Source: Cyanophora paradoxa CCMP329 (lineage: Eukaryota > Plantae > Glaucophyta). Taken from it: a DNA stretch of 64,000 nt. Below are positions 1 to 64,000 of this stretch, piece by piece. The stretch's first letter is position 1, and every line of letters starts with the position of its first letter. The position numbers and the translations under genes were made by a program. The notes beneath the pieces are model-generated. The model made no database searches. It saw only the letters and a list, made by a program, of their open reading frames with translations, and was not told the origin of the DNA. Location: NCBI GenBank assembly GCA_004431415.1, contig QPMI01000510.1, positions 62,001 through 126,000 of the forward strand. The letters run 5' to 3'.

Positions 1-265
1 TGTTACTGGGGTCAAAAACAAATAAAGCATACAATATTTTTGTGGCTCAGAACACTAGAGCACACCACTAATATCAGACGATCACGATCTCGACGATCGG
101 CACAGACGCGTCGAGTTCCATGACTTTACTCTGGTAAGTATGAAATGTGCGCGCGCACAAGAAACTTTGAAGGCGCGTGCGGAGAAAGAGCAAGGCGAAG
201 CACTATGTATAGGTGGCCACGGCGACAGCGCCCCCGACCGCGGGGCCGCGACGCCGTCGCCGGCG

Positions 266-3200
266 CTACGACTCGGAGTCCGAGACGAGGGGAGAGCCGA
301 CGAAGCCCGGCGGGGCGGGGGCGGGGGCGGCGAGCGCGGGCGGGGGCGGGGGCGGCCCCAGCGCGGCGCGCTCGGCGAGGTGGGCGATGCCGCCGGCGGG
401 CGCGGCGCTCAGGCTCTCCGAGGAGGAGGCGGCGGCGGGGCGGGGGCGGCCGCGCGCCCGCCCGAGAAGGAGACGGGCGGGCCGACGGGCGCCGCCGCCG
501 GGGCCGAGCCCGAGGGCCGCGGGCTGACCTCCTCCCCGCCCAGCCCGAGGCCGAGGCCGAGGCTGGCGGTGCGGTACGGCTGGAGGCGCCGCGTCTCGGC
601 CCCCGAGGCGAGGCGCTTCACGAGCTTGACCGCGAGGGCGGCGCCCACGAGCCGCTTCTTGACGCCCACCGCCTCGCCGACGACCTGCGGGGCGCCTCCG
701 TGGGCCCGCCGGCCTTGAGGAGGGGCCGCGCGGGGCGCACCTGGGGCCGCCGCACGAGGAGCGCGGCCTGCTCCTCCCCGCTCCGCTCCTGCACGATCTG
801 CCCCGCCCCATCAGGCGAGCCGGGCGGGGCGGGGCGGGCTGGAAGAGAGGGCCGGGAGGACGGGAGCGGGGCGGGGCGGGGCGGGGCGGGCGGGGCGCAC
901 GGCGACGAGCTTCTCGCGGTTGGCGGCGACCATCTCCGCGAACTGCGCGCGCGGGGGGCGGGCGGCGGGTCGCGGTCAGCCCCGGCAGCGCGCAGATGCT
1001 TGTGCTCCCCGACAGATGCTCTCCTAGGCCCGAGAGGACACCGGGGCGGGGCGGGGCGGGGCGCGCCTTGCGCATGCCGGGGAGCATCTCCGCGAGGGCC
1101 GAGAACATCGGCGCCGTCGCGAAGTCCAAAAAGTCTGCGCCGCCGTCAGGGGGGACACGGCAGGGCGCGGCGAAGGGGGCGCGGCGGGGCGGGGCGTCTA
1201 GCTCCACGAGCTCAGCTGCCCGGTGCGTGGTCGGGTGGAGGGGGCAGGGGGGGGGGGGGGGGGGGGCGTGCGGAGGGGATGGGCAGCGGGAGGCGGGCGC
1301 GGGGCGCGGGGCCGGGGGCGGACCGAGGGTGCACTTGGGCTCCCAGGCGGTGGCGCGGTCCATGAAGGGCGCCGGCGCCATCCCCCGCATCCGCTCCTCG
1401 TCCCCCTGCCCGTCCCGAGCCCAAAGCCTCGGCGATGCGGCGGGGCGGGGCGGCCGGGGCGGGGCGGGGGGGGGGGCGGGCCTGGAGGAAGAACTCCTGC
1501 ATGACCGCCTTGTTCCACCCCCGCGACGCCTCCCACGGCTGCCGGGCGAGTCAGGGGGGGACGTCCGGGCGGGGAGAAAGCGGGGCCGGGCCTTGGCGCA
1601 GTTGGCGACGTCGGCGGCGTGCAGCAGCGCGTGCACCAGCAGCGCCTGCAAGCGCGCGCCCCGCCGGGTGAGGCCGGCGCCCGATCAGGCGGCCGGGAAG
1701 CCGGCGGGGGGCATCGAAGCAGGGCGCCGCTCGGCCTGTCGGAGCGGGCGAGGCGGGGGCGGGGGCGCACGCGGTGCTCCTCCGTCTCCTCGCTGAAGTG
1801 GCGCGAGGGCACGAGCGCCCCCGCCGCCGCCGACGCCTTCGCCCCCGCCACCGCCCCGTGCCCGCCCGTGCCCGCCGCCGGCGCCGGCGGCGGCGGGCCC
1901 GTGAGCGTTACCGACGGCACCCGGATCTGCTCGCACGGGGCGGGGTCGGGCGAGGCGGGGCGAGGCCGCGGGAGAGTATGAATCTTCTAGCCCCGCGAGG
2001 CGAGGCGGGGCGGGGGCGCTATTTCGCCTTGGACTTCGGATCTCAGCGCTTGGCGCTAAGCTCTCGCACTCGCCAGCGCGAAGCGGGGCGGGGCGGGGGA
2101 GGGCGGGGCGCGCACCTCGCGGTGGGAGTTGGAGGGGAGGGAGGAGGCGGAGAGGGAGGGCAGGGGGCCCGAGATCGGCGCCGACGCCCTCCGCCACTCT
2201 GCCCCCCGCCCGCCCCGCGTCAGCGACGGACGGCGGAGCGGGGGCCGAGTCCCCCGCGTCCTTTTCATTCGACCTCTTCCTAGCTCTTCCTCTTCGAATC
2301 TTATAGAAAGCGCACCGCCGGAGGCGGAGGGGAGGGGGCCGGAGAGGGGCGCGGAGAGGCGGGGCCGCGGGAGCGAGGGGGACTCGGCTGCCGGCGGCGC
2401 TCAGAGCGAGGAGCGGGGCGAGCCGGAACGAAGGGGGGGCGATCAGAGCACCTCGGGGGGCGGGCCCGGGGAGCCGGAATGCCCGGGGGGGCGGGCCGGG
2501 GCCGGGGCGGGCGGGGCCGGGGGCACGGGGCTGGCGCGGGGCGGCGTGCCCGAGCGCGAGGGCGCGCGCGACGGCGTCGGCGTGTTCACGAACGTGTTCA
2601 GCTGCGCGCCCGGATGAGGCAGGGCGCGCGGGGAGGGCGGGGAGAGCCAGGGCGGCGTCCCATGGAAGCCTGGCGCCTCGCCATGGAGGGCCCCGCTCTA
2701 ATTCTCTCACTTCTAATTCGAGCGAGTTCTGGGACGGGAAGGCCGGCACCTTGGCGACCATCTCCATGTGCAGCGCCATGTCCGTCCACAGCACCGCCTG
2801 GATCACCTGCGGGGGCGGGGGGCCGCACGCGCGGTGAGGCGCGGGGCGCGGCGCGCAGGGAGGGCGGCGGGACGGGCCGGGGCGCACGAGGGAGCGGACG
2901 CGCTTGTACTCGGCCCGGTCCAGCGTCCGCAGCACGTTGCAGCCGCGGTCCTGCCCGCCCCCAAGGAGCCCGTCGGCCCCGCGGCGAGGGGGCGGGGCCG
3001 CCGGCGCGACCGAAGAGGGGGGAAGAGGGGCGGGGGCAGAGGCGCGAGGGCCGGCGCCGCCGCCTAGGCCCCGCCCCGGGGCTCCAGCTCTACACGGGCC
3101 TGGGAGCGGGGGCGGACCTGCATGCACTTGAAGGTGAGCGCGGCGTGGTAGTTCTCCAGCGGGCTCTTGTCGTTGTACGTCAGCGCCAGCGCAGACCCCG

Positions 3201-5035
3201 TCGCCACCTGCCGCGCCGCTCGAAGGGGCGCCTCTAGGGGCGGGGGGGTGCTGCGGGGGCGGACGAGGAAGGCGTTGCCGCGGCCCGGGTGCCTGCGGGG
3301 GCGGGGGCGGGGCGTCAGAGCGGCGGGCGGGCGGGCGGGGGAGGGGCGGGGCGGGGCGGGGGCGGGCCCGACGTCGTGGGCGATGGCGGCGACGAAAAGG
3401 GCGAGCACCTCGAGCTCCTCCAGCACCGACCCCGCCTGGCCCCCACAGTCGGCCCCAGGCCCCGCCCCGGCCCCGCACCGGAGCGCTCCAGCTCTGGGAC
3501 GGGAGGGACCCCGCCAGACCCAGGCCCGAGGAGGGAGGCCGAGCAGGCCAGGGCGTGGGGGGCGGGTGGGGGTGGGGGTGTGTGTGTATGTGGGGGGGTA
3601 CGGACCTCCGACTCCTTGACGAAGATGTAGACGGCGCGGAGCACGTCGAACGCGTGCCGGAACTGCCCCGGGGGAGGGGTGCGGCGATCAGTGCGGGGAA
3701 GGGTCGGAACGGTGTCGACGGAGGGGGCCAGGCACGTTGTGGTAGGCTGCGGGGGCGTGGCAGAGGCGCGCGGGTCAGCCGTTGGGGTAGGGGGGGGGGT
3801 ACAGCGGCGCACGGTTCGTGGAGCGGTACCGTCGCTGAAGGGCCCGTATGAAGCGACCCAGAACCTGGGGGGGGGGGGGGGGGGGGGGCAGGGAATCAGG
3901 CGGGGAGGCGGGGGGGGCGGGCGGCGCCGCGGGGGGGTGCGCCTCGGGGTCGATGTTGAAGCGCTCCGTGAGGCCGCGCTCGCGGAACAGAAGCGCAGCG
4001 TAGTCGCAGAGCAGCTGCGGCGAGGGAGGGGCGCGCGCGCGTCGGAGCGCGGCCGGGGTACAGGTGCGCGGGGGGGGGGGGCGGTGACGGGGCCGGGTAC
4101 CTCGCTCCGGAACCGCGTGCTGTCGACCTCCCAGGAATCGAGCCCCAGCGCTCCGACCTGATGCGCTCGCGTTCTACGGGGGTGCGCAGGGGCGGGAGGG
4201 GGGGATGGATGAGAGGGGGGTATGCCCGCCTGCCAGACGGCGTCCATCTTGACGGCGCGGCTGCGGGGGCGGGACTCAGGGGGGGGGAATACGTTGGGAG
4301 GGGGTACGCGCACCAGACGCCGGAGGGCCGGCGGAGGCTCTCGAAGAAGGAACGAATGCGCTCCCCGAAGGACGGGCGGGACGGGCCCGCCACGGACGGC
4401 TGCGCCGCCGACCGGTCAGCCCCCGCCGCTGGCGATCCTAAGCGGGCGCGGGCGACGCGGCCGCACCATGCGCCGGTTGCTCTTCGTCCGGGCGGTGAGC
4501 GTGAGCAGGAGCTCGCTGCGGGGGCGGTCAGCGCGGAGCGGGGCGGCGCGGTGGGAGCGGGGGCGGGCGCACTCCTGGGCGCCGCGGCTGCCCGAGCGGC
4601 CCCTGCGAGACGTGGTCGGAGTGCCGGGCCTCAGCTCCACGCGCAGGTACGCCGTCGCCGTCGGATCTGCAGCGGCGCCGGCCGTGGGCGGGGCGCGTAA
4701 GCAGCGCGGCGCGCCGCCCCCGGGCGCATCCCCCAATGCGAGATCGCAGGTCGGAGCGGCGAGCCCTAGCGCACCGTCCTCGCTGAAGACCTCTGCGGGG
4801 GGCGCACGGGTCCAAGGGTCAGAAATCGCCGCGCGGCGGGCGGAGCGGGCCGGGCGGGCGACTCGCCGATGAGCTTGTCGACGATGCGGCGGCTGTTCGC
4901 TGGATCCTGCGCCACCAGCTCCTGCGTGAGGGCCGAGAGCCGCCGGACCTCGTCCTGGAGCCTGGACATCTTCTCCTTGTAGCTGTCCCGCCGGCCATCC
5001 TCATCCGGCAGCTGCACTTCTAAGGGAGGCCCCAT
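266..5035 (-). CDS. Class I 3',5'-cyclic nucleotide phosphodiesterase (multi-exon)
   Basis: Exon fragments give the PDEase_I motifs in order: YHN..FRHAFDVLRAVY, AAIAHDVG-HPGRGNAFL, YNDKSPLENYH, VLWTDMALH, LLHAADVAN, EFFLQGDEERMRGMAPAPFMDR. N-terminal coiled coil (MSRLQDEVRRLSALTQEL). Ends are approximate. Confidence 0.9.
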
Positions 5036-5201
5036 TGAAGGGAATCCAGATGCACTTCTTCCGGCAGCCGTGCCCTGCCTCGGCGCCGAGCGCCGGCTCG
5101 ACGCTGCACTGGCAGCAAGGCTCCGAGTAAAAGCTCGCTGCCGGGGGGGCGGGGCCCTTTAGCGCCGCATCGTGCTGGACGCGTGCGCGGGTAACCGGCC
5201 G

Positions 5202-7001
5202 ATGATGGACGCGGGGCTGCGCCGCCGCCCCAAGCACGCGCTGCGGATGAGCAAGGCCTAGGCGGGAAGGCAGTCGGCTGCAGGTAGCTAGCGGATGAAA
5301 TGCTGATGCCCTTGCACGCTGCTGCGCCCCTCCAAAGCGTTGTTAAGGTCCGACTGGTTGGGTACAGCGTATTGAACTCTCTCTCGCTGTACCCGCCCTC
5401 GGACTCCGGCCCCCAGTCTCCGGGTCTCCGACGACACGACGAGCTTATGGCCGCCCTCTTCGTGTGCCCTCCCGTGATCTGCGGCGCCCGATTCGCTCCG
5501 TGCACGCGGCCGGCCGCGCTCGTCCAGTTCGCTCCGAGCTCCGCGGCGTCGGCGCCTCTCGTCGGCGATCCGGCCGCAGCGGCGGCTCCGCGAGAGCAGC
5601 AGCCCCGCGAGACTGCCCTCCAGGCCCCATCTAGCGGCCGCCTCTCCTGGTCGCGCTTGCAGGCCGCGCGGTCGCTCTCGCGCGCGCGCCGCGTACGGAT
5701 CGAATTCACGATCACGGCCTCCGATCAGGTGCGCGTCCGCTCTCCCCCTGTCGTTCTGCCGATCAAAGCTTACAGCGCACCTGCGCATGCAGGGCTGCGA
5801 ACGCCGCTTCGATACTGTGCGGGTGCCGGCGATGCCTGCTGGCGAGAGTGCCAAGCGCTGCAGCTCGAACTCCATCGACCTTCCGAATCTTGAGCCTCGC
5901 TCGCACATTGTTTACTTTTCGGCGCGCCCCCGCCCCTGGCCATGGCCCTGCAGCTGGCGCTGCAGCTGGCGCCGGCGCGCGCGCGCTTCGGTCCAGTCTA
6001 GCCTATAGCTTCCCTCGCTATCGCTGCTCATACCGTGCGCCCAGTGTGCTCTTGCCGCGGATCCAAGTTTGTGGAGCCGCGTCTTGTCGGCTGTGCGAGC
6101 AGCTGAGCCGTACAGGCAAGGCCTACCCAACCCTCGAGCTCGGGCTCTAGTGTATCTGGCTCGAGCTCTCGCGCTTTAGCTTAACGCTGATAATCTAGAG
6201 CGCGTCAGTGCGGTCCAGGTGTGCGCGCTTGCGGACAGCCTCGCGAGAAACGAGGAGAACGTGGTGCGCAGACGTGCACATGCATGTTTTTCGCGGGATC
6301 GTTCGAGTTCTAGATCCCTGCAGCTGGCCCTGGAGCTCGCTGACAGGGGCGGGTTGGGGCGCCGGCAGGTCTTCGGGTCGGGGTTCGAGGCGGAGCTGGT
6401 GAGCGGGGACGCCTTCTCCGTGCTCCCGCGCCTGCAGGACGCCGTCTCCGCCGCCGTCCAGGGGGGCCCCGGGGCCCCGCCCGGCGGCCCCGCCCCAGCC
6501 GCCCCGCGCCCCCTCCACGCCGACCCCGACGCCGAGGCCGAGGCCGAGCCGCAGCCCCAGTGCCTCTGCGCCAGCGGGCTCGCCTGTGTCAGCGCAGACG
6601 ACGGGTTCGCGCCCGCCCTGGGATCGATTCGGATTCAACCCTCTGAGAGCACTGGGGGCGCGGGCAGGTCGTTCATACGCCACCTGCGCCCCGATGAGCC
6701 GGAGGGGCAGTCCGACCTGCTGGAGCTCCTCAACTTCGTCGCCACGCAGGACTCGGAGGAGATGGAGAAGGGCCACGTGCGTCGCGCAGAGTCTTCGAAT
6801 CTGCCGCCGGGGCCGCCCCCGCTTTCAAAACCCTCCGTAGACCTGGACGTGAGCCCCGCGGCGCAGGTTTGGGTGTGGACGCAGGCGGCGCCGGCGTCAC
6901 CGCAGCAGACGGCGCGCGCCCTCGCCGGCCTCTCCCGCGAGCTCCAGGCCATCCTCGCCGAGCACCTCCGCTCCCAGGCCCCCTGCCAGAGCGAGCGCTA
7001 G
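5202..7001 (+). CDS. Hypothetical protein (multi-exon)
   Basis: Coding-like segments (HDELMAALFVCPPVICG, VFGSGFEAELVSGDAFSVLPRLQDAV, DLLELLNFVATQDSEEMEKG, ALAGLSRELQAILAEHL) separated by intron-like gaps. No recognisable domain; start uncertain. Confidence 0.45.
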
Positions 7002-7117
7002 GCCCCTGCAGTTCGCGCTTTGCCTGGTTTTGCTTCCAATGCGTCGCTGGACGTGTACAGTGGATGTTCCAGCCGCGATAAATACAGCCGTAAACATTCT
7101 CCTAAGAAGGGGCGGGC

Positions 7118-8889
7118 TCAGGCGGGGGGCCCGATGGCGAGGAGGGTGCGGGGCCGCTCGGCGCGCTCGTAGAAGCGGATGCTCGCGGCCTGGGCGGGGC
7201 GGGGTGAGGGGCGGGCGGGGCGGGCGGGGGCGGGGCGGGCGGACGGGGAGCCAGGCGGCGAGGGAGGAGGCGAGGTCGCGGAGGGCGGCGGGGGCGAAGT
7301 TGGGGGGGAGGAAGACCGCCACCCCCACCGACGCCCCCTGCGCCAGCGTCAGAGGGGGGGGGGGGGGGGGGGGGGGTACGGGCCTCGCGGGGGCCGGCGC
7401 GGGGAGGCGGGCGAGGACGCCGAGGGGCTCGAGGTCGGGGGGCGCGGCGGGGGTACTGAATCGCCACCTCCACGCGCCGCAGCTGGGGGCCCCCCTCCGC
7501 GAGCGCCGCCAGCTCCTCCGCCCCCACGCAGTACCCCTGCACGCTGCACGACCTGCCGGGTACGTGAGCCCGAGGGGGGGTAGGCGGAGAGAGGTGGGGG
7601 TAGCGGGAGGGTGCGGCCGCGCCAGCTGCGGAGGTACCCGCGGGCGGCGCGGACGAGCGCGGCTGCGGCAGCGCCGCCGTCGGCGTCGCGGGGCGTCTGC
7701 CGGCCGGGATGAGCGCGGCGCCCCGGGCCCCCGGGGAGGGGTACCGCGCCTTCTCGAAGGAGACGTCCAGCGCCTCGAGGGTCGCGGCGCGCTGCACCCC
7801 CGCCGCCACCGCCCGCAGCAGGGATACCCCGGGGAAGATCCGCAGCGAGAGGGCCTGGGGCGGCTCGGGGGGTACGGGCGGCGGGGACGGCAAGGGATCG
7901 CTCGCGTACCCGGAGGCGGGGGAGGGCGAAGAGGTCCGAGACGAGCTCCTCCCCCCCGGGCACCGGCGCCAGCTGCCGGCCGCGCTCAGGGCGTGGAGGG
8001 GGAGAAGAGGGGGGAGGGGGTACGGTGGCGGCGAGGGACTCGAGGAGGGGGAAGCGGGGGAGGGCGCGGAGGGCGTCGGGGCCGAGCGGGGCGCCCCCGA
8101 GGGCGAGGCGCCGCAGGCACGCCCCGCGCGCCCCGCCGCAGCCCCGCCAGGCCCCCTCGTACACCCTGCCCCCGCCCCGCCCTCAGCGAGGTTGGGGGAG
8201 GGGGCGGGGCCGGGGGTACGCGCCGGGGGCGGGGTGCGGTGGAGGGCGAGCTCGCGGAGGGGCAGCGGGGCGAGGGCGGCGAGGGCCTCGGGGCAGCGGA
8301 GCGCCGCGCCGAGCCGCGCCAGCCGCGGCAGCGCCGCCGCCAGCGCCGCCGCCTCGCCCGCCCCAGCTCCCGGCCCGTCAGCCGCAGCGCCGTCAGGCCG
8401 GCGAGCGGGGCGAGGAGGGCGGGCAGCCGCTCTGGGCGCCAGCAGGGGCCCCAGGCGAAGCGGGAGGCGGGGTCGGGCCGAGGGCGAGGGCGCGCAGGGC
8501 GGGCAGCGCGCCGAGCGCCAGGAAGAGCTCCGAGGCCGGCACCCAGCCCGGCCCCGCGCCCCGCGCGCCCTCGCCCCCGCCCCGCCCCCGCCGCGGCAAA
8601 GGCGACCTCGACGGACTCGAGCCCGGGCGAGCAGCGCGCCAGGCCGTACAGCAGCCGCAGCGCCGGCCCCGCCTCCCCGGCCCCGCGACCCACACCCGGA
8701 GCTCCCGCACCCTGCGCCCGCGTCGGCTCGGCGGGGGCGGCGCAGGGGCGGCCGGCGCGGGACGGGCCGAGGGCGCACCGCGGAGCGCGCCGGCGTCCGC
8801 GCGGGCGGCGAGTCGGCGCAGGTGCACGGCCGCGCGGCGGGCGTCGGGCTCGGGCCCCGCGCACAGCGCCGCGTCCTCTCCGAAGGGGT

Positions 8890-8920
<31 letters not shown>

Positions 8921-9148
8921 CGCGCCGGCCGCGGGGGCGCCGGAGAGGAGGTCGACGAGGCCCCACTCGACGCCGGCGAGGGCCGCGCGCCAGCGGCGGC
9001 TGAGCGTGTGGAGGCGGCAGGCGGCGAGCGCCTCGACGGGGCCCAGCAGCAGCGCGATCTCCTGCATCAGCGCCTCCGGGAGCGCCTCCATCGCGCACGC
9101 CGCCTCCTCCGCCCCCGCCCGCCGCCGTTTGCTGCCCTGCTGTCCCAT
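7118..9148 (-). CDS. F-box protein with degenerate LRR-like C-terminal region
   Basis: N-terminal F-box-like MEALPEALMQEIALLLGPVEALAACRLHTLSRRWR, followed by LxxLxL-type segments (LPALRALAL, LTALRLTG, LEALDVSF, LRRVEV). Confidence 0.7.
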
Positions 9149-9630
9149 CGCAGCCTCTGCCGCAGCGCTCGAGCGGATGTTTCGCGGGCCGAGGAAAGTT
9201 CTTCCAGATGGATCGGCGGAGTCACGCCGAACTGTGCAGCGCGAAGGAAGCCGCCGCCAGCAAAAGATTCGAATCAGGTGGCACTCTCTATCAACGCTCG
9301 TACGGCGCCACTTGCGGGAGCGGCGATGTTGCGACGTCCGCTGTCACCGCGCCGTGCCGCGTCGCCGAAGACCGGAGCCCGATGCAGCGCAAGAAGTTCT
9401 CAAAAAGATCTAGATGCAGCGCCGGCGGGGTCCGATCAACGCTGCGCGCGGAGCCTCGTCAGTAAGTTCTGGAGCCGCGCTCGAGCCTGCTTCGAGCGCG
9501 AACCGCGCAGTACAACTGCCGGTCGCTCCCGACGAGCCTCCCGTGCGAGGCCTGCGAGTCCGGTGAGCGGATTCGACGAGACCTGATGTTTCTGATCCGT
9601 GATAGGGGGTACGCACACCTTCGTCAAGCA

Positions 9631-10177
9631 ATGGCGTCCGACAAGCTCAGCGCTCAGGAGATCGAGGCGATTCTCAAGGACGACGACGTGCGCCCTCTGC
9701 CGCCCAGCCCGCCCTCTGATCGCTTCCTCCCGCCCGTGCGGAGGTTTTAACTAGGAGTTGCCCGGCGTGACGCCGCCGCCCGCTGGCTGACACGGCGTCG
9801 GATGCGGACACAGAGCCTGACCCTGGAGGAGTTCATCGTGGGCGCCGTCGCCGTCCGCGCCGACTCCGTCATCGTGCGCTCGCGCGCGCGCTCTGACGAA
9901 GGCCCAGGCCTAGAGCGTAGTTGCTATCTAGACCTGCACGGCTGAATACTCAAAAGATCTAGCGTGTTGAGCTCTATTCGATTAAATTCGCCGGGCCGCC
10001 CTTCACCCAGGCCTATAGCTAGGCCTAGGCCGCCGCGCCGGGCCAAGCTTCAACTGAAGGCCGCGGGCGCAGATCGACTCGGCGCTGTCGGAGCAGTTCT
10101 ACGAGCTGGACACGAACGACGACTTCGCCCTCGACCGCCACGACCTCCTCGACGCCGCCGCCCAGGGCCTCCTCTAG
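9631..10177 (+). CDS. Small acidic EF-hand-like protein (micro-exons; absent from the ORF track)
   Basis: ATG at 9631 gives MASDKLSAQEIEAILKDDD, then a GT donor. Internal exon SLTLEEFI. Last exon IDSALSEQFYELDTNDDFALDRHDLLDAAAQGLL* contains an EF-loop-like DTNDDFALDRHD. Confidence 0.55.
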
Positions 10178-10346
10178 ACCCGCGTTGAGGCGCCGCCGAG
10201 GCCACGCCGAGCATGTAGCGGTGGCTTCTAAGCCGCAGCGCCGGCCCGCATGCACATACACTCCCCTGTTGTACAACACTGAATTGATCCGCGTCCTGTC
10301 GTCTCTACGAGCTCGGGCCGATCTCGGGCCCCGGGGGTGCGCGGGG

Positions 10347-12611
10347 CTAGCGGGACTGGAAGACGTTCTGTGTCATCTGGGCGGTGGCGCCGGCGCGCCG
10401 GGCGGCGTCGTCGAGGGCGGCGACCTCGGCGGGGGAGAGGGCCCAGCCCATCGCCCCCGCGTTCTCCCGCGCCTGCCCCGCGCTCTTCGCCCCCGGGATC
10501 GGCGTCGTCCCCTGCCGGCCCCCGTCGTCCCCTGCCCGTTGCTCGCGCCGGCCCCCGCGGGGCGCACCTTCTGCATGCACCAGTTCAGGGCGACCTGCGA
10601 CGCCGTCTTGCCCCGCGCCGCCGCCACCTGCGCCCCCGAGGGGGGGTCGAGGGGGGGGGAGAGAGGGGGGGAAGGACCTCGCGGAGGGTGGAGACGACGG
10701 GGCGGCAGCCCTGCAGCGCCGCGCGGAAGGCGAACCCCCGGAGGCCCGGAGGCGGGCGCTCCGGCCCGTACTTCCCTGCCCGCACGCTGAGAGGTGCAGA
10801 CAGAGCCGGGCGGAAGCGAAGGGGGGTAGGGGGTTAGGACGCGCCCGTGCAGAGGCCCAGGGCGAGGGGGGAGTACGCGATCACCCGGACCCCCAGCTCA
10901 GCGGCCCTGGAGGGGGGATGAGCCGCGAAAAGGAGGCGAGAAGGGCGGGGGGTACGCGCGTCTCGAGGAGGCCGGAGGCTTCGGGGGCGGTGGAGAGGAG
11001 GGAGTACTGGACCTGCCAGGGGGGGGGGGGGGGGGCGCAAGATGAACCCGGGGTTCGCGAGACGGGGGGCGAGGGGCGTGCCTGGACGGAAGAGAGGCGA
11101 ACGCCTCGACGGGCTAGGGCCGCGTGGCACCGCCGCAGCTGCCGCGGACCGTAGTTCGATACCCCTACGGCCTCCACCTGTAGAGCGTGTGAGACGGGGG
11201 AGGATGAGAGCGGGGAGGGGTACGGGCGCGCCAGCCCCGCCTCACGCATATCCGCGAGGGCGTCCCACACGACCTGCGGGGTACGAGTTCGGGAGTCGGG
11301 GTACGGGGCGCTGGATCGAAGGGGAGTACCGGGTCCAGGCCAATCGAATAGTTCGCTGCGCTCCAGTGCGCCTGCGCGGGGGTAAAGCTTCGGAAACAAG
11401 GAGGCTTTTTGTCTAGAGGTGGCCGGGCGGGGCCCGGGCGGGCGGGAGGGAGGGGGGAGGGGGGGGGGATACGGCGGACCTGGGCCATGCCCATCCTCTC
11501 TATCCCCATGCGGGCGAGGGAGGCGCGGCATGCCTTCATGAAGGACCCCCGCGTGAGCCGCCAGGGGTACAGCGCGAGCTTTGTCGCCAGGTACACCTTC
11601 GGGGGGAGACGCACTCAAATCGGAAAGGGGAGAAAGAGGCGCGGGGGGGGGGGGGGGTACCGACCTCCTCGGGCTCGCGCCCCTCCGACCTGAGCCGCTC
11701 CTGCCGATTGCGGAGGAAGCTGGGGGGAGAGAGCGGCGCCGCCTGGTCAGGAGAAAGGCGGGACGAGGCCGGGCAGGGCGGGGGGGGGGGGGGGGCGGGG
11801 CGGCACCGTCCCAGCAGCACCTCGCTCCTCCCCTCCAGCTTGCCCGTGCCGTACGAGTCTGGGGCGGCGGCGTCATGAGAAAGGGGTACACCGCACCCCC
11901 GGAGATCCGCGTACCCCCCGTGTCGAAGAAGTTGACGCCTGAATCGACGAGGAAGTTGAACACGCGCTCGAGTTCCTCGTCCTGGCTGGGATCGTACCCC
12001 CAGAGCAGCTGGTTGCCTAAACGTGCAAGGGTACGTGAGAAGCGAGGTAAGGGGGCGGCGGGGGCTGGGTGAAGTGCGGGCGCGCCCCAGCTCCAGGTGC
12101 CGCAGCCTATGGGCGAGACGCGGAGCTCGCCGGCGTCTACGCGGGCGCGGGGATCCGTCTCAACCTGCGCCCGCGACTCCGTCGGCCCCGCGCGGGCGCT
12201 TCCGGAGGCTCTGGCGCCGCGCGGCGCACAGCGTTCGAATTGGTGTCGAGGAGGCAGCGCACGTCCCGTGCGCCCGCGGGCGACGCCGAGGCGGTGAAGC
12301 GTGGCAGAGGGCGCGACGCGTCGACATCGCCAGCGAGCCTGCGCGGGCGGCGGTGCCGCGGGGCGGTTAGCAGCTCTCGTGCGCCAGCGGTCAGCGCCGC
12401 GCGCTCCTGCGCACCAGCGTCGCGCGTCCGAAGGCCCGCAGCCGAATGTACTGTGCGCTGAGAATCCGTTGGGGCGCCTGGTGCTTCGTGCGGCCGGCTG
12501 GGCGGTGACTTGCGACCCCGCGGTCGGCACGACCGGCGCACTGCGCTGGGCGGCGGGAAGGACGGAGGCGGCGAACGCCGCCGCGCATCCCAACGCTGCC
12601 ATGCTGGTCAT
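10347..12611 (-). CDS. PLR1: Plastid-targeted aldo-keto reductase, pyridoxal reductase (PLR1)-like
   Basis: VSPIGCGTWSWGNQLLWGY, GVNFFDTADSYGTG (catalytic D/Y), ATKLALYPWRLT, AVGVSNYGPRQL, QVQYSLLS, IAYSPLALG, QVALNWCMQKG, C-terminal MTQNVFQSR*. These resemble plant/cyanobacterial PLR1. Ala/Ser-rich transit peptide (MAALGCAAAFAASV). Confidence 0.85.
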
Positions 12612-12900
12612 GCGAGCTTCCGATCGCTAAACTACGTCCGTAGTACGTCCGACTACGTCGCGCCGACCGGGTACACGAGCGGACGCAGGTCCAGACGTTC
12701 GCCAACGCAGTGGGTGCGCTCCAAACTCTGCGAGGCCGCGTCTCAACCGCGGCCAAACCTCTTCTCACTTCGCGCCGATCGGTCTGAGCAGGTGCAATTT
12801 GCAATTGCACCGATCAGCGCGCGCCAGCCCCATCGCGGCATCGTGAGCTAGAATTGCACGGCGAGCGGAAGACGAGAGCACCCACGACGATCGCCGCGGC

Positions 12901-14172
12901 ATGCCGCCCAGCGAGCGCACGTCGGCCGCGAACGACGAGCGGCCCGCCGAGCGCGCGGGCGACGCGGCGCCGGGCGCGGGAGGCGGCGCGAGCAAGCGAG
13001 AGGCCCCGAGGTTAGCGGCTGCGCCGCTGGCGCTCTGCCTCGCGGCGCTGGCGTCGGCCGCGGCGCCGGAGCTCTTCGCCGCCTCCCTCTGGTACCGCCT
13101 GACGGACGCGGCGGGGCCCGTCGGCCGCCGCGCGCACCTCGCGCCGGCCGCCGCCGCCCTCTGCCACCTCTCCCGCCTCGCCGGCTGCGCCGCCGCCGCG
13201 CGCCGCCTCTCCCGCCCCGGCCGGGCCCCGGCGCGCGGGGGCCCTCGGAGGCGCGCCTCGCGGCCGCCGGGGCGGCCCTCGTCGCCCTCGGGTCCCTCCT
13301 CTGCCTCCTCGCGCCCCCGCCCGCCCCCGCCGCCGCCGTCTGCGCCGGAGCCGCGGCCGCCTGCGCCGGCGCCGGCGCCCTCGCCGCCGCCCGCTGGGCC
13401 GCCGCCCCGCGCTGCGCGGCGGGCGCCTCCTGCCGCTGCTGGCGGCCCTCGAGGCGGCGGGCGCCCTCGCCGCCCCGGGCCTCGTGGGGCCCTCGACAAG
13501 CTCCCGCTACCCCTCCGCGGCCCGCCCCTCCCCGCAGCGCCGCCCCCGCCGCCCTCGCCCTCGCCGTCTCGTCCGCCCTTTACCCGCTCCTGCGACTGGC
13601 GCCCGCCGGCCCGGCCCCGGCCGCATGCGCCCCGCCGCCCCGCCAATGCCAGCCTCGCCCCGCCGCCTCGTGGGCGCCCTGCCCGCGCTGCTGGCGGCTG
13701 CCGCGGGGGGTACGTGGCGGACCGCGTCACGGAGGACTTCTGGGGCTTCAGGGGCCTCGTCCTGGGCGGGGTGCACGCCCTCGCGGCGGCCGCGGCCGCG
13801 TCCACCGCCCTCCTCGCCGCCTTCCTCGGGCACCCCTCGCCCGCCCTCTCCGCCGGCCTCGCGGCGGGGGGTACGCGGCGGCCTCCCTGGCGGGCCGCGC
13901 CCCGGCTCGCTGCTCCCCCGCTCCTGTGCGGGTGGGCGGCCGCGGGGGCCCTGCTCCCCCTGGCCCTGTCCCTCGACCCCGGCCTCCCGCCCCTCCTCGC
14001 CCCCCTGGCCCAGGCCGCCGGCGCCGCCGCCGGCCCCGCCCTCGCCCGCGCCGCCCTCCGCCGCTGCTCCATCCCCGGGCTCTTCCTCGCAGCCTCCGCA
14101 GCCTGCGCCCTCTCCTGCGCCCTCCTACGCCCGCCCCGCCCCCGCCGCAACCCAAAGCTGCGAACGGACTGA
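12901..14172 (+). CDS. Hypothetical multi-pass membrane protein
   Basis: Several Ala/Leu-rich hydrophobic helices (LALCLAALASAAAPELF, GLVLGGVHALAAAAAASTALLAAFLG, GLFLAASAACALSCALL). The hydrophobic reading appears to switch frame in the middle. Confidence 0.5.
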   Translation: MPPSERTSAANDERPAERAGDAAPGAGGGASKREAPRLAAAPLALCLAALASAAAPELFAASLWYRLTDAAGPVGRRAHLAPAAAALCHLSRLAGCAAAARRLSRPGRAPARGGPRRRASRPPGRPSSPSGPSSASSRPRPPPPPPSAPEPRPPAPAPAPSPPPAGPPPRAARRAPPAAAGGPRGGGRPRRPGPRGALDKLPLPLRGPPLPAAPPPPPSPSPSRPPFTRSCDWRPPARPRPHAPRRPANASLAPPPRGRPARAAGGCRGGYVADRVTEDFWGFRGLVLGGVHALAAAAAASTALLAAFLGHPSPALSAGLAAGGTRRPPWRAAPRLAAPPLLCGWAAAGALLPLALSLDPGLPPLLAPLAQAAGAAAGPALARAALRRCSIPGLFLAASAACALSCALLRPPRPRRNPKLRTD

Positions 14173-14233
14173 CGGATCTCGTGCCCGCCTCTGTTCTGAA
14201 ACCTGAAGCTGCGCGCCTATTCGAGGCCGGCCA

Positions 14234-15312
14234 TCACTTTGTGCACGAATCTGCCAGGGCGGGGCGTCAGGGGGAGGAGGGGGATCAGTGCGGGGGGTAC
14301 AAGGGCGCACTCGAAGTAGTTCACTACCCCCGACGCCTTGTCCTTGTCCAGCTGTCAGGCGCCGAATCAGGGAGGGGACAGAGGGAGCGGAATCGGCGGG
14401 GCAGGGGGTACCGGTGCTAACAGATCCCTTGCCTCTTCCCGCTACAGGGGAGGTGAGCGAACTGAGACCCAGGACGGGTACGGAATCTGCGAGGCTTACC
14501 GTGACGGCCCCGGGGCCGGACATGAGCGCCTTCTCGAGGTCGGCAAGGCGAACGAAGCCCTCCCTCGAGCCCACCTGCGGAGGGGGGATCCAGTCAGGGG
14601 TACAGGAAGGAAGCTTGCACGGCGGGGTGGAGGGGCGGGCCTCGAAGACGCGGAAAGCCTCTTTGATCTCCGTCGAGGAAAAAGGCGGCCGCACTGCGCG
14701 GCGGCTCAGGCGCGGATGAGGGGCGAGGCGGTACCCCCCGCTACACGCGCCTTTCGTCTCCATCATGCGGACTGCGGCAAGGGCTCAGTACGGAGCCGAG
14801 GCGGGGCAGCTGGGGGAAGGCGGGCGGGCGGGCGGGCGGGCGGGCGGGCGGCGCACCGAACTGGTCGAAGTTGATCTCGATGTCGGCGGAGGGGTCTTCT
14901 TCCTCCCCGAGGAACGCGGCGACCATCCCGTCGAGCTCCTGGTCCGACGGGTTCAGGCCCTGCGCCCCCCGAGTCGGCGGCCCTTCCGGGTGGAGTGCGG
15001 CGGAGTCGGCGGAGCCGACCAGGGTCTGCATGAGGCTCTTGATCTCGCCCTTGCTCACGGCGCCCGACCCGTCCAAGTCAACAAGATCTGCCGCATCGCC
15101 TTCAGAGGCGTACGCACGCAGCTGTGCGGGCTGAGCGGCGCACTGAATATGGCTTTGAACTCCTCAACGTCCCGCATCGTCAGCTGCGGGTACTTCGGGT
15201 CTGCGAGCACGGAGAGCTTAGAGCATCCTTCCAGGAGCGCCGAAGGCAGGCTGGGCGCACGTGGCCTGTCCATGGCATCCTGTTTTTTCTGGCCCTTCGC
15301 CTTGGGCGGCAT
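14234..15312 (-). CDS. Calmodulin/centrin-like EF-hand protein
   Basis: DVEEFKAIF-LVDLDGSGAVSKGEIKSLMQTL-GLNPSDQELDGMV...INFDQF; TEIKEAFRVFE; LDKDKASGVVNYFE. Confidence 0.85.
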
Positions 15313-15595
15313 CGCGGCGGCGGCTGCTTAGCTATGCGCTCCGACGCGGTAGCAGTTGTGCTGCAGTGCTCTTGTGCTCGTCTACGAAGGGCAGGCAGTG
15401 CACGGCGCAGTCGGCGCAATCGCACTCCCACTGCAGCCGCTCGAATCTACGGCACAATACAAGGTCCCACAGGCGTGCGGCTAGGTATAGTTACACCGGA
15501 TAGCAGTGCTGCTGGGTCTGTACGGGCGTCGGGCGTGCCGACTTCGCTGCTCATGGGCTGTACGCGGTACCCCAGCCGGCTCGAATTGGCGCCAG

Positions 15596-15740
15596 TGTTG
15601 CCACTCCACTACGTACCCTTTTGCACCACGTAGCAGAATCGAGTTGGACGGGCCTATTACATGATTGCCGGGGCCCCGTGCCCAAATCCGCTTTGGGCAC
15701 GTCGGGGCTAGGGCGCGTCGTGCCCAAAGGCTTGGGCACG
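15596..15740 (+). repeat. Left terminal inverted repeat (145 bp)
   Basis: Reverse complement of 21068-21212 with one mismatch (aggcTtggg vs aggcCtggg). Contains two internal palindromes, CGTGCCCAA..TTGGGCACG. Confidence 0.97.
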
Positions 15741-15790
15741 TAAGCTTTGTGTTGGGCACGACAGGTGTTAGAGCCCAGACAGCTGCAGCG

Positions 15791-17563
15791 ATGTTGGGCC
15801 TGTCGCCGGAGGAGATTCAGGCGGCCGGCCAGATTCTGCAGTTCTGCGTCTTCTGCAGCTTCGCGCTACAGACAGCTGTGCTCGCGGGTCGCGCGTGGTG
15901 CGGCCGCAAGTGTACCTGCCACATCGAGCAGCTGATCTCGTCGTTCTCGAGCTGCGACTGCGATCACAAGGAGGGCCACCGCGGCCATTGTCCTGGCGGG
16001 CATCTTGCTAGATCTCTCTTAGATCAGCTCCAGCAGGCACGCGCGGGGCCTTCGAGCAGTTCAAGCAATGGTGGCGGGAACAGCACGGCAGCAGCTGGCC
16101 CGCCGCCTGGCGCGTATGTCGTCCCTCCGGAGCAGCGTAGGGCACCAACTGCTGCGACCCAGCGGCAATCGGACGGCTCGGACGGCGGCGCAGCGCCCAG
16201 CGAGGAAACGACCAGCACGCGGCACACCGTGCGCTGGACGTACGAAGAGTTCATAAAGGCGTGCAACGAATTAGCGCCATTCCGGAAGCACAAGGACATG
16301 CAGGACGAGCAGGGGAATCCCAACGCGGAGCGCGCACTCGACGAGACGGAACGCTACAACGCGCTGGTCTGGGAGCGGGACATGAAGGCAGCCGGGGACG
16401 CGAACGACAAGGAGGCGATCAAGCGGCTGAACGCGTCGAAGCCAGTCGTGCGTGCGCGCGTCCAGAGGAAGGACCTGGAGGCGCCAGCGGATCCGAACAA
16501 GAGCGACGAGCAGAACCAGAAGGCTGCGGAGGGGAGGGCCAAGAAGAGTAACGATCAGCGGATCAAGAACCGCACCGGCAACTACGTTCTAGTCGAGCAG
16601 CCAAACCCGCGCGACCCGAACGGACCCGCGGTGTATGTCATGCAGGAAGTGCAGGTGGCCAAGAAGCGCCAGAAGAACAACACTGGAGCGGTGGCGGCGA
16701 CGGCCCCTACTCAAGTGCGTATCTTGCCGAAGGACGCCCGCGAGGTCTTCGAAATCCTGTCGGTAAGGACGTGTCCAAACATCGTGCCCAATCGTGCTCA
16801 AACCGTGCCCGGAGCACGACGTGACGACGCGCGCGCAGGAGTACCATAACGCGGCGCACGAGGCTGCGTACACCGTCAAGGGCAAGGTTTCGCGCGTCTA
16901 TGCCATCAAAGACAAGTTCGTCGAGTACTTCTGCAAGGTGCTCGCTGCAGCTGCCCGCGCGGGGACCCTGAGCAAGACTGACACCCGTACGCAGCGCTGC
17001 CCGTACTGTGCCATCAACAGGGCGGTCGAGCTCGCTGCGAAGCTCGCGGGCATGAAGCCTATCGTCGGCCGACGAAGTGTGCTCTATGCGGCATCCTGCC
17101 CCTCCAGGCGAGACCGGCGGCTTTGCCGGGTTCAAGCATCTCATCGAGAGCATCACCGCCGCCAGCACCGAACCTGTAACCCTCAGGTCCGTCTTCCTCC
17201 AGCATTCTTTCTCAGCGCTCTGACTGCCATGTCTTGCCTGGCAGAAAAGCGTTCTTTGACTGGTGCGCCATCGAAATCGACAGGCCGAGCAAGATCTGCA
17301 ACTGCACGACTGGCTGCACGAACAAGAAGTGCATTTGCAAGTACGAAGACATCATCTGCTCGTCAAAGTGCCACAAGAAGTCGGGGAGGGACGCGTGCAA
17401 GAACCGCTCTTGCATCCAGAAACCTTGGAAGAAAGTACAGAAGAGCGCCGAGAAGGAGGCCGCTGCCGCGGCAGAGGCCGCGGCTGGCCCGCCGAGCCTG
17501 AGGCTGAGGCGGGCCCCTCTAATGCCAAGTAGTGCAGCCAGTTTACGATCGATTTTGGAATAG
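15791..17563 (+). CDS. Ginger2-type integrase-derived protein lacking the DDE catalytic core
   Basis: The spliced reading gives EVFEILSEYHNAAH...FVEYFCKRCPYC...KPIV (integrase H-H-C-C zinc finger). It passes within ~45 aa to CNCTTGCTNKKCICKYEDIICSSKCH...CKN, a Cys-rich tail like that of KRBA2/Ginger2-type integrases. Four GT-AG introns keep the frame open. Confidence 0.75.
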
Positions 17564-18183
17564 CCTTTCGTTGTGAAAGAGTTTCCGAGTCGTGCCCTCC
17601 TTGAGCATGTCCGAACTTCGTCTGGGCACGTACTTGGGCACGATTGGGCATGACGTGGGCACGAGCAAGTAGCAGAAACCGGTAAAGAGGGAGCGAACCA
17701 TGAAGCTTCATGAATACGAGTTAAACAAGGCTTCAGCATTCTCAAATTCAACTTGTGCGGCCTCTCGGACGGGTCGGAACTGCTTCAGGTCTTCGAGGCC
17801 TCATCATGAGTTCATGACCCTTGGCTTCACATCATGATGCGAGTCCGATGGTCAGACTTCTGAGCGACGCGGAACATGTCATGCTGAAGTTCTTCGCATC
17901 GCCTTTCTTCATCAAAACGTTGTAAAATATCAATACTGTTAAGTTCACATGGCAAATGTGCAGTTCAATGCGCAATCGTGCTCCGCGACGTCAATCACTG
18001 CTAAATTCAGGATCAAGTCGGTTTGGGCATGACGGGGCACATTTGGGCATGTTTGGGCACGAGCCGGGCACGACCAGTGCACGACCCAATTCTAAGGAAG
18101 ATACGCTGCAAAAACCCTAATAGAGCAACACTATCAATGCTAGTAGAGCTACTAGGACTGCTACTAGGAGATAGACACTGGAT

Positions 18184-21029
18184 CTACTTTGCCGCCGCCG
18201 CCTTTTTTTGGGCCGCAGCTAGCTTTGCGGTGTCCTGAATGAGCTGCTTGATCCCGTACACCCTAGGCAGCCCGACGGCGGATCGCCGTGCTTGTTGCAC
18301 TTGGGAAGATGTGGCCCTGCTTGTATGTGCTCTTGGACTTGACCGTCTCCCGTATGCACAGGAAGTACTTGAACTGGGATTCGCTAAGAAATGAAAGGAG
18401 AGATAAGAGGAGCAGTGCTCTCACCGCCGGAGGTGTTTTCTTGGAGTTGAGCACCTTGGAATCCGCGTGCTCGGCATCGAACTCGCACTCGAGCGTCGTG
18501 ATCTCTGCCCCCTGAACGACAGGGGCATATGCCCAGTCGTCCTCATACCCATCCAAGCTGACCGTCCAGCAGATGAAGAGAGACTGCGTGGTGCCGCGGG
18601 AATCGTCGACCAGGTCGACGGGGCCCCCGTACCGGCCGGTGTACACGTCGATCATGTACAGAATGTCGCCCTCTGGGCTCCGGCTTGCCCGCAAGGCTGG
18701 GACGATCTCTACAGGGGGGAACCGATCCCGCCACGTTTTTCTGCGTCTGACATGTCAGTCGGGCAGAAAGAAGGCACGGCGGACCGAAGAAAGCACCCTG
18801 TAGGGTCCATCGTGTTGAAGTCGTAGTGCCTCCCCTTCTCTCGCCTGCAACAGCGACGCTCCGGAATCAGATTTCGTCGGGAGAACCATGGGGCACGTTG
18901 GGGCACGATTGGGGCACGTTTGGGCACGAGAGTGCAGCACGACCAAGGACGCGACATGCCGAAATAGTACCCAGACCGTGCCCAAGCACGGGAACGCACG
19001 GGGGAGCCTGAGTGCTGGCTTCGTCGTCGCGCGAGGGCGCATGCTTGGGCCCCCTGTGCGAAGATTGCTCCTGAGCCTTGCCTGAGTGCTCCGGGTCCTT
19101 TCCCTTCGCCGCCTTCTTCTCCGGGCCAGATGCTGCCTTCAGTGAACGTCAGGTGGGGGAGAGATGCACACGTTGGACGGCGCGGGCAGCCACCTTCGAC
19201 GACGACGACGCCGACGTGTGCTCCTTCACGCTCGCTGCCCTGGGCTTCTTCGACAGTTGCGGTTCAATCTCTGTCTCCAGCTCTTCCTCAGTGTCCTTCG
19301 GCGCCGGCGTCCTCTTCTTCTTCTTCTTCTTCTTCACTGAGTCCTCTGCGTTCTGCCCACCCGTAGCCTGCGCCGGGTTTGCATGAGTGTCTGGAATGTG
19401 ACAGCGGGCGTGGGGCGTCTCGAGCACGTCCTCATGAAAGCTCACCGATTTCTCAGCACGTGGTGCCCCATTACGTGCCCAGCCGTGCCCGACGACTGTG
19501 GACGTGCCCGCGTCGTGCCCAAATGTGCCCGCGCCGTGCCCAAACGTGCTCCGGTCACGGCGGCCTCCGCCGCGTTCTCGTCCTCCGCCTCCTCGTGCTT
19601 CCGCGCCCGGTTCGTCTTCTCCGTAGCGGCCTTCTTCTCCGCTGGCGCCTTCTTGGTCGCCTTCTTCGGATGCTCGGTTGCAGCGCCGCCTCCTCCATCG
19701 GAGTTCTCGTCGTCTCTTCGCTTCGCAGCGTGAACCCGGCTCTGGTGTGTTATGCCCGACCTGGCCGCCTTCTCCTTCACTGTCGCCAGGTTCGTTTCCC
19801 ATGGCGGCTCCACGTCAGGCCTGCGGCGAGGCTTAGCGTCCATGGCGGGAGAAAGAGGGAGAAAGAGAAAGAGAAAGAGAGCGGCAAGGGCGCACTTCGG
19901 AAGGAACGGGATGTTGTCGACTGACATGATCATCGTCCATGTCCTGTAGATCCTGTTGACCTCCAGCAGTGCTCGGGTCTTCTCGTACGGGTTGAGGGTC
20001 TGGAGCCGCTGTTTCATCCGTTCCGTGCACTTCTCTTTGATCTTCGCTGGGATGCTTGAGGTCTCCACCGTCCTGTCCAGGAGGACGGCCAACCTGCGAG
20101 GCAAGGTTTGCGCTGCTCTTGTGCTGCTTCCAAAAGAACGCAGCCACTCACGCGTCTTCCATGTCTGCAATGACCAGCGTGTTCTGTCCTCTCACCTTGC
20201 TCAGGCCGTCAGCTTCCCCGTAGTGCAGACGAAACGGGGCGGCAAGGAATCGGTTCAGGTTCTTGATGTTCGCTCGCGCGCCCTTTCCAAAGATCTGCGT
20301 GCACGGCCCGTGCTCAGACGTGCCCCGTACGTGCCCGGATCGTGCCCGGATCATGTACCTGGTCTTTCGCTTGGTCAGCGCTGATCCCGCCGAAGATGCC
20401 ATCCGTGTCCAGACTGAGGAAGCGCTCATACTGCTCCAGCCCGTCATCCTCATCACCGCTCCCGCGGCGCTGCCCGCGCTGGATGCGGCCGTGGGGGCGC
20501 GAGGCGCTACCGCTGCTAGCGCTGCGGGAGCTGCAGGGCCGGCCGGTGGGAGGCCCTGCAGGAGACATCAGGCGCGGGATATCGTTCACGTTAGCTAGCG
20601 CACCAGGCCGTAGTGCGCCAGGTCGGGCTGCACTACTTTGGCCGGCGCGACGATGAGGGTAACGGGCCCTCCTCGACCACCACGGCGAACTCCTGCGCAT
20701 GCCCGAGTCCAGATCAGTCGATCGGCGTTGCTTGCACGCGGCAGTACGACTCGCACGTCATGATAGAGTCGCACAGTAGCTCCCCGCCAGCACTGCCAGA
20801 AGCGCAGCTGATCTATCTGCTGTATCTCCGGACGAAGAAGCTTCCTGTCTACCAGCTTCCTGAATATGGGCTCCGCCGACGGTATGAGCGGTGCTGGGAC
20901 CATGTTGCCCATCGTCGGCAAGCACTCCGCTGGATTGCCAACTTCGCTATGCAAGTACACACAGAACGACCACATAGTTGGAGCCTGCACGCCCCCGCCT
21001 GCCGCGCTGCCAGGCTGCTCTCCCGCCAT
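18184..21029 (-). CDS. Transposon cargo gene of unknown function (multi-exon, Lys/Glu-rich middle)
   Basis: Ordered N-terminal exons (MWSFCVYLHSEVG, FRKLVDRKLLRPEIQQIDQLRFWQCW, ERMKQRLQTLNPYEKTRALLEVNRIYRTW), a basic disordered middle (KKKKKKKR), and a globular C-terminal part (ILYMIDVYTGRY, LFICWTVSLDGYEDDWAY, QFKYFLCIRE). GT-AG introns. Exon chaining is partly uncertain. Confidence 0.6.
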
Positions 21030-21067
21030 CGCGGGGCACGACTTGGGCACGACGCTGCTCTACCCGC

Positions 21068-21212
21068 CGTGCCCAGGCCTTTGGGCACGACGCGCCCTAG
21101 CCCCGACGTGCCCAAAGCGGATTTGGGCACGGGGCCCCGGCAATCATGTAATAGGCCCGTCCAACTCGATTCTGCTACGTGGTGCAAAAGGGTACGTAGT
21201 GGAGTGGCAACA
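21068..21212 (-). repeat. Right terminal inverted repeat (145 bp)
   Basis: Inverted copy of 15596-15740, ending ...GAGTGGCAACA and followed by the TSD GCCAG. Confidence 0.97.
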
Positions 21213-22092
21213 GCCAGCCGGCGCCCGAGCTCGAGCCATAGCCAGCACCGGTACCGCCGCACTGCAAGCGAACAGCAATTTGATTAAAGTAGTTGAGGCC
21301 GATTGCAACTGTGCGGGCCGCCGAGCCGCGCGCGCGCGGATCGATATCCGGAGCACCGCGCGCGCGCGCGGCCGCGCCGCCGGCCGCGCGGGCGCCGGCC
21401 TTGGCACACTGTGACATAAGCACGACGGTCGACTCGGCGATCATCGGATCAATATATATATACTCAGAACGCACCCGGTGACCACCGCGCGCGCACGCAT
21501 GTGCACATCCGCGCGCGGCGCCCGCCGGCCGGCCGGCCGGGCGCCGACCCCTGATGCACTGCACTGTATACGTAGCTGTAGCCTCATCGGCTGTAGGCTG
21601 CACACCGGACCGGATCATCGAATCGCTCTAATCAAGTTTAGGGAAGCTTGCCTTTCGTGAGCAAGAGAATTCCGAAGAATTGCATTTGCGTTTTTTGCAT
21701 TTTACCAAGTTTCAGTTGATCATGACCTGAACGGCGAAAGCCGGCTGTTGAAACAACATACGATTCGATGCGAAAACGTGACGTGAGAGAAATTATGCGA
21801 CGAGCATGAAATGATATCGAAGATGATGTACAGAGTGACTCTTTGAGACTGCTACGAAATACGAAAGAAATTAAAGCGCGATGCGAACGACCCTTCATCC
21901 CGAACCACTCCTACTGAACTACATGTAATCGACTCGGCGAGCGACTGCACTGCCCTACGACTGCGATCTCCTCGGCTGCCTATCCTCCTCCATGAAAACC
22001 CAAACGAGCAGCACTCCGGCTGTTACTCGACTCTACAACAACAAGGACCCAAAACTGACTCGCGCGCGACGCGACGCGATGCGGGGCCACGG

Positions 22093-23333
22093 TCATGCCT
22101 CGCTGGAGAGGCCGGCGGCGCTGAGGGCGGCCTCGGCGCGGCGCAGGCGCTCGGCCAGCGTCTTCGTCTCCACCGCGGCCTTGGTCATCGACGCCATCTT
22201 CTCGAAGAGCGACTTGCGCAGGGCGGGGACCTTGGCGAGCTCCGCGTCCTTCGCCGCCAGCTCCGCCTTGGCGCGGGCGAGCGCCGCCTCGGCCTGCTTG
22301 CGGCGCGCGACCTCGCGCTCGGCCTCGGCGTTGGACTCCTCGGCGGCCTGCGCGGCGGTGCGCCAGAGCTCGCGGGCCGACTTGAGCTCCTCCTCGAAGA
22401 GCTCCGCCCGCTCCTCCGCCTCGCGCCGCTCCTTGTCCAGCTCCTCCGCCTCGTGCTCGAACGCGTCCTGCCCCCGCACCCTCAGCATGGGCCCGCCCCG
22501 CGGCGGCGGCTCGCCCCGGGGTCGCGGGTCGCTCACCACGGCCTCGGCGCCGCTCGCGCGGTACTGCTCGGCCCGCTTCTGCGCCGCCTCGAGCTGCGCC
22601 TTGCTCGCCCGCAGCCGGTTCTCGAGGCCGCGGTGCACCGACTCGAGCTCCAGGACGCGGGCGCGGAGCCCGGCAGCTTCCTGCGGGGCGCAGGGATCAG
22701 CCCCGCGGCCCGGGGAGCGCGCGCGTGACGCCAGTGACGGGGCCGCACCCTCCGCGCCTCGCCCCGCGCCGCCTCGACATCGGCGGCCTCCTTCTCGCGC
22801 TCAGCCAGAGCCTCCTTCAGGTGCGCGTTCTCCGCCTTGAGGTGCTTGTTCTCCATGAGCGCGATGTCCAGGTTGAAGCGCATCGAAGCGATCTGCGGCG
22901 CGCCGGCGGCCGCGGGCCACGATCAGCGCGGGGGACCGGGCGGGGGCGATCTGGAACCAGCGCTGACCTCCTCGAAGGGGCAGGAAGCGGGCTCCGCGGG
23001 GTCCTGCGCCTGCGCCGAGAGGCGCCGCTGCTTGTGGGGGACATCGCTGGAGGAGCAGGACGAGTTGGAGCAGACGGAGATGGTGTCGAGGGCCGCGTGG
23101 CGGGGCGGGCGGCGGTGCATGAGGCGCGACGAGGGGCCGGGCTGGCGCGAGGCGAGGACGGCGAGCTGCTGCTCCCAGCGCGACTCCAGGTGCTGCTGCT
23201 GCTTGGCGAGCGCCTCCTCCTCCGACGTCGGCGACGAGCGGGCGCTGGAGCCCTGGAGAGACTCCGGCGACAGGGACCTGCACCGCAGCGCGGCCGCGCT
23301 CTCCGCGGCGGACTTGGCCGATGTGAACGACAT
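22093..23333 (-). CDS. Coiled-coil protein, hypothetical
   Basis: Heptad-rich exons ENKHLKAENAHLKEALAERE and EAEELDKERREAEERAELFEEELKSARE...AERLRRAEAAL. Ser-rich N-terminus; start uncertain. Confidence 0.7.
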
Positions 23334-23933
23334 TCTGTGCGGGGACGACGGGGACACCTCGCCCTCGTCGGCGCTGCTGCGAATGACTGCCGGGTTGCTT
23401 CGGAGCGCGCGCGCCCGAGGAATGCGATCGCCGCGCAGCAGCAGCTGCTGCTCGAGAACTTGGGAAAGCGAATTCGCGAATGCAGCGCGGCCGCTCCGCC
23501 GGCGCTCCGCCGCTCCCTCCCGTCAGCGTCTTGGGAGGCCTCGTGATGTCACCCGGCACGAGTCGTTTTGACTTTTTTTCTGCGCCGTTTGGGGCTCGAG
23601 TCACGGCGGTTAGTTCGATCGTCAACTTTGACGGTTACCGCGCGCGTTAAGCGAAGTCGGATCCGGAGCTGCTGCGCATGCGGCCCGCGGGGTACCCTCG
23701 CTTGCTAGAGTACCGCGCACAGCATGCTCACAGTGCTGCTACAGCTACGGCCACATGCGCACAGCCGCGCGCTCGCCAGCGCGCGAGCGCGCGCGCCGCG
23801 GCGCCTTTTCCCCCCTCCCCTCTCTATCTCTCCCCGCGCGCGTATACCTGCATGCGCAGAGAGAATTCTCGAGCTATAGCTAGCTCTCCTGTGGGCTCAC
23901 ACTGGATCTCCCGCTCCCGTTCTCGCCGCCACC

Positions 23934-25384
23934 ATGCATATGGACGCGAATTCGAAGGCGAAAGTGACGCTGTATGCCGCCCCGAAAAGCCGGAGCGCGC
24001 TCGTCGCTTGGTACCTGGAGGGTGCGCGTGCGCCCCGGCGGCCGCGCGTCCCGAGGCCGCTGATTATGCATATGACGGAGCGCCGCGCGCGCCGCGCGAA
24101 CGCGTGCGCAGAGCTGAAAGTGCCTTACGAGACCAAGACGATCAACCTGCAGGCGCGGCAAGCCTCGAGCGCCCTAGATCTCCATTGGCCATTCCCGCTC
24201 GCCACCGCACCGGCGCCCTGCAGCTGCAGCTGACGCGGCGCCGCATGCGCAGGAGTCGGAGCAGAAGAGCGACGAGTTTAAATCCGTCAACGTGCGCGCC
24301 CCGGCCCAGCTGCAGCTGCGCGGCCGGCACTCCCGCGGCTCTGATTGAAGATATTCGATGGGTTTCGCGAAGCCCTTCCAGGTTCGGCGGCCCGAGCCGC
24401 GCCGCCTTGCGCTGCCCTTCACCTCCGGGCCTCCCGCGCGCGCCTCATCTAACGCGCCGCGCCGCTCCGCCTCCCACCTCCCCCCCACCCCCCTCCCCCA
24501 CCCCCACCCCACCCCTTTCCCCCCTCCCCTTTTCCCCCCGGCCCCCCCCTTCCTCCCCGCGAGCAGAAGGTCCCCGCCCTGACCGTCGAGGAGGCCGGGC
24601 GGCGCTTCACCCTCTTCGAGTCCGGGGCCATCCTCGTGCGCGGCCGCGGGGGCCCGATCCCCCTGATCGCGAGGGGCTACACGCCGCGCCGAGCGCCGGC
24701 GCCGCGTGTTTCGGCGCGCAGACGTATTTGGCGCACAAGTTCGACGCGCGCGCCGCGACCCCCGAGCAGCTCGCAGACGTGAACAAGGCGCGCGGCCGGA
24801 CGCCGGGCGGCTCGAGCTTGAGACTTGAGACATTATAATCACGCATATTACAATAGCAAGGAAGACTCCGTTTTTCGCCGCCGACGCTGACGGCGCCGGC
24901 TTGCAGTGGGTCGTCTTCGCGAGCGCAAGCCTCTCCGTGAGCAATCGCGATCTCGGGGGTGGAGCTCGGGGATGCGGACGCAGGCAAACCGTACCCCCGG
25001 CCCGCAGGTCGGCCTGCTCTACGAGGCGTCGCGCGAGGGCGCCGTGCCCGGCCTCGTCCGCCCTGTACCCCCTCCCCTCGGAGCGCCATGCACGTGCACC
25101 CCCCTCACAGGCACCCCTCGCAGCTGGATCCCCTAGAGAGCATCCTCTCAAAGCAGCCCTGGCTCCTCGGGAGTGCGCCTATATAGCTACCCCCCTTCGC
25201 TCCCTCCCCGGGCCCCCCTGCGGGCGATCTCACGGCCGCCCCGCAGGCGATCTCACGGCCGCCGACGTGGCCGTGGCCTCGTACCTCTACCTCCTCGACA
25301 TCATGATCCCATCCCTCGACCTCTCCCCGTACCCCAAGGGTTCCGCCCCCGCTTTCTGAATTCTCCTGCACGCACCGAAGCGCG

Positions 25385-25439
<55 letters not shown>

Positions 25440-25582
25440 CGCCGGCCGCCAGTGCAGGAGTACGTGAAGCGCGCCTCGGAGCGGGAGGCCTTCAGGAGGC
25501 GCGCCCCGCCGCCGCCTCCCGATCGCCCCCGCGGCTCGCCTGACCGCCCCCGCGCCTGTGCAGGACCGTCGGCAACCGCTGA
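23934..25582 (+). CDS. Glutathione S-transferase, cyanobacterial (chi-class-like) type
   Basis: VTLYAAPKSRSALVAWYLEELKVPYE, PFQKVPAL, LFESGAILTYLAHKF, LESILSKQPWLLG-DLTAADVAVASYL, LDLSPYPKVQEYVKRASEREAF. Confidence 0.9.
25385..25438 (+). repeat. Long poly(C) tract in a GST intron
   Basis: About 50 consecutive C between the exons ...SPYPK and VQEYVKR. Confidence 0.9.
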
Positions 25583-25806
25583 CCACGCGATGGGCAGCCG
25601 CGGCTCGCGATCGGGGCGCAAACTTCTGGCGCAGCACCCGGATTCGCTTCCCTTCAACTTTGGTCTGGCCGGATCCGCCCCCCCCGCGCTAGCGTTGCAG
25701 ATCCAGATCTCCTGCAAACGTCGAGACCCCCGCGAGCCCTCGGAGTGCAATCAACGCGATCAAACGGATCTTCGAGGCGAGCTGGCAGAAAGGGGCCGGG
25801 GCGCGG

Positions 25807-28800
25807 CTAGGCGAGGCCCCTGACGACGCTGGGGAGGCGCCGGACGCGCTCGGGGGGCCGCGGCGTCCACACCGCCTTCTCCACGCCGGGCTCTGCCTCC
25901 GCGGCGGCCGGCGGGGCAGGGGCGGGGGCGGGGGCGGGGGCCTCGGGCTCGGGGTCGTCGGGGTCGGGGAAGACCTGGGGGGAGGGGCGGGCGGCGAAGA
26001 GGGCGGCGAGGGCGACGAGCTGGCAGCTGGCGGCGGCGATGGCGAGGCCGGCGGAGGGGCCGTAGCGGAGGGCGGCGGAAGGGGCGAGGAGGGCGCGGAC
26101 GGCGGGGGCGGCGGCGTGGCGCTCCGAGACGGCGAAGAAGGTGGCGAGGTGGAGGGCGTCCAGGAGGAGCGCGCAGGCGGCGAGGCCGGCGCGGAAGGGC
26201 AGGGCGCGCCCGCCGGGGCGGAAGGCGGCCCGCGGGCGGAGGTCGAGGGCGAGGAGGGCGGCGAGGGCGGCCCCCGCGAGGGCGGCGAGGAGTCCCAGGG
26301 CGAAGGCGGCGGCGAGGCCGGAGCGGAGGGGGCAGAGGCCGAGGCTGTCCCCGCCCCACGCCTCCAGGGAGACGAGGGCGCAGAGGTCGGCCCAGGGGAC
26401 GCGCGGCGCGCCCCAGTCCTCCCCGAGCGCCACCTCCAGGAGGCCGGCGCGGGGCAGGAGCCAGAGGGGCAGGCCCAGGGCGAGGGGCCGCAGGAGGGCG
26501 GCGGCGAGGGCGGCGGCGAAGCGGAGGGCGGCGCCCGGGAGGAGGGAGGCGGGGCGCTTCTCCTCGGGGAAGTCGGCGGCCCGGGCGGCCACCCAGCGCA
26601 CCTGCAGCAGCAGCGCGGCGCCACGAGGGCGGCAGCAGCGCGGGGAGCACGGCGACCTCGGCCGGGGAGGGCGCCCCGGGGCCGCCCCGAGGAGGGCGGC
26701 CGCCTCCACGCTGAAGCCCGGCGCCGCGAGCAGCAGCGCCGCGCTCGCCGCGGGGCCCAGCAGGCGCACGGGGGCGCCCCGAAGCCGGCCCGCCCCAGCA
26801 AGCGCGCCGCCAGGTGCCCCGCGCAGGTCGCCGGCGGGGCGGCGCCGGGCCCCGCGGGGGCGCAGAGGAGGGCGTACTCGGCGCGGGAGAGGGTGAGGGA
26901 GACGGAGCGCGGGGCGCGGGGAGGGAGCGGAGGCCCCGGCGCAGCGGCGCCGCGAGCGTGGCCACCGCTCGGCAGAAGGCCGGCGCCCCCGCCGTCCCGT
27001 TGGCGGTGGGGGCGATGGCGGCCGGCGCGGAGGCGTTGCCGGCGCAGAGGAGGACTTCGACGTCGACGGGGGGCGCGAGGAAGGAGAAGGCGCACGGGCG
27101 CCCGATGGCGCACGCCGTCTCGTTGAGGGCCCCGCCCGCCCCCGCCGCCTGCAGCGCCGGCTCGAGCAGCACGGGGGCCCACCCCGCCGCCGTGGGCGGG
27201 GCGGAGGGCGCGGGGAGGACGAGGAAGTGGGCGGGGCAGGGGGCGGCGAGGGCGGCGGGGCAGGGGCCGCGGAAGTGGTCGGCGGAGAGGACGAACGCGA
27301 GGCGGGAGACGTTCCGCCCGAGGCTCGCGCAGTGCGCCGCGTCCGGCGCGGGGTCCCGGCAGAGGAGGACCTCGGCGGGGTGCGCGGGGGAGGGCGACGA
27401 GGGGTCGCCCCACGCGAGGGCGCACGGCAGGCCCTCGGAGCACGCGGCCGGCGACTCGGTGACGTTGACGGCGGAGCCGAGGAGGCGGAGGGGCGTGCGG
27501 GCGCAGGCGGCGGGGACGGCGAGGGGGGAGACGGGGCACGCGACGAGCGCCGCGTCGCACGCGCTGCGGCGGACCGCTCGCCGGCGAAAGAACGGGCGGG
27601 GAGGCGGGGGGGCGGGCGGGGCGCACCGGGCGAAGGGGGTGCCGCAGAGGAAGACGAGGTGGGCCTCGGAGGGCGAGAAGGGGAAGGCCTGCTCGGCGGC
27701 CTCCGCGGCGCTCGAGAAGGGGATGCTCGCCGCCTCGCTCCGGGCGACGGGGAGGCAGGCCTCGGGCCCCGCCGGCCAGGCCCGGCAGAGGGAGAGCTGG
27801 AGGGGGTAGGGGTGGGAGGCGAGGGCGCGGCAGGTGGCGGGGGCGGCGGGGTCGCGGCGGAGGGCGCAGGAGCCCGAGGCGGCGAGGGCGGCGACGGGCG
27901 GGTGCTGCACCACCTCCAGGGGCCACCACGCCGCCAGCGCCGACCTGCGCGCGGGCCCGTCAGAGGAGACGCAAGAGCTCTGGGGAGGGCCGCACCGGGG
28001 GTCGGAGGGGGTGGAGATGACGGCGAAGGCGGGGCAGGAGGCGCCGCCCACGAGCTCAGTCCCGTTCCCGCTGCCCCGCCCCGCCAGTGAGCCGCCCGTG
28101 AGCGCGCGCGAGGGAGGGGGGACGCCGGCGGGGGCCCTCGCGCTGCTAGAGGGGGGGCGGGCGGGCTCGCCAGAGGCGGCGGAGGGCGGCGAGGGGCAGG
28201 TCGAGGGCGGCCGGGCTGCTGTACGTCTCGTTCCGCTCCGGCACCTGCAGCTGCGCGCGAGTCGGCGGCGGGCCCGGATGCGATGAAGCCAGAGGGCGGG
28301 GGCGGGGGCGGACGGGGAAGCAGGCGGGGGCGCTGTAGGGCAAGGAGGGGCACAAGAAGAGCTCCACGTCCCTGCGGGGGCCGGCGTCGGGGGGGGGGGG
28401 GGGAAGAAAAGAGGCGGCGCTGGTCGGTGGCCGGCGCACCGGCGGCCGGACCAGACGAGGCGGCAGGCGGGGGCGGCGGCCTCGGCGCCGCAGCGGCGGT
28501 TCGAGGCGGCCGCGTCCACGACAATCGCCCGGCTGCCGGCCCCGTCAGACGCCCGGCGCCGGCGGGCGGGATAGCTAGGCGGAGGCAGAGCCGGGCGCCA
28601 CAGAGCCCAGGCGCGTTGACTGATTCTCGATTGCGGGCGGGGGCCGGGGCGGGGGCGGGGCGCGCCTGCGGTGGAGGTCGACGACGCGGGCCTCGGAGAG
28701 CATGTCCGTCCGGTCCGCCGCCGTCAGCAGCCAGTCCGCGAAGCACCGGCTGCCCCCGCACGCCCGTGAGCCCCGCGCGAAGGGCGAGCGGGCGGGGCCG

Positions 28801-31800
28801 CCGGCGCCGGGGCGCACTCGGCGGTGGCGTTTGCGCAGACGAAGTCGTACGCGGCGAGGGGCACGCGGGCGGGGTGCGCGGCGGGGGCCCGCGGCGTCTC
28901 CACCGAGCCCTCCGCCTGCGCGCCAGGGCGGGGGCGGGCGGGGGTGAGAGGGCGGGCGGTGCAAAGGGGTAGGGCGCGGGGCCGGGGCGCACGAGGGCGC
29001 AGTCGCCCCTCACAGAGGGCGCGCGGCCCGTCAACCGCCGGCACACGTACACGTCCACGAAGGGCTGCCCCCGCACCGCCCCGGTGAGGGGGGGAAGGCG
29101 GGGAGGGCACGAGGGGCGGGGCGGGGCGCACGGTGCCGGTCCACCAGAGGGGGCACCCGCCGGTCGAGTTGTGCGCGCACTTGCGCCCGTTGACCGTCTC
29201 CGCCGCGAAGGCCGGCGGGGAGCGCGCCGGGCGGACCTCCAGCGCCGCCGTCCCGTTGTGCACGCCGGGGTACGACGGGGCGAGCACGACGAGGTCGCGC
29301 AGCCAGCGGGCGCCCCGCCCGGAGTCGAACCCGAAGGTGGCGTTGTCCAGCGCGGCGAGGAAGCCGCCGATCTGGATGGGGTTCGCCCCCGTCGCGGGGG
29401 CCGCCTCCACGCAGAGCGACGCGTTGCGCTCGCCCGGCGGGCAGAGGCGGAGGGCGACGGGGCCCGGGCCGTCCCAGAGGACCGGGCACCCCTCGGGCTC
29501 GACGTAGCACGTGAGCCCCGCGCTGCCCCGCACGCCTGCGACCCGCAGCCGGGGGTACCCCACGACGATGTGCCCCGCGAGGTTCGAGACGAGGTCGGTG
29601 AGGGCCACGAGGCCCCGGTACCCCTCCAGCAGCGCGGCGGGGCTCAGCGACGCGTAGAGGGCGGTGAGGCGGTCGTCGCAGTAGCGGCTCTGGGCGATCT
29701 CCGCGGGGAAGAGCTCCTGGGAGGCGGCGAGGCAGCCGCGGACCCAGGCGCCGGCCTCCTCCGACGCGACGACCACCAGCGACATGTTGCACCTGGGGGG
29801 GCAGGGGTGAGGGGGGCGGGAGAGGGTGGGCGGGGGCCGGGCGGGGGCACCAGGGGACGGAGGCGTCGCCGCAGAGGCGGGCGACGGAGGCCCACGAGCC
29901 GAAGGAGACGGCGGCGGCGAGCTCGCCGAGGGTCACGTTCAGGCCGCCCCGCGACTGCCCGGCCAGCAGGCAGCGCAGCGGGTCCAGGCCGGCCGCCGAC
30001 CCCTGGCAGAGGAAGTAGTGCATCGAGGCGTTCCCCGGCGGCTGCACCGAGACCCGCACCGCGAGGGCGCGGGCCTGCTCCTCGGGGGTGCCCGCGGGGA
30101 GGGGCCCGGCGGGGAGCGAGGCGGGGTAGCGCTCGGCGGAGAGCAGCGCGGAGACGACGACGAAGGCGATCGAGTCGCGGCTCGCGCGGGCCCCGAGCGC
30201 CCCCGCCGCCGTCCCCGCGTCGAAGGGGTGGCCGGCCGGCAGCGCGAGTAGCACCGCCGTGCACGCGCGCTCGCCCGGGGCCGCCCCGCAGACGGCCGCC
30301 CGGTCGGCCTCGGAGACGGGGAGCGAGGTGCGGTTCGCGGGGGCCTCGTACACGACGGCGCGGCAGGCGGCGGCCGCCCGGGCGCCGTCGGCGGCCAGGA
30401 GGGCGAGCTCGGCGTCGCGGCTCTCGGGGCCCGCCCCGAGGCGCCGGCAGAGGCGCATCTCCGCGAAGCTCGGGCCCGCCCACTCCGCCTCGCACCGGAG
30501 GCTGCCCCCCGCCGGGCACACGAGCGGCGGCCGCCGCAGCGACACCTGCCGCGCCCCGTCAAAAAGGCCGAACGAAGCGGCGGCGGCCGGTGCGAGCGCT
30601 AGAGGGGCGGCGCCCAGGGCGGAGCGGGCGGGGCCCAACGCCGAGCGTGAGCGGCGGGGAGCGCCTCACCTTCCTCGAGTCGTCGGGGAGGAGGCGGATG
30701 GGGGCGCCGGCGCGCGACTCCAGCTCCTCGGGGCTCTCCTGCGGCGGGGAGTCGGAGAGTGCAGGAGACGAGCGCGGGGAGCACGAAGGCGGGGTGGGAC
30801 TCGTAAGCTATCCGGCGCTAGGACGAGGCCCCCGCGCCGCCCCGTGCCCGGCGGCGGGGCGGACCTGCATGCAGGGCGGAAGGACCTTGATCTGGGCCAT
30901 GCAGCCGGCCGAGACGCTGCCGGCGGAGCTCAGCGGGGCCCGGTCCCTGCGGCGCCCCGCGGGCGGGCGGGGGGCACCTGGCGCCCGGGTCGGGGTTGAG
31001 GGTGGCGTTGCAGAGCTGGAGGTCCGAGACGGCGAGCGTGTACGACACCGGCGTCTTCGCCAGCTCCAGCACCTGCCGCGCCGCCCGCGCCCTCAGCCTG
31101 GCCGATGCCCGAGTCCCTCCGCGAGGACAGCGAGCGGTGCGGCGGGGCGGGGCGGGCGGGCCTTGATGCAGCGGAGGCGCTGGGGGGCGCCGGAGGGGAG
31201 GGTCCCCGGGAGGGCGCGGGGGGCGCAGAGGTAGACGTCGGCCGCCGGCACCGCCGCGCCCTCCCACGCGACCCTCCGCGCCACGTTCGGCGAGAGCCAG
31301 CTGCCCGCCCCCGTCAGCAGACGAGAGGGCGCCGGATCCCGGGGCCGCCCTCGGGCGGGGCGACCTCGTGGTCGTGGCGTCGGGGAGGAGGAGCGCCGCG
31401 CGGGGCGTCCAGAGCTTCAGCGGCGCGTATTTCAGTATCCAGTCCACGTTCTCCGCCCCGCCCTGCGCCGAGGGGCCGGTCAGGGCCGCGGCGCTGGCTC
31501 GGCGAAGCGAGGGCAGTCTAGTCGAGGTCGGAGCCGCCTTTCCCCCCCTGCGCCCACCCTCCGCCCCTGACCTGGTTGGAGAACCACTTGGCCTGCCACT
31601 CCACCTCGCACGCCATGCGGCTGCCACGTGCGCCCGCGGCGGTCAGCGGCGCGCGGCCACGCGGCGCGCGAGGGAGCTCGGGGGTCGCTCGCCTGGGGTC
31701 GACGGTGTCGCGCTGGAAGCGGCTACACGCCCCGCACATCGCCAGCCCCTGCGCCCGCTGCTCGGCCGGGGCCCAAGCGGGGACGGGGGTCGGGCGCGGG

Positions 31801-32419
31801 GGCCCCGGGCGTGCCTTGTCGAGGGCGACGGTGAAGGTGTGCCGGTAGTAGAGCGCGCCGTTCGGGTTGCTCGACGTCTGCGCGCGCTCTGAGGGCGGCC
31901 GGCCGCGGCGGCGGGTCGGAGGGGCGCGGCACCTGCCAGTCGACCCAGTAGAGGCTGGAGTTGGCGGCCATGAGGCGCTCGTCCTGCACCGCCGCCGACT
32001 GCCCCGGCGCGTCGAAGGCCTCCCCGGTCCGCGAGCTCGCCCCCTGCCGCCCGCGATTCGGTCCGAGGGGGCGAGCTGGGGGAAGAGGGGCGCACGGGGC
32101 GGATGCGCATGCCGACGGCGCCGTCCTCCGTGGAGGGGTTGTCCGGCCCCGCGACGATGCCGCTGTACTCGACGACGGCGCCGACCCCGCACGGCCCGAA
32201 GATGGGGCAGTACTGGGCCGTCGCCCCGCCCCAGAAGGCCAGGGAGAGGGCCCGCGGCTCGGCCGGCCTCGCCAGCGCGAGGACCGCGAGCAGCGCCAGC
32301 GCGGCGGGCCACGCCCCGCGTCTTGGGGGGACCTTGCGGGGCGCGCGTCTTGGGGGCGGCTCGCCGGCCCGGGGGCCCGCGCCGCTCCTCCGCGGCCGCG
32401 CGCCCACGCTTCCGTCCAT
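25807..32419 (-). CDS. Large cell-surface protein: signal/anchor, Cys-patterned repeats, C-terminal multi-TM region
   Basis: Hydrophobic leader AALALLAVLALARPAEP, multiple N-x-S/T sequons, repeated C-x-C-x3-W-x-G...V-x-L-C units, and several C-terminal TM helices ending YGPSAGLAIAAASCQLVALAALF. Confidence 0.65.
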
Positions 32420-32641
32420 GTGCAGCTGCTGCGCGCCCGCCAGCAATCGTTTGGGCCGCGACGTCCCTAGCGCGGTCCTCCTTCCTAACCACCGATTGCT
32501 GGATGTTTCAGAAGAGCCCCGAGCTAGATGCTGGGGCCGAGAAACGGTCGGCGCCACGGGCGGAAACGGCACCCACGTCCGATGCCCCGTAGCGGCCGCG
32601 GGGACGCAAGCTGAGCCCTAAAACAAACAGGAGACCGCTCG

Positions 32642-35097
32642 ATGATGCGCAGCGCTCGCCGGGGCTCCTTGCGGTGGAAGCGCCTGTGGCTGCGAGCGAG
32701 CTCCGAGAAGAGCCGCGCGGCGGGCCTAATCGTCCCTCATCACCTCGTAGCTAAGCACGAGAAACCTCTCGCGCTCGCGAGAAGCCAGAGCTGCAGGGGC
32801 TCACGTCGCAACTCGTGGGGGGTACGCCACGAGGCAAGCAGAAAGGCCGCAAACGAGATTCAAAGCGGCAGGGCGGCTTCCGCAGCTTTGGTCGCGTGAA
32901 GAAACGCGCAAGGCACCGGGGCCTTGACTGCCGGCGCGGGCATCCTTAGCTGAGAGCATCCGGGAGCAAGAGGCCGTCGGCTCACGCGTCGGCAAGCTTA
33001 CAAGGAGACGCGTTCGCGCTTAGGCGCGCCCGGCCTCTTCCGGGATGAGGTGGGAGGAGGTGCGTCGTCGACGTCCGCCTTGCCGCAGGCGCGCCAGGCC
33101 AGCCCGCTCGCGCCCACCCGGACGCTTCCGGACGATCGCAGTATCGAGCCAAGGCGTTCGTTGTGCCAGGCCTTGCCGACGAAGCCCCCGGCCTCTGGCG
33201 GCCGCAGGCGAGCCTCCTTTCGTCGTTCGGCTAAGCCTCTGCTGATCGCGCCCGCCCCGCAGCGCCGGATCTCGAGCACGCTGACGTGCATCGACGACGT
33301 TCTGTACCTATTCGGGGGCGCCGATGACAAGCGCGCGCTGAACGACTGCTGGATGTTCAGGCGCGCTTCGTTTGCGCCGCGCGCGGCCGGCGCGGCGCCG
33401 CTGACGGGGCGCGCAGCAAGGCGATCCGAGCGTGGTGCCCGCTGTTCAGGCCGAGCGTGATGGAGGAGAGCGGCCGGAAGAAGGCGCCGGGGGCGCGCGG
33501 GGGGCGGAAGACGACGGGGATGGACCCGGTCTTCGCGGAGTGGGAGGACGAGGACGACGCGAACCCCGCCGAGGCCGACCCCACGCTCTACTCCGCCCGC
33601 TCCGCGCCCCGCATGACCGCCGGCTGGAACCGGTGCCCCCCGGCCCGGCGCGAGCGGAGACTCCCGCGCGCCCGCTCACGCGCGCCGCGCGGCCGCAGCG
33701 TGGGCCTGTGCCCGCCGCCGCGCTCGGGGCACACGGCGTCCGTGTTCGACGCCGACCCGACGCGGGTGTACGTGTTCGGTGGCAACCACCTCGCCGAGGG
33801 CCGCCTCCACGCCGACCTCTGGAGCCTGGTGCCCCCTCCCCCCGCCCCGCCCGAGCCGCGCGCCCCCCGCCGCGCCGCGCCGCGCCGAGCCGCGTGCCCC
33901 CGCAGGACACCGCCGAGGACCTCCCGTCCTGGACCGAGGTCGTCGCGGAGGGGACGCGGCCGGCCCCCCGGTGGCATCACACGGTACCCCCCCTCCCCTT
34001 CTTCCCCCCCCCCGGGGCGCGGGGCGCACCTTGTCCGACCGGAGCGCAGGCGAACACGTTCAGGGATCGGCTCTTCGTCTTCGGGGGCGAGGGGAGGGAC
34101 ACGATGCCCCTCGGGGACGTCGCCGTGTACTCCCTGGGTCCGCGAACGAAGGCTTTTCGTGTACCCCCGAACGATCCCGAAGCCCGGGCGGGGGGCGCAG
34201 AGCGGAGGAGGTGGATGGAGGTGCGGAAGGCGGTGTTCGCGAGCCCCGAGCCGCGCCACCTGCACGCCACCGTCCGCTACGGCGAGAAGCTCGTCGTCAT
34301 CGGGTTCGAGTCCCGGGGGGGGCCTCTCAGGAGTCGGCGAGACGGCCGCTGAACTTGGGGGCGTGAGCAGGGGGATGGGGGCGGACGTGATGACGCCGGT
34401 GGAGCCGTGCTGGGTCTTCGACGCGGAGCTGATGACGTGGAACCCGCTGAAAACCACGGGGTCCTCCCCCTTCTGCTCCACCCCGGGCGGCCCGTGCGTC
34501 GCCCCCCGGGCCCCTGCCCCTCCAGAGCTCGCATCCGCGCGCACCTCGCCGCCTTCGGCCCCGTTCACTTATCCTAAGCCGCCCTACCCCCTTCGCTTCC
34601 CCCTTCCCCCGTCCTTCCCCTCGTCTTCACCTGACCACTCCCTCCTCTCTCTCTGCGCCGCGCAGGGTGGACACGACGCTGATCGGGCACACGGCGGTGA
34701 TCCACGGGAGCACAGTGGTCGTCTTCGGGGGCAGCCGCGGCGGCACGCCCCTCAACAACACCTACCTCCTCGACCTCGGTGACCCGCCCCGCGCCCCGGC
34801 GGCCTGCGGCGCCCTGACCCGCGCGGCAGTCACGAACGAGTGGCACGAGTACAGCGTGCGGCAGCAGTGGGAGACGGACGCGGGGCCCCCGGCGGCGCGC
34901 TGGAAGCACGCGAGCGCCGTCAACTCCAGCACGGGCGAGGCGCGTCGATCAAACCCTCTCCACCCACCTCCCTTCGGCCGCTGACCGCGCCTGCGCAGGT
35001 CTACATCTTCGGGGGCATGCACCTGCGCAGCAGGCTCAACGACCTGTGGCAGATGAGCGGCGTGCCCAGGATGCTAGCGACCGCGCCGGCAGGGTAG
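32642..35097 (+). CDS. Kelch-repeat (beta-propeller) protein
   Basis: Six Kelch-type blades: LYLFGG..LNDCW, PRSGHTA..VYVFGG..DLWSL, PRWHHT..LFVFGG, PRHLHAT..LVVIG, GHTAV..VVVFGG..LNNTY, ARWKHAS..VYIFGG..LNDLW. Start uncertain. Confidence 0.88.
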
Positions 35098-35419
35098 CGG
35101 TGTGTCGCAAATCGAGTATGGACATCCATGCCGCCGAGCATGCATCGCCGGGCCCGGAGCTCCTGCCGTCCGGCGTCGAGTCGTCCAGCACAAGCGGCAC
35201 GCGCGCGTCTGTCCGGATCCCGATGTCGCCCCCGTCCGGTCTTTAGTATTGAATAAGGGGCTGCTGTGCGGAGGCCATCCAATTGCAACACAACTGCGTC
35301 AAGCACACTAGCTCTACTTGGAAACAAGTGCCGGCGCCGAAAAAACACGTGCGCGGGGCGAGGCACGGGAGGGGGCGTGCGGAAAAAGGGGCGCGGGGGC
35401 GGGAGGGGCCGGCGCGGGC

Positions 35420-38006
35420 TCACTTGCCCTTGCCGCCCTTGGCCTTGCCCTTGGCCGGGGCCGGGGCGGCCTTCTTCGGCTCCTCGGCCTTCGCCGGCGC
35501 AGCAGCAGCGGCGGGGGCGGGGGCGGGGGCGGCGGGGGCGGCCTTCTTGGCCTCCTCGGGCTTGCCGCCGTAGATGCGCCCCAGCACGCGGGCGCACGTC
35601 AGCTCGAAGCTCGCGCTCGGCGTCAGCCCGCCCTCTGCCCGCGAGGAGCGCGCGCGTTCAGAGCCCGACTGGACCGAAAGGAAGGCGGGGCGGGGCAAGG
35701 CGCGTACGGGTCGCCTCGGGGGCCGCCTCGGGGGCCGCCGCCTTGCCGTCGTAAACGCGGCCGAGGATGCGGGCGCAGGTCAGCTCGTAGGCCGCCGCGT
35801 GGGAGAGCTCCCCGGCTGCAGCCGCCGCGTCAGCGCGGAGCGGGCGGGGCGGGGCGGAGGGGGCCGCGCGGGGCGCACTGTGCGGGGCGGGGGCGGGGGC
35901 GGGGGCGGGGTGCTTCTTGGGGGAGGCGGGCTTGGCCGGCTCCTCCTTCTTGGGCGACGCCTTCGGCTCCTCCTTCTTCGGCGTCCCGTGCGCCGCCGCC
36001 TTCGCCTCCTCCTGCGCCCCGCGTCGCCCGCGAAAGCGGAGCGGCGCCCCAGCGGCGCCCCGGCCCCAGCCACCTTCTTGGGGGTAGCGTGCGCCGCAGC
36101 GGGCTTCGCCTCCTCCTGGATCGAGCGTCAGAAGGGGCCCCGCGGGGGACCGGAGCACGCCGATGCGCGAGTCACCTTCTTGGGAGTGGCGTGGGCGGCG
36201 GCCGGCTTGGCCTCCTCCTACAGGGCGCGACGGATCAAGAGTCGAAGCGCGCGAACGGGGCGCGGTATTCACCTTCTTGGGGGTCGCGTGGGCGGAGGCC
36301 GGCTTGTGGTCGTCCTTCTTGGGCGTGGCCGCCGGCTTGTGCTCCTCCTGCGCAAGTCGCGATAAGCCAATGCATCTGACGCGCACTCTTTTCGATGCCC
36401 CGAGGCGCCTGTACCTTCTTCGGGGTGGTGGGCTTGTGCTCGACGGGGGCCGCCTTGGCGTCGTAGAGGCGGCCGAGGACGCGGGCGCAGGTGAGCTCGT
36501 AGGCCGCCGCGTGGGAGAGGCCGTCTGCGGCCCGGTGAGCGGGCGGGGCGCAAGAGAGGGGGGCGGGAGGGGGGCGGGCACCGTGGGCGCCCTGCGGCTT
36601 GCCGCGCTCGAGGCCCGAGAGGCGCCCCGGGGTCGGCTTGGCCTCCGGGGTCCCCTTCACGGGCTCCGCGGCGTGCGCCGGAGCGGCCGCCTTCTGCAGC
36701 TTGCCCGGCGTGTGCTTCTCCTTCTCCGCCGGCGCCGCCGGTGCCGCCGCGTGGCCCTTCGAGAACGCCGCGATCTTGTCCTTCGCGTTCACCTGGGTGC
36801 GGTGTCAAGGCGGGGGGACGAGCGGCCGGGGGCGAGGCGCACGGCGCGGAGCTGGGCGAGCTCGTCGGCGGTGGAGGAGGAGGAGGCGGAGACGGGCGGG
36901 GCGGCGGGCGAGGCCGGCGCGTGCGCGTGGCGCGCGGGGCCCGAGGCCGAGGCAGGGCGGCCGGCCGGGGAGGGCTTGGCAGCCGGCGCCGGCGCCGAGG
37001 CCCCGAGAACATCGCCCGCAGCGCCTTCGCGTTCACCTGCGCGGGGCCGGCCGGTCAGGGCGCGGGCGGGCCGGGCAGGCGCGGGGCGGGGCGGGACGGG
37101 GCGGGCTCGCCTGCTTGAGAGTCTCCTTGTCGTCCTGCGGGGTGGACGCGGAGGCGTCCGTCGTGGCCGGGCGGCCGGCGAGGCGGGCGGCTTCGGCTTG
37201 GCGGCGGCCGAGGGCGAGGCGTGGTGGCCGGCCGAGACGCGGGGCGCGGCCGAGGCGGACGCGGGGCGCTTGGCCGGGGCGGGGCTGGCCTGCTCCTTCG
37301 CCGAGGCGGCGCTGAACATGGCGCGCAGGGCCTTGGCGTTAACTGCGGCGAGCGCCTCCTTGTCGTCCACCGCGGCCGTCGCCGACGCGTCCGGGGAAGA
37401 GGAGGCCGCCGCGGGCGCCGCCTCGATCTTGCGCGACGACGAAGCGGCGCTCGCGGGGCGCGCGGCCGGCGTCGCGGGCTTCGGGACCGCCGCCTTGGCG
37501 CCGGCCGCCGCGAACAGAGCGATCTTGGACTTGGCGTCCGCGGACTGGCACTGGTCGCGGTCGTCAATCTTCTGGTTGATTGAGGCGTCGATCTTGTCGG
37601 GAACTGCCGCCTTCGCCGCCGGCGGGGGCGACTTGCTCGGCGGCGGCGCTGTTGGCGTCGGCACGAACTTCTTGGCCGTCTTGGACGAGCCGCCGTTCGG
37701 GGCGCTCGGCTTCTCGGCTGCGAGAACGCGCGTGAGCGCCCTGTCGGCGTGCCGGGACGCGCTATGCCTCCGTGTTCGAAGTGTACGTGGCAACGGGCTG
37801 TCGGTCGGAGGCGGCCGGTCGGGGGCGGTCGGCACACGAACCTGGCGTGTCCTTCTTCTCGTACATGGCACGGATCGAGTTCGCTGCGCCCTGCGCCGCC
37901 CCGTTACGTTGCTCTCGGCGGCTGGAGGTTCGCATCGGGAGGCGTTGTCCTGTTCTCGCACCTTCTCGGGCAGCTCCTCCGGGACTACTTCGTGCCCGGT
38001 CGCCAT
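35420..38006 (-). CDS. Ala/Lys/Pro-rich low-complexity protein with repeated short motifs
   Basis: Exons rich in A/K/P and TPKK. Three copies of (Y/F)ELTCAR(V/I)LGR(L/V/I)Y and four copies of AK(ALRAM/SKIAL/DKIAA)F-type motifs. Confidence 0.7.
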
Positions 38007-38326
38007 AGTTCCGTCAGGGCCGACGCGTCGGCTGGACGTCAGAGCAGGGGCGTCAGAACGGAAGCGCCGACACCAGGTTGCGTCGCGCGCTTGAATCGGC
38101 GGTCTGAACCAGCCGGGGGCCACCGCACCTGCTTGCTGGTTGGTTCGAAGACTGCGAGGGGGGTACTGACTTGTAGGTCTCACGGGTCGTGCAGCGGGTC
38201 GTCCGTGCAGGGAGCGAGCAGGTATGCTCTGTGCTTGCAACGTACCTGACCCCGCGCGTGCTCTGCACCACGTGGCTTGACGAGAGACAGTCTCGCCGCC
38301 AGGCAGCGGCAGGCGCTTAGCCAGAG

Positions 38327-41300
38327 ATGTCCACGACAAAGAAGGCGAAGTTCGTCATTGCCCCGTTCAAGGTGCCGCGCCCCCACGTCGCGCCTGGGCC
38401 GTGGTCATCGTCTGAGCATTCGTTCCATCCGCAGCAACAAGTAAAGATCGACCCGGTTGGCCGCTCGCGCGTCCACTGAGCGCCTCTGCGGCTCACGTTT
38501 CGTGCAGAACTTCGCCGAGAAGACATGGGCCACGCTCAAGGAGGCCATAGGTACGCCGCGTTCTTATCCGGGGCGCGCAGCCGCGCCCCTCGCCATTGCA
38601 GCTCAAGCTTGATTGCAGGAGAGATCTTTAAGCACAATGCCAGCGGCCTCAGCTTCGAGGAACTCTATCGGTTTGCAGTTCGGATCAGTTCTCCTCAGTG
38701 ACGGGTCCTGAGCTCCCGCCCCGCGTCGCAGCAAAGCGTACAATCTCGTGCTGCACAAGTATGGCGAGATGCTGTATGACGGCCTCTACAAGACTGTGCG
38801 GGAGCAGCTCAACACGGTCCAGGTGGAGCTGGCGAACTGCAACGACGACCGGCTTCTCACGGATCTGAACAAGAAGTGGCAAGATCACAAGCTCTCGATG
38901 ACCATGATCCGGGACATCCTCATGTACATGGTGCGCCCCCCCACCCCTGAGAATTTGTCCGCGCATCCGCCGGCCGCATCAACCGCGGGCGGCTATGCGG
39001 CCCCCTTCTTCCTCTTTAGCGGCGCCTTGTCTTTCTCTTCGCGCATGTGACCGCGCGCTCTCCTTCGCGCGCGCAGGACCGCACGTACGTGATGACCCAA
39101 AAGAAAACCCCCGTCTACGAGCTGGGGCTGGAGGTCTTCCGCGACGTCGTGACGCGCGCGGAGCGCATCCAGAGCCGCGTGCTGCACCTCATCCTCAGCC
39201 TCATCCACAAGGAGCGGACCATGGAGATGGTGGACCGACCGCTGCTGAAGCAGGTCATGCAAATGTTCGTGGAGCTGGGCCGCGAGACGGTCTACGTGGA
39301 GGACTTCGAGTCCTACTTCCTCGCGGAGAGCTGCAACTTCTACCAGATCGAATCGCAGCAGTTCATCGCCTCCAACTCCTGCCCCGACTACCTGAAGAAG
39401 GTAGGCGCCCCGCGGCGCAGCCGGCGCGGCGCAGCCGGCACGGCGGCGCTGAGCGGGTGCGCCGCGCAGGCGGAGGCGCGCATCAAGGAGGAGACGGCGC
39501 GCGTGGCGCACTACCTGGACCCTTCGACCGAGCCGAAGATCCGGAACACGGTGGAGACGGAGCTCATCGCCAAGCACATGCGGCACCTCGTCGAGATGGA
39601 GAACTCCGGTCTCGTCGCGATGCTCAAGGACGACAAGATAGAGGGTGCGCCCGATCGCCCGACCGCCCCCGCCCCCGCCCCCGCCCCCGCCCCCGCCCCG
39701 CCGGCGATTCGCCGCCCCTCCGGACTTGATTGAGCGGGGCGCGCGCGCGCAGACCTGGCGCGCATGTACGACCTGTTCCGGAGGGTCCCGCAGGGTCTGA
39801 ACACGATGCGGGACGTCCTCGGCACGCACCTGCGCGCCGTCGGCAAGGCCGTCGTCACCGACGAGGAGCGGCTGAAGGACCCCGTGCGCCCGCCCCAGCG
39901 GAACCTCGCGGGAGCTCTCTTGCTGACGCCGCGGCGCTCCCAGGTCGCGTTCGTGACGAGCCTGCTGGAGCTGAAGGACAAGCACGACCGGGTCATCCAG
40001 CAGGCGTTCGGCAACGACAAGAGCTTCCAGAACACCCTCAACCAGGTGCGGGCAGCCGTGCTGGCGCCCCCCGTCGGCCTGCGACCGCGTAGCAGGCGTT
40101 CGAGCACTTCATCAACCTGAACAACCGCTCGCCCGAGTACATCTCGCTCTACGTGGACGACAAGCTCCGCAAGGGCCTCAAGGGCGTCAGCGAGGAGGAG
40201 GTCGAGACGACCCTCGACAAGGTCCGATCCAGCCCAGCACCGTCGACACTCCCAACGAATGTAACCCTGCGGGCCTTCCCGCAGGTCATGATGCTGTTCC
40301 GGTACCTTCAGGAGAAGGACGTCTTCGACAAGTACTACAAGCAGGTGCGCCGCCGGCGCCGGGCGCAGGGCGGCGGGCCCTCTGCGCGGCGGGGGCCCCT
40401 GCTCACGGCGGGCCGGGGCGCGCAGCACCTGGCGAAGCGGCTCCTCACGGGCCGCTCCGTCAGCGACGACGCAGAGCGCTCCCTCATCTCCAAGCTCAAG
40501 GCGAGCCCGCCCGCCGCCCCGCCGGCCAGCTTGGCCTGGCGGGCCCGCCGCGCCCCGCTGGCGTCTGAGGGCGGGGCGGCGGGGGCAGACGGAGTGCGGG
40601 TACCAGTTCACGTCGAAGCTGGAGGGGATGTTCAACGACATGCGCCTCTCGCACGACGCGATGGACCAGTTCCAGGCGCACCGCGCCAACGCCAGCGCCC
40701 AGGGCCAGGGCGACCTCGTCCGCCCCGCCCTCGCCCTCGCCCCTGCCCGGCGCTGCGGTCCGACGCCGGCGCAGCTGCAGGGCGTCGAGCTGCAGGTGCA
40801 CGTCCTCACGACGGGCTTCTGGCCCTCGCAGGCGGCCCCGCAGTGCACGCTGCCGCAGGTCAGTCGAGACCCGCGCCCGCGCCCTCGCGAGGCGGGTGCC
40901 GACGAGCGCGCGCAGGAGATCGTGCGCTGCTGCGAGGAGTTCGCCAAGTTCTACCACACGGCGCACACGGGGCGGCGGCTGACCTGGCAGACCAACATGG
41001 GCACGGCCGACCTCCGCGCCTACTTCGACACCAAGCGGCACGAGCTCACCGTCAACACGTACCAGGTCCGCTCGCATCACAGATGTGAACGACGCTGCTC
41101 TCCTCATACGACGCGGCGGCGGCCAGATGTGCATCCTGCTGCTGTTCAACAGCGCGGAGCGGCTCTCGTACGGGGAGATCAAGCAGGCGACGGGGATCCA
41201 GCCGGCGGACCTGAAGCGGAACCTGCAGTCCCTCGCCTGCGCCAAGTACCGCGTCCTCAACAAGGAGCCCAAGGTCCGCCCGAGCCTCACGCCCGGCCCT

Positions 41301-42141
41301 CGAGGCGTCGCGCCCGACCGCGCCCTCCCCTCCTCCTCCCAGGGCAAGGACGTCGCCGAGACCGACAGCTTCTCGTTCAACGGCGGCTTCCAGGTGCCTG
41401 GGATCGGATCTCAAGCCGACGCCCGCCTCGAGCCGGGCCCTGACCCCGCCCCTTTGCCTCCAGTGCAAGCTCTTCCGCGTCAAGATCGGCACCGTCTCCG
41501 CCCAGAAGGAGACCGAGAGCGAGAAGCAGGAGACGCGGCAGAAGGCGAGGCACCCCCAGTAGCGATGCAGGATGCGGCGCGGGCTGAGCGACCGCCGGGG
41601 CGCGCAGGTGGACGAGGACCGGAAGCCGCAGATCGAGGCGGCGATCGTGCGGGTGATGAAGTCGCGGAAGACGATGGAGCACAGCGCCCTCGTCGCCGAG
41701 GTCACCAAGCAGCTCCAGGCCCGGTCCGCCGCCCCCCGGCCCCGCCAGACGCGAGCCCTAGATGCCGCCCGCTCCGGCGCTAGACCGCGGGCACTGCGGC
41801 GGAGGGCCGGTCTGCCCGCCCGTGGAGGCCGAGCTCGAGGGGGCGTCGCCTAGAATGCTAGGACTGGGGCTAGGCGCTCGGCCACGCGCCGCCGCCCCGA
41901 GCCCGAAGAGCCCGAGAGGGCCCCTGGGCGCGCCTCCGCCGCTCGCCCAGCGCCGGCTCACGGGCCAGCGCAGGTTTCTGCCCAACCCGACGATCATCAA
42001 GAAGCGCATAGAGTCGCTCATCGAGCGCGAGTTCCTCGAGCGCGCCGGCGAGGGCGGGTGCGCGCCTTGCTCCTGCTCTTCCGACTCGGGCGCCGTTCGC
42101 CGATCCCTCTTTGCAGGCGGACGTACCGGTACCTGGCATAG
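38327..42141 (+). CDS. CUL3: Cullin-3
   Basis: [106 protein letters not shown], neddylation motif [29 protein letters not shown]...YRYLA*. Confidence 0.97.
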
Positions 42142-42663
42142 CTCGCCTTATGCGGCCCCTTCCGCCGCATTCCCTCCTCTCATTCCCGCCGACCCCGCTC
42201 CACCACCCTCTTTCCTCCGCTTCTCTGCCTACTTCCCGCGGCCCTCACGGCCCCGCCCGCCCCGCCCTCCCCTCCCCCTGCGGTCAAGGCGACGCGTCCC
42301 CTGCGCTGTACAGTACTCGCCGCAGCCGTCGCCTCCCACCCGCGCCCTCCCCGCAATCCACTCTCCCTCATCCTCCCCATCCTGTCGTCCTCGTCATTGC
42401 CCTTCACGGCCCGCCTGTCCCCGCTCCCCCGCGCCGCTGCTGCCCTTGCCCTCCTGTGTACTGTGCATATTGCAACAGCCTTGCATGAGAGAGCTCCAGC
42501 TGTCAATGTCCAGCTGCCAGCTGGGGAGAGGGGAATCGCAGAGATTCGCAGCTCGAATTCGAGGGGGATACCAGTTTGCTGAAATTCGAGCGAGGCGCGT
42601 CGCCGGATTGAGGCGCTTCGCGGCGCGTCGGCGTCACCTGCAGAGCTCACGCGCGCAGCGCAG

Positions 42664-43627
42664 ATGGCCAGCCGCGATACCGACCTCCCGATGGACGAGT
42701 CTGGGAAGGTACGCCGGGATTTTTGCATGCGTGCGCCTGCAGCTGTCCATGGAGCGCTAGCGCTAGCCTGCACGGCGATGTAGTTTGATCTTAGCGGCGC
42801 CGGTCACCGGGTCTCGGCGTAGAATTTCGCGGCGATCGCGAGTTCGAGCCTGCAGCAGCGCGATCGATGCTCGAGCTCTGATTTTCGCGGTCGATGTCGC
42901 GGCAAATCTGACGCGCCGTGTCTGTGCAGCCGGACATGCAGGCGTTCGTCGGAGAAACCTCGCCTTTCACGCATCAGGTGCGCTCTTCGAGTTCGAGAGA
43001 TTTCGCGCAAATTTTCACGCCGCGCCGCGCCGCGCGCGCCAGCCCTACGAGGGGTTCACACAGACGCCGGGATCGCATGGGCACGAGGGTGCGAAATTCC
43101 GATTAAGCGCAGAAGGCCTTTCTCCGCTAGCGCTGACTTCGATTCCCGCGTATATTCGCAGGCTGGACGCACGAGAAGCACGTCGGTGAGCATCCAATAT
43201 TTCAAATTAAACGCGTACACATACGTATACTTGCAATTGCGATTTCTCAGAGCGATCTCAGAGGCGGGGAGGAAGGCTGCCGCGGCGCTCTCGCACGAGG
43301 AGCGTCAGGAGCGCGCCCGCAGGGGCGTCGAGACTAAGCGCCAGCGCGGCAATCTCGGCTCTGGTTCGCGTTTTCATCCCGACGCCGACGTCGTTTTTGC
43401 GGCACTCGCAGTTCGCGATCGTGATCACAGCGCGCTTTTGCAGGAGGGGATGCCGAGCAGGGCGATTTCGCGCCGCCGCGCGGGGAGGAGACCCGCCCAG
43501 ACCAGGTAAACTATTGCCTCTACAAGTTCGAATGCGGATCATCGGATAGAAGAGCTGAGGACGCGCTGGGCGACAGGACGTGGTGGAGCTCGACGAGGGC
43601 GAGGAGGCCAACATCGACACCGCTTGA
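42664..43627 (+). CDS. Small hydrophilic protein with a KGG/LEA-like stress motif (tentative, micro-exons)
   Basis: MASRDTDLPMDESGK then a GT donor. Exons PDMQAFVGETSPFTHQ, PYEGFTQTPGSHGHE, AISEAGRKAAAALSHEERQERARRGVETKRQRG and DVVELDEGEEANIDTA*. Confidence 0.45.
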
Positions 43628-43888
43628 ATTCGAACATGTACAGCTGTGCGCGTCACTGAGCACGTCCGACGGTCACTCGGCGACGCTCGTAGCGCTCATT
43701 TCTAAAGCGGACGCTCCCGCCGCGCCCCGCGCCTCCCATGCAGCTGCAAGGCCCGCGCCGAGCCCGCGTCACACGTGTACAGCATGTGTAATTATAAATG
43801 TGAGAGATTCGAAGTCGATCCGATCGATGAGCGCCTTTCCCTTGGTTCTGACTGTCTAGATCGAGCTAGGTCTACGCCTTGAGCTTGC

Positions 43889-46800
43889 CTAAAGCCCCTC
43901 ATAATCCATACTCCAGCTGCACGTCCTGGCCGCGCCGAGCTCGCCCCGCCCGTGCGCGAACTCGCACTCGATGTCCAGGTACCTGCGCGCGCGTGCGCGG
44001 ATTAAATTAGATTCGCGGCGAGGGGCAGGGTCGGAGGGAGGGAGCTGGAGGGCGCGCCGGCCGCCGGAGCCGCCGGGGCGGATGGAGATGCGGCCCTCCA
44101 CGCGGTCGTCCTGCTCCACCTGCGCGCCGGGCGCGAGTCGCGAGGCGCCGAGACGCCGGAGGCTGAACAGCGGGGCAGGCACCTTGGGCCCCTCCAGGCA
44201 GAGGAGCGTCTGCTTCCAGTGCTGAGGCCCGGCGGGTCATTGCGAGCGGAGGAGAACTCTAGGAGGAGCTCTAGGAGAGCGCTGGCGCTCTGGAAGGGCG
44301 AAGGGGCACCTGGGGCCCGACGCGGGGGTGCGTGGAGAGGACCACCGGCCCCTTGCCCTGCGCTCCGAGCTGCCGCTCAGCGACAGTCGCGAGCCAAACT
44401 GAAGGCAGCTGCAGGCGAGCGGCGCCCGCGGCTTGGCCTCCCAACCAAACCACTTCTCGTCTTCCCGCCCGCTCTAGCTCCTTCTGCTCGCGTGGGCGGC
44501 GGAGGCGGACCTTGCCGGCGCGGGAGCCGCGGAACTCGACGTCGAAGAAGAGCGCGAACCCGTGCAGCGCCCCTGGGGATACAGGGTCGAATGACGGGGG
44601 GGGGGGGGGGGGGGGGAAGAGGCGGGCGGGGCGGGCGGACCGGCGGTGTCGCACTTGAATGCGAAGGAGGCTGCGAGGCGGGGCGGGCGGGGCGGGAGGG
44701 TCGGAGTCAGTGAAGAAGCACCGGCGGCGGGGCGCGGCTAGAGCTCGAGCGTCGAGGGCGGGTGCTCCTGCGCTGCTGCGATCTAGCGCCGGCCTGGCGC
44801 CTCTGGGGGCGCACCGCGGGACTCGGCGAGCTCGCCGAGGGTGACCGCCCCGCAGTCGATCTCCCGCAGCAGCTGCCCCCGCGAGCCCGACGTCAGCCGG
44901 GGCGGAGGCGCGCGGGGAGGCTTCGGCGTCCAGCCAGCCGCGCCCGCATCGTCGCCGCGCGGCGGCTTCCGGGGCGCACGGCGGGCGGGGCGAGGAGGTT
45001 CTCGGGGCCGAGGAGGTCCACCGCGGGGCGCCCCATCACCGCCCGCCGCGCCACGCCCCTGCCCCACGCCCGCCGCTCGGAGGGCGCGGAAGGGGGAGGC
45101 GAGAGATGGCGAAGGAGGAGGGGCCGAGGGAGGGGTACGCACACGAGCGGCTCCATGCTGAAGCCGTGCACCTGCGCGCGGGAGCCGTGAGGGGCGGCGC
45201 GGGGCGGGGCGGACGCCGCGGGGCGCCGGGAGCTAGATTCACGGGCGCGGCGGGCCCATGTCTCGGGGGTCGGGGGCGGGGCGCCGCAGGCTGGAGTCTA
45301 GGCCGAGGACGAGGGCGGGGCGGGGTGGGGCGGGGGGGCGGGCGGGGCGCACGTCGCGCCAGTAGTCGATCTTGTGCTGGAAGTACCTGCCGGGCGCCCG
45401 CGCCTCAGCTCGCGGCCCGGAGCCCCGGAGCAGCCGGCCCGCTCGCTTGAGCTCCCGCGGCAGCTTGCAGCCCGGCTAGACCCCCCACGGCCCGCGCGGG
45501 GCGGGGCGGGGCGGGGCGGGGCGGGGCGGGGGGCGCACTCCTCGTCGGAGAAGGGGGCCAGGTAGAGCCGCGCGTGGCTCGGCATCATCTGCAAGCGCGC
45601 CGGCGCCCGGGGCGGAGGGGCCCCGCGTCGGCGGCCGGCGGGGCGGGGCGGGCGGGCGGGGCGGAGGGGCCCAGCGGAGCTCGAGGTCGGGACGGGGCGC
45701 ACCAGGCCGCCCTGCTCAGGGCGTCAGGGCAGCGAGGGGAGAGGGTGCGGGGGCGAAGGGCCGGCGGGTGCGGGAGGGGCACCGGCTTGAGGAAGCGGTC
45801 GCGGGCGGCGACGACGGAGTGCAGCATCGACTCGTACAGCAGCCCGTACCTGCCCCGCCCGTGAGGGGGGGGGGGGGGGGGGGGGGGGGGCGGGGGGGGG
45901 GAGGAGGCGGGGGTCGGGGCGAGGCCGGGGGAGGGGCGTTTAAGGGGGTAGGCGAGTTCATAATCACGAGGGGGCGGGGGCGAGGTGGGGGTCGGAGAGG
46001 GAAGGCGGAGTGGGGCGAGAGCGGGCCGCACCCCATCCACTCCGACACGATCGCGTCCACCTGCACGCGCGCCGTGCCGTACCCCCGCGTCAGGAAGATC
46101 GGCGCCCGAGGGATTCGAACCCCGGCGCGCGCCTTCTCGGGCAGCGACTCGACGTCCTCGACGCGCCCGCGGACGACGGAGATCGTCTCCTGGAGCCCGT
46201 TCGCGGCCACCTGAGCGGGGGGAGGAGGGGGTACGGCATCAGAATCCCGCGAGATAACGAGCAGCTTGGGCCGCACGATGGCCTCCGCGTGCCGCGCGAC
46301 GTCGCTCGCCTCGCACGCGTACACCTGAGCGCGGGGGTACGCATTCAGACGGAAAGGGGGGTACCGGGGAAGCGGGGCCCGCCTTCCTGGCGCCGGCGCG
46401 GGCGCAGAAGAGGGAGAGGATGCCCGTCCCCGCCTGCGCCCCGCACTCGGGCGAAGGCGATCGCGAGGGGGGCGGGGGCCCCGGGCGGGGATTCGGCATA
46501 CCCCGACGTCCATGACGGCTTTCCCCTTGAGGTCGGACGTCGCGATCGCGTCGCGGTAGGCGAGCGTCCGGCGGTCGTCCTTGAGCATCTCCTCGTGGAT
46601 CTCCTGCGCGCGCGCCGCCGCCGCTCGAGGATCAAATTTCCGAGGCTCGAATCGCCCGCCGGATCAAATCTCTCTGCACGGCCTCGGACGTGGAGGGACG
46701 CACGAGGGACGCGTACGATCCGAAGTAGTGAGCGTCTTCGGCCGCGTAGAAGAGCGGGCGCTGCACGGACACGCCTCCGGCCGCAGCCCCGCTCGCGCCC

Positions 46801-47284
46801 GCAGCCGCCGGCTCGGCGTCCTTCTCGCCGCGCCGCCGCTTCGGCGGGTGGCCCGCCCCGCCGCTGGAGGATGCCGCGACGGTGCCGCGAAGCTCGAGGA
46901 CCTCCGGGCGCTGCTGCACGAGCTCGCGGACCGACGTGAGGATCGCGGTCGCGGTCGCGCCGGCGCCCTCGTCGCTGTAGAGCGCCTCGGCCGTGAGCAC
47001 GCGCTTCATGACCGCGCGAATGTCCTGCGACGCCTGCACGAAGAATGCGGCGTCGGGGTCGACTCCGGGCTGCTGCTCCGCGAGCCTGCGCGTTCCGAGC
47101 TCGGGCCGCGGCGCGAGCGGCCGGCTCCTCCGCGGTGATCCCCGACGCGTACGCACTCGCTTGGCTTAAGGGACGAGAGCTCGATCTTCAGGACGTCCGC
47201 CAGCACGGCCAGCTCCTTCGCCAGCGCCGCGCGCCTCGCTCCCGCGGGGCTGCCGGCTCCCGCGTCCGCCATTGTCGCGTCCAT
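43889..47284 (-). CDS. Protein arginine N-methyltransferase, type I (PRMT6-like)
   Basis: YFGSY, IHEEMLKDDRRTLAYRDAI, motif I VMDVGAGTGILSLF, VYACEAS, double-E loop VDAIVSEWMGYGLLYESML, ARDRFLKP, LHGFALFFDVEF, HWKQT. Confidence 0.92.
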
Positions 47285-47619
47285 CGCTCTCCTGTCGACG
47301 TCTGTTCCGTGCGTGCTCCGAACGAAGCTGGTCGCGCTAGCTAACTGCTGCAAACAAGTGCTGTACCCGTGCCGCGGCAAACGGCGCCAAACGCCAGCGC
47401 AGCGCTAGCGCTAGCTGCAGCGCTGCGCATGCTCGCGCCGCGCCCTATATTAGCTAGGCCTAGATCAACTCTGCAGCGCGCCGCCGGCGGGCGCCCCAGC
47501 CCGGCTGGAACTTCACATGCGTGCTTGCGGGCCGCGCGCGCGAGGGGCGCCGGCCGGGCCGGAAAACTCGTCGACGATCGCAAGCCTTTCAAGTTTGGCG
47601 AGAATCAGAGTGAAAAGCT

Positions 47620-50573
47620 CTACGGGATGTCCTGCTCGCCAGCTACTCCTCGGGCCAGCGGCCGAAAGCCGCCGCTGGGCGGGGGCTGCCCGGCGGCGGC
47701 GATGTCGCCGGCGAGCTCGAGGGCGCCTGGGGGCGCTGGGGCGGGGGCGCGTGGGGCCAGGCGGGGCTGGCGGGGCGGGGCCGGCGGGGGTGCGGGGCGG
47801 CGAGGACGCGGACGATGTGCTCGACGACGTCCGCCCCGCAGCTGTTCAGCAGCGGCACCCGCACCTGAGGGCCGCCTCAGCGGGGGGTGGGGGTTGGGGG
47901 GGGGGAGCAGGGGCCGGAGGTCCAGCGGGCAGCGGAGGCAGGAAGGGAGGCAGGCCTCACCACAATGTGGCCGTGGGATGTCGGGCCCGGGAGCCGGACC
48001 TGCGCCCCCATCGCGAGGCGCCGGGGCTCGTCAGGGAGCGACAGAGGGCGCGGGCTGAAGAGAAGATTCGACGGGATCGCACGTCGACGCGGGTCCTGTA
48101 AACCCGATCAGAAAGAGCGAATGGGGGGGGGGGGGATACGGGCACGGACCAGGGGATGGAGTTGAGTCCCCGGTACATCTCGACGAGCGCCTCTCGCTTC
48201 GCATCCGCGCTGCGGAGAGACAGTTCTAAGGAATCGCCGCGAGTCGGGGAGGAAGGGGGGATACCGGAAGAGGACCTCCTCGTTCTCGGCCATGTTGGGG
48301 GTACCCGTGTCCCGCGGGGAGCGCGGCTCACTCGGCGGGGCGGGGGTGGGGCTGGCGGGCCGGAGGGCCGACCAGGGGCCAGAGGAGGGCGCGCCCCGGC
48401 TCGCCGGGCGGGGGGTGGGGGAGGGCGAGGGCGAGATCGAGGCCCCCCGGCTTGCCGGGCGGGGGGTACCGGGGCGGCGGCCGGCGCTCCCCGCGAGGCG
48501 GAGGGCCGCGGCCACCGAGCTCGAGGGGGGTACGCCCTCCTCAATCCCGGCACCCGTACCCGGGCCCATCGAGATCTCCCTCAGGCCCGCCTCCAGGATC
48601 GAGTCCAGGTCGGGCGAATCCGCCCCGCAGCGGTACCCCCCGCCCCCTTCCGCCGGGCAGTGGTGCGAAAGGGTCCTCTCGAGGCCGCGGAACGAGCCCG
48701 CGAGGGTACCGCCGCCGCCGCCGCGGCTCCCCCCCTCCATCGGCTCCGCCGGACAGTGGTGCGAGGCGCCGGCCGCGACTCCGTTCGCGGCTCTGCCCGC
48801 GCCGCTCGAGCATTCGCCGCCTGCTCGCGCTCAACGGAGAGAGAGAAGAGGGAGGCGGGGGGTACGGGCGCGCACGGTCGCAGGTTCCAGCAGCGCCTGC
48901 ATGACAAGCGCGAGCCTCAGAAAGAAGGCGAAGGCAGGTGGATGGGGGGCGCGGGGGGCACCGGAGGAGACGCGGACGATGTGAGGGAACTCGCGGGCGA
49001 TGGACGGCGCCTTCCTGCGCCCCGCGGCGCGTGAGCTTGGCGGAGCGAGGGGGGCGCAGGCGGGCGACGATCGGCCCTTCAAGGTGGGGCGGAGCGGACC
49101 AGATGGCACTGCGCGCCCCGACCCCGGTCAGGAGGCGGTTGGGGTTGGGCCTCGAAGCAAAGCGCGCGCGCACGACGGGGGGTCCCGGTAGGGGTTGCGG
49201 CACGCGATGGCCGCCGTGCAGTAGGGCACCCTGATCAAAACAATTCAAACGATGAACTAGAAATTTGGGAGGACGCCCGTGGGCGTGCAGGATTCGAGGA
49301 TAGGGGACGGGCGGGGTACGAGAGCAGGCGCGCGCACGTGATGTCGTTGACGGCGTTGGCGTACAGTACCCTGGGCAGGGAGCAGGGTCAGGGGTACAGC
49401 CGCGGTGTTGTGGGCGGGGGCGGGGGCGGGGGGCCCTGGGCGGAGGCGGGCGCTCACCGGTGCTCGAAGAGGGAGAGACCCTGGACGAAGCTCCCCGCTG
49501 CACGGCGGGGCGCCCGCTCGGAGGCGCGCCGCTTGCGTCCCGACACCGACTCCGGGGCGCACCGGGTTCGGACATGGCCGCGAGGAGGGGCCGACCGCCG
49601 GGCCCGTGCGCGTCCTCCAGAAGCAGCTGGCGCCCTTCGCGCGGCCGGCTCGCGTCAGAGGCGGCGCTGCGCTGCGCGGGCGCGGGGTGCGCGTGCGAGG
49701 CGGCGCGCCCGAGCGGCCGATGAGGCGCGCGGCGCCCCAGTTGAATATCTGCGCCACAGCGGCGGTGAGGCGCGGCGGGGCCGCCGATGTGGTCCCGGAT
49801 CCGGGTAACCTTGTTCCAGAGGCTCCGGGGCGAGCGGCGCGACCCCTGCGGGCCGGGTCGCGTCAGAGCGCACACGTACGAACGCTGTGCCGCACTGCGG
49901 CGGCGAGGCGGGGCGCGTACCATGTGCGGCGTTGCCATCGTTACGAAATGCTGCGGCGGTAGGGCGTGAGGGGGATGCGCTTGGGCGGCCAGCCGAAGCT
50001 CGCACGCGCCCGCGGATGGACGATGTTGAACCACTGCGGGCAGAATCGCTCAGAAACGAGGCCGAACGAGCTCGGAGGATGGCGGGAGTGCAGACTGACC
50101 CCCTCCTCGAACATCCTGCCTACGGCGTAGCGCGCGTACAAGCCTCCGAGGCTGTATCCCAAGATCGAGAACTCCTCGATGGTCGGATTGAGGATGATCG
50201 CCGTGCGGATCTCCGAGTACAACCGCTCGCCGCCCTTGTCGATCCCATCTTGTAGCGAAATTGGTCGGCGGAGCGGGCGGGGAGCGGGCGGACATCTCTC
50301 GTACGCACCGAACGAGCGCTCCAATGCATTGCACGACGGGTTCAGCTGCGAGGGCGCGACAATTAGTGGGCGCGCGGTGTCGAGCGATCCGCGTGAGCGG
50401 AGGATGAGCGCAGTGGGAGCCTCGCGCACGACGAGGGCGCGCGGGCAGGCGCGCGAAGCGATCGCATCTTGCAGGTACTGCAGGTGGCCTGAGGTCCCCA
50501 GAAGCCCATGCACGAGGACAACGAGCTGCACGGGACTCTCCGCATCTGAGAGCGGGCGCGGCGAAGCCGACAT
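47620..50573 (-). CDS. DUF676 putative serine esterase/lipase (alpha/beta hydrolase)
   Basis: LVVLVHGLLG, DGIDKGGERL, nucleophile elbow GYSLGGLYARYAVG, FVTMATPHMG, VLYANAVND, VPYCTAAI. Confidence 0.88.
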
Positions 50574-50945
50574 CGCGCCGCGCATGCCGCGCTGCGCCAC
50601 AGGCCGAACGAGGCGAGCCAGCGCAACGCTCGAGTTGCCGAGAATCCTGCAGCGCTGCGCCGAGCTCGAGGCCGAACGAGCGCTGTGCGACGCCGAGGGA
50701 ATTTGTACCCCTGGGTAGAGAAGTGTAGTTCTGGAAACCAGCCGCGCCGCAGTTGAGCCACAAACCAGCCTCACCGCAGCTGACACAGTTAACGTGGTAG
50801 CTCCAGTGCCCACGAGCTGCGCCCCAGAAGAGCGCCCCTCGCCTGACACCGTGCCTCGTTTTCATCATCGGAGTACATCTGGATTGCCTTCTGCCTGTCG
50901 ACGTCCCCCCGGCGCCCTCCAGTGGCTGAGCGCTCAGGCAGGCGC

Positions 50946-51797
50946 ATGGCCAGCACGGGCGGTACACGAGCGGAAGAAGCTGTCGGACAGGAAGATGCTC
51001 GGTGCTCGAAGGTCGCTTGGCGAGCGCGGGCCTTCCTGGATAGCATCGCTGAGTTCTTCGGGCGGCTTGCGGATCTCGCGCGGCGCTGGCGGGGAGGGGA
51101 GGACTCTAACGCCCCCGATGCGCTCTCGGAGAGCCCTTTCGACATCCTGAGCGACGACATCCTCTCCTGCATCTTCTGCTTCCTGGATCCGGAGCTGGAT
51201 CTAATTAACGTCGCCATCGCATGCCAGAGGTGCGGGCAGCGGCCCCGCGCGGCCCTTCGCGCTTGTGGGGGCAAGGCAACCGTGGCGCAGGTTCCGGGAG
51301 CCGGCGATGTATGCGCTTCGAATCCACAAGGAGGAGCTTGAGTTCCAGTGCCGGTGCAGCGCGTGCTGCAGTGCCCTTCCGTGGCCCTTCCAGATTTCTT
51401 AAGGTCTTCTTTGCGACGCCAGAGAACTCCGCATCAACCGACTCGCGGCGCGCATCCTCCGGCGCACGAGGATTGAGGATAACGGGTGCTTTAAACCGAT
51501 CCAGAATTGGTCGCCTTCGCGGCTGCGCCAGCTCACTTCAATTTGTCCGAAATCGGCCCACGCGCGCAGGGTTTCGTGCCTTCGGAGGCTCCTGGAGGCG
51601 CGCCGAACGGGGCAGAGCACATATGGACTCGCGGCCCGCACCGAGCGGCGACGGCGCGGCGCGGCCCCGGGGGGCGAAGAGCTCGAGGGGCAGGAGGGCG
51701 GGCCGCCTCGCACCGCGCCGTCCGCCGCCCCGCCGCCCGCAGCTGCAGCCGCGCCGGCCGGCGCCTCGCAGCCGCTACAGCCGATCCTAGAGGCTGA
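50946..51797 (+). CDS. Small F-box protein
   Basis: F-box motif PFDILSDDILSCIFCFLDPELDLINVAIACQR-F. 3' end uncertain. Confidence 0.7.
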
Positions 51798-52286
51798 TTC
51801 TGCGGGGGAGCGCTAGCGCCCCTGCTGTAACTCCCCTCCAGCTAAAAGCTTCGGAATTCGCAGTCTGGAATTCGCAGTCCTACGCATAAATGCTACTTCC
51901 ATGCTGCAGAAATGTTGTGCATGTACATGCTCGCGCATTGTATTCGAGTTGGTGTAAAAATATTAATCGTCTCGTCCACGCCGAGACTCTGAGACGTTGA
52001 CCGGGATATCGATCGAGCGTCCGGACGTGAGGGCTTTAATTAAAATATAAGAGCCTCGGAGCCCGGCGCGTGCGTGTTTAGAGGGATTTTGTCATTTCCG
52101 GAGATCGGCCTAGTAGAGAGGCTAGAGTAGTGAAACTCTGTCGGATCGATATCAAATCTACGATCGCGAGTACTGTCATACTGCTGAACCTGCATCACGC
52201 TGAGGCCGGTCTTGCACTCACTAGTGCTGCATAAACCTGTTGTCTAGAATCCCGTGCCACCCCTAGGGCACCGGAATGGGGGATTT

Positions 52287-54147
52287 CTAGCTCAACAGAG
52301 TCTCGCGAGAGAGACCTCGAGCTCGAACTCTGCATCCGGACGGGGTCCGACGGTCCTCTAGATCATCAATGTCGGATCTGCCTTTCAAGAAGCTTTCATA
52401 GTCAAGCTGTGTTGACATTGATGGCAGCAGAGCGAGAAAAAGGGTGACGCTGTATGGGTGCAAGGTCGGTACAAGGGCGGGTACAAGGTGGAGGAAAGAG
52501 GGCCGGGGTCGCTTGTGGCGGCGCGGCCAGCTGCAGACGATCAGGGGGGCGGCCGGGAGGCCGCGGAGCCCCGCGCGCTGCCGGCCCCCGGGGCGCCCAC
52601 CGGCACCTCCCGCGCCAGCTTCATCGCCTGCGGGGGGTACACGCCCTTGGCTCCGGCAGAGGGGCACGGACGTCCGGGGCGGGGCGCACCTGGATCTTGA
52701 GGGCGTCGAGCTCCTGCTTGGAGATGCCGGGGGGCACCTCCTCCGCGTAGATGCGCATCGCCTCTGCGGGGCGGGTCGGGGGCCGGCGGCGGCAGCTCGG
52801 AGTCGGGCGGGCCGACCTTCGATGTCGCCCCCGGAGAGCGCCCTGGCCAGCATGGCGATCACCTGGGGAGGACGTGAGGCGCGCAGAGGACGGGGCGAGG
52901 GGCGGGCGGGGCGGGGCGCGCCTCCTTGATGCGCTGCGGGGTCCACCCGGGCGCGGCGGCCGAGCCGGCCGCCGCCTCCGTCTCCAGCTTCTGCTCCTGC
53001 TCCTCCAGCTGCGAGCGGCGAGGCTCAAGGCCTGCCCGTGATGACGAAAAGGCAAGCGCTATGGAGGGATTCGGGGCGAGCGCGCGATGCTGGGGCCGGG
53101 CAGGCCATGCATCTTTTCGCCGATATCGATGCCTCGGGCCCGGCGGCTCTCGGGGGGCCGGCAGGCGAGGGGGGAGGTCGGGGCGCACCCCCGCGTAGGG
53201 GTCGGCCTCGGCGGAGATGAGCTTCCGGCGGGCCACCGGCGCCGTCTTCGGGCGGCCCCTCTTCGGCTGGTCCGACGGGATCGCCCGCGCCTCTGCGAAG
53301 GGAAGGGAGGCGACGCTCATTTCGAGGGGGGAGGGGGGGGATTGGAGGGGTACCGAGCCACTTCTGGTGCTCCCGGTTCTTCGCCTCCGCGTCGCGGTAC
53401 AGCCGCGCGTAGACGTTGCTCTTGGGGCGCAGGATCGACTCCAGGACCTGCCACGTTTCAGTTGGACTGACCAGGGTGCTGGGATCGGCTCCCGGCTGAC
53501 CTCTTGGGCGCTGGGCGCGTGCTGCGACAGGCTCCCAGGGTGGCCCTTGTAGGGCTGGAAGTAGGGGCTCTCGGGCACGGCCGGCCCGCCCTCTTTCCTC
53601 CGCACCCTGCGCCGCGCTCAGCCGGCGGGCGGGGCGGGGCCGGCGGGCGGGGCGGGGGCGATCGCACTTCACAGCGGTGTATCTGCGCCGGATGCGCATC
53701 TCCTCGCGCTCGAGCTCCAGAGCCTGCGGCGGAGTGGCGGCGCGTCAGCGGGTTCAAGCGGGCGCCGATGCGGGGGGGAGGATGGGCGGGTGCCTTCTCC
53801 AGGCGCCGGGAGATGTCTGTGCTGAGGTAGTCCGAGGCGGAGTGGAGGAGGGGCGCGATGGCGTTGGGGAGGCCGAGGACGGGGGGCGGCCGGCTGCGGG
53901 AGGCCGAGGCGCTCCCCGGGCGGGAGGAGTAGGAGTGGGAGGGGAGGGAGGAGGTCGACGCCCTCGTGCTCGCGGCGCTAAGGGGCCGCCGCATCGACGC
54001 GAGGGAGAGCGTCCGGGAGACGTGCGAGGCGGACATCGGGCGCCGCCGGAAGTCGTCGGAGTCCGGACTGTAGAAAGGCACGATCGGGTCCACGCTCAGC
54101 TCCGGGTGCCTTATGTCCACATTGCTGTAGTTCCGCGCGAAGGACAT
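52287..54147 (-). CDS. Hypothetical protein (Ser/Arg-rich N-terminus, coiled-coil segments)
   Basis: Consistent spliced exons: MSFARNYSNVDIRHPEL, ISRRLEKALELEREEMRIR, SNVYARLYRDAEAK, EAMRIYAEEVPPGISKQELDALKIQ. Confidence 0.65.
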
Positions 54148-54612
54148 CTTTGGACGCGGTCTGCGCCCGCCGCACCGCGCGGGCCGCTCAAAGGCCGCAA
54201 GCTTTAGCTGCGCGTCGCGCGGGGTGCGATGCGTCAGGCAGCACAAAGAGATCCAGATCTCTTCAAGATTACTGCACGATCAAAGCCGGCACTCCAGCGC
54301 TCGCTAGAAAGCGCCGAGAAGGCTGCCCGTCGAAGTGACCGCAGCTAGGCTAAGCTTGCAAGGTTGCCCGGAGGGAGCGCGGCGCTCTCTCGCCGTGCAG
54401 GTGGCACCAGCGCATGCATTAGAAGCCACCCCGCTCGTCCCCGACCGGAGCGGCCAGGCTGCCTAAACGGTCCGCCCGGCCATCCGCAATGCTAGCTAAG
54501 GGATCCTAGAGCCCGGTACAGCTAATTCGCACCTGTTAGGAGCGCCCGAGGTGCTCGTCGGACGGCTGGCTTAGGCAAGTTTTGGCGTCAGTGTCTGTAC
54601 CCGTTTTCCGCG

Positions 54613-55771
54613 ATGGTGCGACGGTCTTCGGCGTCCCGGAAGGCCTCTGACTGCTGCGCAGGCGCAGCAAACGCTTCTACAGAAGGTTGTCGATGCTGGC
54701 GCGGATGTCGAGAAACTGCAGAAGCTGTTCGACAGCCTCGACAAGAACGAGCAGCTGCTGCTCGCAGGCGGCTCGGCTTTGCTGCCGCTCATTATCATTC
54801 TGATCTGTAAGCTGCTCGAACCCGTAGCGCGTGCCGCGTGGACCGCTTGCTCTGACCGCCACTCCAGTCGTCTTCGTTGTCTTCCGGCCGACGAAGAAGG
54901 GCAGCCGCGTGCTCATTCTGGGCGCTGTAAATGCGGGCAAGACCGTCCTCTTCCATCAGGTGCGCCTTACGCGAGCTCGCGCCGCTAATCGCGCCCGGGC
55001 TGGCCGGCGCAGCAAGTCTTACCGATACCGCAGTTGCGTGACGGCAAGCGCGTCGAGACGCACACCTCTATGAAGGAGAACGAAGGCACCTTCCGGCCCC
55101 ACGCGGATGTGGTGCGCCGCGGACCGCTAGCTCGCCTCGCGACGCCGACCTCACGCACGCGGCGTCACGGGCGCAGGATCCAACCGCTGAGCGCTCCCCG
55201 ATGAAGCCGCTACACATCGTCGACTTCCCGGGGCACGCCCGCGTCCGCTACCAGCTCGCCGAGCAGCTCGCCGCGGCCCGCGCCGTCGTCTTCGTCGTCG
55301 ACAGCGAGAAGATCATCGAGGAGATCCGCTCCGTTGCGGAGTGCGTATCGCGCCCCCGTTGCTGACGCTCGGCGCCGACGACGCGAGCAGGTACATGTAC
55401 GACCTGATGACCGACAAGTCCCTCCGCTCGACCAAGCGCTTCCCGATGCTTGTGGCGTGCAACAAGCACGACTCGGTCAGCGCACACTCCATCGACACCG
55501 TGCGGTCGAAGCTCGAGCGCGAGATGTGCGGTCTTTTGTCGTCCCCGGCCCGCCCGCCCGCGCTGACGCCCCGCACAGCGAGCAGCTCAGGCGCACGCGC
55601 ATGGCGGCGCCAGTGGACAGCGAGTCGCAGCGGACGCACCTGCCGCTGGGCAAGGCCGACGAGCCCTTTGAGTTCGCCAAGGCGCCCTTCGCGGTGCAGT
55701 TTGCGCCCTGCTCGGCGTCCACGGGCAAGGTGGACACCGTGGTCGCCTTCCTCCGCTCCCTCTCCAAGTAG
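54613..55771 (+). CDS. SRPRB: Signal recognition particle receptor subunit beta
   Basis: N-terminal TM helix, P-loop GAVNAGKT, THTSM, IVDFPGHARVR, VVFVVDS, LVACNKHD, LEREIEQLRRTR, LGKADEPFEF. Confidence 0.93.
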
Positions 55772-56183
55772 GCTCGCGCGGCTAGGCGATGTGAATCTAG
55801 GGGCGTGCTTTCTTCAATATCGTCGCGCGAGGCTTTCGCGTTCAAATTTCCCGCACTGCTTGGATCTTCCCTTTCGTCTCGGACGCGGGAGACAACCTAG
55901 TATGCGGACTCTCCTTAGCTGGCAAACGTGGAGTTGCCTGACCGTGGGCATCCATTACTGTTCTTGGTGACCCACCACACCCGACCCCGCCCACATCCGC
56001 GCGCCGCTCGAAAAAATCGCTTGACCTGAAGCGAAACCTTTTGAAAAAGGAGACAGCGCCTGTCGATAGCCTAACATACGAAGAAACGCAAGCGGAAAGG
56101 GGAAAGGGGAGGGATGAGGAGACGGCGCAGCCGCAGATCTGCGCTAGAACCTGCAACTACGCCGCTAAGCCTGGCGACGATTC

Positions 56184-57192
56184 TTACGCGTTCTTCGCCG
56201 CGTTCAGCTGCTTCTTGGTCGGGACAGACCGGTCGCGCACCCACTGCGAGCCGGCAACAGTGAGCCCGGAGCGCAGCGCGTAGGACAAGGAGCGGGAGGA
56301 CGCGGGAGACGAGCAGACCTTCGCCTTGACGGGCACGATCTCGACCTTGCCGCCGGCGGCCTCAATCTTGGCGCGCGCCGACTCGCTGACCGCCTCCGCG
56401 CGGACAGTGATCGGGACCTTGATCTCGCCGTCGCCGAGGATCTTGAGGAGCTTCTTCTCGCTGTCAACCTTGGACCGCAGGTCCTTCCACAGGGTCTGGT
56501 CGAGCGACTCCATATCGACAACGGTGTTGGGGGCGAGCACGGACAGGTCGCCGACGTTCAGCTCGTTGTGCTCCTTCACGCCCGCGCTCATGCCGCCGGC
56601 GATACCCTTGAGCTTCGGAACGCGACGGTACAGCGGGTTCTGGCCACCCTCGAAGCCGGGGCGGGTGCTGCGGCCCGAGCGGGACTTCTGGCCACGCATG
56701 CCTGACGTGGGCGAGCGATCGGTAAGAATCTCTCCAATCTCTCTTGCGCGACGTGATGCGCACCAAAGCCGCAGGTCGCGCCCTGGCCGGCCGAGATACC
56801 GCGGCCCTTGCGCTTGGCGGCGCGGTTCGAGCCCTTCGCCGGGGACAGCGAGCCGAGGTCCAGACCGCCGGCCACGACATTGGACGCTGAGGGACGCGGC
56901 CGCGGGCCCCAGATCAGCGCGGATTGCCCCAAGGCGGGCAGAAGATATTTTTCTTCTCAGGGCCGCCCGGCGCGCCCGCGTCAGGCAGCAATGCCCACGC
57001 ACCCGCAGCGCCGCCGACGTGGAAGGTCACAGACGCCTTCGCGCCCGCGGAGAGGGAGGCCTCGCCGGCGAAGAAGGTGCTGCCGCTCGCGCCGCCAACA
57101 GCCTTGAAGAAGCTCAGATCACGCTTCTGGCTGTTGCTGCTGATGCTAAGCTGGCCCAGGCGGGCAGCGACGGGCGCGAAGCTGAACGCCAT
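56184..57192 (-). CDS. rpl15: Plastid ribosomal protein uL15c (nucleus-encoded) with transit peptide
   Basis: [27 protein letters not shown]...GFEGGQNPLYRRVPKLKGIAGGM, LKILGDGEI, ARAKIEAAGG (plastid/cyanobacterial type). Transit peptide begins MAFSFAPVAA. Confidence 0.95.
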
Positions 57193-57320
57193 TGCTTCGA
57201 TCTTCCGACCGCGAACTGTGTACCCCCTCGCGACCCCACCCCTTCCATTCTCCCCTACCCCCACTCTTGCTTTGAAGCCTTTGAATTGCCTGCAAAGCCC
57301 TGCATTGTCGGCCTTGCAAT

Positions 57321-59335
57321 ATGGCTTCAGCCGAACTCCTGCTTGAGCTTCCCTCGTACGGCGCCGTCGCGGGCGCTGACCGGGCCGGCTTCGTGTTCTT
57401 TGTCGGGAACGCGACTGTCGTCCTGCGCTTCGGCGGGCTCACGATTCTGACCGGTTAGTCCAACCCGCCCGCCCTGCGCTGCACGCGCTGCGCCTGCCTC
57501 GCCTGAACTTTCTCTCTAGACCCAAACTTCCTGCATCGCGTGCGCCGCGCCCCATTGCTTCGTCTTTCTATGGCATTTTCGTGCGCTTTCGGGCGCCGCA
57601 CGCGACCGCGCGAGCGCAGGGCGACCACGTTCACCTCGGATATAGAGTTCGTCGAGCCCGCCGCGGCCGCAGCGCTGCGGCTTGCTTGACGGCTGCGGCA
57701 GGTCGTCTATGCTCAGCGCCTCACCGATCCAGCTATCGATCTCAACGAGCTGCCTCCCATCGACCTCTGCAGTGCATCGCTGACGGCGCCCGGCGCCCGC
57801 TTGCCACTGACGGCGCTGACGCGGCCGGCCCCGCAGTTCTCTCGCACCTCCACGAGGACCACTTCGACAAGCGCGTCGAGGCGGAGCTGGATCGCAGCCT
57901 GCCCATCGCGACAACGCCCGAGGCCGCGGAGAAGCTGCGAGCCAAGGGGTGCGCCCGGCGTTGCTGTGAATTTGGATCCAGCTTCGACTTATTTTTCCTG
58001 TGCTCGCCAGATTCACGCGCACGATGGGCCTCGCGACGTGGCAGACGCTACGGGTGCTCAAGGGCGGCACAGAGCTCACTGTCACCGCCGCGCCTGGTGC
58101 GCGCCTCGAGATTCGCAGCCGCCTCGCTTATTCGCGGCTGCAACTCGCCGTAGGGCAGCACACGCCGTCCCCGCTCTCCCTTCTGCCCTTCCACGTCCTC
58201 CCGCCCGTCAACGGATCCATTCTGAGCTTCCGGGACCTCGCGGCCGGCGGCCAGGCACGGCCGCGGCCCCTTCGCTTTATACAACAGCAGACTTTTTAAA
58301 AGACCGATTGGCAGGCGCCGCCCCTGCTGCGGCTGTACATCTCAGGCGACACGCTCATCCACTCCGACCTCCACGAGATCCCGCGGCGATTCCCCGGTTC
58401 GAATCCGAGCTGCCACCTCTCAAGCGCCGTGCCACGGGAGCTCACGGGGGTACAGGAATCGACCTGGCCCTCCTGCACCTCGGGGGTACGAAGGTCTTCG
58501 GGCTCCTTGTCACGATGGACGCGGCGCAGGGGGTCGAGTGCTTCCGAATCGTGAACCCCGAGCGGGCGCGCAACCCTCTACTCCTGCATCCCTTGTCTGA
58601 CACTCAACTCCTCTCAGGCCATCCCCATCCACTACAACGACTACAGCCGGCCCGGCCCCCCCATCCCCATCTACGTACCCCTTCCCCTTCACCTTACCCT
58701 TTCCTGTACCTCTCGACAGCTTCTCCTCGGGCCTGGATGACTTCAAGCGAGCCGCCGAGGCCGCCGGCATCCAGGTGCCGGGCGCACCACCGCCCCGTCT
58801 CCCCGCCCCTTTATTCTCACTTTGACCAGGACCGAATGCTGTACCTGGAGCACGGGGAGTGCTTCGAGTTCCGTGTCCAGGAAGCGCGGGGTGCTCTGTC
58901 TGATGTGCACCTTGGTTGGCGCCCTCCGAATCCTGCCGCAGGCGAAGGGGCCAAGGGCAGGCTGGTCCCAACGAGGACGCTGGGCCGCGGTGCGCCGACG
59001 CCGGCGCCCGAGCCGCTCGCTCTTCGCTTGCACTCGCCGAGTCGGCGGGCGCAGAAGAGGGCAAGGCCCGGGTGGCGGAGCTCCGTCGCAGCGGAGGAAC
59101 AGGTGCCGGCGCCGGCGCTGGCGCTGCGCGGCTGGTCCAGCCGTCCGGTGCCCCCGCCTCCCGTGGCGTTGGGCCGGGGCTCCCCCCGGTAGTTTCTCTA
59201 AGAGGCAGCGCAGGAGGAGCTGGCGCCTCCTCTGCGACTGCTCAGGCATCCGAGCGCCTCTCCCTCGGGGCCGGCGCTGGCACCGGCGGTGGCGACGGCG
59301 ACGGCCGCGGGCTGCCCGCGGCGGCCGAGCAGTAA
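57321..59335 (+). CDS. Metallo-beta-lactamase-fold hydrolase (UlaG/Lactamase_B-like)
   Basis: FFVGNATVVLRFGGLTILTDPNFLH-GDHVHLGY, metal motif SHLHEDHFD, YISGDT, IDLALLHLGG, AIPIHYNDY. 3' end approximate. Confidence 0.88.
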
Positions 59336-59568
59336 ATCTCTCCAAGCAGCTGCAGCAGCTCGATGGTGTTTCGTGCTCGAACTTGCCCCGAGTACCGGCA
59401 GCTTTTTAGTGAAGTCACGCGTTCTGCACAAATAAAGGCACTTGCAGGCGCTCTAGATCTGCGCGTGCAAGCTCCGCGACTGCTGCACTGCGCATATGCA
59501 GGTGCTCCGAGCTCCGAGCTCGCTGCAAAAGCATGCAGCTGCAGTACGCGCTAGCATGCGCTGCGTGG

Positions 59569-59618
59569 GCGCGCGCGCATGCATGTGCATGCGCATGCGC
59601 ATGCGCATGCGCGCGCAC
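59569..59618. repeat. Alternating purine-pyrimidine tract (GCGCAT)n
   Basis: gcgcgcgcatgcatgtgcatgcgcatgcgcatgcgcatgcgcgcgcac, intergenic and upstream of the histidine kinase. Confidence 0.8.
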
Positions 59619-60019
59619 TGCCGCGGCCGACTCGACGGCGAGCCCGGCGAGCCGCGAGCGCGCGGCACATTGTGCTGTGCACGTGCGTCGCGTACATACG
59701 GACCGTACGCGTCGCACCGGAGCGCTAGCTGAAGCTTAGTAAACGAGGCGCAGCTGCGACTCAGCCTGCGGGGCGCAGCTGCGGTGGCTGGACGGTTTTT
59801 CAACTTGAACCGTGCACGTGGTTCGGAGCGGTCACCGGGTGGCAGGTTCGCCGTCAGACTGCCGTCAGTCGCATTGGGGGTACGTGAAGATTGCAACCGC
59901 AAGTCCTGCGGTCGCCTGTCTGCCCACGGCTGGTCGCCTCCTGGGTGCCATATCGCCCTGTTTAGCATAACCAAACCCATAGAGCACGCGAAAGTTGTCG
60001 TCACCAGCGCGCTAGAGCG

Positions 60020-62388
60020 ATGGACGGGGGTGGCGGATTCGGAGGGATTTTCGCCGGTCTCACCGAAGATCTTGCACCTGCGGCACCATCCGGTCGCCGT
60101 GCGCACGCTATAGCTCTTGCGCGCACGCGCAGTTCGTGTCCTTGCGAGTGAGTCGAGGTGACTGACCTCTGGGAGCAGCATCGACTGCGGGCGCAAGGCC
60201 TTCTTCTGCCACCCCAAAGAGACCCCCTTCGCCCGGCCCGAAGCGCCCATCGTCCGCCGCCGCGTCGGTCGTGAGTCCATCTGGCACGGGCGACGTGGAT
60301 GATGATGGCGAGGACGCCGCGAGCCCCGCGCCGTCGTCCTTTCGTAGCCTTCGTCGGCTTCCATCGACGAGCCGCAGCGATGTCTTCAAGGACCTGAGGA
60401 GGTTGGTTGCGACAGCGCGCTGTTTCGTTCGTCATTCAGGGAGTCACACGCGGTCGCGCAGCGAGCAGCTGCACAACGCACAGATGGAGTTCGCGACTGT
60501 CCTGACAGATTTCGCATCGGGTGTGGTCGGGCACAACGACCTCGCCTCGGCTCTGTACCGGGCCCTCGACAGTGCGCCCGCGTGATCGCTCGCCCGGCCC
60601 GCCCGCGGCAGCTGACCGGCGATCGCAGTTGCGCGGGAGGCGATGCTGTGCGATCTCGCCGTGATCTCCCCGCAGCCGGCGGCCGGCGATGCGCTGCGCG
60701 AGCCGCTCATCTCCGGCGGGTCGAGCCTCCGCTCCGGCGCGGCGGAGGCGCTCGTGGCTGTGGCCGGCCTCTCGAGCGCGCCGCACGTGGTCCAGGCCCT
60801 GGAATCGCTCGCGCCGGTCGCCATGGACGACGCCACCGCCGTCGACGCGAGCCCCGCGCCCGGCGTCTCCATCGTCGCCAGCTTCAAGTGCGGCTGCCGC
60901 GCGCCGCCCCTCCGCGCCCTCTGACCCCGCCCTCTGCAGCGTCGCGTTCGTCAAGAGCCTCCTGTGCGTCCCCGTCGTGTGCGGCCCGGAGCGCTCCGTC
61001 GCCGCCCTCGTCACCTTCTTCTCCGTCGCCAAGCGCTCCTGGTGCCCTCCTCCCGCCCCCCCTCTGCCCCCTCAGCTCCGCTCACGCCGCGCCGCAGGCA
61101 CCAGCTCGAGGTGCAGTTCGGCGAGCACTTCGGGCGGCTGGCCGCCCCGTGCTACGGTCCGCCCCGCGCCGCCCCCCGCGCCGCCCCCGCGGCTCACCCG
61201 GGCTTCGCTGGCAGTGCGTGTGGTGCTGGAGAAGGAGAACAGCATCCGGCGGGCGCGGCGGGCGTCGCTCTCGGCGGGGTCGGCGCACAAGGAGCCGGAG
61301 TCGCCGGGCTCGGAGGGCGCCTCGAAGAAGCGGGACCGCGACGTCATGGAGTCCGCCCCCGGCCTCGAGCTCCGCCGCGCCAAGGCCGCCGCCGAGAAGG
61401 CCTCCAGCGCCAAGGTCCGACGGGCCCGCACCCCCCTCGCCCGGCCCTGAGCTCCCGCGCGCCCCTCCCCCTCGGCCCCCCGCAGTCCGCGTTCCTGGCG
61501 CACATGTCCCACGAGATGCGGTGCGCGCGGCGCCCCTCCCCTCGAGCAGACGCCCCTCGGCGCCGGCGCCGGTTGGCCTCTCACGCGGGGCCGCGCAGGA
61601 CGCCGCTGACGGCGATCCTGGCCGTCTCGTCCCTCCTCCTCGAGAAGAAGGATCGCTTCACCAAGTGCGCCCGCCACGCCCCGCTCCGCCCTCCCCCGGC
61701 TCGCCCCCACTCGCCTTCCCCCGGCCCCTGACGCGCGCCCTGCCCCGCCGGCAGCGAGGAGGCGGACTTCTTGAGCACGATCCTGCACTCGGGCGAGCAG
61801 CTCCTCGCCTTCGTCACCAACGTCCTCGAGTTCTCCGTCCGCCCCCACCCCCGCCCCGCCCCGCCCCGCCCCGCCCGAGCTCGCCACTAGAAGAGAGCAA
61901 TCTCGGCCCCGTCCAACCTGGCCCCGCCTGACTTGGGGGCGCCCCGCAGCGGATCGAGGCGGGGCACCTGGAGCTGGACCCCGTCAAGTTCGACCTCCGC
62001 GAGTCCCTCGACTCGGTGCGCCCCCCCCTCGAGCGAGCCCCGGCGCCAGGGCGCGGGGCCGAGCCTCCTCCTCCTCGCGCTCGCGGCAGGTTCTGTCGAT
62101 GATCGCGCCGAAGTGCCACCGGGACGTGGACTGCGTGTACATCCTCGGGGCGGACGTCCCGTGCGAGCTCCGCGGCGACGAGACCCGCCTCCGCCAGGTC
62201 CTCCTCAACTTCCTCAGGTGCCCCGCCCCGCCCCGCCCCGCCCCGCCCCGCCCCGCCCCGCCGGGGGCGTGCGGGGCTGACGCGCGCCCCGCGCAGCAAC
62301 GGGCTCAAGTTCAGCGAGCAGGGCGAGGTCGTCCTGCGCGTCCAGGTGCACCCCCCCTCCCCCACCCCCCACCCCACCCCCCCACCCC

Positions 62389-62428
<40 letters not shown>

Positions 62429-63399
62429 GCCCCAACCCCCTCCCCCTCCCCTCTCTACCCCGTCCATCACCTGCCCCCTCCCGACCCTGCTCGCACCTTG
62501 TACCCCCTGCTCTCGCCGCCTGCCGCCGCCGCCTAGCCGCCGCTACGCCCGGGGGACCTGGGGCAGGGTTGACGGGCGGGGCGGGGCAGACGGTGCGGAG
62601 CGACGTGGCCACAGTCGAGCTCCACTTCTCCATCAAGGACGGTGCGCCTGTGTCCCCGGCCCCACCCTCGACCCCTCGCCCCACCGGCCTCCGCCTTTCT
62701 AGAGAGGTCGCACCTGCATGCCCAGCGACCCCCGCCTCGCTCCAAGCCGGGACGTGGCCTTCAGCCCTTCCCCGCCCCACCGCGTACGCCGGGAGGGACC
62801 TCTGAGGCCCCCCCGCCCGCCCGGCCCTCTGCGCGCGCAGACGGCGTGGGGATCCCGGCGGAGAGCATCCCGGACCTCTTCCAGAGCTTCAGCCAGGTCG
62901 ACACCAGCCGCTCCCGCCGCCTCGGCGGCACCGGGTGAGACCCCCGCCCCGCCCCGCCCCGCCCCGCCCCGCTGCGCCCTGTTCGCGTGCCTCTGACTCG
63001 CATCGTTCTTCCCCCTCCTTCTCCTTTGTGCAGGCTCGGGCTCGCGCTGTGCAAGCTGCTGGTGGAGAAGATGGGGGGCAAGGTCTGGTGCGAGAGCCAG
63101 GTGGGGCTGGGGAGCACCTTCCACTTCACGATCCTCCTGGAGCACGCCCGCGCGCCCTACTCGGCCGTGCGCCACCTCGCTCCCTCGCGCGGCCGGCTCG
63201 GCCGCCTGCTCGCCTCGCCGGGGCTCGCGTGCCGGAGCCGACTGGCGGGCGCCCCGCAGATCTTCGGGGAGGAGCGGCCGCAGACGGCGCGGTCGCAGCC
63301 GGCGGCGACGCCGCACTCGCCGCGCAGCTTCCGCTCCGCCGTCCGCCCCGCCCTCCGCGAGAGCGGCCCCGGCAGCATCCTCATCGCCACCCGCGAGAA
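60020..63399 (+). CDS. Sensor histidine kinase (GAF-like + HisKA + HATPase), probably hybrid and continuing beyond the window
   Basis: GAF-like [10 protein letters not shown]-box [16 protein letters not shown]-box [25 protein letters not shown]1 DDGVGI, F-box [10 protein letters not shown]2 GGTGLGLALCK...GSTFHF. The last visible exon ends at a GT donor at 63400. Confidence 0.92.
62390..62427 (+). repeat. (CA)n microsatellite in a histidine kinase intron
   Basis: About 18 CA units after the exon ...VVLRVQ. Confidence 0.9.
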
Positions 63400-63462
63400 G
63401 TGCGCCCCGCCTTCTGCTGCGTTCTTCCGAGTATTAGCCTGGGGCCCAAAGACTTCTAAGCG

Positions 63463-64000
63463 GAGGCCCACGCTAGCGCACTTGGCTCCCTTTCTCCTCC
63501 GCATCTAAAACCCCGGCCGCTCTGATGAGCAAAACTCACATTCTTATCTACATTGCATGAGGCCCCCGCGGCCGCTGACTACCTTCTGCAATCCTGAGGC
63601 CCACGCTAGCGCATATAGTTCACTTTCTCCTCCGCATCTAGAACATCGGCCGCTCTGATGAGCAAAACTCACATTCTTATCTACATTGCATGAGGCCCCC
63701 GCGGCCGCTGACTACCTTCTGCAATCCTGAGGCCCACGCTAGCCCATAACTCCCTTACTCCTCCGTATCTAGAACCTCGGCCGCTCTGATGAGCAAAACT
63801 CACATTCTTATCTACATTGCATGAGGCCCCCGCGGCCGCTGACTACCTTCTGCAATCCTGAGGCCCACGCTAGCGCACTTAGTTCCCTTTCTCCTCCGTA
63901 TCTAGAACCTCGGCCGCGCTGATGAGCAAAACTCACATTCTTATCTACATTGCATGAGGCCCCCGCGGCCGCTGACTACCTTCTGCAATCCTGAGGCCCA
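63463..64000 (+). repeat. Tandem array, 131-133-bp unit, at least 4 copies, running off the window end
   Basis: GATGAGCAAAACTCAC recurs at 63524, 63657, 63788 and 63921. Confidence 0.97.

Follow-up and report, generated by a model that had tools for sequence, protein, structure and literature searches.

Phased motif arrays in a putative two-gene Ginger2/TDD-like transposon of Cyanophora paradoxa: candidate docking sites for an element-encoded protein

The sequence-specific, transposon-encoded anti-silencing systems found in a literature search, namely VANC, TnpA and AtMu1, are all from flowering plants. Dense arrays of motifs in the same orientation mark the targets of VANC proteins, whose domains are DUF1985 and DUF287 (PMC5735166), and those of TnpA (10.64898/2026.08.24.746577), and in AtMu1 the transposase suffices both for binding to the motif and for activating the copies that carry it (10.64898/2026.08.24.746577). 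The glaucophyte Cyanophora paradoxa has 32 % CpG methylation, its transposons are methylated and an EM-seq methylome exists, supporting silencing of transposons through CpG methylation in this host (PMC12344493). The element described here lies in a window of 64,000 nucleotides of C. paradoxa CCMP329, which is the whole stretch of DNA that was analysed and whose coordinates are used throughout.

Ends and family of the element

The element is bounded by terminal inverted repeats (TIRs) and target site duplications (TSDs):

15591..15595, plus strand: left TSD, GCCAG
15596..15740, plus strand: left TIR of 145 nt, containing inverted motif pairs at 15677-15701 and 15719-15740
21068..21212, minus strand: right TIR, 145 nt
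21213..21217, plus strand: right TSD, GCCAG

The TIRs are 99 % complementary over 145 nt, a length inside the Ginger2/TDD range of about 45-300 bp (45-297 bp), and the ends, TGTTG..CAACA, match the TGTNR termini of the Ginger2/TDD definition (PMC2836005). The 5-bp TSD, read from a single insertion site, fits the 4- or 5-bp TSD of this group and has the length seen in TDD-4 and TDD-5. Introns, the H2C2 finger and non-autonomous derivatives are also shared (PMC2836005), and a retroviral-integrase-type core probably is too: in the family it was seen as the half that contains the catalytic Glu. The insertion target, GCCAG in GC-rich DNA, differs from the RTATAY target preference of Ginger2; this AT-rich preference comes from Nematostella elements, which are metazoan members, and is not defining for TDD (PMC2836005). 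The element further differs from Ginger2/TDD in having an extra convergent gene of 11 exons and internal phased motif arrays, and neither these nor a GC-rich target were found in the passages of the description that were consulted (PMC2836005). No YPYY or GPY/F motif of Ginger1 was visible in the retained parts of the integrase, of which at least 1.5 kb is missing here, and the TGT ends, instead of CACTA, and six internal arrays set the element apart from Spm/CACTA. The initial annotation had proposed a two-gene Ginger2/TDD-like element, and the TIRs, TSD, ends, H2C2 finger and two spliced genes were all found; we read it as one copy, with an internal deletion, of a young C. paradoxa transposon that moves by cut and paste, has two genes and is tentatively classed as Ginger2/TDD-like.

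The two genes

Gene 1 corresponds to an integrase-type transposase:

15791..17532, plus strand: gene 1, integrase-type transposase, exons 15791-16762, 16839-16937, 16995-17186 and 17245-17532
16763..16838, minus strand: gene 1 intron 1 with a phased array, motifs at 16770, 16783, 16793 and 16804 on the minus strand
16839..17009, plus strand: H2C2 zinc finger (Pfam Integrase_H2C2), split by intron 16938-16994
17067..17067, no strand: junction of a deletion that removed at least 1505 nt of the integrase core, with 1-nt microhomology
17297..17404, plus strand: cysteine-rich region near the C-terminus of the transposase, a candidate module for DNA binding

In this copy the catalytic core is deleted at 17067 and the 3' part is thereby out of frame. 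DNA and RNA contigs of the family hold at least 1.5 kb that the copy lacks at 17067, and reads depart and rejoin there in frame, with integrase sequence. The sister model P0002 covers the part of the core that includes the catalytic Glu, matching rve_3 (E 0.016), IS481 (E 8.8e-5) and solved integrases (E 0.0045); the two Asp residues were not directly visible. On the strength of the in-frame reads and the core in P0002, a core-less integrase as a designed protein was rejected: what had been annotated as such is a deletion in one copy and not a family trait, and because the family has a core, a core-less integrase as a dedicated binder is unsupported. The zinc finger was identified by Pfam search on P0003:320-365 (Integrase_H2C2, E 1.4e-4) at 22.3 bits, under the curated 25.5. 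The cysteine-rich region (17297-17404) had no Pfam or PDB match, and a short isoform consisting of this region alone was rejected, since a splice from 15897 to 17245 makes a stop at the junction.

Gene 2, hereafter called the partner, is convergent with gene 1:

18184..21029, minus strand: gene 2, orphan partner, 714 aa, 11 exons
18374-18424, 18741-18796, 18845-18999, 19137-19193 and 19368-19445, minus strand: first five introns
19821-19895, 20094-20151, 20295-20358, 20556-20603 and 20693-20756, minus strand: last five introns, of which 19821-19895 was deduced from the size of an RNA contig

RNA contigs confirmed the splicing of both genes, and the partner reading frame is intact after allowing one-base gaps supported by reads. 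The partner occurs family-wide with 95-100 % identity, is spliced in RNA runs of three studies and is modelled on six other contigs, adjoining the integrase gene on tig00020848. The results support the second gene as a stable, spliced component of the family, and not a one-off capture absent from other members, as the initial annotation had considered possible.

Three globular regions of the partner lie at about residues 18-120, 158-300 and 545-714. No homolog of the partner was found outside the C. paradoxa genome, and searches of viral and metagenome contigs, phages and plasmids turned up no relatives. No part of it matched Pfam, and thus neither DUF1985 nor DUF287 was found; profile and fold searches did not assign any DNA-binding domain or fold, the fold searches being made with single-sequence AlphaFold models (pLDDT 38 and 49), which found nothing. 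Residues 158-295 were compared with a profile of 15 viral proteins, which we take to be the Bro-N-like family. It scored -0.7 bits, with 28 % of shuffles as good, and the hhalign probability was 0.06, the model (pLDDT 49) being too weak to exclude the fold; a Pfam search at E up to 10 gave no match to these residues. These comparisons give no support to a Bro-N-like, KilA-N or APSES identity of the middle domain, and BAH-like C-terminal and ubiquitin-like N-terminal domains, suggested by eye, had no support from Pfam, PHROG, NCBIfam or Atlas. An Atlas feature match to fungal clusters (0.93, 123 shared features) is a weak lead.

Motif arrays and their possible reader

In addition to the TIRs and intron 1 of gene 1, the motif GGGCACG occurs at the following positions:

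15754..15760, plus strand: subterminal motif, just 5' of the integrase start
17624..17663, plus strand: array of 4 phased motifs, downstream of gene 1
18025..18083, plus strand: array of 6 phased motifs, downstream of gene 2
18891..18983, plus strand: phased array of 4 motifs and an inverted motif at 18977, in gene 2 intron 18845-18999
19452..19558, minus strand: array with 8 motifs, within exon 6 of gene 2, which is coding
20298..20347, minus strand: array of 5 phased motifs, within intron 20295-20358 of gene 2
21034..21051, plus strand: two motifs 11 bp apart, just 5' of the gene 2 start

The enrichment assumed in the initial annotation was borne out by the counts: GGGCACG was observed 32 times in the element, with 1.4-5.8 expected, and 22 times in the 58-kb flanks, with 22-30 expected, which is chance level. 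Between the TIRs there were 24 copies, compared with 1.3 in dinucleotide shuffles (maximum 5), and for TTGGGCAC the corresponding counts were 16 and 0; the enrichment is 14- to 20-fold and restricted to the element. Close neighbours on the same strand were 10-11 bp apart in 22 of 27 cases (p about 1e-17), a phasing not seen in the flanks. The word is conserved but the spacers, of 3-4 nt, are divergent: in each of seven separate clusters, which lie on both strands, the word and its period are kept although the spacers differ. Among the changes at the CpG of the word, 5 of 6 are TG or CA. The arrays are spaced every 0.4-1.1 kb from end to end of the element, with the motifs beginning 82 bp inside its tip and six arrays lying 1-3 kb from the nearest end.

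Every cluster named earlier exists, as do the two palindromes claimed for each TIR, and the contrast with host (CCCCG)n runs holds, as the host part has 42 of them and the element none. The arrays had been described as mainly non-coding and as lying in introns. The former applies to 27 of the 32 exact motifs (5 are coding, so that confinement of the arrays to non-coding DNA is unsupported) and the latter to 3 of 13 introns, the other 10 being without arrays, whereas the cluster at 19455-19555 is not a spliced intron and belongs to the retained coding exon 19446-19820. The array of this exon (19452-19558) is bracketed by a GT..AG pair that is in frame and spans 108 nt, or 36 codons, and it falls within a charged low-complexity linker; the exon with its array is retained in contigs of all three RNA runs, and the region is translated in gene models of three other copies.

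The arrays are therefore supported as non-random, phased, element-specific and present in both orientations relative to the mRNA. The conserved word, divergent spacers and 10-11 bp phase together point to selection on word and phase, and the occurrence of both orientations suggests a site in double-stranded DNA rather than a splicing signal; an RNA-level or splicing motif is unlikely, considering also that 10 of 13 introns lack it. We consider a VANC/TnpA-like docking role of the partner on the arrays plausible, with a probability of about 45 %, as the host methylates transposons at CpG. The arrays would be cooperative docking sites, on one helix face, for an element-encoded protein that binds DNA sequence-specifically, with the 714-aa partner favoured about 2:1 over the transposase as their reader. 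The reader would coat the whole element, tagging copies as self, and in this transposon-methylating host the coating would keep the CpG-rich DNA of the element open to transcription; the deleted copy described here would be mobilised in trans and still be a source of the partner. Counting against docking, no DNA-binding domain, homolog or fold was identified for the partner, and the transcripts may stem from a single copy, from a few copies or from host read-through: one RNA contig crosses the right TIR and continues for 1.2 kb in the flank of another copy, and a derivative lacking the left-end arrays is also transcribed. It is somewhat unlikely that a glaucophyte Ginger2/TDD-like lineage has independently evolved sequence-specific anti-silencing in which the orphan protein, of unassigned fold, polymerises on helically phased CpG-containing arrays across the element, coding DNA included, and prevents or undoes DNMT1/3 methylation; other word-protein pairs may then serve sister families in this genome.

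The word is also found in the TIRs, the usual location of transposase sites, which counts against the partner as reader; the two inverted pairs per TIR and additional subterminal copies would suit a binding site of the transposase itself, its TIR pairs serving end recognition and the internal arrays aiding synapsis, titrating the enzyme or autoregulating both genes, while the partner would serve otherwise, for instance in choosing targets or as a cofactor. The long N-terminal and C-terminal cysteine-rich regions of the transposase could bind DNA, and AtMu1 provides a precedent (10.64898/2026.08.24.746577). End recognition, however, needs no sites kilobases from the ends, even in coding sequence at a cost of 36 codons; the start of the motifs 82 bp inside the tip and the lack of a database match for the cysteine-rich region also speak against this explanation, which we regard as unlikely.

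Less probable still is that the arrays position nucleosomes or recruit a protein of the host, be it a transcription factor, a remodeller or one linked to demethylation, and so act as captured enhancers or methylation-free islands. The chance frequency of the word in host DNA makes a host reader possible, no binding domain was found in either element protein, and a 10-11 bp periodicity also fits nucleosomal DNA, but no phased cluster of GGGCACG was found in the 58 kb of gene-dense host flank. That the arrays are neutral and functionless, having arisen like minisatellites by slippage from a TIR-derived seed, is highly improbable: 21-bp-period repeats were detected in three clusters (TRF) and family derivatives show local duplications and deletions, whereas the persistence of word and period across the seven clusters, the one array kept in frame within coding sequence and the strength of the phasing all argue for the opposite.

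Comparison with plant anti-silencing systems

If the docking role is true, a glaucophyte integrase-type transposon would be a case of convergent counter-defence near the base of the Archaeplastida, set against a CpG-only DNMT1/3 methylome, and would add to the known DNA-binding proteins one whose target is a phased 7-bp word. The full-length and deleted copies of the family are natural controls, and the existing EM-seq methylome makes the role testable (PMC12344493); Nanopore methylation data of the species exist too (PMC12695648).

The element shares with VANDAL/VANC of Arabidopsis (PMC5735166, PMC10398659) an accessory gene beside the transposase, a transposon-methylating host and a repeat-like variable region in the accessory protein. 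In both, a short motif is densely arrayed in one orientation within introns, between genes and at the termini. It differs from VANDAL in its integrase-type transposase and 5-bp TSD, which are not Mutator-like, and in intact TIRs that hold the motif, strict 10-11 bp phasing and one coding array. The partner system is not a VANC: the partner lacks DUF1985 and DUF287, and its role here is a candidate one. With TnpA of Spm/CACTA and AtMu1 the element shares motif clusters at the termini, read in those systems by an element-encoded protein, motif density giving the specificity (10.64898/2026.08.24.746577). In TnpA and AtMu1, binding and hypomethylation are confined to the termini, whereas most of the Cyanophora arrays are internal, and the partner, unlike TnpA and the AtMu1 transposase, has no detectable transposase-derived domain.

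The element, its copies and its surroundings

The Ginger2/TDD-like element has the termini TGTTG..CAACA, with the 5-bp duplication GCCAG on either side, and its GC content is 55-63 %, compared with mostly 65-85 % in the flanks. It sits approximately 280 bp upstream of the neighbouring EF-hand gene.

Features of the window (coordinates, strand, description)
15596-21212, element bounded by 145-nt terminal inverted repeats (TIRs), 99 % complementary
15791-17532, +, gene 1, integrase-type transposase, three introns
21029-18184, −, gene 2, partner gene, ten introns, nine of them seen as joints
14741-15312, −, EF-hand protein, host gene next to the insertion
41762-42760, +, cullin C-terminal piece, host gene
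49941-50849, −, DUF676 esterase piece, host gene

A short GC-rich palindromic stretch (21356-21390) is all that several contigs, of DNA as well as RNA, have in common, which points to a small repeat of its own to the right of the element. A tandem repeat with a 133-bp unit (at least four copies, 94 % alike) occupies 63463-64000 and continues past the end of the window.

The proteins matching the element's genes are Cyanophora paradoxa gene models from eight contigs, and the partner-gene models share 95-100 % identity over ungapped stretches. The element is a member of a young multi-copy family, with which the depth of the DNA contigs (427-847 over the element vs 50-105 in the flanks) agrees, this depth being, by the tool's own warning, no copy number. 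Its ends, TIR, target-site duplication and domains fit the definition of Ginger2/TDD given in PMC2836005.

Several derivatives were observed. At 16392 a DNA contig departs into sequence reading like integrase core in one frame, the protein model P0001 ends at the same point and the depth halves beyond it; this break represents a second deletion subfamily. In a derivative present in RNA contigs of two runs, a short stretch of duplicated TIR sequence connects the left TIR to the integrase gene's 3′ end (15668 to 17118); the contig of this derivative reaches great depth in run X15, although depth measures expression poorly. At 15760 RNA and DNA contigs part from the window into unrelated sequence, either another derivative or a sister family with a common left end.

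The transposase and the partner gene

DNA and RNA contigs exit the window at 17067 and then return. Their loose ends are integrase sequence in frame, with a strand ending RVVI after KPIV, and the right end is continuous with the frame of the C-terminal exons. The sequence lacking here amounts to at least 1.5 kb and perhaps to 1.77 kb, since one DNA contig has 1505 further bases at this point and a second has 291. P0002, the integrase model of a sister copy, includes half of a retroviral-type core, the half with the Glu. The integrase, called core-less in the initial annotation, is not so by design; it is this copy that is deleted. By depth arithmetic no contig bridges the window's 17067 junction, and since contigs drop rare forms, the junction may be either a genuine deletion in a single copy or a fault of the assembly. 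An H2C2 finger was found in the gene 1 product. The cysteine-spaced C-terminus of the transposase (17297-17404), in a spacing which we take to resemble CRC/tesmin-type zinc clusters, had no match in Pfam or PDB.

GT..AG joints were present in three runs and absent from the DNA run, identifying the three as RNA. The intron of gene 2 at 19821-19895 was deduced from the length of a contig, not from a joint. Every one of the four runs has six single bases that the window lacks (behind 17487, 18260, 18302, 19477, 20463 and 20670). The gaps are probably long-read assembly errors, damage to this copy being possible; once they are allowed for, gene 2 is an open frame of 714 amino acids. Transcripts could not be assigned to individual copies, and a derivative without the left-end arrays is transcribed too.

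In run X15 a further GT..AG joint, from 15897 to 17245, leaves out nearly all of the transposase and introduces a stop where the two sides meet; such splicing may be non-productive and limit the transposase. All three RNA runs show, in gene 2, a minor joint of non-canonical type (18392 to 18818; ends GA..TG, five letters between), which probably stems from a copy with a deletion and not from splicing. At 21213 RNA contigs of X16 and X18 cross the right TIR into the flank of another copy (about 1.2 kb in X16), and host read-through into gene 2 is possible.

The partner gene, described earlier as cargo, is a family-wide orphan: gene models of it exist on six other contigs, on tig00020848 two gene numbers from an integrase model. 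Among 1.84 billion representatives the protein model P0007 matched nothing but copies from the same genome, apart from one chance hit, and searches of Pfam, PHROGs, NCBIfam, PDB sequences and the Atlas gave nothing usable. The queries in these databases were exons, open frames or EukProt models, the joined spliced model serving local comparisons only. The partner has three hydrophobic regions, probably globular, and a long charged linker; single-sequence structure models were poor (pLDDT 38 and 49). In the middle domain the model places helices first, then a sheet of three strands and then more helices; this order would suit a winged-helix type, but fold searches with the domain gave no match. 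A suspected likeness to a Bro-N-like family failed its test. No DNA-binding domain of the partner was established.

The motif arrays and their possible role

The element contains 32 copies of GGGCACG, where Markov models predict 1.4-5.8; the remaining 58 kb of the window contain 22, where 22-30 are predicted. Between the TIRs there are 24 copies (1.3 in shuffles), and 16 of TTGGGCAC (0 in shuffles). The recurrence of the motif that was noted initially was confirmed. So were the two palindromes per TIR, found as two inverted motif pairs in each, and the host character of (CCCCG)n, with 42 runs outside the element and none inside. With one mismatch allowed, 22 of the 27 close same-strand motif neighbours are spaced by 10 or 11 bp (binomial p ~1e-17); neither such a peak nor a phased run was found in the 58 kb of flanks.

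Arrays recur every 0.4-1.1 kb along the element. Their placement mainly in non-coding parts held for introns, both 3′ regions and both subterminal zones, but only 3 of the 13 introns have arrays, and one array lies in a coding exon. The latter is the cluster at 19455-19555, previously taken as intronic: it falls in a 108-nt GT..AG segment, in frame, that stays in the transcripts of all three RNA runs and is translated in the protein models P0005, P0008 and P0011. The segment resembles an intron that has been retained or exonised, and rare splicing of it is possible.

Since the arrays point both ways relative to the mRNA, a double-stranded DNA site is favoured. On our preferred reading, to which we give a probability of about 0.45, a protein encoded by the element would bind cooperatively along the element's length, on a single face of the helix, and would keep the element active. 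That the arrays are instead transposase sites for synapsis or autoregulation is a less probable explanation, and a host factor or nucleosome signal appears somewhat less likely still. Neutral repeats are very improbable: word and period are kept from motif to motif although the spacers differ in sequence, a pattern that simple slippage of recent date would hardly produce.

For C. paradoxa, PMC12344493 describes DNMT1 and DNMT3, a CpG methylation level of 32 %, and methylated repeats and silent genes. Among plant elements, VANC proteins bind dense same-orientation motifs in the non-coding parts of their own elements (PMC5735166), and binding of TnpA and of the AtMu1 transposase to motif clusters at the termini leads to hypomethylation (10.64898/2026.08.24.746577). 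In the part of the literature covered, no prior description was found of a Ginger2/TDD-like element that has both an accessory gene and phased arrays in its interior. The likeness of the present element to the VANC and TnpA systems is one of anatomy only, and it is a member of neither family.
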